Shown piece after piece: positions 1 through 64,000 of a stretch of DNA of 64,000 bases. The DNA is from Rubripirellula sp. Lineage in GTDB: Bacteria > Planctomycetota > Planctomycetia > Pirellulales > Pirellulaceae. The stretch lies in contig OZ244207.1 in assembly GCA_965216875.1 (NCBI GenBank), forward strand, positions 5,472,001-5,536,000, in the 5' to 3' direction. Numbering within the stretch: the stretch's first letter is position 1; every line of letters begins with the position of its first letter. The notes beneath the pieces are model-generated. The model saw nothing but the letters and a program-made list of their open reading frames with translations, was not told the origin of the DNA and did not search any database. The position numbers and the translations under genes are program-made.

Positions 1-87
1 TTGAATCGTCGGCTGGTTAGGTTGCACCTGCCACCCAGCGAAGTCGGTGCCGTCATACGCAATCGTCAACTTGAAGCTGCGTGACAA
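1..87 (-). CDS. truA: tRNA pseudouridine(38-40) synthase TruA, N-terminal part (runs off window start)
   Basis: Manual minus-strand translation from TTG at 87 gives [29 protein letters not shown], containing the TruA YDGxxFxGWQxQ motif; lies directly downstream of asd. Confidence 0.92.
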
Positions 88-107
88 AACTTGACCTCAA
101 ACCGGTC

Positions 108-1124
108 TTAACCAACCGCTGCCGATCGCTCGACCAACAACTCGGCGATCTGGACGGCGTTGGTCGCAGCACCCTTGCGAAGGTTGTCGCTCACGCACCA
201 AAACGTCAGGCCGTTTTCGCTGCTGATGTCTTTACGGATTCGACCGATGAAGACATCATCCTTGCCATCGCAATCGCGCGGCATGGGGTACTTGCGATTG
301 GCGAGGTCATCGACGACCGTCACGCCGTCTGCGCCGCTAAGCAGCTCGGTCGCTTCTTCGAGCGAAAGTGGCCGCTCGGTTTCAACGAGAATCGATTCGC
401 TGTGTCCGATGGTAACCGGCACACGCACGCAAGTTGGACAAACTTGAATCTCTTCGTCACCCATGATCTTGCGAGTCTCGTACACCATCTTCATTTCTTC
501 GCTGGTGTAGCCTTCGTACTTTTCCGATCCAATCTGAGGAATCAGGTTGAAACCGATTGGATACTGGAACGTCTCGGGCGGATGAACATCGCCGGCAAGC
601 GCCTTTTGCACACTCTGCTCGAGCTCGGCGTTGCCTGCGATCCCAGCGCCGCTGGTCGCTTGATACGTGCTGACCACAACGCGACGAACACGTGCGGCTT
701 TATGAAGCGGTGCGAGCGCGACGACCATTTGAGTGGTGCTGCAGTTCGGGCTGGCAATGATCCCTTTGTGATCATCGACCGCTTCCGGATTCACCTCGGG
801 AATGACCAACGGGACGTTGGGGTCCATTCGCCAAAAGCCACTTTCGTCGACAACGACAGCACCTTCTTCGACGGCCCATTTACAGAAGTCAGCCGAAACT
901 TCGTCGGGCGTGCTTGCGATCACCAGATCGACATCTTTGAACGCCCCCGGCTCGAGCAACTCGATCTTCAACGTTTCGTCACCGACTGTGACTTCGCGTC
1001 CGACAGAGCGTTCGGAGGCGAGAAGTTTCAAACGCTTGTAAGGAAACTTCCTTGCGACAAGCTGTTCCAAGACGATGCGGCCAACAGCGCCAGTGGCGCC
1101 GACGAGGGCAATTGATTCGTACAC
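108..1124 (-). CDS. asd: Aspartate-semialdehyde dehydrogenase
   Basis: GATGAVG Rossmann motif, catalytic PNCST, STYQATSGAG, DNLRKGAATNAVQIAE. Confidence 0.97.
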   Translation of the reverse strand: MYESIALVGATGAVGRIVLEQLVARKFPYKRLKLLASERSVGREVTVGDETLKIELLEPGAFKDVDLVIASTPDEVSADFCKWAVEEGAVVVDESGFWRMDPNVPLVIPEVNPEAVDDHKGIIASPNCSTTQMVVALAPLHKAARVRRVVVSTYQATSGAGIAGNAELEQSVQKALAGDVHPPETFQYPIGFNLIPQIGSEKYEGYTSEEMKMVYETRKIMGDEEIQVCPTCVRVPVTIGHSESILVETERPLSLEEATELLSGADGVTVVDDLANRKYPMPRDCDGKDDVFIGRIRKDISSENGLTFWCVSDNLRKGAATNAVQIAELLVERSAAVG

Positions 1125-1292
1125 GGGTTTACGAGTTTTGAAGGGTTAGGGGTTGAGTATGAAAGTGAACAGGCGGTCAAACAAAGGCCACCAGGGTTTG
1201 CCAGGTAGGCGACAGCAATCGCGAGACCATGTTCGAGCCGTCTAGACACACCTGCCACGCGGCAGGTGATCAAGTATCCGATACAGATTCAA

Positions 1293-2483
1293 TTATTTCT
1301 GCAGCTCTTCGATCGCTTCGGTCAACGAGTCGGTCACCAATCCGTAGCCACCGCGACCTTCGACCACGCGCGATTCGACATCGATCAAAACGTCCTCGGA
1401 CGATGCTTCCCAGAACTTGGTGATCTCTTCTTTGGGAAGCGGCTTGTAGGAACGGAACAAACGAAACCCGACTCCGCGAGCGGGATCGCTGGTGAACCAC
1501 CATGGGCTTTTTGGAAAGTTAGGGTCTTCCGATTTCCACTCTTCATCTTCCGAGGCCAAACGTACAGCACTTCGAAGATCGGGTGGATCCATTTCCCAGC
1601 TGCCACCACGCACGACGCAGGGGTAGGCCGTTTCAGGCCACTGCACAGCGGCAGTTGCATTGCTATCGGCTTTGAGCCAATCGTAACCTTCTTCGCTGTA
1701 TTGTCCGACTGCCCATTCGGCGACATTGCCGTGCATGTCGTGCAATCCGTAGGGGTTTGGTTTCTTCGTTGCGACGGTTTCCGGACCGGAGTCAGCGTTA
1801 TCAAAGAACCAAGCGTAGTCCTCGATCGCGTCAGCATCGTCGCCCCAGCTGAAGGCGGTTGTGGTTCCACCGCGAGCTGCGTATTCCCATTCCGCTTCGG
1901 TTGGCAAACGGTATTGCTGGCCAGTGACATGGCTCAACCATTTGGTGTATTGCTGGGCCGCGTATTGGGTCATCGTGACAGCTGGCTGAAGCGGTTCTTC
2001 GCCGTACTCGTAGGTAAAGCTCGAATCGTACAACTCGGTTGGCGCGGTGATCGCGTCGACGCGGTTGTCGTCATCAACGGTGCGCAAACCTTTGGCTTCG
2101 AACTCTTTGAAGATCGCGTAGAGGCTCATGAAGTGTTTGTATTGCGACCAAGTCACTTCCGTTTTGGCGACCCACATCGGGTCGACAGTCAACTTGACTT
2201 GTGGACCTTCGTCGTCGTTTCGATCGTCTTCGCCATCAGGACTTCCGAACAAGAAGGTTCCGCCAGGAACAGGAACCATCTCGAACTCGATGTCGGTTCC
2301 GGGAATCTTGGAGGTGTACGGAACCATGTAGCCATCAGCTACTTTGACCGACGGACCTTCAGCCGGTTTATCTTTCGAGATGCCGACCGTTTCATCTGCG
2401 CAAACGTTCGAAACCAAAACGGCCAAACAGAGGACCGACAGCGTCACATATTTCACGAGTATCTTTACCTGATTTTGAATCAC
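1293..2483 (-). CDS. Secreted formylglycine-generating enzyme (FGE-sulfatase/SUMF1) domain protein
   Basis: Signal peptide; TEVT, YRLPTEAEWEYAARGG, PNPYGLHDMHGNVAEW, RGGSW, GFRL motifs. Confidence 0.9.
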   Translation of the reverse strand: MIQNQVKILVKYVTLSVLCLAVLVSNVCADETVGISKDKPAEGPSVKVADGYMVPYTSKIPGTDIEFEMVPVPGGTFLFGSPDGEDDRNDDEGPQVKLTVDPMWVAKTEVTWSQYKHFMSLYAIFKEFEAKGLRTVDDDNRVDAITAPTELYDSSFTYEYGEEPLQPAVTMTQYAAQQYTKWLSHVTGQQYRLPTEAEWEYAARGGTTTAFSWGDDADAIEDYAWFFDNADSGPETVATKKPNPYGLHDMHGNVAEWAVGQYSEEGYDWLKADSNATAAVQWPETAYPCVVRGGSWEMDPPDLRSAVRLASEDEEWKSEDPNFPKSPWWFTSDPARGVGFRLFRSYKPLPKEEITKFWEASSEDVLIDVESRVVEGRGGYGLVTDSLTEAIEELQK

Positions 2484-2612
2484 GAGGCGTGCATGAGGTG
2501 GGACCGGCGGACCGCTGAAAGGGCCTCGACCGGGCCTCTCATACTAAATCATCGCCGCCGAAAACCTAGGGCTGTTGCGGCTTTTCGCGACCCGTGAGAC
2601 GGCGAAAAACGC

Positions 2613-3998
2613 CTACCCGCACGCATTTCCGCACTGCTCGGCGAAACCGTCGCGATGCTTCAAGCCGACGACTATCGCGGGATAAAGCAACACTACAAGC
2701 CACAAAAGGGTGGCAGGAGTCGCAAAGGTGTCCAAACACGTGTCCTCGAACACGCCCGAAACCAGCACGTACATCGAGACCCCGCGAATCAGCGGCTCAG
2801 ACGATGTCAGCCCATATGCCAGGCTCCACAGCAGCAGCGCCGCGACCAAAATGCCCGCCAAAATGCCTCCCGAGAGCAAGACGTGCAGCATCAAGTTGTG
2901 GGGATGATGCGAATGCTGGGCAAGCAAATAGGGAGCGCTGTTGAGCCCGTAGCCGGTCACCGGACGCTCGGAAATCAACCGCACCGTCTCGGCCCAAATC
3001 TCCGTTCGACCCGTCGCCGAAGTCAACTCTTCGACCTGCCCCGTTTTCGTTCCGGCCGAGAGCAGGAACTTGCCAATCACCTGCCCACCGGTCACCAACT
3101 CAACGGCGAACAGACCAAAACCAACAACCAACATCATCGACAAAGCGATCGCCAAGCCACCGCGACTGGATAACCGGTCAGCCACCAAGAACAAGGCTGC
3201 AACGGCGCCCGCCAGCAATGCAGTTCGACTAAACGCAGCCACCACGGTGACGGCCGATAGCACAATCACCAACATCAGCATCGTGCGTCGAAACGGAAGG
3301 GTTGGCGCGAGCTCGCGGCTGCGTAGCATCGACAAACCGAGCAAACCAGCAAGCGCCGCGATTCTTCCGACGGCGTTCGGATGGCCGAGTCCGCCCATGC
3401 GCCCCACTTGAACGGTCTCGGTCAATTCTTCTTGAAAGATCCCGATTGACGGCACGATCCAGTAGAGCCCCCAATTGACGACCATGTTGACCGTCATTCC
3501 GATCAAGAGCGCCGTCACCAATCCGCGCAGTCCAATCACCAACAACGCGGTCGGCACAAAAAGCAGATAGGCAAGGTAAATCAACGAAGCCGCTCGTGAG
3601 ACATTGGCGACTTGGTCGATGGCAAAAACCGAGGTGAGCAGAAAGACGCCGGCCAGCGCCGTGGTCACGATGCCCGGAACGCCCACCAAACTGCGGCGAA
3701 CGATCAAGCTGTTGATCCATCCCCAGACCCCGATCATGGCTGCGCAAGCAGCAATCCCCAACTTGATCGCAACCTGCCAATCGAGTCCGACGCGATCACC
3801 AAGATTGTCGACGAAATTGATGTCGACCATGTTCCCAAAACCGGCAGCGCATGCGACCACGCTGCACGCGATCGGCAGGAGTGCTTGCGAGCGAACCTGG
3901 GTTCGGGGCGCCGAGACAAATGGGGCAGCGGAAACGGAAGACAAACCGAATTCCAAACGAGAGATACGAAGGGTTCGAATCACGGGGACCGCGAACAT
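2613..3998 (-). CDS. O-antigen ligase/Wzy_C family membrane protein (start uncertain)
   Basis: Many TM segments; GHPN, SRTA, TGRTEIW...PVTGYG, HPHN motifs. The ORF-track start at 4076 lies inside a REP repeat, so the ATG at 3998 is used. Confidence 0.8.
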   Translation of the reverse strand: MFAVPVIRTLRISRLEFGLSSVSAAPFVSAPRTQVRSQALLPIACSVVACAAGFGNMVDINFVDNLGDRVGLDWQVAIKLGIAACAAMIGVWGWINSLIVRRSLVGVPGIVTTALAGVFLLTSVFAIDQVANVSRAASLIYLAYLLFVPTALLVIGLRGLVTALLIGMTVNMVVNWGLYWIVPSIGIFQEELTETVQVGRMGGLGHPNAVGRIAALAGLLGLSMLRSRELAPTLPFRRTMLMLVIVLSAVTVVAAFSRTALLAGAVAALFLVADRLSSRGGLAIALSMMLVVGFGLFAVELVTGGQVIGKFLLSAGTKTGQVEELTSATGRTEIWAETVRLISERPVTGYGLNSAPYLLAQHSHHPHNLMLHVLLSGGILAGILVAALLLWSLAYGLTSSEPLIRGVSMYVLVSGVFEDTCLDTFATPATLLWLVVLLYPAIVVGLKHRDGFAEQCGNACG

Positions 3999-4046
3999 TC
4001 TAGTTGCGGGCTGCAGAGTTGCAGCAGAATTCGCACGCGCGGCGAT

Positions 4047-4537
4047 GTAGGCCGGATCAAGGAGCGTCAGCGACACAGATCCGGCATCAGCCGCAGAGCG
4101 ATAGCTCGCGGTTCTCCAGCGCTACTTCAGGCCCATCCGCCTAAAGGCGGTACTACGAACAGTGATGTAGGCCGGATCAAGGAGCGTCAGCGACACAGAT
4201 CCGGCACAGCAACAGGAATCATTATCAGCCGCAGAGCGATAGCTCGCGGTTTTCAGCGCTACTTCAGGCCCATCCGCCTAAAGGCGGTACTACGAACAGT
4301 GATGTAGGCCGGATCAAGGAGCGACAGCGACGCCGATCCGGCACAGCAACAGGAATCATTATCAGCCGCTGAGCGATAGCTCGCGGTTTTCAGCGCTTCT
4401 TCAAGGCCCATCCGCCTAAAGGCGGTACTACGAACAGGAGAGCGATCGTTCGCGGTTTTCCCAATGACTCCACAACTCGCAAGAGAACCGCTGGCTATCG
4501 CCAGGCGGCTGATTTTGGCCCATCCGCCTAAAGGCGG
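4047..4537. repeat. Tandem composite REP/BIME-like array (3 full units of ~120-137 bp plus a partial unit)
   Basis: Units start with GTAGGCCGGATC at 4047, 4167 and 4304; each also has AGCCGC(A/T)GAGCGATAGCTCGCGGTT and CCGCCTAAAGGCGGTACTAC. Confidence 0.9.
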
Positions 4538-4552
4538 ACGAACCCGAGAGCG

Positions 4553-5935
4553 TTATCGGTTCAGCGAATCGGGGCGGCGGCCGAGTTCGACCGTCAGATC
4601 AAGAGGCTGGCCATCGCGAATCACAGCAATCTCGACGGCAGTTCCCGACAGGCATCCGCCGATGATTCTCATCAAGTGCCCGGTGTCTCGAACCGCCTGA
4701 CCATTGATGCTGACAACCATATCGCCTTCATGCATGCCGCCGATCGCCGCAGGTGAAAGGCGGTGCGTCACCGAACTGATGATTGCACCTCGAACACGCG
4801 GGTCATCGCTGACGAGGCGTTCGTCGGGGACTTCCAAAAGTTTGACGCCCAACCAACCACGTTCGACATGGCCGAATTCACGCAAGCGATGGTAGACCTC
4901 TTTGGCAACATTGCTTGGGATCGAGAAGCTAACGCCTTGATAGGTGTCGCCTACGATCGCTGTGTTGATCCCAACAAGGCGTCCACGAGCATCGACAAGT
5001 GGTCCGCCGCTGTTTCCGGGATTCACCGCGACGTCACTTTGCATGAAGTCTTGATACTGAGTGCTCGCACGCACCATGCGGTGCTTGCCACTCAAGATTC
5101 CAAAGGTCACCGTTCGATCGAGTCCAAAGGGGCTGCCGACGGCCCATACTGGCGATCCAACACGACATCGATCGCTATCACCCCAAGTGATGGGGATCAG
5201 TTGATTGGAATCAATTTTCAAAACCGCCAAGTCGGTCAGTGAATCGGTTCCCACGACCACCGCGGTTGCTCGGCGACCGTCGCTCAGCGTGACGGTGATG
5301 TCTTCGCCATCGGCAACAACATGTCGATTGGTCAGTAGGTACCCCGACTCGTCGACAACGACACCGCTACCTTGATCCGACAGCGGCATTGATGAGTGAA
5401 TGCGACCGACATCGGATTGCTCGATCGTGGGGCGACGTTGCACTTCGATATGAACGACACTTGGCCCAACCGCGGCAGTGACCATCTGGTATGCGTCACT
5501 CAGTGCGTCGAGTGAAACGTTCCTCAGTCCATCGGTTCCCGCTTCGTATTCGGCTCGCAGTTCACCGCGATACCACGCATAGCGAATCTCTTCGACGATC
5601 CCCGGGATCGCAAATCGAGCGGCCCCCAACATCAATCCCATCGTCAGCAGCAACATCAAGCTTTGCAACAAAGGATCGGGGCGTCGCCGATTGGCGCGTT
5701 TGTTCGAAGGCTGGGCGGGCTTGGTGTCTTTCGCTGGTGGTCGCTGACCAGCTGGATCGATGCGTCGCAGCTCGAGGGGCGGGATCGATGTTCCCGCGCG
5801 ACCGTTTGTTGACACCTGTCTCATGGGGATACCGGAACTCATAGGGTTACCGGCGTGATCCTGGACGTCTTCCGAACACTCTTGTGGCGAGTGAGTCGGA
5901 GGTTGCGAACGTTCAGGATGCAAATCAGGCGTCAT
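4553..5935 (-). CDS. HtrA/DegP-like membrane-anchored serine protease with PDZ domain
   Basis: TM anchor; triad motifs LTNRHVV, TDLAVL, NPGNSGGPL; C-terminal PDZ (RGWLGV...GDMVVSING). Confidence 0.92.
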   Translation of the reverse strand: MTPDLHPERSQPPTHSPQECSEDVQDHAGNPMSSGIPMRQVSTNGRAGTSIPPLELRRIDPAGQRPPAKDTKPAQPSNKRANRRRPDPLLQSLMLLLTMGLMLGAARFAIPGIVEEIRYAWYRGELRAEYEAGTDGLRNVSLDALSDAYQMVTAAVGPSVVHIEVQRRPTIEQSDVGRIHSSMPLSDQGSGVVVDESGYLLTNRHVVADGEDITVTLSDGRRATAVVVGTDSLTDLAVLKIDSNQLIPITWGDSDRCRVGSPVWAVGSPFGLDRTVTFGILSGKHRMVRASTQYQDFMQSDVAVNPGNSGGPLVDARGRLVGINTAIVGDTYQGVSFSIPSNVAKEVYHRLREFGHVERGWLGVKLLEVPDERLVSDDPRVRGAIISSVTHRLSPAAIGGMHEGDMVVSINGQAVRDTGHLMRIIGGCLSGTAVEIAVIRDGQPLDLTVELGRRPDSLNR

Positions 5936-6473
5936 TGACTGTTTTTTGAGTGATCACGGCGACACGCCGCCGTGAAGCTACTGCGAGCATGCAGATGATT
6001 GAAAAGTCATCGTCAATGGAAGCGAATTAGCAGGCTAAGACGCGGGAACTCATTGTAAGGCGCCGTCGAGCAAAATTGACAATGAAAAACGCTCAGAATG
6101 TCGCTTGCGAATCGAGTGACGCCCGCAAAGTCCCCCTTTCCAGAGGCATTTTGAGCCCGATGGTGGCCCGTTTCGGCGATTCACAGCAACCGTGCACTGC
6201 CAGAAACGACAGTTGGTTCTTCACCGGCACGTTTCGCCGCGCCGGAACGGACACACGACCGGACCCCATCTATCGGGGGCGTGGCAAATCGCAAAACCGT
6301 ATAATTTCAGGCGGTCAACTTGCCGACGCGTCGTGCCAACATCCAAGCACGATCCGATCACGAACGAGACCTGCATTCTCGGTTTGCCGCCATGTCAAAA
6401 CAGGTTTGGCAAAGTATCTTGTCCCGTTCCCAACCCGATTCACTCATAAACGCTGCGCGAAAAATACTCTCCC

Positions 6474-8567
6474 ATGGCCCATCCCGCACGTGACTCGATC
6501 TACGAAGCGCTCGCCTCGATCCGATTGATCGATCCGCATACCCACATCAACCCGCACTCGCCAGCTTCGTCGACCCTCGCCGACTTGCTTGGGTACCACT
6601 ACTACACCGAGCTGGCACACTCGGCCGGAATGCCCAAAGAGCAGATTGAAGAAGAAGGCATTGGGCCGCGCGAATTGGTGCGACGTCTGATTGAGAACCT
6701 GGGGCCCATCGAAAACACCGCCCAGTACAGTTGGCTGATCGAAATCTGCCGAACCTTCTTTGGATTCGAAGGCGATCGACTTGACTCGTCGAATTGGGAA
6801 ACCGTCTACGACGCCGCCGAGTCACAGATGGCTCTGGCCGAGTGGCCGCAAATGGTGCTCGACCAAAGCAACGTCGAAGCCGTTTTCCTGACCAATGACT
6901 TTGACGACGAGCTGGCCGGCTTCGACACCGACACCTACATCCCGTGTTTGCGCACCGATGACTTGGTGTTTCATCTGGCAAAGTATCAAACTCGCCAGCG
7001 CCTTGAAGCATGTACCGGCATCACGCTCGACGGAACGCTCAACAGCTTGCGTGATTCGCTCAATCAGCGATTCGAGCACTTTGTTGCGGCCGGTGCACGG
7101 GCGTGTGCAATCTCGCTGCCGCCAACGTTCTCGCCCCTTCCCGTAAGCGACGGGCGAGCAAGCACCGCGCTTGATGAGATCCTCCGCAAAGGGGCGGTTG
7201 CCGATGACGCACATCAGCAAGCTCTCTCTCGTCGTGTCTTTTGGACGCTCGCCGAACTTTGCGACCAATATGGTCTGCCGTTCGACTTGATGATCGGCGT
7301 CAACCGAGGTGTTTACGGGGCTGGCGTCTTTCAAGGACAAGACTTGTATGACAGCCGGGTCTCGCTGATTCAATACAAAGAACTTTTTAACGCGTTTCCG
7401 AAGGTCAAGTTCCCGATCTCGGTCTTGGCGAGTGTGACAAACCAAGAACTGGTTTCGTATTCATGGATCTTCCCCAACGTGTTGACCAATGGACATTGGT
7501 GGTACAGCAACACACCTTCGTTCATTGCTCGCGATGCCGCGTCGAGATTGGAAGCGGTTCCGCAAACCAAACAGATCGCTTACTACAGCGATGCCTACAA
7601 ACTTGAATTCGTACTGCCCAAGTTTGACATGTATCGGCAAATCCTGGCGGGCGTCTTGGCCGAGCAATTCGTCGGCGATCGCGGTTGGAGCGAACAACGA
7701 GCTATCGAATTGGGTCGCCAAGTTCTACGTGACAACGTCGACACCGTCTTTCCCAAACCAACGCCACCCGAAGGCGGCGACACTTGGATGGAAGAGACCA
7801 TTCGGGACGAAGACCCGCAAGCGACCTGGACAAGCGGCCAAGCACCCGGCACCTCAGCAGCACTCGCCGCTGGCGCCATCGGCATGGTCGAAGTCGAACC
7901 AGGCGAAGCCGGCGACGAGGGACTCTCCGGCAGCAACGAAGGCTTCTCGACGGTGATCGAAACGCCCGCAGATCAGTTGGCTGAACATGATGAAATGGAA
8001 ACCATCATCGAAGACTCACCGGGCGCCCTCTCGCTCGATGAGTCGGACGAACTTCCACCACTTTCGGATCGACCAACCGTGGTCGAGGACCTCAGTGGCG
8101 AAGAACTGCCGCTCGACCCAGTCCCAACCGCCGACGAAATTCAATCTGTTGGCGTCGCCGATGTCGAACTGCAAGATTTCGCATCGGGTGGATCGATGCC
8201 GACGGCGGAAACCATTGAAATGGAAGCGGATGTCGAACCGCTCGACGTAGGTGATCTCACCGGTGATCTTACCGGCGACGACACTGCGGATACCAACAGC
8301 GATGTGCGTCAACTGCGAGGCGACACCTCGTTCGCACCCGATGAAGAATCGCTTCAGCTGCAAGCGAATCCGACCACCGGCGAACTCACCTTTCCAGTCG
8401 AGCAAGAGGGTGACCAAGCATCACTTGATGATCAACTGATGCTTGATCCGGAAAAGACAGTCGACGACACAGCGTCACTGCAAGAGACCGTTCCCATCGA
8501 AGACGCTTCCGACATCGGTGCCGATGATCTTGAGATTGTCGAAGACGACACCGATCAGGAAAAGTAG
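6474..8567 (+). CDS. uxaC: Uronate (glucuronate) isomerase, amidohydrolase family, with long acidic C-terminal extension
   Basis: DPHTH metal motif, LLGYHYY, FLTNDF, HWWYSN, YYSDAYKLE; last ~270 aa are D/E-rich low complexity. Confidence 0.75.
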   Translation: MAHPARDSIYEALASIRLIDPHTHINPHSPASSTLADLLGYHYYTELAHSAGMPKEQIEEEGIGPRELVRRLIENLGPIENTAQYSWLIEICRTFFGFEGDRLDSSNWETVYDAAESQMALAEWPQMVLDQSNVEAVFLTNDFDDELAGFDTDTYIPCLRTDDLVFHLAKYQTRQRLEACTGITLDGTLNSLRDSLNQRFEHFVAAGARACAISLPPTFSPLPVSDGRASTALDEILRKGAVADDAHQQALSRRVFWTLAELCDQYGLPFDLMIGVNRGVYGAGVFQGQDLYDSRVSLIQYKELFNAFPKVKFPISVLASVTNQELVSYSWIFPNVLTNGHWWYSNTPSFIARDAASRLEAVPQTKQIAYYSDAYKLEFVLPKFDMYRQILAGVLAEQFVGDRGWSEQRAIELGRQVLRDNVDTVFPKPTPPEGGDTWMEETIRDEDPQATWTSGQAPGTSAALAAGAIGMVEVEPGEAGDEGLSGSNEGFSTVIETPADQLAEHDEMETIIEDSPGALSLDESDELPPLSDRPTVVEDLSGEELPLDPVPTADEIQSVGVADVELQDFASGGSMPTAETIEMEADVEPLDVGDLTGDLTGDDTADTNSDVRQLRGDTSFAPDEESLQLQANPTTGELTFPVEQEGDQASLDDQLMLDPEKTVDDTASLQETVPIEDASDIGADDLEIVEDDTDQEK

Positions 8568-8672
8568 GCCGGTATCACGGAGCGACAGCGACACGGATCC
8601 GGCATGATGCGTAACCCATGTCTCAGCAACTTCGATTTAGCGATCAAGGCCCGACGCTAGCGCGTTCGGCTC
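8564..8672. repeat. REP-like elements between convergent uxaC and leuA
   Basis: GTAGGCCGGTATCACGGAGCGACAGCGACACGGATCCGGC (same family as 4047) overlaps the uxaC TAG; GGCCCGACGCTAGCGCGTTCGGCTC is the reverse complement of 61114-61138. Confidence 0.8.
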
Positions 8673-8693
8673 ACGATCAAGTGAGCGCCAGCC

Positions 8694-10265
8694 TTACGCG
8701 GGACGTTTCTCGGCGATAATCCGATTGATTGCGTTGAGCATCGCCAGGATCGTGCTCTCGACGCTGTCGGTGCTAACGCCGACACCGCGATAGCTTCGTC
8801 CCTTGTGCTCGACTTCGAGGTTCACTTCGCCGATTGCATCGCGTCCGAGCGTGGCGCTGCGAACTCGAAAATCTTTGCAGACCACTTCGATGCCGGTGAT
8901 TTTCTCGACAGCCCAAAACGCAGCGTCGATGGGACCATCGCCCTGGTCAACACTTTCGGAACTCTCTTCCTCACCATGGCGCAGCGTCACGCGGACGTGC
9001 GGGGTCTTGTCGGTGCCGCTGGAAACTTCGTAGTTCACCAACGTCCACTCCCCTTCCCCGCCGCCACTGATTTGTTGCTGCACCAACGCGACGATGTCGC
9101 CGTCGTAAATCTCTTTCTTTTTGTCGGCCAAGATTTTGAATTGTTCAAAAACCGTTTGAAGTTGTTCGCCGGTCAACGTGAATCCGAGCGTCTTGGCGCG
9201 GTCTGCCAACGCGGCTCGGCCACTATGTTTACCGAGCACCAAGTCGGTCTTTGAAAACCCAACTTCCTCGGGCGACATGATCTCGTAAGTGCTTCGCTCT
9301 TTGAGCATGCCGTCTTGGTGAATCCCCGACTCATGAGCAAACGCGTTGCGACCCACGATCGCTTTGTTGCGTTGCACTTGAATGCCCGTGGTCTTGCTGA
9401 CCAACCGGCTCGCCGGAACAAGCTTGGTCGAATCGATCCGCGTTTCGAATTGGTAAAAGTCGCTCCGCGTTTTCATCGCCATCACTAACTCTTCGAGCGC
9501 GGCATTGCCGGCTCGTTCGCCAATGCCGTTGATCGTGCATTCGATTTGTCCGGCTCCGGCGGACACAGCTGCCAAACTGTTTGCGACGGCCATCCCCAAG
9601 TCATCGTGACAATGAGTGCTGATCACGGCCTTGTCGATATTCGGCACGCGGTTGCGCAACATTTTGAAGCGATCGTAGATCTCATTGGGTGTCGCGTACC
9701 CAACCGTGTCAGGAATATTGACCGTTGTTGCGCCCGCATCAATCGCTGCTTCGACCACGCGGCATAAAAAGTCGTATTCCGTTCGACAAGCGTCCTCAGG
9801 CGAGAACTCGATATCATCGCAGTACGACGCGGCACGTTTCACACCCGCAACGGCGCGCTGGACAATCTCATCAGGCGTCATCCGCAGTTTGAATTCGCGG
9901 TGAATGGCGCTGGTCGCAAGGAAGACATGGATCCGTGATTCGGGCGCGTGCTTGACCGCGTCCCAAGCTGCGTCGATGTCCTTGTCATTGCATCGTGCCA
10001 AGCCACAAATCGTTGAACCACGAACCGTTTGAGCGATCTGCTTGACCGCTTCAAAGTCGCCGGGGGATGCGATCGGAAAACCTGCCTCAATGATGTCGAC
10101 GCCCATGTCTGCAAGCAGCTGAGCCACCTCAAGTTTTTCGGCCAGGTTCATGCTTGCGCCTGGCGATTGTTCGCCGTCACGAAGCGTGGTGTCGAAAATC
10201 TTGATCATGCGTGGCTCGGGCGCCTGCGACGCATCCGTCTCTGGTTCAGCTTTTGGCTGTGACAT
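8694..10265 (-). CDS. leuA: 2-isopropylmalate synthase
   Basis: [42 protein letters not shown]-terminal regulatory domain with GDGPIDA. Confidence 0.97.
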
Positions 10266-10315
10266 CGGTGGTTTCCCTGTGACCTTGTGTCAGTTGATGG
10301 GACGTGAAAAACAAT

Positions 10316-10347
10316 AAAAAAACCCGAGTCGCCGGGCGACTCGGGTT
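10316..10347 (-). terminator. Intrinsic terminator (attenuator) upstream of leuA
   Basis: Perfect 12-bp stem AACCCGAGTCGC-CGG-GCGACTCGGGTT (10321-10347) followed by a U-tract on the minus strand, ~50 nt before the leuA start. Confidence 0.88.
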
Positions 10348-10395
10348 CCTTGTGTCTCTTTCGTTTAGACCGCCTACGGTCTGGACAAACCCTGA

Positions 10396-10455
10396 TCACC
10401 CGCCATTTCGGCGTTGCAGTAGTAGCAGCGATAGGATCAGGTTCGTGCGGTTCAT
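10396..10455 (-). CDS. leu leader peptide MNRTNLILSLLLLQRRNGG
   Basis: 19-codon ORF with 6 Leu, including a CTG CTA CTA CTG run, immediately upstream of a terminator and leuA. Confidence 0.85.
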   Translation of the reverse strand: MNRTNLILSLLLLQRRNGG

Positions 10456-10711
10456 GGGCGTATGGTAGGCAGGAGGGTTTGGCCGCGTCAATGGTTCGCT
10501 TGAATTTGTTTTAACTTTACGTCTCGGCACTTTCCAACTCTGTGATCACACCGCCGCTTCGGTGGCTCGCCAGCGATCCCAGGATGAATGCCGTGAAAAT
10601 CGGCACAACCGTCACCCAATCCATCAGCCGCCCCCAATCTGAACTTCGCTCCGCTGTTCACCGAGCTAGGGTTTGGAATACACCCTCGTCTTCTCAACGT
10701 GAGAAAGCCCC

Positions 10712-11275
10712 ATGCTTCATTCGCGATCCGTTCTGCCCGCTCTAGCTTCACTCGCCCTCCTCTGTGCCGGTTGCCAACCAGCGCTCGAATACTCGGCCGA
10801 AGACCATCCGATGAAACGGTGCGCTGTCGGTTCGGGGGGATTCAGCTTCATGCACCCCGCCGGACTCAAACGCGTTCAACGATCCAGTGACCCACTCGGC
10901 TTTTATTTGACCGACGCCAAAGAACATTTCGCCATCTCGGTGGTCTGGGGTCCTGAAGGCGTGGATGCCCAATTCGTTGCCGAAATGATCGCTCTTTCGA
11001 TCGAAGGCGTTGAATCGATCGGCCAACCAGAAGCGATCACCATCGGATCGGCAACCGGCTTGAGCCAAACTCACCGACAATGGGATCGTTATGGCTACCG
11101 CCGCAGCAAAACGATTGTCGTCACCAACGCGAACGAGCGACTGATTTTCGAAATCGCCTACGCCGAAAACTACGAAACACAACTCGGGCCACTTGTCCAA
11201 CGTGTTGTCGATTCACTCAGTCACAAAGACAACTTTGCGATCCAGCGCGGTTTGGACGCAAGTCCTGCAACCTAA
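10712..11275 (+). CDS. Hypothetical lipoprotein (possibly PsbP-like fold)
   Basis: Lipobox LCAGC after a hydrophobic signal; fills the gap between the leuA leader and flhB. Confidence 0.6.
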   Translation: MLHSRSVLPALASLALLCAGCQPALEYSAEDHPMKRCAVGSGGFSFMHPAGLKRVQRSSDPLGFYLTDAKEHFAISVVWGPEGVDAQFVAEMIALSIEGVESIGQPEAITIGSATGLSQTHRQWDRYGYRRSKTIVVTNANERLIFEIAYAENYETQLGPLVQRVVDSLSHKDNFAIQRGLDASPAT

Positions 11276-11279
11276 CGGC

Positions 11280-11390
11280 GTGCCGGGCGCTGTGCCCGTG
11301 GCTTCACGGGCAATGTGCCCGAGGCCTCACGGCCAGCGCCTCACGAGAGGATGGCTTTTCCCATTCGTGCAATTCGTGTCATTCGTGGTT
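11280..11390. repeat. REP-like palindromes and a 3x ATTCGTG short periodic repeat
   Basis: TGCCCGTG-GCTT-CACGGGCA hairpin; ATTCGTG at 11363, 11372 and 11381. Confidence 0.55.
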
Positions 11391-11416
11391 CCCGCTTCCC
11401 TACCCGCCGTTCGTCT

Positions 11417-12505
11417 TTACGCGGCCGGGGCGGTCGCCTTCGGAATCTCTTTGCCTTGCATTTGGTAGACGTACCGCAACACTTCGGCAACCGCTTGGTA
11501 CTGTTCGGCTGGAATCACATCGCCGACCTCCACCGTTTTGTACAGCACCTGCGCTAGCGGCTTGCGTTCCACCACAGGGATTCCGTTTTCGAGAGCAAGG
11601 CGACGGATCTTTTGTGCGAGGACACCTGCCCCCTTTGCCAACACGATCGGTGCTGGCATGGATGTTGGATCGTATTTGATGGCGATTGCCAATTCGGTTG
11701 GGTTGCTGACGACGACGTCCGCTTTGGGGACCTCGGATTCAGCCCGTTGCATCATCATCTGGCGTTGGACCTGTTTGCGTCTGGCGGCGACTTGTGGGTC
11801 ACCTTCGGTCTCTTTGAGCTCGTCACGCAGCTCCTGGTCGGTCATCATCAGATCCTGCTCGTGTTTCCATTTTTGGAAGGCAAACTCGAGGATCGCCAAG
11901 ACAAACAATGCGACACCGATCCAAACACAGGTTCCCAGAATCGTTCGAAACATCGTGCTGGCGATTTGCGGGATCGTCAGCGACGCCATCGCGAGCACCG
12001 GATCGCGGTAGTGACGCAGCGCTGCAAACGCGACGCCGGCAATGATCAACACTTTGAAAAGCCCAAAGCCAAGTCGAGCAAGCCCCTGGACAGACAGGAT
12101 TCGCTTCGCGCCCGAAAGTGGGCTGATGTTGCTCATCTTGGGCGTGATTTTCTCGGTCGAAACGAGAATGCCTGTTTGAACCACGTTCACCAGCACGCCA
12201 GCGACAAGCATCGTCACCAACAAGGGAACAGCCGCGATCGCCAATCGACCGGCCGATCGCAGCAAAACGTTGGTCGCATCATTGGTTTGAAAATCTGCGA
12301 CGTGTGGCGCCGAAAGGGCGTCGGCGATCGCTTGAGCCATCTGCACACAGGCCGGTTCACCAAGCATCCAAAGAGCGGCCAGCGAGATCAGCAAGAGACC
12401 GGCCGACGTCAGGTCTTGGCTTTTGACAACCTGACCCTGTTCGCGCGCCTGACGACGCCGCTTGTCGGTTGCTGAGTGTTTCTTATCGCCACTGCTATCG
12501 GCCAT
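11417..12505 (-). CDS. flhB: Flagellar export switch protein FlhB
   Basis: ATDKRR..AREQGQV, EGDPQV, autocleavage motif NPTE (canonical NPTH), PIVLAKG, KPLAQVLY. Confidence 0.93.
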   Translation of the reverse strand: MADSSGDKKHSATDKRRRQAREQGQVVKSQDLTSAGLLLISLAALWMLGEPACVQMAQAIADALSAPHVADFQTNDATNVLLRSAGRLAIAAVPLLVTMLVAGVLVNVVQTGILVSTEKITPKMSNISPLSGAKRILSVQGLARLGFGLFKVLIIAGVAFAALRHYRDPVLAMASLTIPQIASTMFRTILGTCVWIGVALFVLAILEFAFQKWKHEQDLMMTDQELRDELKETEGDPQVAARRKQVQRQMMMQRAESEVPKADVVVSNPTELAIAIKYDPTSMPAPIVLAKGAGVLAQKIRRLALENGIPVVERKPLAQVLYKTVEVGDVIPAEQYQAVAEVLRYVYQMQGKEIPKATAPAA

Positions 12506-12525
12506 CGATCAATGCCTCAAACCGA

Positions 12526-13311
12526 TTACCAGAGCGCGGCGAACTGGTCGGCCAGTGCGGCCAATTCGCTCTGAAAGATGAGACCGGCCGAACCGAGCGT
12601 CAACGCCGACACGACCAACATGGCTAGCGCATTGATACTCAAACCAATCGCCAACACGTTGATCTGCGGCAACGTTCGGCTCACCAAGCCTGTGACCAAA
12701 TTACTAAGCAGCAATGCCGCAATCACCGGCGCCGCCACACGTACTCCGGCCGCCATTCCTCGTGTCAATTGTTCGACGATCAGCGTCAACATCGAATCGT
12801 GAAACGTCACATTGCCGGCCGGCAGTGCATCAAAGCTGTCGACCAACACGCCCAAGATGACTCGGTGACCGCCAACAGCCAACATGACGGCGGTGACCAA
12901 GAGCCCAACGAGCCGCGCCATCGAAGGCATCGAACTTGAGGTGGTCGGGTCGACCGCGTCGCCCAACTGCATCCCGCCAGTACTCGTGATCGCTTCGCCG
13001 GCGAGCTGCAAGCCGGTGATCAACAGCTGGACGGTTGCGCCGATCAACAATCCGATCAATCCCTCGCGTGCGATGGCAATCGCAAGATCGACAATGTGAT
13101 CGATGCGTGGCAACGAGTCGACGGGCGTTTGCGCGGCCACCGGTGGCAAAAGCAGGAACGTGATCAGCAGCGCCAGAAACGCGCGCACTCGACGTGGCAC
13201 GCCCACACCAATCGCGGGCATCGCCATCAACAGCGTGCTCAAGCGGGTTAAGACGAGCACACCGAGGACTAGATGATCAACAAACCACTGGGCTAACGCT
13301 TCCATCGCCAA
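12526..13311 (-). CDS. fliR: Flagellar export protein FliR
   Basis: Hydrophobic; EGLIGLLIG, QLAGE, GLVSRTLPQINV; lies between fliQ and flhB. Confidence 0.92.
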   Translation of the reverse strand: MAMEALAQWFVDHLVLGVLVLTRLSTLLMAMPAIGVGVPRRVRAFLALLITFLLLPPVAAQTPVDSLPRIDHIVDLAIAIAREGLIGLLIGATVQLLITGLQLAGEAITSTGGMQLGDAVDPTTSSSMPSMARLVGLLVTAVMLAVGGHRVILGVLVDSFDALPAGNVTFHDSMLTLIVEQLTRGMAAGVRVAAPVIAALLLSNLVTGLVSRTLPQINVLAIGLSINALAMLVVSALTLGSAGLIFQSELAALADQFAALW

Positions 13312-13339
13312 TTAGCTCGTCACTACCTCGTGTCAATCG

Positions 13340-13606
13340 TCAGGGAGAGCCAGCGTTCTCGAAGATCGTCTGCGTGAACTCGACCATGCGTGTCACCAGC
13401 CAAGGCAAACACGCGATCAAGACAGCCGCCATCGCCAACAACTTGGGAACAAACGCTACCGTCTGATCCTGGACCTGCGTCAGCGCCTGCATCAATCCGA
13501 CGATCAATCCGGCTGCCATTCCGACCAACAACAATGGCGTCGCAATCACAACAGCGGCAAGCAATGTTGATCGACAAAGGTCGACGGCGGTGGGTGCATC
13601 CAACAC
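13340..13606 (-). CDS. fliQ: Flagellar export protein FliQ
   Basis: GLIVGLMQALTQVQDQTVAFVPKL; start placed at GTG 13606 after AAGGA. Confidence 0.93.
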   Translation of the reverse strand: MLDAPTAVDLCRSTLLAAVVIATPLLLVGMAAGLIVGLMQALTQVQDQTVAFVPKLLAMAAVLIACLPWLVTRMVEFTQTIFENAGSP

Positions 13607-13647
13607 GTGATTCAATCCTTTTCTGCGAGACCTTGGGCGCAGTCCCG

Positions 13648-14571
13648 TCAACCAAGCGTCCCAAAGCTGTTCATCAACATCGTGACGACCAATCGCCAAC
13701 CGTCGACCAACACGAACAGCAACAACTTGAATGGCAATGAAACGACTTGGGGCGGCAACATCAACATCCCCATCGAGATGGTGACACTGGCGACAACCAG
13801 GTCGACGATCAAAAACGGCAAGTAGATTTGAAAGCCGAGCATGAACGAGGTTTTCAGTTCGCTCAGTATGTAGGCCGGCAACAACACTCGCATTGGCACA
13901 TCAGCAAAACTGCTCGGCACCGGCGAATCAGGCGACATGTAGCCGTAGAACAACAACACATCTTCTTGGTTCTGGGCCGTCGAGATTTGCCGCGACATGA
14001 ACTTTCGAATCGGAACCGAGCCAGCCTCATAGGCTTCGGTCAACGACATGTTCACTTCGGGATCGGTATACGGCTTGACACCCGCTTCGTAAACTTCGGT
14101 CCAAACGGGTGTCATGACAAACAGGGTCATGAACAGCGCAATGCTGGTCATCACTTGACTTGGTGGCAACGACTGCAAACCGAGTGCTTGTCGTAAAAGC
14201 CCAAGCACGATGATGATCCGAACATAGCAGGTCGTCATCAATAAGACGGCTGGCGCGAGGCTAAGCACCGTCAGCAGCAACAGCACCTGAAGCGTGCTCG
14301 AAAGACCTTCTGGGCTCGTCCACTCTTCAGGACCACCGCCAAGCATCTCAAGTGTCTCGACGGGAACTTTCACGGGCCCCTCCTGGGTCACCGTCACACC
14401 ATCGTCATCGATGCTGCTTCCCGATTTGAAAATCGTTGCGGCTGGGGCGCTTGATGGGCCCTGGGCGTTTGCTGCGTCCGTTGCGGTCTGCGCATACGCA
14501 GCCTGGCCCTCAAACGCGAACCCAACCAACACAAAAAGGACCAAACAACGAGCCAAAACGGAACGCTCCAC
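13648..14571 (-). CDS. fliP: Flagellar export protein FliP
   Basis: [53 protein letters not shown]. Confidence 0.96.
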
Positions 14572-14711
14572 CGCCAGGGGACTTCGAGCACAACTGTAGC
14601 GGTGGCGAGATTAGGAAAAGGGCCCGTCGGAGCGAAAGGCAGATGTCGGCAGGGAGGAAGCGAAACTTGAGAGGAAACCAAAAAGAATCGTGTTTCACAC
14701 GTTTCACATTC

Positions 14712-14786
14712 GTAGGGTGTGTGCTTGCACGCACCAACTCAATAGCGGACACCCATCAATCGGGTGCGTGCAAGCACACACCCTAC
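14712..14786. repeat. Inverted pair of GTAG-type REPs
   Basis: GTAGGGTGTGTGCTTGCACGCACC (14712-14735) and its reverse complement (14763-14786); further copies near 42793, 43058, 47546, 47991. Confidence 0.88.
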
Positions 14787-14793
14787 GAGCCGA

Positions 14794-15258
14794 TCACGCG
14801 GGGTAGAGCTGGTAGAGCATGAGGTAGACGAGCACGCCCGTGACACTGACGTAGACCCAAATCGGGTAGGCGTAGCGAACAAGTTTCTTGTGGGCCACGA
14901 TGCGGCCCTTCATCGCCAAGAACACGGCACGAAGCACGAGAAACGGCACTGCGATCGCCAGCACCAAGTGCGTCAACAGGATCACGTAATAGGTGTACCT
15001 TGCTGCAACCGGCGCAATTTCGGGGTCGGTGGGAAATCGCTTATTCGGTTCACCCGTCGTTTGGAACAGAGCGACTTTGTGAAGTAAGTAGAGGAGCAGG
15101 AACAACGCGCTCACACTGACGGCGGTTAGCATCAGCTTTTTGTGTTTCCGCGCGTTGCCACCGCGAATGGCCTTAAAAGCCATCACTAACAAAACGGTTG
15201 CGATCGCATTGAGCGAAGCGGTCGCATGCGGAAGGTTGTCGGCGAGAAACGGCCACAC
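14794..15258 (-). CDS. DUF420 family membrane protein
   Basis: HKKLM, FLLLYLLH, ILLTHLVLA, HKKL.RYAYPIWVYVSVTGVLVYLMLY. Confidence 0.9.
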   Translation of the reverse strand: MWPFLADNLPHATASLNAIATVLLVMAFKAIRGGNARKHKKLMLTAVSVSALFLLLYLLHKVALFQTTGEPNKRFPTDPEIAPVAARYTYYVILLTHLVLAIAVPFLVLRAVFLAMKGRIVAHKKLVRYAYPIWVYVSVTGVLVYLMLYQLYPA

Positions 15259-15262
15259 AGTG

Positions 15263-15937
15263 CTAAGCGTCCTTGTTGATCAATTCGCGAATCTTGTCTT
15301 GCAACTGCTCGTACTGACGCTTTTCCGGCCACTGGTAGTAGCCAACAATTTCGCCTTCGGCATCGACCAAAACAAACTTCTCGGTGTGGAATTGTTTGTT
15401 CACCGGCAGACGATACATATCGGATCCGACACGTCGGATGTAGGTGAGATCACCCGTCATGAACAACCATTGATCCTTGTCGGCACCAAAGCGAGCAGCA
15501 TACTCACGAAGCTTTTCGGGAGTGTCGTTTTCAGGATCACAGGAGATCGCCACAAACCGCACCCCTTCGCCCTCAAAGGTCTCCTGGAGTTCCTTGAGCT
15601 TTTGGTTTTGCTGGATGCAAATGCTCGGGCATGTCGTGAAAAAGAAGCTGACGATGTAGGGCTGACCCAGCAGGTCATCAGTCGAAACGACTTCGCCGGT
15701 CCGTTCGGTCAACTCAAACTTATCCAACAACCTCGGACCACCGGGCGGCAAGGTGGGGTCACCACTGGATACTTCGGACGGGTCGAGATCGTTGCTACCA
15801 TCATCGGTGAAAACAACATCATCAGGGCCGGGCCCCGAATCGGTCGTCGACTCGGGAGCACCGCGCATTGACCGAACGACCAGTCCCAATGCGACACCAG
15901 TGACCAAGATGAAAGCGATATGCACAAACGTTTTCAT
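15263..15937 (-). CDS. SCO1/SenC copper chaperone
   Basis: FFTTCPSIC (CxxxC), DPENDTPE, conserved His in HTEKFVLVD. Confidence 0.93.
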   Translation of the reverse strand: MKTFVHIAFILVTGVALGLVVRSMRGAPESTTDSGPGPDDVVFTDDGSNDLDPSEVSSGDPTLPPGGPRLLDKFELTERTGEVVSTDDLLGQPYIVSFFFTTCPSICIQQNQKLKELQETFEGEGVRFVAISCDPENDTPEKLREYAARFGADKDQWLFMTGDLTYIRRVGSDMYRLPVNKQFHTEKFVLVDAEGEIVGYYQWPEKRQYEQLQDKIRELINKDA

Positions 15938-16018
15938 GAGCCTTTTCCCAATGAATTGTCGGTAAGGGTCAAGCGTCGGCCGACCCGGTTGCCAACCGGT
16001 GCATGGTGAGTGCAGGCA

Positions 16019-16912
16019 TTAGACCAGCACGTCCACTTTTCGACTGCCCCGCATCAACCACCACGCCATGGCAGTCGTTGCGACAACCGCCACCAGCGTG
16101 ACGATCCAACAGACGGCGGAACTCGGAGCGAAGCCTGCGGTTGAGAAGTCGACATTCGGATACAGCAACCGCCGCATCTCGACCATCGCATAACTCAGCG
16201 GATTCGCCCTCATGATACCTCCGAGGATCATTTGTCCTAGCGACGAACCGTCGCCCCACGCGGGAATCGGAAAGAACGATCCGCTTAGCAGCCACATCGG
16301 CATCAGACCGAGCATCATGATCGCGTGGAATCCCTGTGTGCTGTCCATCGGCCAAGCGACGATCATGCCAAGTGAACACATTCCGATTGCCATCAGGGCA
16401 AGCAATACGAGCAGCGGCCCCAACGACCAACTAAACGAAACCGTACCGACAACAAGTACAAGGACCAGGAACACAACCGCCTGCACCCATGCAATGGCGG
16501 ATCCACCGAGCACCTTACCAATCAACACAGGCCAACGGCCAATCGGAGCGACCAACACCGACTGCATAAACCCTTCGCGCCGATCTTCGATCACCGAAAT
16601 CGTCGCGAAGATCGCCGTGAAAAGAACAATCAACGCGATCGTCCCTGGCAGGAAGAACTGCATAAAGTCCTGCTGCCCCGCGCCTTCAAAACTGCCGCGC
16701 AAACCCGTTCCAAAAAGCACCCAGAACAACAGCGGTTGCACGATCGCCGCGGTCACGCGGTTGCGTTGGCGAAAGAAGCGAACCCATTCGCGCCGAGCCA
16801 ACATCCAGGCCGCGCCAAACCGCTGCGACGTCGACGGTGCGATGGCCGCGGGCGTGACAACGTTGGATTCTGGAAGTGACGTTTCGGTTTGTGCAGCAAG
16901 CGACATGATCAA
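16019..16912 (-). CDS. ABC-2 type transporter permease
   Basis: Six TMs; DRREGF..VLVAP, GKVLG, LSGSFFP, NPLSY. Confidence 0.9.
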   Translation of the reverse strand: MIMSLAAQTETSLPESNVVTPAAIAPSTSQRFGAAWMLARREWVRFFRQRNRVTAAIVQPLLFWVLFGTGLRGSFEGAGQQDFMQFFLPGTIALIVLFTAIFATISVIEDRREGFMQSVLVAPIGRWPVLIGKVLGGSAIAWVQAVVFLVLVLVVGTVSFSWSLGPLLVLLALMAIGMCSLGMIVAWPMDSTQGFHAIMMLGLMPMWLLSGSFFPIPAWGDGSSLGQMILGGIMRANPLSYAMVEMRRLLYPNVDFSTAGFAPSSAVCWIVTLVAVVATTAMAWWLMRGSRKVDVLV

Positions 16913-17874
16913 TCGAACTGATGGCCAGTCTTGGCAATAAAGACATCTTCCAAACTTGGACGACCGACCGAAATCGAATCGGCAAGATCACCCAAACACT
17001 CGGCGATTTTCGGGACCAACTCGGCTGGCGAATCGGATTGAATGCGAAGCTGGTTTTGCATCCGCTGCGATGTGAGCGACAGTTCAACCGACAGCTTCTT
17101 TTCAGCTTGTTCGATCGCTGCGGTCGACACGGTGACAACCCCGGCACCAATCTCGCCGCGCAAGGTTGCGGGTGATCCATCAGCGATGCACTTCCCGTCG
17201 CAAAGAATCGAAACGCGGTCCGCCTTATCGGCTTCCTCGAGCAAATGGGTCGTCAACACCACCGCCACGCCGTCATCGGCCATGGCTCTTAGTGCATTCC
17301 AAAGGCTGATGCGAGCAGCCGGGTCGAGGCCCGTGCTCGGTTCATCCAGTAGCATCAGTTTCGGGCGATGAAGCATCCCTTTGGCTAGTTCAACCCGACG
17401 CCGCATTCCGCCCGAAAGCGACTCGCAAAGATCGCCTCGCCGATCGATCAGTTCCATCTTCTCGAGGCATTCGTCCCGTCGCTGGCGAAGTTGCTGGCCA
17501 TGAATGCCGTAGAGTGCAGCTTGGCAGGCAAGGTTTTCGTCAACCGTTAGTTTTTTGTCCAAGCTTGGCGATTGAAAAACGATCCCGATGCGCGACCGCA
17601 CATCAAGCGCGCCCGAGGCAACATCGATTCCGTCGATCGAAACGCTGCCTTCTTGAATTGGCAGCAGTGTGCACAGAAGGCGAAAGAGCGTCGTCTTTCC
17701 GCTTCCATTGGGACCAAGCAGTGCCGAGATCTCACCGGCGCGTGCCGAGTAGTCAACGCCAGCGAGTGCAACGTGATCGGCATACCGATGATGCAGCTGC
17801 CTGACTTGGCACACGAGATCGTTGCGAGAGGTGTCAGCGACCTGCGCAGAATCGGCCGTTTCGATCGCGTTCAC
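16909..17874 (-). CDS. ABC transporter ATP-binding protein
   Basis: Walker A GPNGSGKT, signature LSGGM, Walker B LLDEP, TTH switch. Confidence 0.95.
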   Translation of the reverse strand: MNAIETADSAQVADTSRNDLVCQVRQLHHRYADHVALAGVDYSARAGEISALLGPNGSGKTTLFRLLCTLLPIQEGSVSIDGIDVASGALDVRSRIGIVFQSPSLDKKLTVDENLACQAALYGIHGQQLRQRRDECLEKMELIDRRGDLCESLSGGMRRRVELAKGMLHRPKLMLLDEPSTGLDPAARISLWNALRAMADDGVAVVLTTHLLEEADKADRVSILCDGKCIADGSPATLRGEIGAGVVTVSTAAIEQAEKKLSVELSLTSQRMQNQLRIQSDSPAELVPKIAECLGDLADSISVGRPSLEDVFIAKTGHQFD

Positions 17875-17883
17875 AGCGGCTGC

Positions 17884-18927
17884 TCACCAAAAGACGCGCA
17901 ACGTCACGATTGCCAACACGGCTGGCAAGACCAGCAACGACGAACGCAAGAGCTTTCGCGCCAGTGCATCGTTGGGATCGCCAGCAAAACGTAGCGATGC
18001 TTTGAGCATGGGATAGCCGCTGGCAAAGACACAGGCTGAACCGATCACGGCGCCAACCACACCACTTGGAATCCAACACAGGGTAATTCCACACGCGATC
18101 AACGCGATCGAACCAGCAATGCTCTGATAGGCCGCCGAGCGTCCGGTCGGCTCAACGGTCGTCGTCATGCAAAAACCAGCTTCACCGTATTGGCGTCGAT
18201 ACATCCATGCGATCGCCATGAAGTGCGGGTATTGCCAAGCGACCAAAACACCGACAAGCAGCCATGCGGTCCAATCGGTTAGTCCGCCACCCATTGCCGT
18301 GTAGCCAATCAGAACAGGCAAGGCACCGGCCACAGCGCCCACCGTGGTGTTCCATGCCGTGCGAGTCTTCATCGGTGTGTAGACCAACACGTACATCAAC
18401 CAAGTCACCGCGCCAGCGGCAGCCGGTTCGACACCAAAGCGAGCCGCCAACAACCAGGTTCCAGCGATTCCAAGCGTCGCGGTGTAGATCGAAGCCGGCA
18501 ACAGTTTCATGCGACCATCGGGCAGCGGACGCGTCGCGGTCCGCCCCATCCGTCGATCAATGTCATGTTCCCAAATCTGATTTGCTGCACCAGCGCTGGC
18601 TGCCACCAAGCCGGTTCCAAGCATCAACCAACAGAGGGCCGCGAGCGGGATCCAACCGCCGGCGGCGATCATTCCCGTTGCCATCGTTGTGACAAGGATC
18701 ATCACGACGATGCGTGGCTTGGTCAGCTGGACATAATCCGAAAGCACCGCCGACAAAGTAACCGCGGTCGACGCCGTGATCTCTTGCACGTCCGCACTCC
18801 CCTGACCTGCCGTTGCACACACACCTGATCCCATCGGACTCGACTCGCTGATCGTAGACGATTCGCTGTCCACACCCTTCACAGGTGCATCCATCGCGGT
18901 ATCGATCGTCAAAAGGTCGGTCGCCAT
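17884..18927 (-). CDS. ctaB: Protoheme IX farnesyltransferase (heme O synthase)
   Basis: LTKPRI, NQIWEHDIDRRMGRT..RPLP, YTPMK, WQYPHFMAIAW. Confidence 0.95.
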   Translation of the reverse strand: MATDLLTIDTAMDAPVKGVDSESSTISESSPMGSGVCATAGQGSADVQEITASTAVTLSAVLSDYVQLTKPRIVVMILVTTMATGMIAAGGWIPLAALCWLMLGTGLVAASAGAANQIWEHDIDRRMGRTATRPLPDGRMKLLPASIYTATLGIAGTWLLAARFGVEPAAAGAVTWLMYVLVYTPMKTRTAWNTTVGAVAGALPVLIGYTAMGGGLTDWTAWLLVGVLVAWQYPHFMAIAWMYRRQYGEAGFCMTTTVEPTGRSAAYQSIAGSIALIACGITLCWIPSGVVGAVIGSACVFASGYPMLKASLRFAGDPNDALARKLLRSSLLVLPAVLAIVTLRVFW

Positions 18928-18939
18928 TGGCTTACAAAA

Positions 18940-19989
18940 TCAGGTCGTGGCAAAAGTGTTTGATGAGTCTTTTGCTTCAGATGCTTCGGTTGATTGCCGC
19001 AGGTAACGTACTCGCAAGAGACGCACCCACAACATCGTGGAAACCGCAAGGATGAGTGATCCCGTAGCGACATGAGATGTCACCACCATCGAATCGAAGT
19101 AGCCTTTCGACTCGATCAGGAATCCGGTGGCTCCGGGAAACCAGCGTAGGAATTGTGGAAATCCATAGCTGACAACCCAAGTGCCCGTACCGAGGGCGAT
19201 CTGAATGGCGACTAATCCTATCAGGAGTCCGGCAGGACGCGACAGCGTCAAATCGCCGCAGCGCCGGACTCTCCACCAACCGAGGCCGGTTAATCCCCAC
19301 AACACAAATGCTGTCACAACGTGGTGAGCCACCAGCACTGCGAAATACTTGGGGGTTGAATCAGGTTGAATGTGGCGAATCTGGGCACCCAGGACTAACT
19401 GGGTGTAACTGAGCACCACTAACGAGCCAATCAGAAGGACGAGCCCCCGACCGATCAGACCGCTGCCGACAGGTGTCTCGTTCGGCTGGCAAAGTTTGCG
19501 CGACCACCAAAACCGACTGGTCACGACCGCCGCAACCACGCAGAGTGCGAACACCGCCGGCCCGACACAGCCATGAATCATGGCCAGCGTTCGGTCGCTG
19601 AGCACCACGCGCAGCCCACCCAAGACCCCCTGGCTGATCACTGCCAGCAACACGCCGATTGCTAGTAGGCGCGTCCAGCGTCTCGGATCTTGGCGAAAGG
19701 ATAAAGCCACAATCACGATGGCGACAAACCCAACGGTCGCGCCAAGCAGTCGGTGGCCATGCTCAATAAACAAGTCAAAGGGACCTGTGATCCAAGTCTC
19801 GATCGGATACAGGAACAGGTTGTAGCCATAGGTCCCAGGCCAATCGGGCACCGCCATGCCGGCGTCGTAGGTCGTGACCATGCCGCCAACCCAGATCAAC
19901 GGCCAGATGAGGCAGACCGACAGCACCGCCATTCGATGTAGCCATCGACCGGGTGGAGTCGTGATCGTTTCGACGGTGTTGTCGCTCAA
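18940..19989 (-). CDS. ctaA: Heme A synthase (COX15/CtaA)
   Basis: GGMVT..DAGMAVPDWP, EHGHRL, QGVLGGLRV and conserved His residues. Confidence 0.9.
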   Translation of the reverse strand: MSDNTVETITTPPGRWLHRMAVLSVCLIWPLIWVGGMVTTYDAGMAVPDWPGTYGYNLFLYPIETWITGPFDLFIEHGHRLLGATVGFVAIVIVALSFRQDPRRWTRLLAIGVLLAVISQGVLGGLRVVLSDRTLAMIHGCVGPAVFALCVVAAVVTSRFWWSRKLCQPNETPVGSGLIGRGLVLLIGSLVVLSYTQLVLGAQIRHIQPDSTPKYFAVLVAHHVVTAFVLWGLTGLGWWRVRRCGDLTLSRPAGLLIGLVAIQIALGTGTWVVSYGFPQFLRWFPGATGFLIESKGYFDSMVVTSHVATGSLILAVSTMLWVRLLRVRYLRQSTEASEAKDSSNTFATT

Positions 19990-19990
19990 C

Positions 19991-20176
19991 TCAGCCTCGG
20001 TGTTTCATTGCGTGAAAACGTTCGCCTGCAATACCACCAGCAACCGCGCCGCCTGCGCCGTAGAGCGCCGCGTTGACCATGCCACCGAACCCCAACAGGT
20101 TCATCGCGCCGATGCCAACCGCCAAACCAATGATGGCGCCGATGCTGCGGCAGTTCTCTTTGCTCATCGCGGACAC
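19991..20176 (-). CDS. Small two-TM hypothetical protein
   Basis: Gly-rich hydrophobic ORF that exactly fills the gap between the cytochrome c gene and ctaA. Confidence 0.65.
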   Translation of the reverse strand: MSAMSKENCRSIGAIIGLAVGIGAMNLLGFGGMVNAALYGAGGAVAGGIAGERFHAMKHRG

Positions 20177-21385
20177 CTACTCGCCTGTTGGACCCAAAGA
20201 CTTGACGTACCGAACCAGATCCCAAACTTGATCCGGCGTCAAACTCAAGTCCGATGGCTCTTCGGTGATCTGTACCGAAGGCATCGGAGTTCCCGCGATT
20301 CCCTGAGCGATCTGGCGGTAGATCGTTTCAACATCACCACCGCCGCGGTACACGCCATCAATCAGTCGTCGCGGACGTATTTGTCTTGGCGGCAGTGCGC
20401 CGACCTCAAGAAACGGCTGCAGCGACTCGCGATCGGTGGGCGTGATCCCAAGCTTGGTCGAATACTCTTTAGACCAATCATCAAAGTCGAGCGTGAGCAC
20501 AGCACCGTTGCCCTGTGGTCCATGGCATCCGGCACAGTTGGCAACCTGCCCATGAAAGATCCCCTTGCCCCGTTCAATGGAAGCGACAAGTTCATCATTG
20601 AGCGCTGTCTTCATCTTCGGGACAGCAACCACGCGATCATCTGCGTCCACCCAGTCTTGCGCAACGCGGCGCAGTGTACGGCGAATCAATGCCGCCGGTT
20701 CCTCGCCACGCGACTCCGAAGACTCGGTCCACAAGCGAAGTTCCTGTTCGGGTGACTCTTCTTCGTATCCCAAATCGACGATGGCCGACAGAAGCAATCG
20801 CCTCTCGAATTCGCCGCGCACCGACAGATAGATGACGTAGTCGACGAGTCCGTTGATGTCTTCATCACCGAGCAATCGAAACGAAGGCATCCCGGTGTCG
20901 GCGACACCACGGCGAAGCAACGCTGCCAAATCATCGCGTGTCGGCTTTGCTGTCCGCTCGGTCGATTTCCATTTGAAAACGCCGTGACGAAAATCACGCG
21001 GGTACGGGTTTTGAAAGAGCGACGCAGGTCCAGCGCCACTTCCCGACACCCCGTGGCAATTGACGCAGTGCTTGCGATAGAGCCCAAGGTTCGTCCCTTG
21101 ACGATCACTCGAAACCGCACCCGCCGCTTGCTGCAACCGGTCCAAGCTCACCAACTGAGCCATCGCCCGATCATCGAACCACTCGCCCGGCCATCGAGGC
21201 TCGTCGGGCGTTCCAAAGAGATCATCGGCCACCCGCGAGACGTCAGCCACAGCGGCGGTGGTCGGTGTCGCCTGGGAATGGTCTAGCGTGCGCGCGAAAA
21301 CCTCGTTTGGCTCAAATCGCTCAAGCTGGGAATCGCAGCCAACCAGAACCAGCAGCGAAATCGATAATAGAAAAACGCGGACCAT
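20177..21385 (-). CDS. Diheme c-type cytochrome lipoprotein
   Basis: Lipobox LVGC; CVNCH and CAGCH; PRDF...FK and distal GMP/PMP Met motifs. Confidence 0.88.
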   Translation of the reverse strand: MVRVFLLSISLLVLVGCDSQLERFEPNEVFARTLDHSQATPTTAAVADVSRVADDLFGTPDEPRWPGEWFDDRAMAQLVSLDRLQQAAGAVSSDRQGTNLGLYRKHCVNCHGVSGSGAGPASLFQNPYPRDFRHGVFKWKSTERTAKPTRDDLAALLRRGVADTGMPSFRLLGDEDINGLVDYVIYLSVRGEFERRLLLSAIVDLGYEEESPEQELRLWTESSESRGEEPAALIRRTLRRVAQDWVDADDRVVAVPKMKTALNDELVASIERGKGIFHGQVANCAGCHGPQGNGAVLTLDFDDWSKEYSTKLGITPTDRESLQPFLEVGALPPRQIRPRRLIDGVYRGGGDVETIYRQIAQGIAGTPMPSVQITEEPSDLSLTPDQVWDLVRYVKSLGPTGE

Positions 21386-21594
21386 CAGAAAATTGAACCG
21401 CGAAAGGACTGATTAGACAATCGGAGCGCATTGTCGCACCCACTGATTCAGATCGAATCTACTGCGAACGGCCGCTGAGCTAGGGACATACGACACCCCC
21501 AAAATGCAAGCGGCTCACAAGTGAGTGACTTGTGAGCCGCGATCGCAAATATTGAATTGGCCAAACGTTGATTTGGCCCGACCGTTTCGCCCGA

Positions 21595-22506
21595 TCAGTC
21601 GACTTCGAGAACGTCTTCTGGAACGACGACCGTGCCCATGTCATTAAGGCCTGGCTCGATTTCGATCTCAAAGATGCTTCGGCGCCAATCGGTCTCTTCG
21701 CCATCGATGATGACCTCTTTGATCGGCCCAATTTCGTGGTTCACACGGAATTGGATTTCCTCGCCCGCTGGCAAGCCTTCGATCGTCAATTCACCATTCT
21801 CGTCACTCACCGCGGCATAGGGGTGATTGAAAACGAAAACGCGAGCCTGCATCCAGGGGTGGATGCTGCATGAAACCAACGATGCCGCTGGCTCTGCCTT
21901 CTCGAGCTCAACCGAGTGCTCGCCGCCAGCAGGGATCAGTGGGTTGGCTTGCGCGTTTTCCCAGAATTGCAGATTGGCGTTGTGCGAAACATCGTCCGGA
22001 TTGGTGACCTTCAAGGTGTCACCTTTGCGAGCGACGACGACGCGTGGTTCGAAGCGACAATTCTTGTTCGCAAGGACATGCGTCTTAGGTTCTGCAGCTG
22101 GAGCACCACCGTCATCGTCACCTTTGACGTACATGTAGACGACGATGTTCTTGATGCCCTTGTTCTCTTTGTTGACCAACAAGCGCTCGTTTGGCAAATC
22201 AAATTTGCCGCAGAAATTTGGGTCGGCGGTCGCCTTGAGTTTTTCGGGCTCGAACGCATCGCCTTCGTAGACGAACTTGATCTTCAAGGTGCCGGTCTCT
22301 GCTGGCGCGGGAGCCGCAACAGGAGCAGGTGCGACGACTGGCGTGGCAACGACGGGTGCAGGAGCCGGATTGGCAACCGTTTGCACGTCGATCGAGGCCT
22401 GTTGCTCAGGTTCCGAACGACCGGGAAAGAAAGCGATGCCCGTGGCGACGGCAGCCAGACCGGCAGCGCTCAGAGACATTTTCAAAAACGACATATTCGA
22501 CTTCAT
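21595..22506 (-). CDS. Exported cupredoxin-like protein, paralog 2
   Basis: N-terminal hydrophobic anchor, Pro/Ala linker, CRFEPR, HNAN, CSIHPWM; the ORF-track start overlaps the upstream gene, so ATG 22506 is used. Confidence 0.75.
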   Translation of the reverse strand: MKSNMSFLKMSLSAAGLAAVATGIAFFPGRSEPEQQASIDVQTVANPAPAPVVATPVVAPAPVAAPAPAETGTLKIKFVYEGDAFEPEKLKATADPNFCGKFDLPNERLLVNKENKGIKNIVVYMYVKGDDDGGAPAAEPKTHVLANKNCRFEPRVVVARKGDTLKVTNPDDVSHNANLQFWENAQANPLIPAGGEHSVELEKAEPAASLVSCSIHPWMQARVFVFNHPYAAVSDENGELTIEGLPAGEEIQFRVNHEIGPIKEVIIDGEETDWRRSIFEIEIEPGLNDMGTVVVPEDVLEVD

Positions 22507-22582
22507 GATTGAATTCAGGTTTCTGTAACGGGTGGGGATGGACTTGTTGATTGAGTTGTTTGTGGATGACTCACGGCAAGCA

Positions 22583-23383
22583 CTAGTCAGCGGAAAGTGC
22601 ATCGGCGGGGACCGTGACTGTTCCCAAATCATTGAATCCGGGATCGATTTTAACCTCAAACCGGCCATTCTTCCATTCTTCGTCTTCGCCGTTGACGTCA
22701 ACTTCTTTCAGATTGCCCGCTTCGTGAAAAACACGAAAGACAATCAATTGGCCGGCCGGCAGCCCCTTGATGGTGACCTCGCCCTGGTCGTTCGAGACCG
22801 CCGCATACGGGTTGTCCAGCACCATGACGCGTGCCGCCATCCAGGGATGAATGTTGCAGGCAACGACCGCTGGTTTGCCTTCGACATCGGTCAATTTGAT
22901 TTCCTGGTGGCCTCCCGCCGGAATGGTCAAGTTGACCGGTCGGTTTTCCCAAAAATCAATGTTGGCGTTGTGCGCAACCGTATCGGGATTGGTCACTTTC
23001 AGCGTGTCACCCACCTTGGTGATCACGATCCTCGGCTCGAAGCGGCACTTGTCGTTTGCCAGTTCGACGGTTTCGGGCTCGTAGTTTGCCGCAGGCAATT
23101 TCGTTTGACCGCGTCCGGTGTCGACATAGACCAAGACGTTCTTGATCCCCTTTGTCTTGGGATCAACCAGCAACCGTTCGTTGACCAACGGGTGCTTGCC
23201 ACAAAACTCTCCGTCCTGAGCCACATTCACTGGGGCTGGCTCGAACGACGGGCCACCGTACAGGAACCGAATCGTCACCGCACCGACATCCGGCGTGGTT
23301 TGTGCATTAGCGCAACTCAGCCACGCGGCGGTGATGAGCAACGGAAAAACTCGGCAGCGAAACTTCAACTCCAATTGCTCCAT
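22583..23383 (-). CDS. Exported cupredoxin-like protein, paralog 1 (start uncertain)
   Basis: Signal peptide, CRFEPR, HNAN, CNIHPWM; clearly similar to the adjacent gene over its length. Confidence 0.75.
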   Translation of the reverse strand: MEQLELKFRCRVFPLLITAAWLSCANAQTTPDVGAVTIRFLYGGPSFEPAPVNVAQDGEFCGKHPLVNERLLVDPKTKGIKNVLVYVDTGRGQTKLPAANYEPETVELANDKCRFEPRIVITKVGDTLKVTNPDTVAHNANIDFWENRPVNLTIPAGGHQEIKLTDVEGKPAVVACNIHPWMAARVMVLDNPYAAVSNDQGEVTIKGLPAGQLIVFRVFHEAGNLKEVDVNGEDEEWKNGRFEVKIDPGFNDLGTVTVPADALSAD

Positions 23384-23545
23384 GCGTTCATACGGCAGGA
23401 TTGAGTGGGCCAGCAAATGAGTGGTCACGTGATTGATTCAACACCAAGACCAGAATCAACGACTCGGATTGACTTGGTTTTGCATGAGCCAAATCGATGG
23501 GCTCAGTGTTTGAGACCCGACAACTACGTTCAACATCGTCTTCTA

Positions 23546-23597
23546 GGAAAGAAGAAAGGCGGCGACTGGAACCAAGGTGATTGAACCAGTCGCCGCC
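23546..23597 (-). terminator. Possible intrinsic terminator upstream of the cupredoxin/ctaAB operon
   Basis: GGCGGCGACTGG...CCAGTCGCCGCC 12-bp stem followed by TTTCTTCTTT on the minus strand. Confidence 0.5.
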
Positions 23598-23961
23598 CTC
23601 GTCAAATTAGTCGTCAGCGGAAAATGTGCCATCCCTGGGGTGGGGCTGTGGGAAAGATGGCAGATAACATCCTCCGGAGGGACTGATTTGATTTTATTGG
23701 CTAGAGGCACCTTGTCTACCGCTATCACGTGAATGGGGCAATTTTTTCTCCTGTCAGGTCACATTGCCGCACCCTGAATCTCTCTCGTTTTTGGCCAACG
23801 TCTCATCTTGCAACTCCGACTGCGACGACTGAGACGGTATCGAAGCTGTCGAATGGGGTCTGGCCCCTTTTTCCTTTCATCACACCCCCTCACGCGCCAT
23901 CGAATTGCGTCGTACCATTGCAACTTCGTTTCGAAAGACATGCGTTTGAAAGTGATGTGGA

Positions 23962-25251
23962 ATGAAGGTTCTGATTGTTGGCAATGGTGGCCGTGAGCAC
24001 GCTTTGGCGTGGAAAATCGCCCAAAGCCCACGCGTCGAGCAGGTATTTGCTGCCCCCGGAAATGCTGGCACAGCGCTCGATGCAACCAATGTTCCGATCC
24101 CCGTCTCGGACAAGCCAGCACTGGTCCAATTCGCTAAAGAGAACGCAGTCGACCTGGTGGTGGTTGGCCCCGAAGCCCCCCTCGTAGACGGCTTGGTCGA
24201 CGACATGGAGGCGGAAGGGTTCAAAGTCTTTGGCCCCTCCAAAGCAGCCGCCGAACTCGAAGGCAGCAAGGTCTTTTGTAAGAACCTGTTGCACACCGCC
24301 GACATTCCGACCGCCAGCTACCAAACGTTCCGCAGTGGTGAAGATGCCACGCGTTACATCAAGGATCGCTACACCGAACCCAACGATCCGGTCCCGGTTG
24401 TGGTCAAGGCCGACGGGTTGGCCGCTGGCAAAGGCGTGATCGTCTGCAGCACTCGAGAAGAAGCGCTCGACGCCATCGATCGCATCGCTTCCCAACGTGA
24501 GTTTGGCGAAGCGGGCAACGAACTGATCATCGAAGAAAAACTTGTCGGCCAAGAAGCAAGCGTGCTGGCGATCACCGATGGCGAAACCATCGTGACCCTT
24601 CCCGCGGCACAAGATCATAAGCCCGCCTTCGACGGCGACACCGGTCCCAACACCGGCGGCATGGGCGCCTATTGCCCAACACCGATCGTCGACGAAGACA
24701 TGATGGAGAAGATCGAAAGAGAAGTGCTCGTCCCAGTTGTCCACGCCATGAAACGAGCACGGAAGCCGTTCAAAGGTGTTCTCTACGCTGGCTTGATGCT
24801 GACCCCAGCCGGCCCCAAAGTGCTCGAATTCAACGTTCGTTTTGGTGACCCCGAGTGCCAACCTCTGTTGATGCGACTGAAAACCGACTTGGTCGACATC
24901 CTCGAAGCAGCTGTCGACGGACGCCTCCGTGAACTGCCGCCACTGGAATGGGACGACCGTCCCAGCATCTGTGTGGTGATGGCAAGTGAAGGCTATCCGG
25001 GCGACTACGAAAAGGGTCGTGAGATCACCGGCCTCGAGCGGGCCGATGCACTCGAAGACGTCAAAGTCTTTCACGCCGGCACCAACCTGAAGGATGGCAA
25101 AGTACTGACCGCTGGTGGACGCGTCCTAGGTGTCACCGCTGTTGGCGGCAGCATCAGCGGCGCGAAACTGCAGGCCTACAAAGCCGTCAAAGAAATCCGC
25201 TGGCCGGGCGCTTGGTGCCGCAAAGACATCAGCGACAAAGCCCTCGACTAG
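23962..25251 (+). CDS. purD: Phosphoribosylamine-glycine ligase
   Basis: GNGGREHAL, VVGPEAPL, KADGLAAGKGV, GPNTGGMGAY, EFNVRFGDPE. Confidence 0.98.
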   Translation: MKVLIVGNGGREHALAWKIAQSPRVEQVFAAPGNAGTALDATNVPIPVSDKPALVQFAKENAVDLVVVGPEAPLVDGLVDDMEAEGFKVFGPSKAAAELEGSKVFCKNLLHTADIPTASYQTFRSGEDATRYIKDRYTEPNDPVPVVVKADGLAAGKGVIVCSTREEALDAIDRIASQREFGEAGNELIIEEKLVGQEASVLAITDGETIVTLPAAQDHKPAFDGDTGPNTGGMGAYCPTPIVDEDMMEKIEREVLVPVVHAMKRARKPFKGVLYAGLMLTPAGPKVLEFNVRFGDPECQPLLMRLKTDLVDILEAAVDGRLRELPPLEWDDRPSICVVMASEGYPGDYEKGREITGLERADALEDVKVFHAGTNLKDGKVLTAGGRVLGVTAVGGSISGAKLQAYKAVKEIRWPGAWCRKDISDKALD

Positions 25252-25258
25252 ACAAACG

Positions 25259-25611
25259 TGAGCCGCGATCGCGTGAGCGGCCGGGCCCTGCACCGTTCGT
25301 AGTACCGAGCTTTAGCCGGAATCTTCTCACATGCTGGGCAGCAAACGGCGTGACCACGCTTCGTAGCGACGCTCGCCAGAGAGTCGTAACGAGGTTGAGC
25401 GGTCAAATCATGAGCCGCCACGCGATAGCGTGCGGTTTCTACCTTCCGTTGATCACCTGGTAACCGCGAGCTATCGCTCTGCGGCTGATTGCTCCCGTTC
25501 GTAGTACCGAGCTTTAGCCGGGATCTTCTCACATCCCGCCTAAAGGCGGGACGACAAACGGGGACGCGGAGCGTCCGAAGTGTGCGTTACCACGCGGAGC
25601 GTGGTAACGAG
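25259..25611. repeat. Mosaic cluster of several REP families
   Basis: GTAGTACCGAGCTTTAGCCGG x2 (25299, 25501); GTAGCGACGCTCGCCAGAG (25363); inverted AGCCGC...GCGGTT pair (25413-25486); CGTTACCACGCGGAGCGTGGTAACG (25585). Confidence 0.85.
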
Positions 25612-25698
25612 GCCAGAGGCCGCATACAGCATCACCGACGGCTCGACTAAACTACGCTCTGGTAAACACCCGAGCCCAATCGTTCCGAGACCGTTGCC

Positions 25699-27180
25699 AT
25701 GCGTCCGTTCTTGCTGCTCGCTTGCGTCCTCATCAGTGGCCTTCTGCCGCGCGATCGCACGATCGCTGCTGATCCCGATGCGGTGCGACAATCCCTGCGT
25801 CGTGCAACCGAATTCATGACGAACCATGTTGCCGTTCACGGCGGCTATGCCTGGGTATCGAGCGCCGATGGAAAGTACAGTCACGGCGAAGGCGTCGCTG
25901 GCCCCACTCGCGTATGGGTGCAACCGCCGGGAACGCCCGCGGTCGGCATGGCCTTACTCGAAGCTTACCAGGCAACCGGCGACGAAGTTCATCTCAACGC
26001 CGCGCGTGCCGCCGCCGAGGCGTTGATTCAAGGGCAACTCCGCTCAGGCGGCTGGGGCTATTCGATTGAGTTTGATTCCAAAGCACGCCAAAAGATCCCT
26101 TACCGCGTTGGCCCAAACGGTGGTCGCGACAAGATTGCCAAAACGCCACGTCCGGGCGGGTGGGACATCTGGCGGCAGCGCAAATTCAAAACCAACAAAA
26201 CGATGATCGATGACGATGTGACTCCCGCGTCGATTCGTTTCCTCGCCAAACTCGACCAAGAACTCAATTTCAAAGATGCCAGCGTTCACGATGCTGCCCA
26301 ATATGCACTGCGTTCCGTGCTCGGCGCGCAATACCCGATCGGCGCTTGGGGACACAACTACGATCGATACGCAATGGAAACGCCCAGCGCCGAGCATTAC
26401 CCGATCTTGAAAGCGAGCTACCCCGACGACTGGTCGCGGCGAACCACCAACGACTTTCATGGATGCTACATGATCAACGATCGCATCACGTTGAACATGA
26501 TTCGCACGATGCTGCTTGCCGCCAAAATTTACGACGATGATCGCTATCGCAAGAGCGCCATCACGGGCGGCCAGTTTCTACTCAATGCACAGATGCCTGA
26601 ACCACAACCAGCTTGGGCACAACAGTACGATCGCCACATGAAACCGGTCTGGGATCGCAAGTTCGAGCCGCCTGCGATCACGGGCGGAGAATCGCAGGAC
26701 GTCCTCGAAGTCCTTGTCTTGCTATACGAAGAAACCAAAGACCGCCAATACCTGCAAGCGTTCCAGAAGGCTTACCTGTACCTGTCCAAGTCACTGCGCC
26801 CCGACGGCAAACTCGCACGCTACTACGAACTGAAAACCAATCGACCAATCTACTTTTCCAAAGACTACGAGCTCACTTACGACGATTCGGAAATGCCTGA
26901 TCACTACGGTTTCGTGATCGACTCGCGGCTCGACAAGTTGCTTCGGCTTTACAACCAAGCGACCGGCAAAGCAAAGAAGTCTCCGACGCGTCGGCGTGAC
27001 CTCGCCAAACGGGTCGATGCGATCGTTGCCGCTCAGCGCCAAGACGGCGCGTGGCTCGAACCTGGTTTCGTCCGCAACGAAGCGGGCAAGAAAGTGATCC
27101 CGCCCGAAGGCATCGTGCAATCCGACACGTTTATCAAAAACGTCAGTCGCTTGTGCGACTATTTGAATGCGGACGAGTAG
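25699..27180 (+). CDS. Secreted pectate lyase-like protein (PL10/PelA-like)
   Basis: Signal peptide; Q..SGGW, DDDVT, AQYP.GAW, INDRIT, WAQQYD...P.W.RKFEPPAI. Confidence 0.75.
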   Translation: MRPFLLLACVLISGLLPRDRTIAADPDAVRQSLRRATEFMTNHVAVHGGYAWVSSADGKYSHGEGVAGPTRVWVQPPGTPAVGMALLEAYQATGDEVHLNAARAAAEALIQGQLRSGGWGYSIEFDSKARQKIPYRVGPNGGRDKIAKTPRPGGWDIWRQRKFKTNKTMIDDDVTPASIRFLAKLDQELNFKDASVHDAAQYALRSVLGAQYPIGAWGHNYDRYAMETPSAEHYPILKASYPDDWSRRTTNDFHGCYMINDRITLNMIRTMLLAAKIYDDDRYRKSAITGGQFLLNAQMPEPQPAWAQQYDRHMKPVWDRKFEPPAITGGESQDVLEVLVLLYEETKDRQYLQAFQKAYLYLSKSLRPDGKLARYYELKTNRPIYFSKDYELTYDDSEMPDHYGFVIDSRLDKLLRLYNQATGKAKKSPTRRRDLAKRVDAIVAAQRQDGAWLEPGFVRNEAGKKVIPPEGIVQSDTFIKNVSRLCDYLNADE

Positions 27181-27221
27181 GCAAACTCACCCGGAGAGCA
27201 AGTGAGTTTTACCGCCCGTTC

Positions 27222-27275
27222 GTAGTACCGCCTTTAGGCGGAATCTTCTCACGGACCGCCTAAAGGCGGGACTAC
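27222..27275. repeat. Inverted GTAG REP pair
   Basis: GTAGTACCGCCTTTAGGCGG ... CCGCCTAAAGGCGGGACTAC between convergent genes. Confidence 0.88.
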
Positions 27276-27321
27276 AAACGGCGCTAACCACACGCACTGA
27301 ACAGGCAATGATTCCGCCTTC

Positions 27322-28251
27322 TCAAACACGCTTGGTCGACAGAATCCGTCGATGCCCCTGCAGGTCTTTAATGAACCGCAAGTCCGTAAACTCGCTCGAC
27401 CGTTGAACGATTTCGGCACAGGCGTCGGCGATCATCGGGCTCAGTTCGATGATCAATCGGCCACCCGCGTTCATGTATTGCGGCGCGTCAGCAACCAGTC
27501 GCTCGATGGTCTCGGTTCCCGTCGGTCCAGAAACGAGCGCCATCTTCGGCTCGAAATCACGCACGGTCGATGCAAGCTCGGCAAACTCAGCTTCGCTCAC
27601 GTAAGGCGGATTGCTGCAAACGAGATCGAACGTTTTGCCCGACTCGATCGCGCTGAACAAATCTCCTTCAACTAGGGTCACCTGTTCGGCAACTTCGTGC
27701 TGATCGATGTTCCACTTGGCAATCTTTAGCGCTCCAGGACTCAAATCGACCGCAGTCACTTGAACCGAAGGCAAGTTCTTGGCGACTGAAATCGCGATGG
27801 CGCCACTGCCGGTGCCGATGTCGATCATCTGCAGCGGCACGCTGCGATCGCCGCCGTCCAACTCTTTGGCGCAATCAATCGCCTCGATGACCAAGTGTTC
27901 CGTTTCCGGCCGCGGGATCAGCACGTTTTCATCAACGCGAAACTGTAACGAATAGAACTCGCGATAACCGACGAGCTGAGCGACCGGCATCCCTTCGCCC
28001 CGTCGCCGCACCATCTCGCGAAAGGCAACGCGTTCTTCATCGCCGGGAACTTCGGCAAACGCAGTGTACAGTTCAATACGACTGCAACCGCGGGCGTGAG
28101 CAAGCAAGATTTCTGCGTCCAGCCTCGCCGATTCACTGCCCTTCTTTTTGAAGAACTCAGTCGTCCACTCCAACAACCTCAGCACGGTCCACGCTTCGGA
28201 CTGTTGTGATCCAGTCGCCGCGGTCTGCTTTTCTTCCTGGCCGTTGGACAT
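27322..28251 (-). CDS. prmC: Release factor glutamine methyltransferase
   Basis: VLIPRPETE, DIGTGSGAIA, SNPPYV; lies downstream of prfA; start set at MSNGQE. Confidence 0.96.
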   Translation of the reverse strand: MSNGQEEKQTAATGSQQSEAWTVLRLLEWTTEFFKKKGSESARLDAEILLAHARGCSRIELYTAFAEVPGDEERVAFREMVRRRGEGMPVAQLVGYREFYSLQFRVDENVLIPRPETEHLVIEAIDCAKELDGGDRSVPLQMIDIGTGSGAIAISVAKNLPSVQVTAVDLSPGALKIAKWNIDQHEVAEQVTLVEGDLFSAIESGKTFDLVCSNPPYVSEAEFAELASTVRDFEPKMALVSGPTGTETIERLVADAPQYMNAGGRLIIELSPMIADACAEIVQRSSEFTDLRFIKDLQGHRRILSTKRV

Positions 28252-28343
28252 TGCAATTCCTAATTGCGAGTACGGGCGAAACAGCGTTGGCGCTGTAAGT
28301 GTACGCCCGAATGTTTGATGCAAATGCGATCGACCGCAAACAA

Positions 28344-29426
28344 CTAGTCGACCATGTCGCCGCGCAACTGGTCGCGGTCGTATTCAATCAAAGCATCGGT
28401 CACAGGTGTGACATCCCCGGTCATGACCTGGTCCAACTTGTACAGAGTCAGATTGATTCGATGGTCCGTCAATCGATTCTGTGGAAAGTTGTAGGTTCGA
28501 ATACGTTGGCTGCGGTCGCCTGATCCGATCAAACCCTTTCGAGCCTGAGCCTGTTTAGCCGCTTCTTCCTCGCGTTTCTTTTCGTAGATTCGCGCTTTGA
28601 GAACACGTAGGGCTTTGGCAAGGTTTTTGTGTTGGCTCTTTTCATCCTGACACTGGACAACAATTCCAGTCTCATGGTGAGTCAACCGGATCGCCGACTC
28701 GGTCTTGTTCACGTGCTGGCCGCCAGGACCAGAGGCACCGAACTTGTCGACGCGGTAGTCATCCGACTTCAGTTCGACTTCGACATCTTCTGGTTCGGGC
28801 ATCACGGCCACGGTCGCGGCCGAGGTGTGAACGCGACCTTGTGTTTCGGTTTCGGGAACACGCTGCACGCGGTGCCCACCCGACTCGTAAGCCAAGTCGC
28901 GAAAGACGTTCTCGCCTTCGAGCGTCAGTGTGATTTCCTTGAAGCCACCCATCTCCGTGGCGCTTGCGTCCATGATTTCGACCTTCCAACCCTTTTGCTC
29001 GGCATAGCGACGATACATTTCGTAAAGGTCGCGAGCAAAAAGGGCTGCCTCGTCACCGCCGGTGCCGGCACGGATTTCCATCACGCAGCGAGTCCGATGG
29101 CTGTCTTCGCCACCAACCGTCAACGAGAGAAGCTCTTCCCAAACTTCTTCGCGCTGGGTGCGAAGGTCGGCCATCTCGGCTTCGGCCATCTCGCGTTCTT
29201 CTGCGTCTTCGGCCGCCTCGGCCATTTCCTGACAACCGTGAATCTCATCGGTCATCCGCTTGAAGTCGCGGTACTTGTTGGCAACCTTCGCCAACCCGCC
29301 GTGCTCGCGCGCAGCCGCACTCATCCGAGCCCCGTCGCCGAGGACTTCGGGGTCGGCCATGTCTCGTTCAAGCTGCTCGAAACGAGCAAGCTTCTCTTCC
29401 AAGGTGTCGCGTATGGATCCGCTCAT
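28344..29426 (-). CDS. prfA: Peptide chain release factor 1
   Basis: GTGGDEA, RF1 PxT loop ([14 protein letters not shown]), [14 protein letters not shown]. Confidence 0.98.
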
Positions 29427-29517
29427 GCGAGAATCTTAGCGGGAGAAGGCAAAATGGCCCAGTTGGGAATCAACCGAGAGAATCTCTGGTCGTTTGAGCG
29501 ACCGGGTGTCTCGGTAC

Positions 29518-29559
29518 AAAGAAAAACCGCACGATTCATGAGGTCGAATCGCGCGGCTT
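29518..29559 (-). terminator. Probable terminator after rpmE
   Basis: Imperfect stem CCGCACGATTC...GAATCGCGCGG followed by a T-rich tract on the minus strand. Confidence 0.5.
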
Positions 29560-29608
29560 GGTTCATTCGCCAAGCATCGTCGCTCGGCAAAGTGGCTCGG
29601 CAAGAAGG

Positions 29609-29848
29609 CTATTTCTTCTTCTTTTTCTTCGGACTAAGCGATCCGTAGGTGCCGGCAGCAAATTTCTTTTGGAACTTATCGATTCGACCAGCCGTGTCGA
29701 CGTATTTCAGCTTGCCCGTGTAGAACGGGTGGCATTCGTTGCAAATGTCGATTTTCAGTTCAGGACGAACGCTGCGTGTGGTGAAGGTGCTACCACAACC
29801 GCAGGTGACGGTCGTCTCTTGATAATCGGGGTGGATACCCTCTTTCAT
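29609..29848 (-). CDS. rpmE: 50S ribosomal protein L31 (zinc-binding form)
   Basis: [29 protein letters not shown]. Confidence 0.97.
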
Positions 29849-30004
29849 GGCTCTCTTCTTCAATCAAGTGGAAAGCCGAAACTGGCTTGGTACAGGCTCG
29901 GCGTGAACCCCGAAATGTACGCGAGAGAGGCCGATTTGTACAAGGGCGTGTCGCTCTCTTTTTGCCCAGAAAATCGCCCAATTGACCGGTTTTTCCAGCA
30001 AAAT

Positions 30005-32269
30005 CTAGCGGACCAGTCGCCAGCAGCGGTGAATCCGCCGGTTGCGAAAATCCTCGGGCACCGTCTGTTTGCTGATTTCGTGCACCTCACTGACTTCTAG
30101 CGGCGAGGGATCGAACTTAAACCGCCGGAAGTTGTTCGAAAAGTAAATCACACCACCTTTACGGACCAGCGGCAAAAGATCCCGCAGTAGCGGCACCGCG
30201 TCGTCCTGCAGATTCCAGTCGCTCTCGGTCCGCTTGCTGTTGGAGAACGTCGGCGGGTCGAGCACAACAAGGTCGTACATCGCACCGGGCGCATGCTCGC
30301 GCACAAAGTCACCGACGTCGCTGGCGATGAACTCGTGCTGTGCCCCTTCGAACCCATTACGAGTCATGTTCTTTTCGGCCCAATCGAGGTAGTTCCGTGA
30401 CATGTCAACGGTCACGGTGCGGCGTGCGCCACCGGCGGCCGCGTACACCGAAAACGATCCTGTGTAGGCAAACAGATTCAAGAACGTTTTGCCCTCTGCC
30501 TGTTCTCGGATCATCCGCCGCGTTTCGCGATGATCAAGAAACAAACCGGTGTCGACATAGTCGGCAAGGTTCACCAAGAACGTCAGACCACCTTCATTGA
30601 CTTCGATCATCCGTCCCGACTGGCCAACCTTTTCATGTTGGGTTGTGCCCCGCTGTCGCTTGCGACGTTTCATAAAGACGTGGTCTTTGGGAATGTCGAG
30701 CGTTTCGGCCGCCGTGTCGGCCATCAGATCGAGCCAGTTGGCATGTTGCGCTGGATCTCGATCGTGTGGGCGTTCGTACTCTGAAATATGCAGGTAGTCT
30801 TCGTAGCGATCGACAACAAGTGGGATCTCGGGAACGTCTCGCTCGTAAAGTCGAAAACAAGTGATCCCACGTTTGGTGGGCCAGCGGCGCAGATGCCGCG
30901 CGCGATTGGTCAACCTTGCAGCAAACAATTTCGCTTGCTCTTGTGCCTTTTCCGTTAGCTGGCCAAACGCCGCTTCGCCCGCGGCATGCACGTAAGGCTT
31001 TGCCTTGGCTGCAGCGGAAACATCTGATGATGTCGACTCGCCCGATCGTTCTGACGAACTTGAAACATCGGCTTCGTCGTTTGCACTGGGCGTTTCGTCA
31101 GACGCTGCGTCAGACGCTGAGGCGGCTCCCTTACCGGCGACCGGCTTGGGGCCGTGGAACTGAAAGTAGGTGCACTCGATGCGCCCGTTGTAAAGCTTGC
31201 GGCGTCGATCTGCCTTGCGCCCCATGATCGATTCGAATCTTGGGTACGCGGTCAGAATGTAATGCGACCAGGTTGGCAACTTGGCCAACACTCCGGGCAA
31301 CATCGCGTACAAGTCCTCGAGTTCTCGGTCGCCGATGCGTTGTCCGTAAGGTGGGTTCGTGATCAAGCAACCGAATCGACGCCGACTGCTGATTCGTTGG
31401 GCGTTGCCCACTTGAAAGTGAATGTCGTCGGCCACCCCCGCCCGCTCGGCATTCTGTCGCGCCGCCGTCAAGACTTTGCCGTCGATGTCGCTGCCGAGCA
31501 AACGTTCCTCGAGCGTCGGCAGTTCGCCATCAATCGCATCTTGGCGCACTTGTTGCCAAAGTTCGGCATTGTAGACGGGCCAAGCTTGAAACGCGAACTC
31601 GCGATCTTTTCCAGGTGCGATCTTGCGACCAATCCGAGCAGCTTCGATCGGGATCGTGCCGCTTCCACAAAACGGGTCAATCAACGGCTTGTCATGCCGC
31701 CAATAGCTCAACATCACCATCGCCGCCGCGAGCGTTTCTTTGAGAGGTGCCGCGGAAATGGCTGTGCGATAGCCGCGGCGGTGCAACGAACGTCCCGTTG
31801 TGTCGATCGTGAGCGTCGCCGTGTCTTTTAGCAGTGCGATGTCGATCTTGAACTGTGGCCCCGTTTCGAGCAACGTTTGTGTCGAGTGGTCGCGTTGCAT
31901 CGCGTCGACGATGGCTCGCTTGACACTTCGCTGGACTGCCGGAACGCTGGAAAGTTGTGACTTGATCGATCGCCCCGTGACGGGAAACTCTGCTTCGACC
32001 GGAAGCATCCCACCCCACGGCATCGCTCGCACCGTTTCAAAGAGGGCATCAAAGTCCTTGGCTTCGAAACTGGCAACTTGAATCAGGACGCGGTCCGCTG
32101 TTCGCAGCCACAAGTTTGCGCGGTACAGCGTGTCGAGGCCGCCGCAAAAATGAATGCGTCCCGGATCACCAACGTTCGATTCAATCCCAAGCGCCTCGAG
32201 TTCACGGCGCACCACGGCCTCGAGCCCAAAGGCACAGGTCGCAATCAGGTTGTAGGTTTGGCCACTCAC
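30005..32269 (-). CDS. rlmL: Bifunctional 23S rRNA methyltransferase RlmKL
   Basis: THUMP region, LHRRGYR, APLKETLAA, DPFCGSGT, TNPPYG; second domain DTGLFLDHR, NLFAYTG, LDPPTFSNSK. Confidence 0.95.
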   Translation of the reverse strand: MSGQTYNLIATCAFGLEAVVRRELEALGIESNVGDPGRIHFCGGLDTLYRANLWLRTADRVLIQVASFEAKDFDALFETVRAMPWGGMLPVEAEFPVTGRSIKSQLSSVPAVQRSVKRAIVDAMQRDHSTQTLLETGPQFKIDIALLKDTATLTIDTTGRSLHRRGYRTAISAAPLKETLAAAMVMLSYWRHDKPLIDPFCGSGTIPIEAARIGRKIAPGKDREFAFQAWPVYNAELWQQVRQDAIDGELPTLEERLLGSDIDGKVLTAARQNAERAGVADDIHFQVGNAQRISSRRRFGCLITNPPYGQRIGDRELEDLYAMLPGVLAKLPTWSHYILTAYPRFESIMGRKADRRRKLYNGRIECTYFQFHGPKPVAGKGAASASDAASDETPSANDEADVSSSSERSGESTSSDVSAAAKAKPYVHAAGEAAFGQLTEKAQEQAKLFAARLTNRARHLRRWPTKRGITCFRLYERDVPEIPLVVDRYEDYLHISEYERPHDRDPAQHANWLDLMADTAAETLDIPKDHVFMKRRKRQRGTTQHEKVGQSGRMIEVNEGGLTFLVNLADYVDTGLFLDHRETRRMIREQAEGKTFLNLFAYTGSFSVYAAAGGARRTVTVDMSRNYLDWAEKNMTRNGFEGAQHEFIASDVGDFVREHAPGAMYDLVVLDPPTFSNSKRTESDWNLQDDAVPLLRDLLPLVRKGGVIYFSNNFRRFKFDPSPLEVSEVHEISKQTVPEDFRNRRIHRCWRLVR

Positions 32270-33291
32270 GCTTGTTCTTCTTTCTTGCCGATCGCAGTCT
32301 CTGGTTTTGCGATCGCGTCACTATCACTTGTATTGCTTTTCCATTTCTGTGCGACAAGCGTGTCGATGACAAGTTGGCCCAGATGATAAACCAACATCGG
32401 TACAACACTCACGCCGCAATCAATCGCGATCGGCAATCCCACCATTAGCGTCTTTTGACTGCCTGCGATGCCGATCGCAATCTGTTGCCCCCGTCCCACT
32501 TTCAACCACTTCGCGATCACAATCGCAAGCACCAACACGATCACGTGCAACAAGATTGCTGCAAAGACCATGTAGATCCCCGCTAGCCAATTGAAGCTTT
32601 CACTGGCCGCTTCAAGTTGATCCGGCGGGGCTTCACTAACACTCACCGCCGTCGCGCCCGAGACCGAGCCAAAGACGACCATCGACAAGATTCCGAGCTG
32701 GCCAAACACCGAAAGCCGTGGCTTGTTGCGATCCGCCCATTCCGCCATCCGGAATTTTCGCATCGCCTGGGCAATCACCAGTGGCAACACGACCATGATC
32801 CCAAGCTTTTTCATTTGGGCAACTCCCGAGACATCGGTCGAAGCCGAAAGCACCAACGACACACCGACCGGAACGACCACCAAACATGCGAGGTTGGTCA
32901 CCACCGTCGTCATCATCGCGACCGAATCGTCACCACCCGCTTTGCGAGTCCAAACCGAAGCCGAAGCGAGCGTGCAGGGCACAACCGCCGCGATGAACAA
33001 TCCACCGAACAGCCGATCGGGTAACCAATAGGCCAGCGGCAAACAAACCAAAGGCACCATGAAAGTGTTGATAGCAATCGCCAAAATCGACGGCAGCGGT
33101 CGCGAAAGGCTCGATCGGATCGTGTCGGCATTGAGCGTGACGCCCATCGCCCACATCACCGAAAAAACGATCGCCGTCCTCAAGGCCCCCATCTCTTTGA
33201 GCACTTGCAATTGCTCCGCAGCCAAATAGCCGCCGGTGAAGCAGATCGCCAATGCAATCAAAAACCAATGTTTGCCGAGGAATGCCCTCAT
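32266..33291 (-). CDS. Bile acid:sodium symporter-like membrane protein
   Basis: ~9-10 TMs; VPCTLASA..WT..AGG, SQKTL..G; 4-bp overlap with rlmKL. Confidence 0.85.
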   Translation of the reverse strand: MRAFLGKHWFLIALAICFTGGYLAAEQLQVLKEMGALRTAIVFSVMWAMGVTLNADTIRSSLSRPLPSILAIAINTFMVPLVCLPLAYWLPDRLFGGLFIAAVVPCTLASASVWTRKAGGDDSVAMMTTVVTNLACLVVVPVGVSLVLSASTDVSGVAQMKKLGIMVVLPLVIAQAMRKFRMAEWADRNKPRLSVFGQLGILSMVVFGSVSGATAVSVSEAPPDQLEAASESFNWLAGIYMVFAAILLHVIVLVLAIVIAKWLKVGRGQQIAIGIAGSQKTLMVGLPIAIDCGVSVVPMLVYHLGQLVIDTLVAQKWKSNTSDSDAIAKPETAIGKKEEQA

Positions 33292-33466
33292 TGGGGACGT
33301 TTTTCCGGGAATTGAGAGGGACAGGCCGAAGTTTCAGCTTTGACGGGGCCGCCGCCGGGATCCTAAGATCGCAGACGACCTCCAACTTGATCGTCGGATC
33401 TGCAAATGGGAGTGGGTGACGGCTTGCTAGCATAACCAATCGCGATGGTTCTGCCGCCCGCCCGAT

Positions 33467-34855
33467 TTGCCGGCTTCAACACCGCTGGAAAGGATTCCTG
33501 CTGTGCACGAACGGACTCAGCGTGCGATTGCGCGAATGACGTTCGTTTTCTGCTGCGCGCTCCCGACACTCGCGGTCGTCGTGTTCATCCTGCTGACTTG
33601 GACGCCGTGGTGGCACGCTGGCGAACTCGCATCGATCGAGCAGCACCTTTCTGATCGCGTCGACATGCGAATCAAGGTCGACGACTTCAAGCGGTCATCG
33701 CCCACGACTCTTGAGTTGTCCGATGTGAAGGTCTTTGATCCCGAATCGAAACAACTTGTCGCCAAAGTGCATCGAGTGGAATGGTCGGGACGAGGTGACG
33801 AGACATCGATCGTGCTGCAACAACCCGAACTTCAGTCGGCCGAGCTTGCCGGCGTGTGGAAATTGATACACGACCGATTCTTGTGTCGTCCGGACCAAAC
33901 CGGAGACTCGGTTCGCGTGGCGGTCAAGGACTTGACGATTCACAGCCTCATTCGCCCCTTACCCCTAACCTACGTCGATGCTTGGGTGCGTCCCAGCATC
34001 GATGGCAAAGGAATCGAAGCGACCATTCAGTGCTATGCCGCCGATCGAAACCTGACAGGCGACTCACAACCGATCGACATCAGCATCGTTCGTCAACGCG
34101 AACCCGAACCGACAACCACCTGGAAACTCAACACAACCACTCCCCTGCCCTGCTCTGCCCTTGCCGAGTTCTTTCCTGACATCGAAATGCTTGGCGATGA
34201 CGCCGAGTTTGTTGGATCGATGCAATGGACGATCACACCATCGGGATGGAGCATCGACTTGGCGGGCGGTGAGTTCCGGCATTTGGCGTTGAGCCGTTGG
34301 TTCCAACCACTCTCACACAAGCTGACCGCGTCCGACGCTGCGGTTCACTTTGATCGCTGCCACATCGCGATCGAAGAAGGTGAGACAACGATTTGCGATG
34401 TCGCCGGAACCTTGCGGGCAAGGAACGGACAAGTTGGACCATCGCTGCTAAGAGCGGCCCATGAGCATTTCGGTTTCGCGGTCGTCGACACCGATCGAGG
34501 AACCGCTTATGACCGCTTGGCATTGGGCTTCAACTTCACCGGTCCCCTCATGCGCCTTGATGGAATCTGTCGCACCGAACGCGGCTACGAAGGTTTGCAT
34601 GCTGGCGTGGTGATGGTTGCCGATGGCCACCCACTTGCCGAGTCGGGCAATCGCTGGCTGCAAGCCGTGCAGCTTCAAACGGCGCTGGCGCCGCGACACA
34701 GTGTGATGGTGCCGGTTTCGCGACAAACCACATCGCTGATGCAACTACTGATACCTCCGAGTCGCCAAGCCCCCGAGGAGGCCCAGCCGGTTCCCTACAT
34801 CAGTTCCACGCGCCGCCTCGACGGCGAACCGACCATCACTCAACCCAAGCAGTAA
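33467..34855 (+). CDS. Hypothetical membrane-anchored protein
   Basis: Long ORF with a single N-terminal TM and a beta-rich-looking remainder; no recognised motif. Confidence 0.7.
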   Translation: MPASTPLERIPAVHERTQRAIARMTFVFCCALPTLAVVVFILLTWTPWWHAGELASIEQHLSDRVDMRIKVDDFKRSSPTTLELSDVKVFDPESKQLVAKVHRVEWSGRGDETSIVLQQPELQSAELAGVWKLIHDRFLCRPDQTGDSVRVAVKDLTIHSLIRPLPLTYVDAWVRPSIDGKGIEATIQCYAADRNLTGDSQPIDISIVRQREPEPTTTWKLNTTTPLPCSALAEFFPDIEMLGDDAEFVGSMQWTITPSGWSIDLAGGEFRHLALSRWFQPLSHKLTASDAAVHFDRCHIAIEEGETTICDVAGTLRARNGQVGPSLLRAAHEHFGFAVVDTDRGTAYDRLALGFNFTGPLMRLDGICRTERGYEGLHAGVVMVADGHPLAESGNRWLQAVQLQTALAPRHSVMVPVSRQTTSLMQLLIPPSRQAPEEAQPVPYISSTRRLDGEPTITQPKQ

Positions 34856-34884
34856 GTCATGCGCTTTGTTGCGATTTTTTGATA

Positions 34885-35157
34885 GTCGCCTTTCGCTCCG
34901 CGAAAGTAGCGTCCGCAAACGCAACTTTTGCGGAGCAAAAGGCAACGATCACCGGTGTCTAAGTGAGCCGCTGAGGGAGCGAGTATGAGTACCGCTGTGC
35001 TTCCTTCTTGTAGGTCATGCTCCGCATGACAATCCCTGAGTGTCATGCACAGCATGACCTACCCACCCTCGTTACCACGCTCTGCGTGGTAACGCACTCT
35101 TGGACGCTCCGCCTCCCGTCCACCGCCATCACCCCACGCTCTGGCGAGCGTAGCTAC
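34885..35157. repeat. Mosaic cluster of four REP families
   Basis: GTCGCCTTTCGCTCCGCGAAAG inverted pair (34885-34946); GTAGGTCATGC...GCATGACCTAC (35010-35062); CGTTACCACGCTCTGCGTGGTAACG (35070); CCACGCTCTGGCGAGCGTAGCTAC (35134). Confidence 0.85.
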
Positions 35158-35172
35158 GAGAAAAGCGAGGTT

Positions 35173-38100
35173 CTAAACCGCACCCTTCTTGGGGCCAAAC
35201 CAGAAGAAGATGCCGCCGATGATAAACAGCACTTGGGTGAGCACGAACAGGCTGAGCCACATCAGCGCGCCTTCGGTGAAGCCGTAGCTATGCAAACCGA
35301 TACCGAGTTCGTTCGTACCGAACCAGCTCCAGGCGGTGACGATGTTTCCGAAGATCGCGAGCACAGCAAAGCCTCGTGCTTTGACCATTCCATCCCATCG
35401 AGCATGCAACATCAACGCGTTCCAAATCACGATCAACAGCGCGCCGTTTTCTTTCGGGTCCCAACCCCAGAAGCGTCCCCAACTGTCATCGGCCCAGAGA
35501 CCGCCAAGAACCGTTCCCACGAAGCTGAACAAGATTCCAAAACAACACGCTCCGTAGCAAACACGATAGATATCGCGCATCGCCCCTTCGCTTTTTCTCG
35601 CCCAGCCTGCAATCAGGTAGACAATCCCAAGCGTCCCCGCGACCAAGGTGGCAACGTATCCGAGCGTGACACTGATCACGTGAGTGGCGAGCCAAAACTG
35701 AGTGTCGAGCACCGCCTGCAAAACAGGCATCGTGTCACCCGTGTTGAGTCCATAGGCGACCCACAACGTGATCGCGCCGGCAGACGCAGCCAAAACGTTC
35801 CCCATGCCGCTGCGGAAGATTCGATCGACCACCAACCCAAACAAGACAGCTGCCCATCCGATAAAGACTGCTGATGAGTAAAGGTTGATCACCGGCGCTC
35901 GCTGCGTGATCAGGATTCGGCAATAGATCGTTGCCGTATGGATCGCGAACGCAATCAACAACGTCCCCCAAACCGCCGAGCGCAGTCGTGGCAAGTCGAC
36001 GGCAAAGTAAACCAGGCCCAACACCAAGGCGATCAAGTAGATCACTTCAGCGACCATCGTTGGCGAGTTCGATTCCATCCAACGCTCAAGGCGGACCAGC
36101 CCAGCTTTGTACTGCGGAACGGGGTAGGCATTCACTTGCGAGAGGTGTTCTTCGACCGCCTGATTGAACGCGACGGAATCTTCTTTTGCATAGGCTTCAA
36201 TCATCTTCGAAAACGGATCGACACCCGCTCGAGCCTCGACCGCATCGGGTCCATCGGCAAGTGCGACCTTTGATAGATGTTTGAAATAGGCGGGAGCAAA
36301 CGCGGACCACTTGGGCATGTCGGTGGTTTCCGCAGCCAGTTCGGCATCCTCTTTCGTTGGCGGAACGATCGATGGTGCCGGCATCTTCTCGAGCGAATCC
36401 ATACGTTGTTCAAGTTCGCGGATCGCCAGCACCTGCAACATCTCCGGATCGGCGCCGGGGAAATCTTCAGGCCGAACTTCGGGAACCGTCGGCACTTGGA
36501 AGCAGGCGGCGGTGCGCGTGTAGGCTCGCGTTCTTCCATCAAGCTCGAGAAGTTTCTTTTCTTTAAACGTCAATGTCTTTGGAGCGTTGCGAGCCTTGTC
36601 CGAAGCGACCTCAACTTGCCGCGCGACGTTGCCCCAATTCGGAAGGATGTCGGCGAGCGAGTAGAGTTTGTTTTCACGTCGACCAAGCTTCAGCTCCGAA
36701 CGAATTTGCTCGGCATCGATTCGGAACATGGGCAAGTCGCGAACCTCGGTGTTGCCCGATGCAACTTCCATCAACCACTGCAGCGCCGAGAGTTTTCGGT
36801 TTTGCGATCGCTCCGCAAACGCCTCGATCGCTTTGACTTCCTCTTTGCGACCACGTTGTTGCGCATCCTCGGGGTCAATTGGAATCGATTCTTTGTTCGT
36901 CATCGACTTGACGGTCTGTCGAGCGTAGGCGTCAAGCGGCATCATGCGGCCGCCAAACTGAACGGGAATTTGGCCCGCGGTGTAGAAGTCGAACTTATCG
37001 CGCTCGGGCGACTTGAACGCCATCTGCCATGGCACCAACATGTAGCCACCCAGCAAGGCCATTAAGGCGATCATTCCCCAAACAGGTTTTTGCGACGGCA
37101 CGCCAGTCAACGCCTGAATCCCGGCTTCCTTTTTTGCTTCGCGTTCGCGACGCTCAAGGAATCGAGTCAGCGTCCCCAAGAAGTGAGCCAACATTCCCAG
37201 CGCGGCGATGCTGCAGGCAACGTACGGGATCAACCAACCCGAGTTGCGCACCACTTGAATCCCAGTCAGCTCTTTGCCGCCTGGAAGTGGTGTGTAGTTT
37301 TCCTGATAAAACGTTTCGCCACGGTAACGCAACGGGTTGTTCATCCAAACGCGTTCGCGACGATCCTCGCCTGTCTCGGTATCGACAATGCGAATGTAGG
37401 ACGAAAAGTCTTTGACCATCGTGCTGCCGGTGTACTCAACCCGGCGTACATCTTCGAGCTGCACCCAATAAGGTTTCACCACCCGGCCAAAGCGCAAGCC
37501 AACGTCGTAGTCTTGGTCGCCAACCGCTACCGTGTCGTAGATATCTTCGGCACTCGTTTCCTGCAGCAACAGTTTGCGGTCCGAGAACATCTGACTGACC
37601 AAGTAAGTACCAATCGGCTCGTCGCTCTCTTTGTCAATCAACTCGACGTAAGCCGATGCCAAGTTCATCGCACTTTCGGCACCACCCGACTTTGCCCGCT
37701 CTTTCGCACCAGTGCGAAGTCCCAGTCCCACGGTGGACGGATTGTCCGGATCGTCCTCGAAAGTCGAGTTGGTGAAATAATTGATCACCTTGACCTTCAC
37801 CGGCAACGCGGGATCATCGATCACCTCGCCACCTTTGGCTGCGACCAGCAATGACGCCGGAACCGAAGCAACCTCCTCTTGATCGGGCCCCTTGGCAACA
37901 AACGCCAACTCGACGGCATCGAAGTTGACGAACGTGTTGGTCGATTCGCCTTCGACCAGGTTCAAGCGTTGCTCGAGTTGTCGATCACCAAAAATAAACT
38001 GACCAAACATCAGTAGGGCAACGCCAATGTGCAACAACACATTGCCGCCTTGTTTGCCGAACAGAAGCTGACAGCCAACCAGGAGAACCACGCCGGCGCC

Positions 38101-38793
38101 CAAGCCTTTGGTCAACTGCCAAACGATGCGTAATCCGGGATCGCCGATACGCCCGTAGACCATCGTGTAACCCAAGAACACGAGGCACGCTACGGCAGTG
38201 ATCCCGAGCAAGATCCGTGTCGATCTACGAGACGCTTGAATTACGCCAAAGATCGAACCAGCAACGACCATCAACAACGCGACGACGATTGCGGTCCAAA
38301 ACTGGCTGTACTCAATGCCGGCGGGCAAATTGCCTTGCAAACCATCGGCACTGTGCCCCGCAAAGATGATCACGCCAGCAACCACCATTCCGAGCATCAT
38401 GAAGAGACTGCCGAAAAGGATTGCTGTACCCGAAGCGTGAATCTTGAATCGCGTCAACTTCGCAGCGACCAGGTTGACCATCAACAAAAAGCCGATGCAC
38501 GCTCCGCCTAGAAAGGGGATCCGCCCAGGGTACGGCTCTTTGTGCGGAAAGAAGGCCTGTGGGAACAGGTCGTCGATATAGAGGAACGTGAACCAAGACA
38601 GGAAGTATCGCTGCTTGACCTCCAACATGTTCATCTCGTCTTGGGCAAGGGTGCCGACCAAGACAGTCACCAATGACAATGCAAAAAGCGTCACGGTGAT
38701 CTTGAGAGAACCAAGTGCTACAAGCAGCCCCCAAATCGCACTCAGCAGATTAAAGGGTTGGGGTTCTACGCGGGTATCCGTAATAGTCGCCAT
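35173..38793 (-). CDS. ccsA: Fused System II cytochrome c synthase (ResB/CcsB + CcsA)
   Basis: N-terminal ResB-like GTLAQ, LLHIG, MNNPLRY.G..FYQ; C-terminal WWD motif GGLWADDSWGRFWGWDPKE, plus WLATHV and GLHSYG. Confidence 0.93.
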   Translation of the reverse strand: MATITDTRVEPQPFNLLSAIWGLLVALGSLKITVTLFALSLVTVLVGTLAQDEMNMLEVKQRYFLSWFTFLYIDDLFPQAFFPHKEPYPGRIPFLGGACIGFLLMVNLVAAKLTRFKIHASGTAILFGSLFMMLGMVVAGVIIFAGHSADGLQGNLPAGIEYSQFWTAIVVALLMVVAGSIFGVIQASRRSTRILLGITAVACLVFLGYTMVYGRIGDPGLRIVWQLTKGLGAGVVLLVGCQLLFGKQGGNVLLHIGVALLMFGQFIFGDRQLEQRLNLVEGESTNTFVNFDAVELAFVAKGPDQEEVASVPASLLVAAKGGEVIDDPALPVKVKVINYFTNSTFEDDPDNPSTVGLGLRTGAKERAKSGGAESAMNLASAYVELIDKESDEPIGTYLVSQMFSDRKLLLQETSAEDIYDTVAVGDQDYDVGLRFGRVVKPYWVQLEDVRRVEYTGSTMVKDFSSYIRIVDTETGEDRRERVWMNNPLRYRGETFYQENYTPLPGGKELTGIQVVRNSGWLIPYVACSIAALGMLAHFLGTLTRFLERREREAKKEAGIQALTGVPSQKPVWGMIALMALLGGYMLVPWQMAFKSPERDKFDFYTAGQIPVQFGGRMMPLDAYARQTVKSMTNKESIPIDPEDAQQRGRKEEVKAIEAFAERSQNRKLSALQWLMEVASGNTEVRDLPMFRIDAEQIRSELKLGRRENKLYSLADILPNWGNVARQVEVASDKARNAPKTLTFKEKKLLELDGRTRAYTRTAACFQVPTVPEVRPEDFPGADPEMLQVLAIRELEQRMDSLEKMPAPSIVPPTKEDAELAAETTDMPKWSAFAPAYFKHLSKVALADGPDAVEARAGVDPFSKMIEAYAKEDSVAFNQAVEEHLSQVNAYPVPQYKAGLVRLERWMESNSPTMVAEVIYLIALVLGLVYFAVDLPRLRSAVWGTLLIAFAIHTATIYCRILITQRAPVINLYSSAVFIGWAAVLFGLVVDRIFRSGMGNVLAASAGAITLWVAYGLNTGDTMPVLQAVLDTQFWLATHVISVTLGYVATLVAGTLGIVYLIAGWARKSEGAMRDIYRVCYGACCFGILFSFVGTVLGGLWADDSWGRFWGWDPKENGALLIVIWNALMLHARWDGMVKARGFAVLAIFGNIVTAWSWFGTNELGIGLHSYGFTEGALMWLSLFVLTQVLFIIGGIFFWFGPKKGAV

Positions 38794-38858
38794 GACGGTT
38801 ACTTTGGATGGTGGGAGGTCTGTTAACAGAAACAGGTCGTGCGTCGCGGTGCCCGACG

Positions 38859-39959
38859 CTAAATCTTCAACTTCAGCGATTCGAGGAACGAGGTGATCGC
38901 TCCGTCTTGATCGGTGACGGTTTGGACGGGCCCCTGCATTTTGACAAACAAGCTGATTCCGTCATTCATCGGAACAATCGTGACATCGATCGCTTGGCCC
39001 GTGTTATCGTCGCTGCCTAGCAACAGGAACCGTTGAGACTCGCGGCCATCAACATCGACCTGTTTCGCGTCGGCCAAGGCTTTGTCAACGACATCATCGG
39101 GAACTTCGCCGCCACGCACTTGGCCCAGCCATCGAGCCACGTTGCCACGCAAGTCGCCACCGGCTGGAATCACCGTCAACTCGGCGGCCGATTCTTCAGG
39201 CCCAACATTGAACGCTGCCATACGCATGCTGCTCATGCGCCCGTCGCGCCAACCATCGGGCCGGTCGAACTTCAGTGGCGGTTCTCGCTGCTCGCTTGAT
39301 GGCGGAGCCTGAGGTGGTTGACGCTGTGGTCCGCTGGGCATCCCTCTCGACATCCCGCCTGCAAACGGTGGTGTCATCGAACCTGATGCCTTGCTCGGAT
39401 CACCGGTGATGTCGACCCAAATGGATTGCCCGTCGCCAGCAGCGATATCGATCGCCGAAGCGCCCGCCCATTTCTCATTCGACTCATCCAAGCCGACTTG
39501 AGTGCGCCAACGGTTGACGTTCATTTGTACCATCTCGTCCCAGTCATCTAATCGAGACAATGTCGAAATGCTGACGTCGAGTTGTTTTGTTTTGGTTTCC
39601 ACATCAATCGATGCGACGCGCATCGGTTTGCTCGCACCGAGACGCCAACCTTCGGGCAAGTCTTTGGTGTTCGGTTTGCCGTCGCTCACTTCGAACGCTT
39701 CGACAAACTTGCGGTACTCAGATTCGATTTCCGAAACGGCCGCCTCGGGCCCCTTCACTTTGACAAACCAAACGGTCTCGCCAAGCGGAATCATCGCGGC
39801 CAACGTACGTTCCATCGGCGGCTTGAGTTGCTCGGGCATTTGCGTCGGAACGGTATAGACGCGGATCGCCTCCGGTTCGCTGCAACCTGGAACCAGCCAC
39901 ATCAAAGCTGCAAAGATCATCGCAGCTGTGAAACGTCTCTCTAGAAAAACGGAATTCAT
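38859..39959 (-). CDS. Hypothetical lipoprotein with internally duplicated domain
   Basis: Lipobox-like LVPGC; two copies of PxGWR...MR.A...NVxRWxxQV; start set at ATG 39959 after GAGG. Confidence 0.75.
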   Translation of the reverse strand: MNSVFLERRFTAAMIFAALMWLVPGCSEPEAIRVYTVPTQMPEQLKPPMERTLAAMIPLGETVWFVKVKGPEAAVSEIESEYRKFVEAFEVSDGKPNTKDLPEGWRLGASKPMRVASIDVETKTKQLDVSISTLSRLDDWDEMVQMNVNRWRTQVGLDESNEKWAGASAIDIAAGDGQSIWVDITGDPSKASGSMTPPFAGGMSRGMPSGPQRQPPQAPPSSEQREPPLKFDRPDGWRDGRMSSMRMAAFNVGPEESAAELTVIPAGGDLRGNVARWLGQVRGGEVPDDVVDKALADAKQVDVDGRESQRFLLLGSDDNTGQAIDVTIVPMNDGISLFVKMQGPVQTVTDQDGAITSFLESLKLKI

Positions 39960-40414
39960 CCTCGCCTTTTCAAACGTAAAGGAATGCGCGGGAGTTTTGC
40001 CTGGACTCATTACGGAAACTCCCAGACCGAAGCGTTCCCAGGTGGTGGGGCTCTCTGTTTGAGCATCGCCAAACAGGAAGATTGGGATCACGCAACCGTT
40101 GGTGGCGGGCCGCACACGGCGCCCTTTCAATGCTGCATCTCCATGGCAGCGGAACGAGAACGACAGACCGCTTGCGACCTTGGTCACTCGGTTCCGACTC
40201 GACCCGCCAATTCCACAAATCGGCCCACACAAATCCTGTGGGGTAGCCGTTCATGTAGCAGCTACCAGTTCGTCTATCGCTACTATAAACGCCGAGTGCG
40301 GGTTTGACGTACCCGGGATCTTTGGCGTGACAGGATGTCACACACAGGAAAGAACCTATTTTGCCCGTTTTACTGGGAAAATAGGTTCGCTAGCACTCAA
40401 TTCAGCGGGGCGGA

Positions 40415-42181
40415 TTAAGGATTCCAGCCCATGGCGGAGATCAACCAGTCCGTCAGCGAGCTCACAGGAGCCGACGGTTCGGCATAGGACCACATGTTGC
40501 GGACCAGGTCGGTCATCAGCATGCCGCCCATGCAAAGGACAAAGATGATCATCACCAAAGTGATGCATTGCAGGATCGTGAACGGCACTTCGTAGCTGGC
40601 CGCTGCCACACCACCGACGGCTGCGACCGCGGTGTCTTGAACTTGGACGCTATCGTCGCCCATCGACAATGCGTCGCCAACCGAAACGGGTTCACCAGGT
40701 GCTTCTTCAGCAAACCCACCCATGTCGTCGGCAAAGCCACCTTCTTCGAATTCGACCGGTTCAGCGATGGCCGAATCTTCAACTTCAATGACTTGCGAGC
40801 CACTTTCGATGTCGGCTTCGAGACCAACGCCCGACGGTGACAACTGAAACTCTTCGTCAGCTTGGAAGTCGACCATCGACCCGTCGCTTCCAGGCCCACT
40901 CTTTCCACTCGAACCACCTTCACTCAGTTCGGCGCCGAGGTCGAGAGCAGAGATGCTGCTGCCAGCCAAATCGAGTGGCTCACTTTCAAGTGACAAACCA
41001 CTGTCCGACGGACTCATCAAGTTAATGCCGCTGTCACCCGCTACCGAAATGTCGCTGCCAGCGCTACTGATCACCAAGTCATCGTCGTCATCGGCAATCA
41101 CCAAGTCGTCATCATCAGCAAGTGCATCGTCATCTTCGAGCGATGAAAGATCGGATTCGGCGAGTGCGTCCGCACCAATGCTGCTGCCGAGTCCGGAGGA
41201 GGCGAGCAAGCTTTCACTGTCGCCCGAGATCAATCCACTGCCCTCTTGTTCGGCGCTCAAGAGATCCAGTTCGCTAAGGACGTCAGCGCCACGCGAACCA
41301 CCTTGGATGTCACCTGGTTCGTCAAGTGAGTCCATCAGCTCAAGGCTGCTTGCGCCCGCTGCGTTTGCGGCCGAACCGCCGCCAACACCAATGTCGCTTC
41401 CGATCACGTCGAGATCACTCTCGGCCGCACCGATCACTTCTTCGCCACTGTCTTCTTCATCAACGGGACCCGCGAAACTCAAATCGCTTTCGCCCTTGAG
41501 TGGGATGTCGTCGCCAATGTCGACTTGGCTCGTACCGGAACCAGTCCCGCTTCCTGCTTCGGCCAAGACGTCCGATTCCGAAACGGCATCAGGCTCGGCG
41601 GACAGCAGATCCGATTCCGAAACGCCATCCGCTTCGGGAGCCAAGACATCAGGATGTGATTCGGCGATTTCTTTGAGTTCTTCGTCGGTCACCGGGCCAG
41701 TGCTGCCGGCGTTGGGTTCGATCGCCAAATCGAGCTGAGCCGAGTCGTGCATGATTGCAGGATCTTGGAGCTGCAATTCGCCGGAGTCGATTTCGAGTAG
41801 ATCGTCGGCGCTACTTTCGAAATCAAGATCGCTATCACTGGCGACCACGGCGACATCACTTCCTTCGCCTTCCGAAGCCACCAAGTTGACGTCGCTACCA
41901 CTGCCTGGTTGAGAGGGTTCTTCACCAATCCCGAGGTCGCTGCCTTCGTCGCCACCGATGATGTTGCTGCCCGAGGCAGTCATGTCGGTGTCGTTGACCA
42001 AAACACCGCTTCCGCCAGCAGCCAGGTCGTCTTTGAGTCGTTCAATCTCGGAGTCTGGAAACTTCCAGCTCGCTCCGTCCCGGAACCCGCGTACCTGTCC
42101 TTGGCTTCGCAGATCAACCAATTGCTCGGGGCTAATTCCCAGCTGTGCGGCGGCTTCCTCGAGAGAGAGATAATTGGCCAT
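40415..42181 (-). CDS. HTH (excisionase/MerR-like) protein with long acidic linker and C-terminal TM
   Basis: YLSLEEAAAQLGIS...GFRDGASWKF...IE; ~480 aa D/E/S/G-rich; hydrophobic ITLVMIIFVLCMGGMLM near the C-terminus. Confidence 0.85.
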   Translation of the reverse strand: MANYLSLEEAAAQLGISPEQLVDLRSQGQVRGFRDGASWKFPDSEIERLKDDLAAGGSGVLVNDTDMTASGSNIIGGDEGSDLGIGEEPSQPGSGSDVNLVASEGEGSDVAVVASDSDLDFESSADDLLEIDSGELQLQDPAIMHDSAQLDLAIEPNAGSTGPVTDEELKEIAESHPDVLAPEADGVSESDLLSAEPDAVSESDVLAEAGSGTGSGTSQVDIGDDIPLKGESDLSFAGPVDEEDSGEEVIGAAESDLDVIGSDIGVGGGSAANAAGASSLELMDSLDEPGDIQGGSRGADVLSELDLLSAEQEGSGLISGDSESLLASSGLGSSIGADALAESDLSSLEDDDALADDDDLVIADDDDDLVISSAGSDISVAGDSGINLMSPSDSGLSLESEPLDLAGSSISALDLGAELSEGGSSGKSGPGSDGSMVDFQADEEFQLSPSGVGLEADIESGSQVIEVEDSAIAEPVEFEEGGFADDMGGFAEEAPGEPVSVGDALSMGDDSVQVQDTAVAAVGGVAAASYEVPFTILQCITLVMIIFVLCMGGMLMTDLVRNMWSYAEPSAPVSSLTDWLISAMGWNP

Positions 42182-42290
42182 TCGTCTATTCGACTCCGAT
42201 CGATCGCGGGTGCGATGGTGGTGAAAAGTGGACGGGGGCTGACAGTCGAAACCGCCAACGCGTCAAGTTTGATTACCCGTCTATACCGCG

Positions 42291-42698
42291 TCACCCCTTC
42301 GGTTTGCCGATTCGTCGAATATCCTCGGGCAAAGGTGAGGTGGCGTTGAGTTGTAGGGAAAAATCAGCGTCGATGGGCCGACTGCTGACCAGCCGGATCT
42401 TGCCCGACCTATCGATATGATACACAGCCATCCAAGAATTTCCGGTATTTACGAGGGTAATTGTCTGAGTTCCTGTGCCGTCCACGTGGGAAAAACCGAT
42501 CATGTCGCCCGCGGCACCTACCTGGCTGGTCGGCTGTGCACGAGCAACGGCGGCGGCTTGAGTGGTCGACCAACGCGGCCCTCCCCCCAGATTGGCCGAA
42601 TCCTCCCCTGAACCCTGCGGGGTCTGGCTGGTTGCAACCGTTGCCGCAACTCCCAACAAAATCGCAGTCAATATGGCCAAATGGGGTCGAATGGACAT
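42291..42698 (-). CDS. Small exported hypothetical protein
   Basis: Signal-like N-terminus; C-terminal MAVYHID..GKIRLVSSR...D...P.PEDIR. Confidence 0.7.
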   Translation of the reverse strand: MSIRPHLAILTAILLGVAATVATSQTPQGSGEDSANLGGGPRWSTTQAAAVARAQPTSQVGAAGDMIGFSHVDGTGTQTITLVNTGNSWMAVYHIDRSGKIRLVSSRPIDADFSLQLNATSPLPEDIRRIGKPKG

Positions 42699-42790
42699 CG
42701 CGGCTCCTCCGTATCCGTCCTAACTGAATGAGTGATCTGCAGAGAAGGCGACAATACGCCCAAGCCCGAACCACCAGCAATCCCATTCCA

Positions 42791-43285
42791 ACGTAGGGCG
42801 TATGCTCGCACCACCTCCGCACGGCCTGTCCCCACACGCGAAACCAGGTGAAGCTAGCAAAGAGCAATTAGGGGACAGACACTTTTCCTTTGCCTGTCCC
42901 CTGATGGGTGACAACAGGGAATTTAGCCGTTTAGTGTTCCGTGTTCTCTTGCTTGCATGACGACAGACCGCCTCTCATTGTCTTAGACGCTAGCAACTGG
43001 TGCCTGGCCCCTAACTCGCACTCTATCCCTACCTCCTGTCGCACCGCATTTGCCCACGTAGGGTGCGTGCTTGCACGCACCATCTCCACAGGGTCTGTCC
43101 CCACCCGCGTGGTCTGTCCACACACGCGAAGAAACCACCCGAACCAGAAGCGGCTGAACACTCACCGCCTCTGATCGGCACTCATCAAAGCAAGATGCCC
43201 CTGATCGGCGTAACCCTACAGGTTCCCTTCTCTTCAAACGTGCCTCGCGGGAAGCTAGCAATGAACAAATTGGGGGACAGACACT
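42791..43285. repeat. REP-rich intergenic region (GTAGGG and GGGGACAG/CTGTCCCC families)
   Basis: GTAGGG REPs at 42793 and 43058; GAAGCTAGCAA...GGGGACAGACACT at ~42850 and ~43251; several CTGTCCCC copies. Confidence 0.75.
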
Positions 43286-46200
43286 ATTCTTCCGTCGTCG
43301 GTAGCATGACGAGGTAGTTGTGGAAGAGGGCCGCTCGCTCTCCGTGCTCGTTTTCGGCAATCACGAGGGCATTCTGTTCGAGCGGGATTCTGTCGGTTTT
43401 GATTCCGAGCGCCACCTCCAGGACAGATCGCTGCTTGTTTGCCCAAGCTTGGATCTCGGGCTGCTTCTCTTGCCAGAACTTGGGGATCAGTTCGTCCTTT
43501 GGTGATGTTCGAGCTGCAGCTTTCAAGATTTGTCTGCGCAGTCGATTCTCCTGGTCGCGCAGGTCGATCTCGAAGGTGCCGTCCTTGGAGGTTTCGCGCA
43601 CGATGGGAGATCTTCCGAATCCGTCGCTAATGATCAGCGTGTACTTGGTGGCACCAGCACATTCGTACTTGACGGCTTGAGTTTCGTCTTGCGCCATGGT
43701 GAAGGTTGATTGTCGCGGTTTGAAAGCCAGACGTGGTGGCAGTGTTTGTGATTCGAACCATTCCCGTTTCAGCCTGTAGATTTTCTTGCCGAAATTGATC
43801 CACACGCACCCTGCAGAAACGGAGACGCGGACCGCAGGATACTTTCGCGTAATGCGTGTCTCCGGATCCAGAACCACAGTGATGGTCCGACTGTCTTTGC
43901 GAAACGGAACAAACCGCAATTCCACACGCGTCAGCCCTAGGCGCGTTGCCTCCAGCTTGACGAGGTAGACTCCCTTTTCCACGCCGCGAAGTGGCGAGCC
44001 GATCAGGTTGCCATTTCCAAACTCGAACCGATCGTCTTTCAACGGAACGGTCACGTGGCACCCTTCGTTGGAAAGCAGCAAGAACTCACCGCCGAAGTAG
44101 GTCTGGTAGTGGTAGGTGACGTTGGAACGGTTGGCTGAATCTGAAAAATTGACCAACAGGCTTGGCTTGCTTGGGGCACCAGTCCACAAGACACCGCGGC
44201 GGTAGCGATTGATCGTTCCGTCTTTTCCCCAGTGGCACGAATTGTGGCCAGAGTCGAGTGGTGTAAGAGGCTCGCCGGTGATCTTTGAAAGCTGTATCAG
44301 CATCTCGTCGGGGATGCTGCGAAGCCCGCCTCTGATTAGAGGCATCTGCTTGCTTGCCTCACCACGTGTGCCGCCAAACTTGTTAACCGTAATCTTCGAC
44401 GCAAGCTTGGGATCACGTCGTTCTTGGTGTGGAATGGATGAGAGAAAACCCAACATGTCGCTACAGCAAACCACGTCGTACAGCATCCCGTCAAATGGCA
44501 AGTATCTTGGCGTCGAGTTGTCATCGTTCATCAGAAACGTCGGTGCAGGATCCCGATGAGCCGTCCACGCCAGTACCTTGCTGGACCGAGTGGTTGCGGC
44601 AACTTCCGTCGCCGGAAGAGGCAAAACGTAAGTTTTGAATCGAACGTTCAGTTGAGTCGATAACGTCTCGAGACCCCAGCTCGTCTTGGTGTCCCATTCC
44701 AGCTTGTGATCCCCCGCGTCCTCAAGTTCGGGCGTCCAAGAGAAGGTTGGGTTGCCCTTTGTGATGATCTCCTGCGTGATATCTCGCCCATCCATTCGAA
44801 CGGACTGCACCGCGTGTTCCTTGGAAAGAGGCAGGCTGATCGGCTGCTCCACTCTGGCGAACATCTGCAAAGGTGGCCTCGAGAGGACGGGCGCAGCAAT
44901 CTGATTGAGATCAAACACGAAAATCTCGGTGTCGCTGACCAAGACGGTGAGCTTTCGGTGGCGATCCTCGAAGATCCATCCCGGTCGCCGATGCTTGTAG
45001 TTGGTTTTAGGGAAAGTAAACCTGGGATCCTCTCGCTCACTTCCCCAGAGTGCGTTTTGCACCTCCGGTAACCCTTCAATCTCCTTCATGCCTCGCCACG
45101 GTGTTCCACTTTCCGACACGGTTGCTGTTCGGTCAAAGTCCCTTGTGCTGCGAATGAGTTTCTTTGAGGCTGCAAAGGTCTGCTGCGAAATCGGTTCGGC
45201 CACCAGGACCTGGCCACCCGAGTTGGATTGGATTCCCACCATGTCTTTGGTTAGAAAGACGCCGAGCCGACCTTCGTCGATGACCGACCATAGATCCTGG
45301 ACCAGCGGAACGGGAACTGGGGATCGAAGCACGTTGTCGTTAAAGACGTTGGCCGCTTCGGGGTCCTTCCAAAGGCTATACGTAGGGCCGTCGCCGTGAA
45401 GCCGCGCCCAGACAGCCATTTGTGGAAGTTCCCTACGTCGCTGAGCATCTTGTTCCTTAGTCGCAGCTGGCTGTGGAAAGGGCTCGTCATCGTCCACGAG
45501 GTAGGCGCCCATTGGGTCTGATCTCCAAATCGGCAGTTCACCTAGCTTCGCATACAGCCCTGGGTCGCTAACGGTCGTTGGCTTCAGGGTGTCGATTTCG
45601 ACTTGATAGAACTCGTCCTTCCAGCGCGCGAGCAAGAAACGGTCGCCTGGATCTTCAGTGGAAGCGATCTCCCTGATTTCATCGCTTGTCTCGTCCCGAA
45701 TCCCTGACGTAAAAAGCGTTGGGCCGAGCTGCCGCTTGGTTGCCCAATCAAACAGAGCAAGTCCGTCATCTTGCCAAGTTGCCACGATCAAGTCTTCACC
45801 CAATCGTTTGAGCGCAACGCGATGGGGGTGCTGATCCGAATCCCACTTCAAAGCTGGCAGTTTTTTGGATGCCCGCAGTTGCTTGAAATCGTAGCCCGCC
45901 AAACCGCCTTCTTTTTGGGCGATGACAAGCAGACCGCTCAGAGGATCGTAGTCGGCATCGGCAACGGTCCCATTGATTCGAAACCGTGAAACACTTTGGT
46001 GGTTCGTGGGAATCTCAACCAGAAGGCTCTCGTCGTTCCAAGCCGTCAAAAGATCTTGATAGACGCTTGCATACTGTCGATCTGCTGGTCCAATCGGTGG
46101 CAGAGGGATCGGTTGGTTGTTGATGCCCGCGAGTTTGCGAAGCCACGTAATCGCTTTCGGGATTGCCAAGTCGACCACCTTGAAGTGATCGGCGGATACT

Positions 46201-47063
46201 CGATCGAAACGTGACGGTTCGCCATTCTGGGCAATAAGCTCTGCCGAAAACTTTTCGTTGTCGGTATAGCGAACAATTTTGTCTGTTGTGCCTTGGACGA
46301 CAAAAGTGGGGCACCGTATCTGATCCTGGTGCTCGGTCGGCATGAACAGCCGCTGAGACTGTTGGTATCGAAAAGGCATGATCCTGGCCAACTCTTTGAG
46401 TTGTTGTGGATCAAACCTAACCGAGGGCGCAAATACGGCGCAGCCTTGCAATCGTGGCTCGAACGCGGACCACAGCAGCGCTTGCCGACCCGCCGAACTG
46501 TGTCCGACGGTGTAAAGACGCTGGGGGTCCACGTGAGGGACTTTGGCGATCGCAAACTCCATCGCGTTCCGCGCGTTAACTAGTCCGGCTTGTGACGCTT
46601 CATATTCGCCGAAGGCATTTCGAGCCTCACGCTTGGTAGCGCTCTGAATGTTCACATCACCGTCGAGCTCATAAGCAACCACGATGAAGCCAGCCATCGC
46701 ATAGGGAAGACATTCACGCAGATCACCTGGCCCGAGTCGTTTCCCCGTGAAGTCCGTTGCACCGGCCGGAGCGATGAAGACGGTCGGCGTCGGCACAGTA
46801 GGCGGCGGTTCGGAGGTGTAGATTTTGATGGTGTCGTTGTGACCGGGATGGTCTTGGTCGACGCCTAGATCGACAACGTATTCGCGCACGCCCGCGATTG
46901 TCCTCGACCTGTCCGGAAGCTCAGGAAACGAAGTCAAGCATCGAGAGGTGAGATCGAAGTCGATTCCAGTCCGTTGGAACGATAAGAAAACGTAGAGAAG
47001 GACGCCGGTAAAGACGCTAAGAAAAACCAGCCCCAACCCGCCAAGCAGGTATCGAAGTTTCAT
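43284..47063 (-). CDS. Large membrane-anchored protein with alpha/beta-hydrolase (S9-like) domain and uncharacterised C-terminal domains
   Basis: N-terminal TM; VDPQRLYTVGHSSAG nucleophile elbow, QGTTDKIV, ADH; Ig-like TFSWTP segment further along. Confidence 0.75.
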   Translation of the reverse strand: MKLRYLLGGLGLVFLSVFTGVLLYVFLSFQRTGIDFDLTSRCLTSFPELPDRSRTIAGVREYVVDLGVDQDHPGHNDTIKIYTSEPPPTVPTPTVFIAPAGATDFTGKRLGPGDLRECLPYAMAGFIVVAYELDGDVNIQSATKREARNAFGEYEASQAGLVNARNAMEFAIAKVPHVDPQRLYTVGHSSAGRQALLWSAFEPRLQGCAVFAPSVRFDPQQLKELARIMPFRYQQSQRLFMPTEHQDQIRCPTFVVQGTTDKIVRYTDNEKFSAELIAQNGEPSRFDRVSADHFKVVDLAIPKAITWLRKLAGINNQPIPLPPIGPADRQYASVYQDLLTAWNDESLLVEIPTNHQSVSRFRINGTVADADYDPLSGLLVIAQKEGGLAGYDFKQLRASKKLPALKWDSDQHPHRVALKRLGEDLIVATWQDDGLALFDWATKRQLGPTLFTSGIRDETSDEIREIASTEDPGDRFLLARWKDEFYQVEIDTLKPTTVSDPGLYAKLGELPIWRSDPMGAYLVDDDEPFPQPAATKEQDAQRRRELPQMAVWARLHGDGPTYSLWKDPEAANVFNDNVLRSPVPVPLVQDLWSVIDEGRLGVFLTKDMVGIQSNSGGQVLVAEPISQQTFAASKKLIRSTRDFDRTATVSESGTPWRGMKEIEGLPEVQNALWGSEREDPRFTFPKTNYKHRRPGWIFEDRHRKLTVLVSDTEIFVFDLNQIAAPVLSRPPLQMFARVEQPISLPLSKEHAVQSVRMDGRDITQEIITKGNPTFSWTPELEDAGDHKLEWDTKTSWGLETLSTQLNVRFKTYVLPLPATEVAATTRSSKVLAWTAHRDPAPTFLMNDDNSTPRYLPFDGMLYDVVCCSDMLGFLSSIPHQERRDPKLASKITVNKFGGTRGEASKQMPLIRGGLRSIPDEMLIQLSKITGEPLTPLDSGHNSCHWGKDGTINRYRRGVLWTGAPSKPSLLVNFSDSANRSNVTYHYQTYFGGEFLLLSNEGCHVTVPLKDDRFEFGNGNLIGSPLRGVEKGVYLVKLEATRLGLTRVELRFVPFRKDSRTITVVLDPETRITRKYPAVRVSVSAGCVWINFGKKIYRLKREWFESQTLPPRLAFKPRQSTFTMAQDETQAVKYECAGATKYTLIISDGFGRSPIVRETSKDGTFEIDLRDQENRLRRQILKAAARTSPKDELIPKFWQEKQPEIQAWANKQRSVLEVALGIKTDRIPLEQNALVIAENEHGERAALFHNYLVMLPTTEE

Positions 47064-47172
47064 CTTGGAAAAGTGTTTGCCTTAGGTGAGTGATAAGAAG
47101 ACGAAATCATAACACCAACGGAGACTGCTCGATGGAGCCAGACTGCATTCCAAGTAGCGGGGAAGCGGATAA

Positions 47173-48056
47173 AGAGTTGCTCGGTGAGAGACCACCTCAT
47201 TGCTCTTACAAGAGAGCTGCTCGGGGACAGACCACCTCTCCTTTTCCCTGCTGACGGCTTCGTAGTCCCAAATCCTCTCTCTACTCATTAGTGTCGATCA
47301 GCGCCGATGAGTGTTCCCTTCCCCTTACTTTCATGACTGGGAGCAATAGAGCTGCTCGGGGACAGAGCTGCTCGAGAGAGCTGCTCGGGGACAGACCACC
47401 TCTCCTTTTCCCTGCTGACGGCTTCGTAGTCCCAAATCCTCTCTCTACGCATTAGTGTCGATCAGCGCCGATGAGTGTTCCCTTCCCCTTGCTTTCATGA
47501 CTGGGAGCGATAGGCGTTTATTGCTCAGTCCCCAGGTTGCTCTTCGTAGGGTGTGTGCTTGCACGCACCAACTCCCTTGCTTGCATGACTTGGACTTTTG
47601 GCGTTTAGTGCTATGTCCCCGAAGAAGGGTCCTTAGTGCTATGACCCCGAAGAAGGGTCCTTTGCTAGCCAAGAAGCCATCCGGGACCACCTTCATTTTC
47701 CCCGCTGACGGCTTCGTAGTCCCAAATCCTCTCCCACGCATTAGTGTCGATCAGCGCCGATTAGTGTTCCCTTTTCCTTTGCCAGCATGACGGGGAAATC
47801 AGGCGTTTTGTGCTCAAGGCGTTTTGTGCTCTGGCCCCGGGGGGCGCCGGAGTCGGCTCAACCGGCTCATGCTCTGTCCCCAGGTTGTTGATTGCTAGCC
47901 ATCGGTGCCTGTCCCCTGTCGAGCGAGCAATCGGGGACAGACCACCTTGGGGTTGTCCTTCAAATGCTTGCAATCGCCAACCACCATTGTGGTGCGTGCA
48001 AGCACACCCTACGTGCTACGTCTGTAGTTGCTAGCCAAAGGTGCCTGTCCCCTTTT
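47173..48056. repeat. Direct-repeat and REP-rich intergenic region
   Basis: ~139-bp near-identical copies at 47211-47349 and 47375-47513, partial third copy ~47685-47775; 28-bp tandem at 47605-47660; GTAGGG REPs at 47546 and 47991; GGTGCCTGTCCCC copies. Confidence 0.88.
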
Positions 48057-48254
48057 GAGCGGGTGGTTCGTGGGGCGGGGCACGCTCGTGGGAATTCTTG
48101 ACGATTGGGTGAAGTCGCCACGTTGTATCGGTCGATTCGATTGTACGGCGCCGCCTCTACGGCTCGCCTGCGCGAATGGGTGAAATGCTAGCTACTTGAT
48201 TTGCTGGCTCCCGGGCGCGCCCGATCACAACTCTCCCAACCTAAGGCATCGACC

Positions 48255-49853
48255 GTGAGCATCGATTGGAATGACGCGATGGGCGATTCGCAAGCAGCGA
48301 ACCAACCCGAACGGATTTCAAAAGACTCCCTTGGCACTGGCGGATTCCTTTCCGCCTCTGCTGGCGTCACGCTGACCATCCTGTTCTACACAGCGGTCTA
48401 CTTCATCCCTTGGGCACCCCTGCAACGCTACTTCCTTGGTCACCCAGTCGCGATCGCCGCGACCGGACTCTTCTTCATCGCTCTTTCCGTTTTGGTCAGT
48501 AAGCGACTCGCCATTCTCGACCAGCAAAGTCGGCTGGCGACGCTTCATGACGAAGCCCTTCGCCCTAACCACGACGCTGAAACCCCCGCATCCAAGTGGC
48601 TTTCGGAAAACGACGCTGGCCATGTCGCTCGTCGCTGGTTGCTCGACCTCGGCAAGCTGCCGAGCGCAACGCGTAATTCTCGGCTCGTACAACGACTCGA
48701 GGAATTGCTCCATCGCCAATCGCAACGGGGCACTGCCAAGCACCTGGCAGACGACTTGCGAGAACTCTCCGGGCGCGACCTCGATGCTGCTCACGACTCG
48801 CTTGGCCTTGTGCGAATCATCGTCTGGGCGATTCCGATGCTTGGCTTCCTCGGGACAGTGATCGGTATCACTCAAACCCTTGGCGGCCTCGACTTTTCAA
48901 ACGGAACAGCCGCCGTCGACAACTTGAAAAGTGGTCTCTACGTTGCGTTCGACACGACCGCCCTTGGCTTGGTCTTGTCCGTGGTCGCCATCTTCCTGCA
49001 GTTCCCTGTCGAACGCAGTGAACAACGCCTGCTCGCGCAAATCGACACGCGAGTCGGCAACCTGGCGTCCAGTTGCTTGCCGAGCGATGAAGCGTCGGAC
49101 AACCAAACCGTCCTGATCGCTGACCTTTGCAAAGGTGTCCAAGCGGCGGTCGCCGAGTCGCTTGATAACCAAACACGCTTGTGGAAAGAGACGATCGATG
49201 CCGCCCAGCAACAGTGGCAATCGGCTCACGACCACAATACCAATCGCTTGGCCGAAGCGTTTGAACTCACACTCGTGCCCGCCCTGATGGAGCATTCTGA
49301 TGCGCTGGCCGACTCGTCAAAGCAAGCCGCAAACCAGCTTTCGATTGAGAGTGAAAAGTGGCAAGCGATGATGAATGATGCCTGCGAGAAACTTGAAGCT
49401 GCCAATCACGCTGTTGCGGATCGACTGGCCGAGAATCTCGACTCGGCGCTCAAACCAATGCTTGCTGATCACGCGGAAGCCATCGGCACGAGTTCAAGTG
49501 ATGCCGCCGGGCGTCTGGAAAAGACGTGGGATCAATGGCTCGAGTCGATTGACTATCACTCGGGTGCTCTGGTCTCGCAACAACAAACGTTGACGCGTCA
49601 GTTCGAGGCTCTGACCGAAACACATGATCGCGCCGACAGCATCATTGCACTGAACAGTCGCATTGATGAAAACCTCACCAAGTTGGATGAGACAAATCAG
49701 GCGATCGACGAAAGCGTCAAAAGCGCCGCTGGTGACGGCATGGCTGATGCAATGCGTATCCTCGCCCGAGCCGTTGATGTCTTGTCGGCCCGCTTGGCCG
49801 AATCGTCTGAGACAGCATCGGTGGACGCGACCCAAGCAAGGAAAGCTGCATGA
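48255..49853 (+). CDS. MotA/TolQ/ExbB proton channel family protein with long helical C-terminal tail (start uncertain)
   Basis: IPMLGFLGTVIGI and GLYVAFDTTALGL channel helices; two N-terminal TMs; ~280-aa A/L/E/Q-rich tail. Confidence 0.9.
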   Translation: MSIDWNDAMGDSQAANQPERISKDSLGTGGFLSASAGVTLTILFYTAVYFIPWAPLQRYFLGHPVAIAATGLFFIALSVLVSKRLAILDQQSRLATLHDEALRPNHDAETPASKWLSENDAGHVARRWLLDLGKLPSATRNSRLVQRLEELLHRQSQRGTAKHLADDLRELSGRDLDAAHDSLGLVRIIVWAIPMLGFLGTVIGITQTLGGLDFSNGTAAVDNLKSGLYVAFDTTALGLVLSVVAIFLQFPVERSEQRLLAQIDTRVGNLASSCLPSDEASDNQTVLIADLCKGVQAAVAESLDNQTRLWKETIDAAQQQWQSAHDHNTNRLAEAFELTLVPALMEHSDALADSSKQAANQLSIESEKWQAMMNDACEKLEAANHAVADRLAENLDSALKPMLADHAEAIGTSSSDAAGRLEKTWDQWLESIDYHSGALVSQQQTLTRQFEALTETHDRADSIIALNSRIDENLTKLDETNQAIDESVKSAAGDGMADAMRILARAVDVLSARLAESSETASVDATQARKAA

Positions 49854-52003
49854 GCGGGCGTCGCCGCCAAACCCTTTCGCCCTCGCTGTTTCCGTTCCTA
49901 GCCGTGCTCGTTTGTACGCTTGGAACGCTGATCCTGCTGTTGGCGTTGGTAGCACAAAACGCGACCGAGACGGCCGAACAGACGGCGCGTGCTCAGCAAG
50001 AAGCTGCCCAAGAGGAAGCGGCCAAGCTTGCTGCGCAACAAGAGGCTGACGATGAAGCGTCACCACAAATGACTGCCGAATCGGTTGCCCAGTTGATCGA
50101 GGAAGAAACGTTTCGTGCAACGGAGTTGGTCTCGTTCCGCGACAAGCAAACCGGCAAGGTCGAAGAACGTCGCGACCAACTCACTCATCTCGAAGACCAC
50201 ATCACGCGACTGCGTGAAGAACTGCGATTACTCGAAGAAGAAATCGAGCACGCCAATGATGACAGCGCTCACACCAACGTGATCGACATCAATGCGGTCG
50301 AGGACATCAAGGACAAGATCAAGGCGGAAGAGCTTGCGATTTCGAGACTGAAGGATTCAGCCAAAAACAAGACGCCGCGTATCGTCATCGTCCCTCACGA
50401 TGGACCCAACGGAACAAGCCGACGGCCGATCTACTTGGAATGCACGCGAGACGGTGTCACGATCTGGCCAGAAGGAAATCAAATCAGCCAACTGCAAATG
50501 TCGGACTCGTTTGCGGACGCCAATCCACTTGATGCTGCGCTGCGAGCGATTCGTTACCACGCGTTGCAGACCTATGGCGACAACGTACCACCCTACCCTC
50601 TTTTGGTCGTGCGACCTGATGGGATCGAGAGTTATTCGGCCGCACGAATTGCGATGCAAGACTGGGACGACCAGTTTGGCTATGAGCTGGTTCCCGCCGA
50701 AGTCAAACTAGCCTTTCCCAACCCAGATCCCAATCTGAAGAAGCGGATCGATGTTGTCGTTCGCCAGGCTGCTGCGAAACAACATGCTCGCCACGCAGTC
50801 GCTCGCCGCCAATCCGGGTCGTACGGTCGCAGCGGCAAGTTCCCGGTCCTGTCGGCATCCGAACTGCGACGGCAAGGACGCGCGGGCGGCTATCAGCCGC
50901 ATCGTGAGCAATTCCCATCTGGCTACGGTCAATCGCCCTACCAACCCAAGCCGCCCATTGCTTCGGAGAACAGCTATTCGTCGGGAGCAAGGGGCAACTC
51001 ACCGAGCTACGGCTCGGGGTCGCAGTACACGCAAGGTCACGACAATGGCCAGGCGCAAGCCGAAGCCGTTCGTCGACTGGACCAACACCTGCGTGATGCA
51101 GCCAAGGAACTGCGAGAAAACAACCACAAGACCGCTCTTAGTCAAATCGCTCCCGGCGCAATGAGCCAAGAAGAACTTGCCAATCTCATGGCAGGCACTG
51201 CGGCTTCGATGGCCAACAACAGTGCTGGTGGACTTGAAAAAACGAATGGCGGACAAGCCAACGCGACGCTGCAAAGTACCCCTTCGGCCGATGTCGTGCA
51301 GCACAATCCCTATGGACCACCGTCCGACGGGCCTTCGGGTGACACTGCCCCAACACTCGACGCGCCGGCAAATGCGAACAACGAAGGCAGTGTCCATGAT
51401 TCGGCCGAAAAGGAAGGTGGTCAATTCGCGACTGGCCAAGGACAAGTCTCTGGAGGCAGTGACGAGTTTGCCCCCTCGACGAATTCCCAACCAATGGCTG
51501 CCAATGCACAAGGCGGCCAAGCCGGTGGAGCTCAATCAAGCGGCTCGCCATCGACTGAAATGGCAGCACAGGGAACCGATCCCTCGGTGATGGAACAACA
51601 AGATCAAGCACCGTCGATCAACGTCACGCATTCGGATGATCTCGTCAAACGCCAAGGACGCAACTGGGCATTGCCGAAGTCGCTTGCTGGCGTCTACGGC
51701 AACAAGATCGTTCGCTCGATCCGCGTTCTCTGTTACGAAGATCGTTTCGTCTTGTTGCCGGCGCGAAGTGACGGTGCCACGGAGATGTTCGGATTCTCGG
51801 ATGGGCACGTCAATCGCGCGACCCTGGAACTCGCAACGGCGATTCGTGACCGCATCGCTCAATGGGGCGCTGCTTTGCCAGGCGGTCGTTGGCAACCTCT
51901 TCTCGAAGTCGAAGTGATGCCGCGCGGCGAAGCAAGATTCCACCAGCTAAGAACCTTGATGAATGGCAGTGGCGTTGAGATTCGCGAAAGGAAAACCCGA
52001 TGA
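49850..52003 (+). CDS. Single-TM coiled-coil protein, divergent ExbD/TolR-like
   Basis: ATGA overlap with the motA-like gene; RRR..SLFPFLAVLVCTLGTLILL TM; coiled coil; low-complexity middle region. Confidence 0.75.
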   Translation: MSGRRRQTLSPSLFPFLAVLVCTLGTLILLLALVAQNATETAEQTARAQQEAAQEEAAKLAAQQEADDEASPQMTAESVAQLIEEETFRATELVSFRDKQTGKVEERRDQLTHLEDHITRLREELRLLEEEIEHANDDSAHTNVIDINAVEDIKDKIKAEELAISRLKDSAKNKTPRIVIVPHDGPNGTSRRPIYLECTRDGVTIWPEGNQISQLQMSDSFADANPLDAALRAIRYHALQTYGDNVPPYPLLVVRPDGIESYSAARIAMQDWDDQFGYELVPAEVKLAFPNPDPNLKKRIDVVVRQAAAKQHARHAVARRQSGSYGRSGKFPVLSASELRRQGRAGGYQPHREQFPSGYGQSPYQPKPPIASENSYSSGARGNSPSYGSGSQYTQGHDNGQAQAEAVRRLDQHLRDAAKELRENNHKTALSQIAPGAMSQEELANLMAGTAASMANNSAGGLEKTNGGQANATLQSTPSADVVQHNPYGPPSDGPSGDTAPTLDAPANANNEGSVHDSAEKEGGQFATGQGQVSGGSDEFAPSTNSQPMAANAQGGQAGGAQSSGSPSTEMAAQGTDPSVMEQQDQAPSINVTHSDDLVKRQGRNWALPKSLAGVYGNKIVRSIRVLCYEDRFVLLPARSDGATEMFGFSDGHVNRATLELATAIRDRIAQWGAALPGGRWQPLLEVEVMPRGEARFHQLRTLMNGSGVEIRERKTR

Positions 52004-53034
52004 GCAGGCGAGCAAAACGGTCAGCCCTCGAGTTGGGTCACGATTCGTTCTTGGACATCGTTGCCAATTTGGTCGGCATCCTGATCATCCTGGTCGTCGT
52101 TCTGGGCATGCAATCGACCGCGGCTATCGAAGACATCAAGGAAACGGCGGACCCCGAAACGCCTCAAATCGCGATGGCGTCCGACGAGCAGATGTCGCAG
52201 CTCGCCCAGCAATCGTTGCGCGCGGCAGCAGCACAAGCCGACTCGGATCGCCTCGAACGCATGTCGCTGAAATACGATGCGATGATCGGCGCACGGTCGA
52301 AAGAGCGTGCTGGACTGATGGACCTGATCTCGGTCGCGAAAGAGGCCTGGGATCAGCAAAAGCAGATGCTTGACCAAAAAGCCACCGAGCAAGCCGAGCG
52401 AAAGGTCGACCTCGAGAAGTCGGAAGAGCAATTGGTCAAACTTCAAGGCGAACGTCATCGCTTAGAAAACCAACCCGAAGACGTCGTTGCCGTTGCCCAC
52501 CTTCCGACGCCGATGGCCAAAACGGTCTTTGGCGACGAAATCCACTTTCGACTCAAAGACAACCGGTTGTCGGTGGTGCCTGTCGAGCGTTTGCTCGAAG
52601 AAATCAAGCAAGAGTTTGGTCGTGTGATCAACGGCTCAAGCCAAGGACGCATGCAATCGGCGGTGGGGCCCATTCGCGGTTACGTCGCACGCTATGAAAT
52701 GAACAAGGCGCGTGAACTGGTGCAACAGAATGGTCGCGTCGGAATGGCAACACGCGTGCAATTGGTTGGGATGCAAGTCGAACCGCTTAACGAACCGCAC
52801 GGCCAGCCGATTCAGCAAGTCTTGAAGAACCGCAGCCAGCTCGACATCGAACTTGCAGGTCGCGATCCGGCAAAGACCACGATCACCGTCTGGGTCTATC
52901 CCGACAGTTTCGCGGCCTTCCGCCATCTCAAAGAGCACTTGTACAACAAGGGCTTCGCGACCGCGGCACGTCCTCTGCCAAAGGATCGCATGATCACGGC
53001 GAGTCCAAATGGATCGCGATCGCGATCACAGTAG
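52000..53034 (+). CDS. Single-TM coiled-coil protein with intramembrane Asp, ExbD/MotB-like
   Basis: ATGA overlap; DSFLDIVANLVGILIILVV; coiled coil; C-terminal ITVWVYPDSF. Confidence 0.78.
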   Translation: MSRRAKRSALELGHDSFLDIVANLVGILIILVVVLGMQSTAAIEDIKETADPETPQIAMASDEQMSQLAQQSLRAAAAQADSDRLERMSLKYDAMIGARSKERAGLMDLISVAKEAWDQQKQMLDQKATEQAERKVDLEKSEEQLVKLQGERHRLENQPEDVVAVAHLPTPMAKTVFGDEIHFRLKDNRLSVVPVERLLEEIKQEFGRVINGSSQGRMQSAVGPIRGYVARYEMNKARELVQQNGRVGMATRVQLVGMQVEPLNEPHGQPIQQVLKNRSQLDIELAGRDPAKTTITVWVYPDSFAAFRHLKEHLYNKGFATAARPLPKDRMITASPNGSRSRSQ

Positions 53035-53052
53035 CAAGAGCCAGCGAGCGGC

Positions 53053-53496
53053 TCACGGCATGGGGAATTCGTTGAGCTTGCGAATGTAGATTCCGGCAGC
53101 GCCATAGAAGGGTCCGAGTTCGCCGCTCCACTGCATCTCGATCGCCATGATGACGGCGGTTCCCGCGAGAACGATTTCAATCGCCAATCGGTCGGCGGTG
53201 ATTCGTTCGGTTGAGACCAAGCCAACCGATGTTGACGAGATATCGCGGGTCACCAAATCGAAAGCGTCACCGACCGGGCGGTCGTCATTGTCGATTTCGA
53301 CGGCGCGCACGGGCAACAACATCGGATGCCGATTCTCGCGACGTCGTTCATCACCCTTATAAAGGATCACATTGACGATCTGTCGGCGCGCAAAATCAAC
53401 CAGCTCCTGAGGCAGGTGGCTGAGGGTGCTCGGTTCGATTCGCTCCAATGCTGCGTGCATCTTCATAGAGATCCGTGTTCGACTTTGATGCTCCAA
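53053..53496 (-). CDS. Stand-alone PilZ-like domain protein
   Basis: RxxxR (ERRRENR) and a DxSxxG-like motif (TRDISSTSVG). Confidence 0.7.
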   Translation of the reverse strand: MEHQSRTRISMKMHAALERIEPSTLSHLPQELVDFARRQIVNVILYKGDERRRENRHPMLLPVRAVEIDNDDRPVGDAFDLVTRDISSTSVGLVSTERITADRLAIEIVLAGTAVIMAIEMQWSGELGPFYGAAGIYIRKLNEFPMP

Positions 53497-53685
53497 CGGA
53501 AATGTGCATCAAAGCGAGCGGAGTGAATCGACCACCTGATCGGAATCGTGGCTTTCCGAAGAGATATCGCAAACGCAGGAACGAACTTTTCCGGTTGCAA
53601 CGGTTGTGCAGAGAAAAGGTCCCTCACGCGAGACTCGCCGAACGGGCCGCGGCGACCGAGCCATCTCGCCAAAAACAGTGCTCGT

Positions 53686-54660
53686 TTAGCTTGCAAGCTG
53701 CTGCCGAGCCCATGCGGCAGCCCCCAAGACAGCGGCATCATCACCGAGCTTGGCGGGAACGACGTCAAACCGGTCACGGTAAACACTCATCACTCGTTGT
53801 CGCGCCGTGTCGCGAACAGTGCCGACGATCAAGTCTTCCATCGCCTCAACCAAACCGCCTCCGAGAACGATGGTATCCGGAGCGAGAATGTGCACGATGT
53901 TGACCACGGCCAGGCCTAACGCTTCGCCCGCTTGCACCACCAGTCGGCGAACCGATTCGTCGCCGTTTTTGATCGCGTCGGCCAATGCACCGCTGCGAAT
54001 CTCGGCGAGGTCGGTTCCACTGTTTTTGAACAGATAGGGTGCGTCACCGCGATGGGCCGCTTTGGCTGCTTCGGCCGCGATCGTCAGGCGACTCGATTCG
54101 GCTTCCACGGTCCCGGGAAGCGTATAGCCGCTGCTTCGCGTGCTGCTGCTGATCCGTGTGTGACCGACTTCCATACAACTGATGCCAGCACCTTGCAGGA
54201 TCTTGCCCTCATAGACACAACCGCCGCCCACGCCCGTGCCGGGAAAGATCCCGACCGCGCAACGTGATCCCTTGGCCGATCCAAACTCATACTCGCCAAA
54301 CACACCCGCGTCGACGTCGTTCAAAACAACAGCGGGGCAATCAAATCGCTTCTTCAGAAACTTGCCAATTTCGACGTCGTCCCAACCGAGGTTCGGGGTC
54401 GTCAAAATGCGACCACCATCCAGATCGATCGGGCCGGGGCATCCAATTCCAATTCCGGCGATCTCGGACTTGTCGATGTCGTTTTCGCCGAGAAGTCGAT
54501 CGATGGTCGAACCGATCCGCTGAATTCCCTGATCCGACCCTTCGCGTCCGCGCGTCTTGCGTCGGCGACGCCCAACGACGTTCCAGTCTTGGTCATAGGC
54601 AATGGTCAGCATCTTGGTGCCGCCAAGGTCGAAGCCGATCCAAAGTTTTCGGGAATTCAC
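53686..54660 (-). CDS. ROK family sugar kinase (glucokinase-like)
   Basis: GFDLGGTK, GIGCPG, LNDVDAG..GE, GTGVGGG, EVGH, LGDDAAVLGAA; start set at GTG 54660. Confidence 0.92.
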   Translation of the reverse strand: MNSRKLWIGFDLGGTKMLTIAYDQDWNVVGRRRRKTRGREGSDQGIQRIGSTIDRLLGENDIDKSEIAGIGIGCPGPIDLDGGRILTTPNLGWDDVEIGKFLKKRFDCPAVVLNDVDAGVFGEYEFGSAKGSRCAVGIFPGTGVGGGCVYEGKILQGAGISCMEVGHTRISSSTRSSGYTLPGTVEAESSRLTIAAEAAKAAHRGDAPYLFKNSGTDLAEIRSGALADAIKNGDESVRRLVVQAGEALGLAVVNIVHILAPDTIVLGGGLVEAMEDLIVGTVRDTARQRVMSVYRDRFDVVPAKLGDDAAVLGAAAWARQQLAS

Positions 54661-54971
54661 TCGATTGATCCACGTTGAAACTGATGTAGCCGAACGGGGG
54701 CTCGGATATCGTTTGTGGCAGATCGCCCGCAAATGGTTTCCGTACCCGATTCTTGATTGGTGCGAGCCAAAGCAGACCGCAAGCGTCTTGCCGATTCAAC
54801 CCCGCCCGAATTCGCGAGATCACCAAAGTTACCCGCCTCGGTGACCTGCCCCCAACACCACCCCCCAACCGGGCCGCAAACAAGCGCCTTCCCGGCCTTT
54901 CCCACAGAAAATCTGTCGTGCGACAAAATAAAGCACGTCAGCTGTGCATCTAGGAAATTGACACCTCGGAA

Positions 54972-55523
54972 ATGACCGAATCCCACGCCCCACCCGAATT
55001 TGATCCTGCTGATGGCGAAAGCCAATGGCGGCAGGTGTACTCGGAGTGCGAGTCAGGTTTGCGATCGTTTTTGAGGGGCCGGCTCGGTCAAGAAGGCGAC
55101 ATCGACGACTGCCTCCAAGTGGTCTACGTCAAGATGATCGAGCAGGCTCGCAAGCCGGACCATCAGGTCGCTGTGGTCGCCCGTCGTGCGTGGCTATTCC
55201 GCGTCGCCGCAAACGAGGCGGCGGGTCTGTGGCGCCGCAAGGCTTCGACTGACAAGATGATGCAGCGTCACGGTGAAAGCGAAGGGCTTCAACCCGACGC
55301 ATCCGAAAAACTGATCCTAACTGAAACAACCCTTCAACTTCGCCAAGCCGTCAAGGCTTTACCCGAAGCGTTACAAGAAATCGTTCACCTTCGCATCGAA
55401 CGCGAACTGACATTCCAAGAAATCGCCGACCAGCTCGGCATCCCACTCGGAACCGCTTTGACACGAATGCGACGCGCTCTCGAGCAGCTCAAGAACGAAA
55501 TCAATTCCGAAAACGAATCATGA
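54972..55523 (+). CDS. ECF sigma-70 factor
   Basis: Region 2 DDCLQVVY..AWLFRVAAN; region 4 LTFQEIADQLGIPLGTALTRMRRA. Confidence 0.93.
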   Translation: MTESHAPPEFDPADGESQWRQVYSECESGLRSFLRGRLGQEGDIDDCLQVVYVKMIEQARKPDHQVAVVARRAWLFRVAANEAAGLWRRKASTDKMMQRHGESEGLQPDASEKLILTETTLQLRQAVKALPEALQEIVHLRIERELTFQEIADQLGIPLGTALTRMRRALEQLKNEINSENES

Positions 55524-56086
55524 ACCCCGTCGACAAAGACGACCGCCATCCGATATCTGACGCCGAGCAAGAACAATGCATGCGGTATCTGCTCGGTGAA
55601 CTCACAGGCCAGGAAAGCGCTGACTTTGAAGCGGCCCTGGCTGACTCGCCCAACCTCAATCGGGAACTTCACGAACAAAGCGAACTTCTTTGTGCTCTCT
55701 CGGCCACCGAAGCTTCGCACCAAACCGTCACAGCAACGCACCGAACGAGTTTTGCATTGCGTTTGGCGACGGCTCTTTCTGCACTGGCCGCCTGTCTCAC
55801 GGTTGCATTTGTCGGACTGACAGGCGACCGCTCGGGCGGATCAACGAAACCCACCACAGCGACCACCACCACAGCTACGCCTCATACTACTGGTGAAGAG
55901 ACGCTGATGATTGCCCAAGCCTGGGTGGTGCAACACGCGCAGTATCAAGTCGACGAAGGCCTTGCGATCGACACCGACTTGACATCCGAAAGTGATGACG
56001 TGATCGACGACGACTCTTCGATCGCTTGGATGGCAGCTGCATTCGCCGAAGAATCGAACACCCTTGGGGCAACCAGTGATGGCTAG
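55520..56086 (+). CDS. Putative membrane anti-sigma factor
   Basis: ATGA overlap with the ECF gene; RYLLGEL...FE..L N-terminal helix pattern; one TM (ALAACL). Confidence 0.75.
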   Translation: MNPVDKDDRHPISDAEQEQCMRYLLGELTGQESADFEAALADSPNLNRELHEQSELLCALSATEASHQTVTATHRTSFALRLATALSALAACLTVAFVGLTGDRSGGSTKPTTATTTTATPHTTGEETLMIAQAWVVQHAQYQVDEGLAIDTDLTSESDDVIDDDSSIAWMAAAFAEESNTLGATSDG

Positions 56087-56795
56087 ACTCGTTCTGCTGA
56101 TCTGCGCAGCGCTGATTGCCGCTGGCACTCCCACCGATTCCAACGCAATCGAACCGACGTCCAAGTCGATCAAAGGGGTCGCCCAGCGAGCCAAAGAATC
56201 GCGTCCTGCCGCTAAGGTCAATCCTGAGCTTGAAGCGGCAGCCCACGCACTGGTTGCGTCACACCTTCCTGAACTGAAGGAGTACCTCGCGCGGCTGCGC
56301 AGCAAAGACGCCAAACAATACGAACGAGCCATCACGAGTCTTGGACGCTCAGCAAAGCGTTTGGAAACGACCAAGAATCGCGACCCTCGCTTGTTTGAAA
56401 TCGAAGTCGAAACGCTCAAGGCCCAAAACGCAGTCGACTTGCTGACGGCCAAGTTGAAAGTGCGTGACAAGAAAGAAGATCGCAACAAGCTCCGAGCCGC
56501 GGTCGAACACCTTCAGCACTGGCAAATCACACGCAACGAATACGACATCTCGGTGTTGCAAGCTCGCCTCGAGCGAACGCAAAAACAACTCGACGCTTCG
56601 AAACAGCGTCTTCAAAACAAACGCAGCAACTTGGAAGAGCAAGTTGAAAAGCACTACGTCGGAATGCTTCGCAAGGCTGGCCGTTCCGAACCCAGTCGAG
56701 CCAAAGCACAGGAAGCCAAATCTGACGCAAAACCTGCAGAGAAAAAGCGACCCGCCGAGCGCAGAACTCCGGCTCGCCCCAAGACCAATTCCTAA
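56079..56795 (+). CDS. Exported basic coiled-coil hypothetical protein
   Basis: Signal peptide; K/R/E/L-rich helical body; overlaps the anti-sigma stop. Confidence 0.75.
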   Translation: MARLVLLICAALIAAGTPTDSNAIEPTSKSIKGVAQRAKESRPAAKVNPELEAAAHALVASHLPELKEYLARLRSKDAKQYERAITSLGRSAKRLETTKNRDPRLFEIEVETLKAQNAVDLLTAKLKVRDKKEDRNKLRAAVEHLQHWQITRNEYDISVLQARLERTQKQLDASKQRLQNKRSNLEEQVEKHYVGMLRKAGRSEPSRAKAQEAKSDAKPAEKKRPAERRTPARPKTNS

Positions 56796-56852
56796 CACTT
56801 GTTGTTAGCGCCCCACATTCCCCCGCCTCAAGCACTCGTTTCGGTAGCCACA

Positions 56853-59672
56853 ATGATTCAACGGACCTATCGATCGGCGTTTCGTCTCGCCCTCCTGATC
56901 GCCATCGGCCTGCCCTTGGCCGCGTCATCTGTCGTTCTCGCCGAACCCAACAACGCGACGACCATCGCCACAGCTTCGGCCAAGACGGACTCAACACCGC
57001 TCAGCCAACGATTTGCAGATGCAAACGGCAAGGAAGTCCCCGACTTTCAAAAACACGTGGTTCCTTTGCTCGGTCGACTCGGTTGCAACGGACGTGCTTG
57101 TCACGGATCGTTCCAAGGTCGCGGCGGCTTTCAGCTTTCGTTGTTCGGCTATGACTTTAAAGGCGACTTCGAGGCATTGCACGAAGAACACACCGGACGC
57201 GTCGACACGTCCGACATCGACGAAAGCCTGATCCTGGCAAAGCCACTTGACGCCGACATGCACGAAGGCGGCAAGCGATTCGATCAAGGAAGTTGGCAAC
57301 ACCATGTGCTGCGTCGCTGGATCGAAAGTGGCGGTGACTTCGAGCAAGAAATGCAATCGCTCGTCAAACTCGAAGTCACACCGGCAGAGATTCAATTCAA
57401 GAGCGACAACGAAAACGTTCAACTCAAGGCGGTTGCGCATTGGGAAGATGGCACCGTCGAAGATGTGACCGAGCTGTGCCGTTTCAGCAGCAATGACGAT
57501 GCGATCGCAGCCATCGACGACACCGGTCACATCCAATCCGGCAGCACAGGTGACACTCATGTCGTCGTTTACTACGACAACGCGGTGGTTCCCGTACCGA
57601 TTCTTCGTCCTGTTGGATCACTCGAGTCGCTCAAGCCTCAGAAGTTTGATCATCCTGTCGATCACCTCGTTCAACAGAAGCTCGACAAACTCGGCATCGT
57701 CGCCTCCGGAACCTGTACCGACGCCGAATTCATTCGACGTGCATCGCTCGACATCACGGGCATCCTGCCATCGGGCGAGCGAGTGCGTGACTTCCTCGCG
57801 GACGAGTCACCCAACAAGCGGGAAAAACTGATTGACGAACTGCTCAACTCGCCAGGCTATTCGGCTTGGTGGGCAACGCGTTTTTCGGATTGGACCGGCA
57901 ACAGCGACGAACAGCTCAACAACGTCCTTCCGGTTCGCGGTGCCGCGACCCGCATGTGGCACGAATGGCTTCGCAAGCGGCTTGATGACAACATGCCCTA
58001 CGACGACATCATCGAAGGCATCGTCACTGCGAAAAGCCGCCAACCCGACGAAGACTATCTCGAATACTGCAAGTCGATGACCGAGGCGTGCAAGCCCGGC
58101 AGCGAGAGCATTTTTGCAGAGCGTGACGGCCTGCCCTTCTATTGGGCACGTCGCAACTTTGCCCAGCCCGAGGAACGTGCGATTGGATTTGCCTACGCCT
58201 TCCTTGGTGTTCGCATCGAATGTGCGCAGTGCCATAAGCACCCCTTCGACCAATGGTCGAAAGACGACTTTGAGCAATTTGCTCAACTCTTCACACCCAT
58301 TCGCATGAACCAAAACCTTGTCGAAGCGGATGCTCGGGATGCACGTGATCAGTTGATCAAGGAATTGACGGGCGACAAAAAGCTTCGGGGCGGTGACCTG
58401 CGACGCAAACTTCAAACCGCAGCTCGAGACGGCAAAGTGGTTCCGTTTGGCGAGCTAACGGTGACCGTTCGCGGCGTTTCTGCGGCCCAAAAGCGTGCGA
58501 TTGCGGCCGCCAAAAAGAAAGGCCGCAAGCCGCCGAAGTTCAAAGTACCGCAAGGCAAGATTTTGGGTGCCGATGAACCGATTGAACTCAATCGCGACCC
58601 TCGCAGCGACCTGATGGCTTGGCTTCGATCAGCCGAGAATCCTTACTTTGCAAAAGCGATTGTGAATCGCGTCTGGAGCAATTACTTCGGTGCTGGAATC
58701 GTTGATCCAACCGATGATATGAATCTGGCCAACCCGCCAAGTAACGCTCCGCTCATGGATCACCTGGCGACGGAGTTCATCAAGAATGACTTTGACCTGA
58801 AATGGTTGCATCGCACGATCGTGACCAGCGAGACGTATCAACGAAGTGCGGACACGAACGAGACGAACGCCCACGATCGCGTGAACTACTCGCATCACGT
58901 TCCGCGGCGTCTTCCAGCCGAAGTCGTCTATGACGCGATTGCCTTGGCAACTGGCTCGGACGATGTCGCCGAAAAGATGCGAGGCGAAGTCGACGAGATG
59001 GCGATCGCTGAAGGCAAACCTCGCGTCCGCAATCGTCAAGAATTCGCGTTGGAAGTCTTTGGACAATCGATTCGCGAAACCAATTGCGACTGTGATCGCA
59101 CAAGTGACCCAAGTCTCCTGCAGTCGATCTACTTGCGGAACGACTCGGAAATGCATGATCGCCTCACCGACAAGAACGGCTGGGTCGCCCAGGCATGCAA
59201 AGAGCTTGGTGTCCCGGGCCCTCGTCCAACCAAAGCCGATCCACAGCGTGTTGCCATGCAACGACGCGCCGAAGGCTATCGCAAGCAGATCGTCAATCGA
59301 ATTCGCCAGTTCCACAAATTGCCAGAGCAACGAAAGGAAAAGGCTCGGCTTGGACTCAAGAAAGAATACAAGCGTGCAACGCAGAAGTTCGCGGAGTTTG
59401 GATTTGCGATTCCAGACTTTGACACATTGATTGACGACATCGGCTCGTGGAAAACGGTCGAACCAGCACAAGCAGCTGAAGGAACGACCGATTCCAAGAC
59501 CGTTCATGCGCTGGTCGAAGAGGCCTATCTGCGAACGCTCAGTCGTTATCCCGATAACAAGGAAACTGAGATTTCAGTCGCCTTCATCGAAGAATCCGAA
59601 TCGCCTGCCGAGGGCGTTCAATCTCTGCTTTGGGCATTGGTGAACACGAAAGAGTTCATCATCACCCACTAA
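56853..59672 (+). CDS. DUF1549/DUF1553 (PSCyt2/PSD1) protein with Ig-like domain
   Basis: GCNGRACHG, FIRRASLDITG.LP, FLGVRIECAQCHKHPF, NPYFAKAIVNRVW, WALVNTKEF. Confidence 0.92.
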   Translation: MIQRTYRSAFRLALLIAIGLPLAASSVVLAEPNNATTIATASAKTDSTPLSQRFADANGKEVPDFQKHVVPLLGRLGCNGRACHGSFQGRGGFQLSLFGYDFKGDFEALHEEHTGRVDTSDIDESLILAKPLDADMHEGGKRFDQGSWQHHVLRRWIESGGDFEQEMQSLVKLEVTPAEIQFKSDNENVQLKAVAHWEDGTVEDVTELCRFSSNDDAIAAIDDTGHIQSGSTGDTHVVVYYDNAVVPVPILRPVGSLESLKPQKFDHPVDHLVQQKLDKLGIVASGTCTDAEFIRRASLDITGILPSGERVRDFLADESPNKREKLIDELLNSPGYSAWWATRFSDWTGNSDEQLNNVLPVRGAATRMWHEWLRKRLDDNMPYDDIIEGIVTAKSRQPDEDYLEYCKSMTEACKPGSESIFAERDGLPFYWARRNFAQPEERAIGFAYAFLGVRIECAQCHKHPFDQWSKDDFEQFAQLFTPIRMNQNLVEADARDARDQLIKELTGDKKLRGGDLRRKLQTAARDGKVVPFGELTVTVRGVSAAQKRAIAAAKKKGRKPPKFKVPQGKILGADEPIELNRDPRSDLMAWLRSAENPYFAKAIVNRVWSNYFGAGIVDPTDDMNLANPPSNAPLMDHLATEFIKNDFDLKWLHRTIVTSETYQRSADTNETNAHDRVNYSHHVPRRLPAEVVYDAIALATGSDDVAEKMRGEVDEMAIAEGKPRVRNRQEFALEVFGQSIRETNCDCDRTSDPSLLQSIYLRNDSEMHDRLTDKNGWVAQACKELGVPGPRPTKADPQRVAMQRRAEGYRKQIVNRIRQFHKLPEQRKEKARLGLKKEYKRATQKFAEFGFAIPDFDTLIDDIGSWKTVEPAQAAEGTTDSKTVHALVEEAYLRTLSRYPDNKETEISVAFIEESESPAEGVQSLLWALVNTKEFIITH

Positions 59673-59720
59673 CCACCCCACTTTCTTCGCCCCAACCCTA
59701 CATTCACTTCCAAGACCTTC

Positions 59721-61037
59721 GTGAGTTTGAAGATGAAAATGCACAAAACGTGTGACGGTGTGAAACGTCGCGACATGCTCAAAGCAGGTGTCTTGACCGC
59801 CGGCGGTCTTACATTAAGCAACTACATGCAGATGGCCGCAGCGGGCCAGTTGCAATCGGGTCGCGCCGACCGCGCCATCTTTGTCGAGTTGCCGGGCGGT
59901 CCATCACACATGGACACGTTTGACCTCAAGCCTGACGCTTCTGACGAGTATCGCGGATCGTTCAATCCGATCTCGACCAAAGTGCCTGGCATTCAAATTT
60001 CGGAGCACCTGCCCAAACTCGCCTCGTGCACCGACAAGTTTGCGATCCTTCGCGGTGTCAGCCACACGTTGGCCGCTCACCGTTTAGGACGCGAATACGT
60101 CAACACTGGCAGCAAGCCGATTCCAGCACTCGAATACCCAAGTTACGGCTCAGTGTTGGCCAAAGAAGCACCAAGTTCTCCAGACATTCCAACCCAAGTC
60201 GCTGTGCCGCGAGCGAGCCAAGGGCCGGGCTTCCTAGGCATTCGCTACGCTCCGTTGGAAACGAATTCGACACCGTCGTTTGGCCAAGCATACTCCGTTC
60301 GCGGCATCTCCCTTGCGGGCGGTATCGGCGTTGATGAAGTCAAACGCCGCCAGGACTTGCTTCGCAGGCTCGACCGACGTTTTGCCAGCCTCGAAAAGAA
60401 CGATCAACTCCTTGATGGTTTGGATCAATTCGGCGAACAAGCCTACTCGATGATCACCTCGTCACGAGCACGCGAAGCCTTTGACATTTCGAAAGAGCCT
60501 GAGAGCTTTGCACGCCAATTCGGTGAGGACTCTTTCGGTCAAAGCTGCATGCTTGCCCTTCGTCTGGTCGAGTCGGGCGTCCGTCTCGTCACCGTGCAAC
60601 TCGGCGGTTGGGACACACATCGAGACAACTTCACCCGTTTGAAAGACAACAACCTGCCGAAACTCGACGCAGGTCTCAGCGGACTTCTCAACGGTCTCGA
60701 GCAGCGCGGCCTGCTGGAAACGACCGCAGTCTTTGTCACAGGTGAATTCGGTCGTACGCCGAAGATCAACACGCGCAGTGCCGAAGGCGGACGCGACCAC
60801 TACCCACGTTGCATGTTCATGTTGATGGCAGGCGGTGGTGTCCGCGGTGGTCAAGTGATCGGCGAAAGTGACGACACCGCATCGGGACCACGCCATGAAG
60901 GCATTTCGCCCGACGATGTCGCTGCCAGCTTCTACTACAACTTGGGAATCGATCCCAATATTGAGTACGACACGAGCACCGGTCGCCCCATCACGCTGGT
61001 GCGTGACGGCAACATCATCAAAGACTTGTTTGCGTAG
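59721..61037 (+). CDS. DUF1501 family protein
   Basis: Twin-Arg-like RRDML; GGPSHMDTFDLKP, LALRLVESGV, GWDTH, GEFGRTP, GRDHY. Confidence 0.93.
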   Translation: MSLKMKMHKTCDGVKRRDMLKAGVLTAGGLTLSNYMQMAAAGQLQSGRADRAIFVELPGGPSHMDTFDLKPDASDEYRGSFNPISTKVPGIQISEHLPKLASCTDKFAILRGVSHTLAAHRLGREYVNTGSKPIPALEYPSYGSVLAKEAPSSPDIPTQVAVPRASQGPGFLGIRYAPLETNSTPSFGQAYSVRGISLAGGIGVDEVKRRQDLLRRLDRRFASLEKNDQLLDGLDQFGEQAYSMITSSRAREAFDISKEPESFARQFGEDSFGQSCMLALRLVESGVRLVTVQLGGWDTHRDNFTRLKDNNLPKLDAGLSGLLNGLEQRGLLETTAVFVTGEFGRTPKINTRSAEGGRDHYPRCMFMLMAGGGVRGGQVIGESDDTASGPRHEGISPDDVAASFYYNLGIDPNIEYDTSTGRPITLVRDGNIIKDLFA

Positions 61038-61056
61038 ACCGCAATAGTCCTCACGA

Positions 61057-61216
61057 CTCGTTACCACGCGCTGCGTGGTAACGGACCCTGGGACGCCCCG
61101 CGGCCCCGGCGTTGAGCCGAACGCGCTAGCGTCGGGCCGTAGCTACCTTCGCCAGAAGGTGGTTTCCGCCGCTAGAACGCTTTGCAGGGTCACCACGCCC
61201 TGGCGAGCACAGCTAC
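61057..61216. repeat. Mosaic REP cluster
   Basis: CGTTACCACGCGCTGCGTGGTAACG; GAGCCGAACGCGCTAGCGTCGGGCC; inverted GTAGCTAC...GCCAG pair. Confidence 0.85.
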
Positions 61217-61219
61217 CAC

Positions 61220-61257
61220 AAAAAAACAGCCGTCAGAGTTTTACCTCTGACGGCTGT
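61220..61257 (-). terminator. Intrinsic terminator
   Basis: 13-bp stem ACAGCCGTCAGAG/CTCTGACGGCTGT followed by a T-run on the minus strand. Confidence 0.85.
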
Positions 61258-61519
61258 CTTGGTTGGTGCCTTTTTTGTTGTCACTCATGCTGCTCGCGCA
61301 GGAGAAGGGCCATGGTGAAGCCCTCCCTGCCTCACCATGGCCCCATCAATGCTGGAACGATGGCACCATTTCGTTCCACCCTCCCAATCCATGGTACTAG
61401 TTCTATCGGCAGGTTCGATTGCGAGGTTGAAGTCATTCTGGACCGAGAGCGCAAAAAAAATGCGAGCTCGCAAACCACGTTGCGAACTCGCAGAAAACTT
61501 CCCGTATTCGGCATTCAAC

Positions 61520-62353
61520 TTAGCGATCGCATGCGTCGCAGTTGTTGCAGTTCTTTTCAACGCCGAACAGGCCCTTGCCGCTGGGACGGTAGCCGGTATC
61601 GCCCATCAAGTGAGCGTGGTCGGCGCCACAGCATTGCCTGTATCCGTCCCAAACATGCGTGTAGCACTTGTTGCTGCGGAAGTACTGACGCAGTGTCGAT
61701 TGGGGCAGATTCACTTTATCGTGAGGCATGCAGATCATTCCTTGGTCACAGCCAGTGTTGCAGCCGCTGTTGCAACTCGCACAATCGGCGATCGTTCCAC
61801 CAGGATGGGTCATTGGTGCGATGATCGGTTGTGGAATTGGCTCGCCTGGAATGGCTTCAGCGATCGGCTCAGGAGCCGCTTCGCTGTCCGATGGCGATGG
61901 TGCTGCATCAGCCACGGCATCGGCTGCGGCAGCCTCTGGAACGGGCGTCGGAGCTTCCACTTCGACAGGCGTCAACGCGGCTTCAGCCTCGTCTTGCTGC
62001 TGTGCAACGAAGACGGCGTCAAAGTTCACCTCACCGGCCGCTTCTACCGGAGCCGCACCTTCTTCCAGCGAGACGGGGGCTTGGATCGGTTTGGCAAGGG
62101 CAACGATGGGGGCAGCCACGGTTGTGGCTGGAACACCAGCGGGAGCAGGCATGAAGAAGCCTTGTCCTACAGCTGGTTGCAGTGCGGGCGCGTTGGGAAC
62201 GGGTGCTTCGACCTTGACGGTGTCGACGTCGGGGAAGGTCAAATCTTCCAGCAAGGCGTCAAAGTCGCTGCCATAAGTGATGCCGGCGGCAGCGAGAACC
62301 AAACCACAAACGGTTCCGCGGATAGCGATTCTGCGCATTGGATCAACTTCCAT
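61520..62353 (-). CDS. Secreted protein with Ala/Pro/Glu linker and Cys-rich C-terminus (start may be 62338)
   Basis: Signal peptide MRRIAIR...; C-terminal CASCNSGCNTGC...CCG...CNNCDAC. Confidence 0.75.
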   Translation of the reverse strand: MEVDPMRRIAIRGTVCGLVLAAAGITYGSDFDALLEDLTFPDVDTVKVEAPVPNAPALQPAVGQGFFMPAPAGVPATTVAAPIVALAKPIQAPVSLEEGAAPVEAAGEVNFDAVFVAQQQDEAEAALTPVEVEAPTPVPEAAAADAVADAAPSPSDSEAAPEPIAEAIPGEPIPQPIIAPMTHPGGTIADCASCNSGCNTGCDQGMICMPHDKVNLPQSTLRQYFRSNKCYTHVWDGYRQCCGADHAHLMGDTGYRPSGKGLFGVEKNCNNCDACDR

Positions 62354-62868
62354 GTTTTGGAGGGTGACGATTCCTTCTCAACCCGAAGCATGCGGGACTC
62401 TTCGTTCAGTCACAGCCCTCATTGGCAGTGGCAGGACGAAGCGACCCGCAAAACATCCATGATTGAAAGGGGAGGTTTTTCGGAGGAGTTCATTCACATC
62501 AAGTCTTCATCTCCGTGCTGCTGGCGATTGAAACCTCCACCGACAGCAATGATGAAAACCTGAAGTCGATCGCTAGGACTGATTCCCGTTTAGTCTGGCC
62601 ATCAAGTGACGTCTTCGTCGGGTGACGTTCGTCAGTCGTGTGACATTTCGGGGTTTGGGAGAATCTGTCGAGCGATCTTGGTCAATGAACCACTGAAGCG
62701 TTACCGCGCAACGCAAGGTGTGCAAATGAATTTTCGCTTTTCCTTTGACCGCGGCAGAAACCTGCGCTACACATCCCAAACACCCGATGAGAGTTCGCCA
62801 ATTGACAAGGTTTACCTAGCGAAACCAAGCCTCATGACATGTCCGCAAACAACGCAATTGCGTTCGGG

Positions 62869-64000
62869 TTAAACCGGTTGGCCAACGACTGCAAGCAACG
62901 CCTCGCGCACTTGCTCTTGCCGATCGTGATCGAGCAGTTTCGAACCATCTTTTTCCGAAACGTAAAAAACGTCGGCGACTTGATCGAGGTGAGTGTCGAT
63001 CTTGGCAAAGTAAAGCACCAACTGTTGCTCGGCCAGCGCGCTTGCAATCCGGTACAGCAAACCGGCTTCGTCATAAGCAAAGAACGAAACGATTGTGTAA
63101 CGATCCACCGTCTTGTTATCAAACACAACGTTCTTGGGCAGAACGTTCACGCTGTCGGGTTCGCGTTGACTTTGCGGCTTCCAGGTTCGGCGATAAGGCG
63201 GCAGTGGCTCCTCGCGGTGATCAAGAAGATGACACACCATGTCACAAACCTCTTGGGTTCGCTCCGGTGGCGGTCCATCAGGGAAGTCAGGATCGATCAC
63301 CCAGAAGTCATCCCAGGCAAGTTCATCGCCGATCGTTTCGATTTGGGCACGCATGATGACGAGCCCGGCTGCATTGAGAGCACCGGTTGCTCGCGCAAAC
63401 GTTCCTACCGACTTTCCTTCTTCGCGATGGATAACCGTGTACCGATTCGTTTGCCAGCGTTCATCAAAGACGCTGACGCACACCGATTTAGCTCCCTTAG
63501 AAAGCTGGCCACTCACGTGAGTGATTTCATCGGCAAGATGCTCCGCCTTTCCGCGTGTGAGCAAGGAAAGCGGAAACCGCTCGAGCAGGTCGAAACAGGC
63601 TTGTGGTGCCGATGCACTCGTCAATCGCTGCCGGATCCGTTCGCGGTTGGATTCAATTTCGGGGTCATCGGGGCTGCCCGGCAGGTTGCCTGAATCAAAG
63701 TAGCGACGCGTTCGTTTGTAGAGGTCCTCGATGAGCCTCATTTTCCAATCGGTCGCGACGCCCGGACCGACCGCCGTCAGGTCGCAGACTGTGTGGACAA
63801 CCAACAGTTCCAAGCGCCGAATCGAACCGACTTCGCGTGCAAACGTCAACACGATCTCGGGATCGCTCAGATTATGACGAAAAGCGACGACGTTCACGGC
63901 CAAGTGCTTCAGGACCAACCACTCGAGCGTTTCACCGGAGGCTTTGTCGAGGTTCAATCGTTCGGCCACCTTCTTGGCGATCCGAGCACCAACGATACAG
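62869..64000 (-). CDS. glnD: PII uridylyltransferase GlnD, C-terminal part (runs off window end)
   Basis: End of HD domain (LVLKHL, TVCDLTAVGPG...WK) plus two ACT domains (DEAGLLYRIA, AKIDT....DVFYV). Confidence 0.9.
   Translation of the reverse strand, partial: CIVGARIAKKVAERLNLDKASGETLEWLVLKHLAVNVVAFRHNLSDPEIVLTFAREVGSIRRLELLVVHTVCDLTAVGPGVATDWKMRLIEDLYKRTRRYFDSGNLPGSPDDPEIESNRERIRQRLTSASAPQACFDLLERFPLSLLTRGKAEHLADEITHVSGQLSKGAKSVCVSVFDERWQTNRYTVIHREEGKSVGTFARATGALNAAGLVIMRAQIETIGDELAWDDFWVIDPDFPDGPPPERTQEVCDMVCHLLDHREEPLPPYRRTWKPQSQREPDSVNVLPKNVVFDNKTVDRYTIVSFFAYDEAGLLYRIASALAEQQLVLYFAKIDTHLDQVADVFYVSEKDGSKLLDHDRQEQVREALLAVVGQPV

Follow-up and report, generated by a model that had tools for sequence, protein, structure and literature searches.

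MotAB, ExbBD, TolQR and ZorAB are 5:2 motors, and the models of their rotation assume two equivalent aspartates that alternate. To our knowledge, the characterised 5:2 motors of this family all carry an aspartate on both axle helices. ExbB is not known to have a long tail of the kind described below for gene A. In Zorya, the long cytoplasmic helical tail of ZorA is described as recruiting effectors, and ZorB as homodimeric, bearing Asp26 and a domain that binds peptidoglycan, with ZorC/D/E linked (PMC11946911). A heterodimeric axle, AglR5:Q:S, is predicted in Myxococcus (PMC11761067), with AglQ and AglS both predicted to bear the aspartate (PMC9389320), and a tolQ-like gene with a heterologous transpore-helix (TPH)-vWA pair, mainly in Proteobacteria and Verrucomicrobia, is predicted to encode force transducers (PMC12204202). 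Since AglQS and the tolQ-linked heterologous pairs are already in print, the label of a new system, given to the present locus in the original prediction, is too strong. The three genes look like an undescribed version of a known kind of membrane motor; a literature search confined to openly available material found no published description of them.

The trio lies in the window, a 64-kb stretch of Rubripirellula sp. DNA (Table 1), and both of its junctions are the ATGA overlaps reported originally. Gene A opens with an ATG at 48279, downstream of the position first given, 48255, which is an in-frame GTG; this GTG and a TTG at 48201 are possible alternative starts. A Pfam scan of the seven flanking ORFs found hydrolase, HTH and ECF sigma/anti-sigma families, or no family, and no TonB, Tol, Zor or flagellar gene, as had been claimed. 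The lack of an OmpA domain in B1 and B2 noted there also holds, because Pfam gives zero matches above cut-off for either protein. All three genes are present in 36/36 orthologous loci fetched, so their linkage is not chance, and they are adjacent in 49/49 further loci (each at least 12 kb). Across about 60 loci compared, no conserved fourth gene, effector or operon partner was found beside the trio, nor any conserved gene for TonB, TolA/TolB/Pal, a vWA or TPR protein or a receptor. Elsewhere, the source genome has eight PF01618 and nine PF02472 matches, representing separate canonical ExbB and ExbD genes, and two PF00691 matches that sit away from the trio. The three-gene motor-family module is confirmed, and its interpretation as a distinct motor is partly supported.

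Table 1. Positions of the three genes and their overlaps in the window
Feature	Position	Strand	Description
gene A	48279..49853	+	524 aa from ATG; MotA/ExbB/TolQ-family channel subunit; PF01618
gene B1	49850..52003	+	717 aa; transpore-type helix without Asp, stalk, two ExbD-topology domains, linker
gene B2	52000..53034	+	344 aa; transpore-type helix with Asp19, long helix, alpha/beta domain
A-B1 stop/start overlap	49850..49853	+	ATGA
B1-B2 stop/start overlap	52000..52003	+	ATGA

Gene A matches PF01618 over residues 148-255 (E 1.9e-14; 54 bits against a cut-off of 22.9), and this match and two pore threonines, T193 (121/123 rows) and T227 (120/123), mark it as an A subunit of the MotA/ExbB/TolQ superfamily. 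An extra aspartate, D225, is conserved in 117 of the 123 rows. Hydropathy places hydrophobic segments at 56-74, 177-195 and 222-240, with a fourth probably near 24-43. The helical C-terminal tail extends 281 residues beyond the last membrane helix, in keeping with the roughly 280 residues first estimated, and is probably cytoplasmic, as was also proposed. Matches to ZorA, ExbB and TolQ models fall below cut-off. In a quick, mostly planctomycete tree from which ZorA and AglR are absent, a branch (SH-aLRT 100, length 2.35) separates 57 trio-type A sequences from 59 ExbB/TolQ-like sequences and four rows labelled MotA. Instead of nesting within ExbB/TolQ sequences, the A clade lies outside both these and the MotA sequences, in favour of a distinct motor-family module. 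The search for ZorA homologues to include returned none in 121 genomes of the phylum, where the controls were equally silent, and none on plasmids.

B1 and B2, judged by sequence, are paralogous single-pass proteins with aligned transmembrane motifs, PFLAV in the window's B1 and SFLDI in its B2. Profile alignment of this region sets B1 Ala18 on B2 Asp19 (probability 93%). The suspected loss of the aspartate from B1 and its retention in B2 proved general: Ala18 fills the proton-binding slot in 116 of 136 B1 rows (Asp in five), while D19 is found in 281/290 B2 rows, accompanied by D15 (277/290) and N23 (281/290). The B1 slot accepts Ala, Ser or Asp, and Cys22 is present in 122/136 rows. The adjacent single-pass subunit with a mid-membrane aspartate is B2, B1 mostly having alanine. 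B1 precedes B2 in all paralogue types, and paralogue systems with two aspartates (type T3) occur naturally in the same genomes.

AlphaFold2 models comprise a membrane helix, long helices and alpha/beta domains, one in B2 and two in B1. B1 runs from a helical stalk (about 36-175) through domain 1 (about 190-282) and a disordered linker (about 326-591) to domain 2 (618-714), with some 270 low-confidence residues parting the two domains; B2 has a single 96-residue helix (62-157), then an alpha/beta domain with a long beta-strand insertion. Median stalk lengths match, at 127 residues for B1 and 124 for B2. The long coiled coils attributed to both subunits stand as helical stalks, but the C-terminal half of B1 is mostly disordered linker. 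The three similar alpha/beta modules are indeed homologous, B1 domain 1 to domain 2 (hhalign 97%) and B1 to B2 via the cyanobacterial forms (hhalign 98%). In the models they appear as small five-stranded ExbD-like domains. A structure search with the modelled B1 domain 2 placed it on E. coli ExbD (8p9r; Z 7.0, rmsd 2.4, 71/74 residues), level with uS11 of the ribosome, YqgF and further RNase-H-like folds at Z 7.0-7.2, and on TolR (5by4; Z 6.6, rmsd 4.8), but ExbD and TolR are absent from the top 50 structure matches of the B2 domain. An ExbD-like fold is a candidate for the B domains, although the match of B1 domain 2 does not set ExbD apart from those other folds. At the profile level, hhalign did not link the three domains from the window to 32 planctomycete ExbD sequences (8.6, 3.0 and 1.2%; reversed control up to 9.7%), and neither protein matches PF02472 (ExbD/TolR). 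Coiled coils or weak matches to RNase-H-like folds took up the results of Foldseek and VIA-wide searches with whole B1 and B2 models, and the clusters retrieved from the ESM Atlas were all unnamed and under 0.9.

The trio is near-universal in Pirellulales and present in most other Planctomycetia. A and B2 occur in 49/49 Pirellulales genomes, nearly every one with a single strong copy, and in 47/48 genomes of family f19. In family f103, both are strongly matched in the same 12/42 genomes; the remaining 30 are without strong matches to either, and therefore the trio is dispensable for some members of the class. A flagellar link was considered and rejected: at least nine genomes have A and B2 without a FliG_C match, and in f103 just 1/12 FliG-positive genomes has the trio. 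No relatives of B2 were found in viral contigs. Source data for Planctopirus limnophila give an insertion index for each locus tag, and a sheet taken to be that of essential genes includes Plim_3131 (COG0811) and Plim_3133 (COG0848), the single entry for each COG; these entries do not bear on the trio (PMC10632474).

Family f102 is the exception to the conserved aspartate. At 25 bits or more, the pore motif scores in 0/24 B1 and 0/25 B2 sequences, against 12/13 and 15/15 in other distant members, a pattern at odds with the standard two-Asp axle model. The family nevertheless retains B2 in 47/49 genomes and A in 28/28 searched; an apparent loss of A (1/49 at E 1e-30) was rejected once a diverged A gene, unlinked from B1 and B2, was found. 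Its pore helices are altered to GTVEG and AFDSTL and have gained a new glutamate, all in 33/33, and this glutamate may replace the axle aspartate. Since the A helices change where B1 and B2 lose the motif, the alignments suggest that the three sets of membrane helices evolve together. Since the three genes persist where neither B has the aspartate, what is conserved may be something other than proton-driven rotation.

Cyanobacteria have a compact, stalk-less trio with the same Asp/Ala asymmetry (B2 Asp in 119/120 rows) and B subunits of 153 and 231 residues; the compact B1 approaches Pfam ExbD (E 0.0036; 17.8 bits, under the cut-off of 25.4). WP_015217712, WP_015217711 and WP_015217710 make up one such trio, and copies on cyanobacterial chromosomes include Chro_3765, cce_1740 and Ple7327_0585. 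Because these members have no stalk, spanning a wide periplasm, part of the original prediction, is not a core property. Defence genes adjoin the trio in 3/3 cyanobacterial loci seen: a type III-B CRISPR with a CARF-HEPN gene and viperin in one, a second CRISPR-like cluster resembling it in another, and a methylase, a nucleotidyltransferase-SLATT pair and a helicase in the last. Two of the three loci come from a plasmid-only collection, which favours defence neighbours, and two are close relatives.

The best explanation, to which we give about an even chance, is that the trio encodes a housekeeping A5:B1:B2 envelope motor. Homology, conservation, asymmetry and distribution are established by the comparisons above; for stoichiometry, heterodimer, rotation, the role of Asp225, target and function we infer the following. 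A ring of five A subunits in the inner membrane would enclose one B1 and one B2 helix, with the proton-binding aspartate coming from B2 alone; the conserved Asp225 of A may substitute for the one absent from B1. Ion flow would make the ring turn or ratchet against the axle. A periplasmic stalk of about 100 residues would carry B1 and B2 outward (the B2 helix would span about 14 nm at 1.5 A per residue), where the ExbD/TolR-fold tips may take direct hold of a target in the cell wall or outer membrane, no TonB or TolA being encoded alongside, and B1 domain 2 could add reach on its long flexible linker. The A tails may bundle as a cytoplasmic rod that anchors the ring or relays movement to an unlinked partner. 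In Planctomycetia, the most likely role is housekeeping envelope mechanics, that is, positioning or remodelling of the inner membrane against the wall and outer membrane. More tentatively, and with the balance of probability against it, the trio may define a separate 5:2 branch of Planctomycetia and Cyanobacteria with an obligately asymmetric one-Asp axle working as a one-site ratchet, a stalk-to-rod arrangement without TonB or TolA, a carboxylate moved to the ring in f102 and a cyanobacterial form perhaps used in phage defence.

Other readings share parts of this evidence. A5:B1:B2 might energise outer-membrane import, as in Ton systems, either by way of a transducer encoded elsewhere (TonB-like or vWA) or by exerting a direct pull on a transporter; this is improbable, as none of the genes expected of such a system (TonB, vWA, TPR, receptor) is conserved at the loci compared, the genome owns canonical ExbB and ExbD genes whose clade excludes A, and the long A tail is not known from ExbB. 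Quite improbable is an envelope sensor of the Zorya kind, in which the motor would register damage by phage and the A tail would pass the signal on to cytoplasmic effectors encoded elsewhere. Models of ZorA are the best non-Pfam matches of A (PADLOC ZorA2, E 4.8e-12; PDB 8qyk, E 0.0023), the effector-recruiting ZorA tail offers a parallel (PMC11946911) and defence genes flank the cyanobacterial loci, but A stays under the NCBIfam ZorA cut-offs (26.9 bits against 100; 19.1 against 700), no OmpA-type ZorB or ZorC/D/E is present, and the cyanobacterial sample is biased as described. A defence role, raised originally, is unlikely for the window copy because the trio, usually present once per genome, is found almost throughout the order, a housekeeping pattern, with no conserved effector adjoining.

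It is rather improbable that A5 with a B2 homodimer, and hence two aspartates, forms the active motor while B1 acts as an inactive plug or regulator in A5:B1-B1 or A5:B1:B2 "off" complexes. Such an arrangement would accord with the axles of characterised 5:2 motors and with the tolerance of the B1 slot for Ala, Ser or Asp. AglQ and AglS are predicted to conform as well (PMC9389320). Translational coupling of B1 and B2 at 1:1, their matching stalks, the fixed gene order in all paralogue types and the joint loss of the pore motif in f102 argue against it. That same family, with its unlinked genes and axle lacking the aspartate, would suit a gated channel or a strut across the envelope that does not rotate, the ring and stalk serving as spacer or mechanosensor and ion flow being secondary; we regard this as quite improbable, given the near-invariant B2 aspartate elsewhere, both pore threonines and the new f102 glutamate that may take over from the aspartate.

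A widespread one-Asp motor, two-Asp T3 paralogues and an f102 axle without aspartate beside a ring glutamate would provide a natural series with which to test the mechanism, and the small cyanobacterial B subunits would give a compact complex suited to cryo-EM. Three conserved, unannotated envelope proteins are also candidates for handling the unusual planctomycete periplasm.

Among known systems, flagellar MotAB differs from the trio, which has no OmpA domain and is distributed independently of FliG. Zorya resembles it in that the A subunit of ZorA5B2 also belongs to the 5:2 motor family and has a long cytoplasmic tail (PMC11946911), but the trio is without ZorB (neither B1 nor B2 has a ZorB or OmpA match in Pfam or PADLOC) or linked ZorC/D/E, and its distribution is housekeeping-like. 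With ExbBD(-TonB) and TolQR(-TolA) it shares the PF01618 channel and the pore threonines, and B1 domain 2 superposes on 8p9r (level with other RNase-H-like folds) and on 5by4, whereas its separate A clade, heterologous pair missing PF02472, stalk, duplicated domain and A tail, with no TonB/TolA/Pal nearby, set it apart. AglRQS likewise joins a single A gene to a pair of unlike B genes of TolR type (PMC11761067), but B1 of the trio has alanine and no Glt partners were seen beside the trio. The TPH-vWA systems, as presented in their source, keep the aspartate and vWA domains in both partners (PMC12204202), whereas in the trio B1 lacks the aspartate and there is no Pfam vWA match; the trio instead bears ExbD/RNase-H-topology tips on helical stalks and a long A tail. 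Common to both are two large, dissimilar transpore-helix proteins encoded with a TolQ-like pentamer gene, canonical tolR/exbD being absent, and direct force transfer by the axle has been proposed there too (PMC12204202).

The trio, made up of the channel-subunit gene A and the single-pass B1 and B2 genes, is real and conserved. The ORF coordinates, with ATGA overlaps at both the A-B1 and the B1-B2 junction, bear out the original observation of three coupled genes. ZorA, ExbB and TolQ models also match A, but below cut-off; B1 and B2 gave no family above noise in Pfam, NCBIfam or PADLOC, and none of the genome's nine ExbD (PF02472) matches lies on either of them (PF01618 has eight matches in the whole genome).

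Coordinates of the trio and of a paralogous trio in the same genome
Feature	Coordinates	Strand	Description
Gene A	48279-49853	+	524 aa; PF01618 E 1.9e-14
Gene B1	49850-52003	+	717 aa
Gene B2	52000-53034	+	344 aa
T3 trio of the window's own genome	G000:C1:3112327-3114981		outside the window; 306-aa A, Asp in both B genes

B2, whose named close relatives are Pirellulaceae (e.g. Rubripirellula, Novipirellula, Rhodopirellula), is present in 40 of the 41 genomes searched in the family and order. Of its 39 loci in other genomes, three sit in fragments; the complete trio is there in each of the 36 examined, with A inverted in one (L039) and a B frame broken in two. Among 80 further loci, the trio occurs in 49/49 of those of at least 12 kb; of the 31 shorter ones, 21 hold it, eight lack A and two lack A and B1. 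Synteny at these loci supports the expectation that the three genes stay together. Across the class (201 genomes; thresholds E 0.001 for B2 and 1e-30 for A), B2 was found in 166 genomes and A in 120, and both occur in 49/49 genomes of the same order, 47/48 of family f19 (B2 relatives named Gimesia, Thalassoglobus and Schlesneria) and 4/6 of family f107. In family f103, strong matches of A and B2 fall in the same 12 of 42 genomes, each search giving one extra weak match not common to both. The phylum survey (251 genomes) yielded 19 strong B2 matches, every one within the same class; another 11 matches are weak (E no better than 1.4e-5) and confined to the N-terminal stalk region. A is placed elsewhere in the genome in two of 20 distant loci (L065 and L075). 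No fourth conserved operon gene was found among the approximately 60 loci compared, and no upstream neighbour is shared by more than 12 of them. Upstream in the window (40415-42698) lie genes for an acidic HTH_17 protein (588 aa, C-terminal TM helix) and a 135-aa secreted protein, both of which are seen again 5' of the trio at 11-12 loci within the order; downstream (54972-61037) are an ECF sigma factor, a zf-HC2-like anti-sigma, a 243-aa protein that is helical and two more large genes, of typical planctomycete type and with conservation limited to the genus. A link to flagella was rejected, at least nine genomes carrying A and B2 without FliG_C; in f103, the trio occurs in only one of the 12 genomes that are FliG-positive.

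A quick IQ-TREE analysis of 120 channel cores (five badly cut rows removed, root arbitrary) separates 57 trio-type A proteins (main, paralogous types T2 and T3, family f102 and cyanobacterial) by a long branch (SH-aLRT 100) from 59 ExbB/TolQ-like rows and four labelled MotA; the proposed separateness of A is supported with respect to these ExbB/TolQ-like and MotA rows. Hydropathy marks three segments in A (residues 56-74, 177-195 and 222-240), and a fourth, scored under the threshold used, is likely near residues 24-43. Together with the PF01618 match and the 281 aa beyond residue 244 (median 225), the marked segments agree with the channel helices and tail of about 280 aa first noticed; by analogy with MotA, ExbB and ZorA, we infer the tail to be cytoplasmic. 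The pore threonines are kept in the alignment (T193 in 121/123 rows, T227 in 120/123), and an additional Asp225 is present in 117/123. In a sub-clade of A (L039:9580-10902, L051, L250 and L257), the first pore Thr is followed by HFG, not IGI, and AFDTT is changed to AFNTT; the linked B1 of L039 and L051 has Asp (PLLDV, TFLDG). At L049, B1 has Asp and A is without both pore threonines. These sequences possibly reflect compensation involving Asp225 of A and the proton-binding position of B1. One T2 A (L248:8923-10392) starts with two CxxC motifs ahead of its membrane part, probably a zinc ribbon.

The TM profile alignment pairs B1 Ala18 with B2 Asp19 (93%). B1 has Ala there in 116 of 136 rows (Asp 5, Ser 4, other 4, gap 7) and B2 has Asp in 281 of 290, counts that take in a few paralogues and f102 rows; the Ala noticed in B1 and the Asp kept in B2 hold in most rows. 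At L065:5290-8388, one of the loci with a detached A, the motif at the start of B1 is of the B2 type (SFLDVLCN), which gives both B genes an Asp. A 1019-aa protein (P0218) matches B2 at 684-1019; it may be B1 and B2 fused, or else an artefact of read-through. In the predicted B2 model (pLDDT 81), a TM helix precedes a helix of 96 residues and an alpha/beta domain that carries a long beta insertion; the B1 model (pLDDT 68) has a TM helix, a helical stalk and two domains (~190-282 and 618-714) separated by ~270 low-confidence residues, a linker spanning 11 to 414 residues in 125 rows. The two B1 domains are homologous (hhalign 97%) and cyanobacterial forms connect B1 with B2 (hhalign 98%), in keeping with the similar modules first noticed. 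Domain 2 of B1 can be superposed on the ExbD of E. coli (8p9r; Z 7.0, rmsd 2.4, 71/74 residues) and TolR 5by4 (Z 6.6, rmsd 4.8). Because uS11, YqgF and similar folds tie with ExbD (Z 7.0-7.2), and ExbD is absent from the top 50 structural matches of the B2 domain, the modelled B fold is only compatible with ExbD/TolR, structure alone not proving homology.

Many genomes hold paralogous trios. In T2, B1 is shorter, with Ser at the proton-binding position in 11/13 and Asp in two; in T3, A is short and both B genes have Asp (3/3 sequences read). Genes of 312 and 695 aa precede the T3 trio of the window's own genome (L252; G000:C1:3109284-3114981), and two upstream genes of ~430 and ~980 aa recur in three other T3 loci. 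In f102 (49 genomes, presumably Isosphaeraceae), B2 is present in 47/49, B1 adjoins it in 24/25 loci read, by the score used, and A is not adjacent. Both B proteins there retain a plain TM helix and have lost the pore motif: a motif score of 25 bits is reached by B1 in 0/24 and B2 in 0/25 (best 8.5), as against 12/13 and 15/15 in other distant members, cyanobacterial B2s showing the motif yet scoring only 20-21. A diverged A was found in 28/28 further f102 genomes searched and in 0/4 f103 genomes without the trio; no B gene lies near it inside 15-kb windows (5/5 loci). All 33 f102 A copies carry GTVEG and AFDSTL, with Glu at the window A's Ile195. That all three f102 proteins have changed together favours a physical complex, and it shows as well that the trio genes can persist without an Asp on the axle. 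At three f102 loci (L070:4295-5251, L071:4373-5137 and L072), a small gene, vWA-like by its DxSxS motif, is convergent to B2.

On plasmids, A finds its best matches in cyanobacteria (Anabaena cylindrica pANACY.03, Microcystis NIES-2481 p1). Here A has 466 and 470 aa, tail included, and the stalk is absent from B1 (153 aa, PFLSV or PFLSI) and B2 (231-236 aa, SFLDI). Against the planctomycete profiles, A reaches E 2e-52, B1 E 1e-31 and B2 E 4e-22, and the compact B1 matches Pfam ExbD at E 0.0036. One search gave 473 homologues of this B2, with names from many genera of cyanobacteria and the Asp in 119 of 120 aligned. Defence genes adjoin the compact trio in 3/3 cyanobacterial loci read, two being from a plasmid collection and two close kin. 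At L261:5093-9283, it lies directly 3' of a CRISPR cassette of type III-B that includes a CARF-HEPN gene, viperin being further along; at L266:4396-10928, it is beside genes similar to that CRISPR set, and at L262:1-11967, within a methylase, nucleotidyltransferase-SLATT, helicase and HNH island.

We propose, at even chances, that the trio forms a proton-driven A5:B1:B2 complex with a single Asp on its axle, in which stalk-borne ExbD-fold tips would grip an envelope target, the A tails would form a cytoplasmic rod, and the output would be housekeeping envelope mechanics. Foremost among the improbable alternatives is Ton-like uptake, followed by a motor of the form A5:B2-B2, to which B1 would be an inactive regulator and which we consider doubtful. 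Zorya-like sensing ranks lower still for the planctomycete trio and is more plausible for the cyanobacterial form; a non-rotary device, either a strut or a gated channel, seems the least probable.

A literature keyword search found no paper on this trio, apparently undescribed within the literature searched. The closest published idea is tolQ with a heterologous TPH-vWA pair (PMC12204202), which keeps Asp in both partners, whereas B1 of the trio mostly has Ala. An AglQ-AglS heterodimer is predicted (PMC11761067), AglQ and AglS are each predicted with Asp (PMC9389320), and ZorA has a tail and ZorB Asp26 and a peptidoglycan-binding domain (PMC11946911); non-flagellar homologues are described as structurally diverse, heterodimers and coiled coils going unmentioned in the excerpt (PMC12505986). 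By the membership criteria of each, the trio falls outside ExbBD/TolQR, MotAB, Zorya and AglRQS; by analogy, we propose that it may work in the same way as the 5:2 motors.
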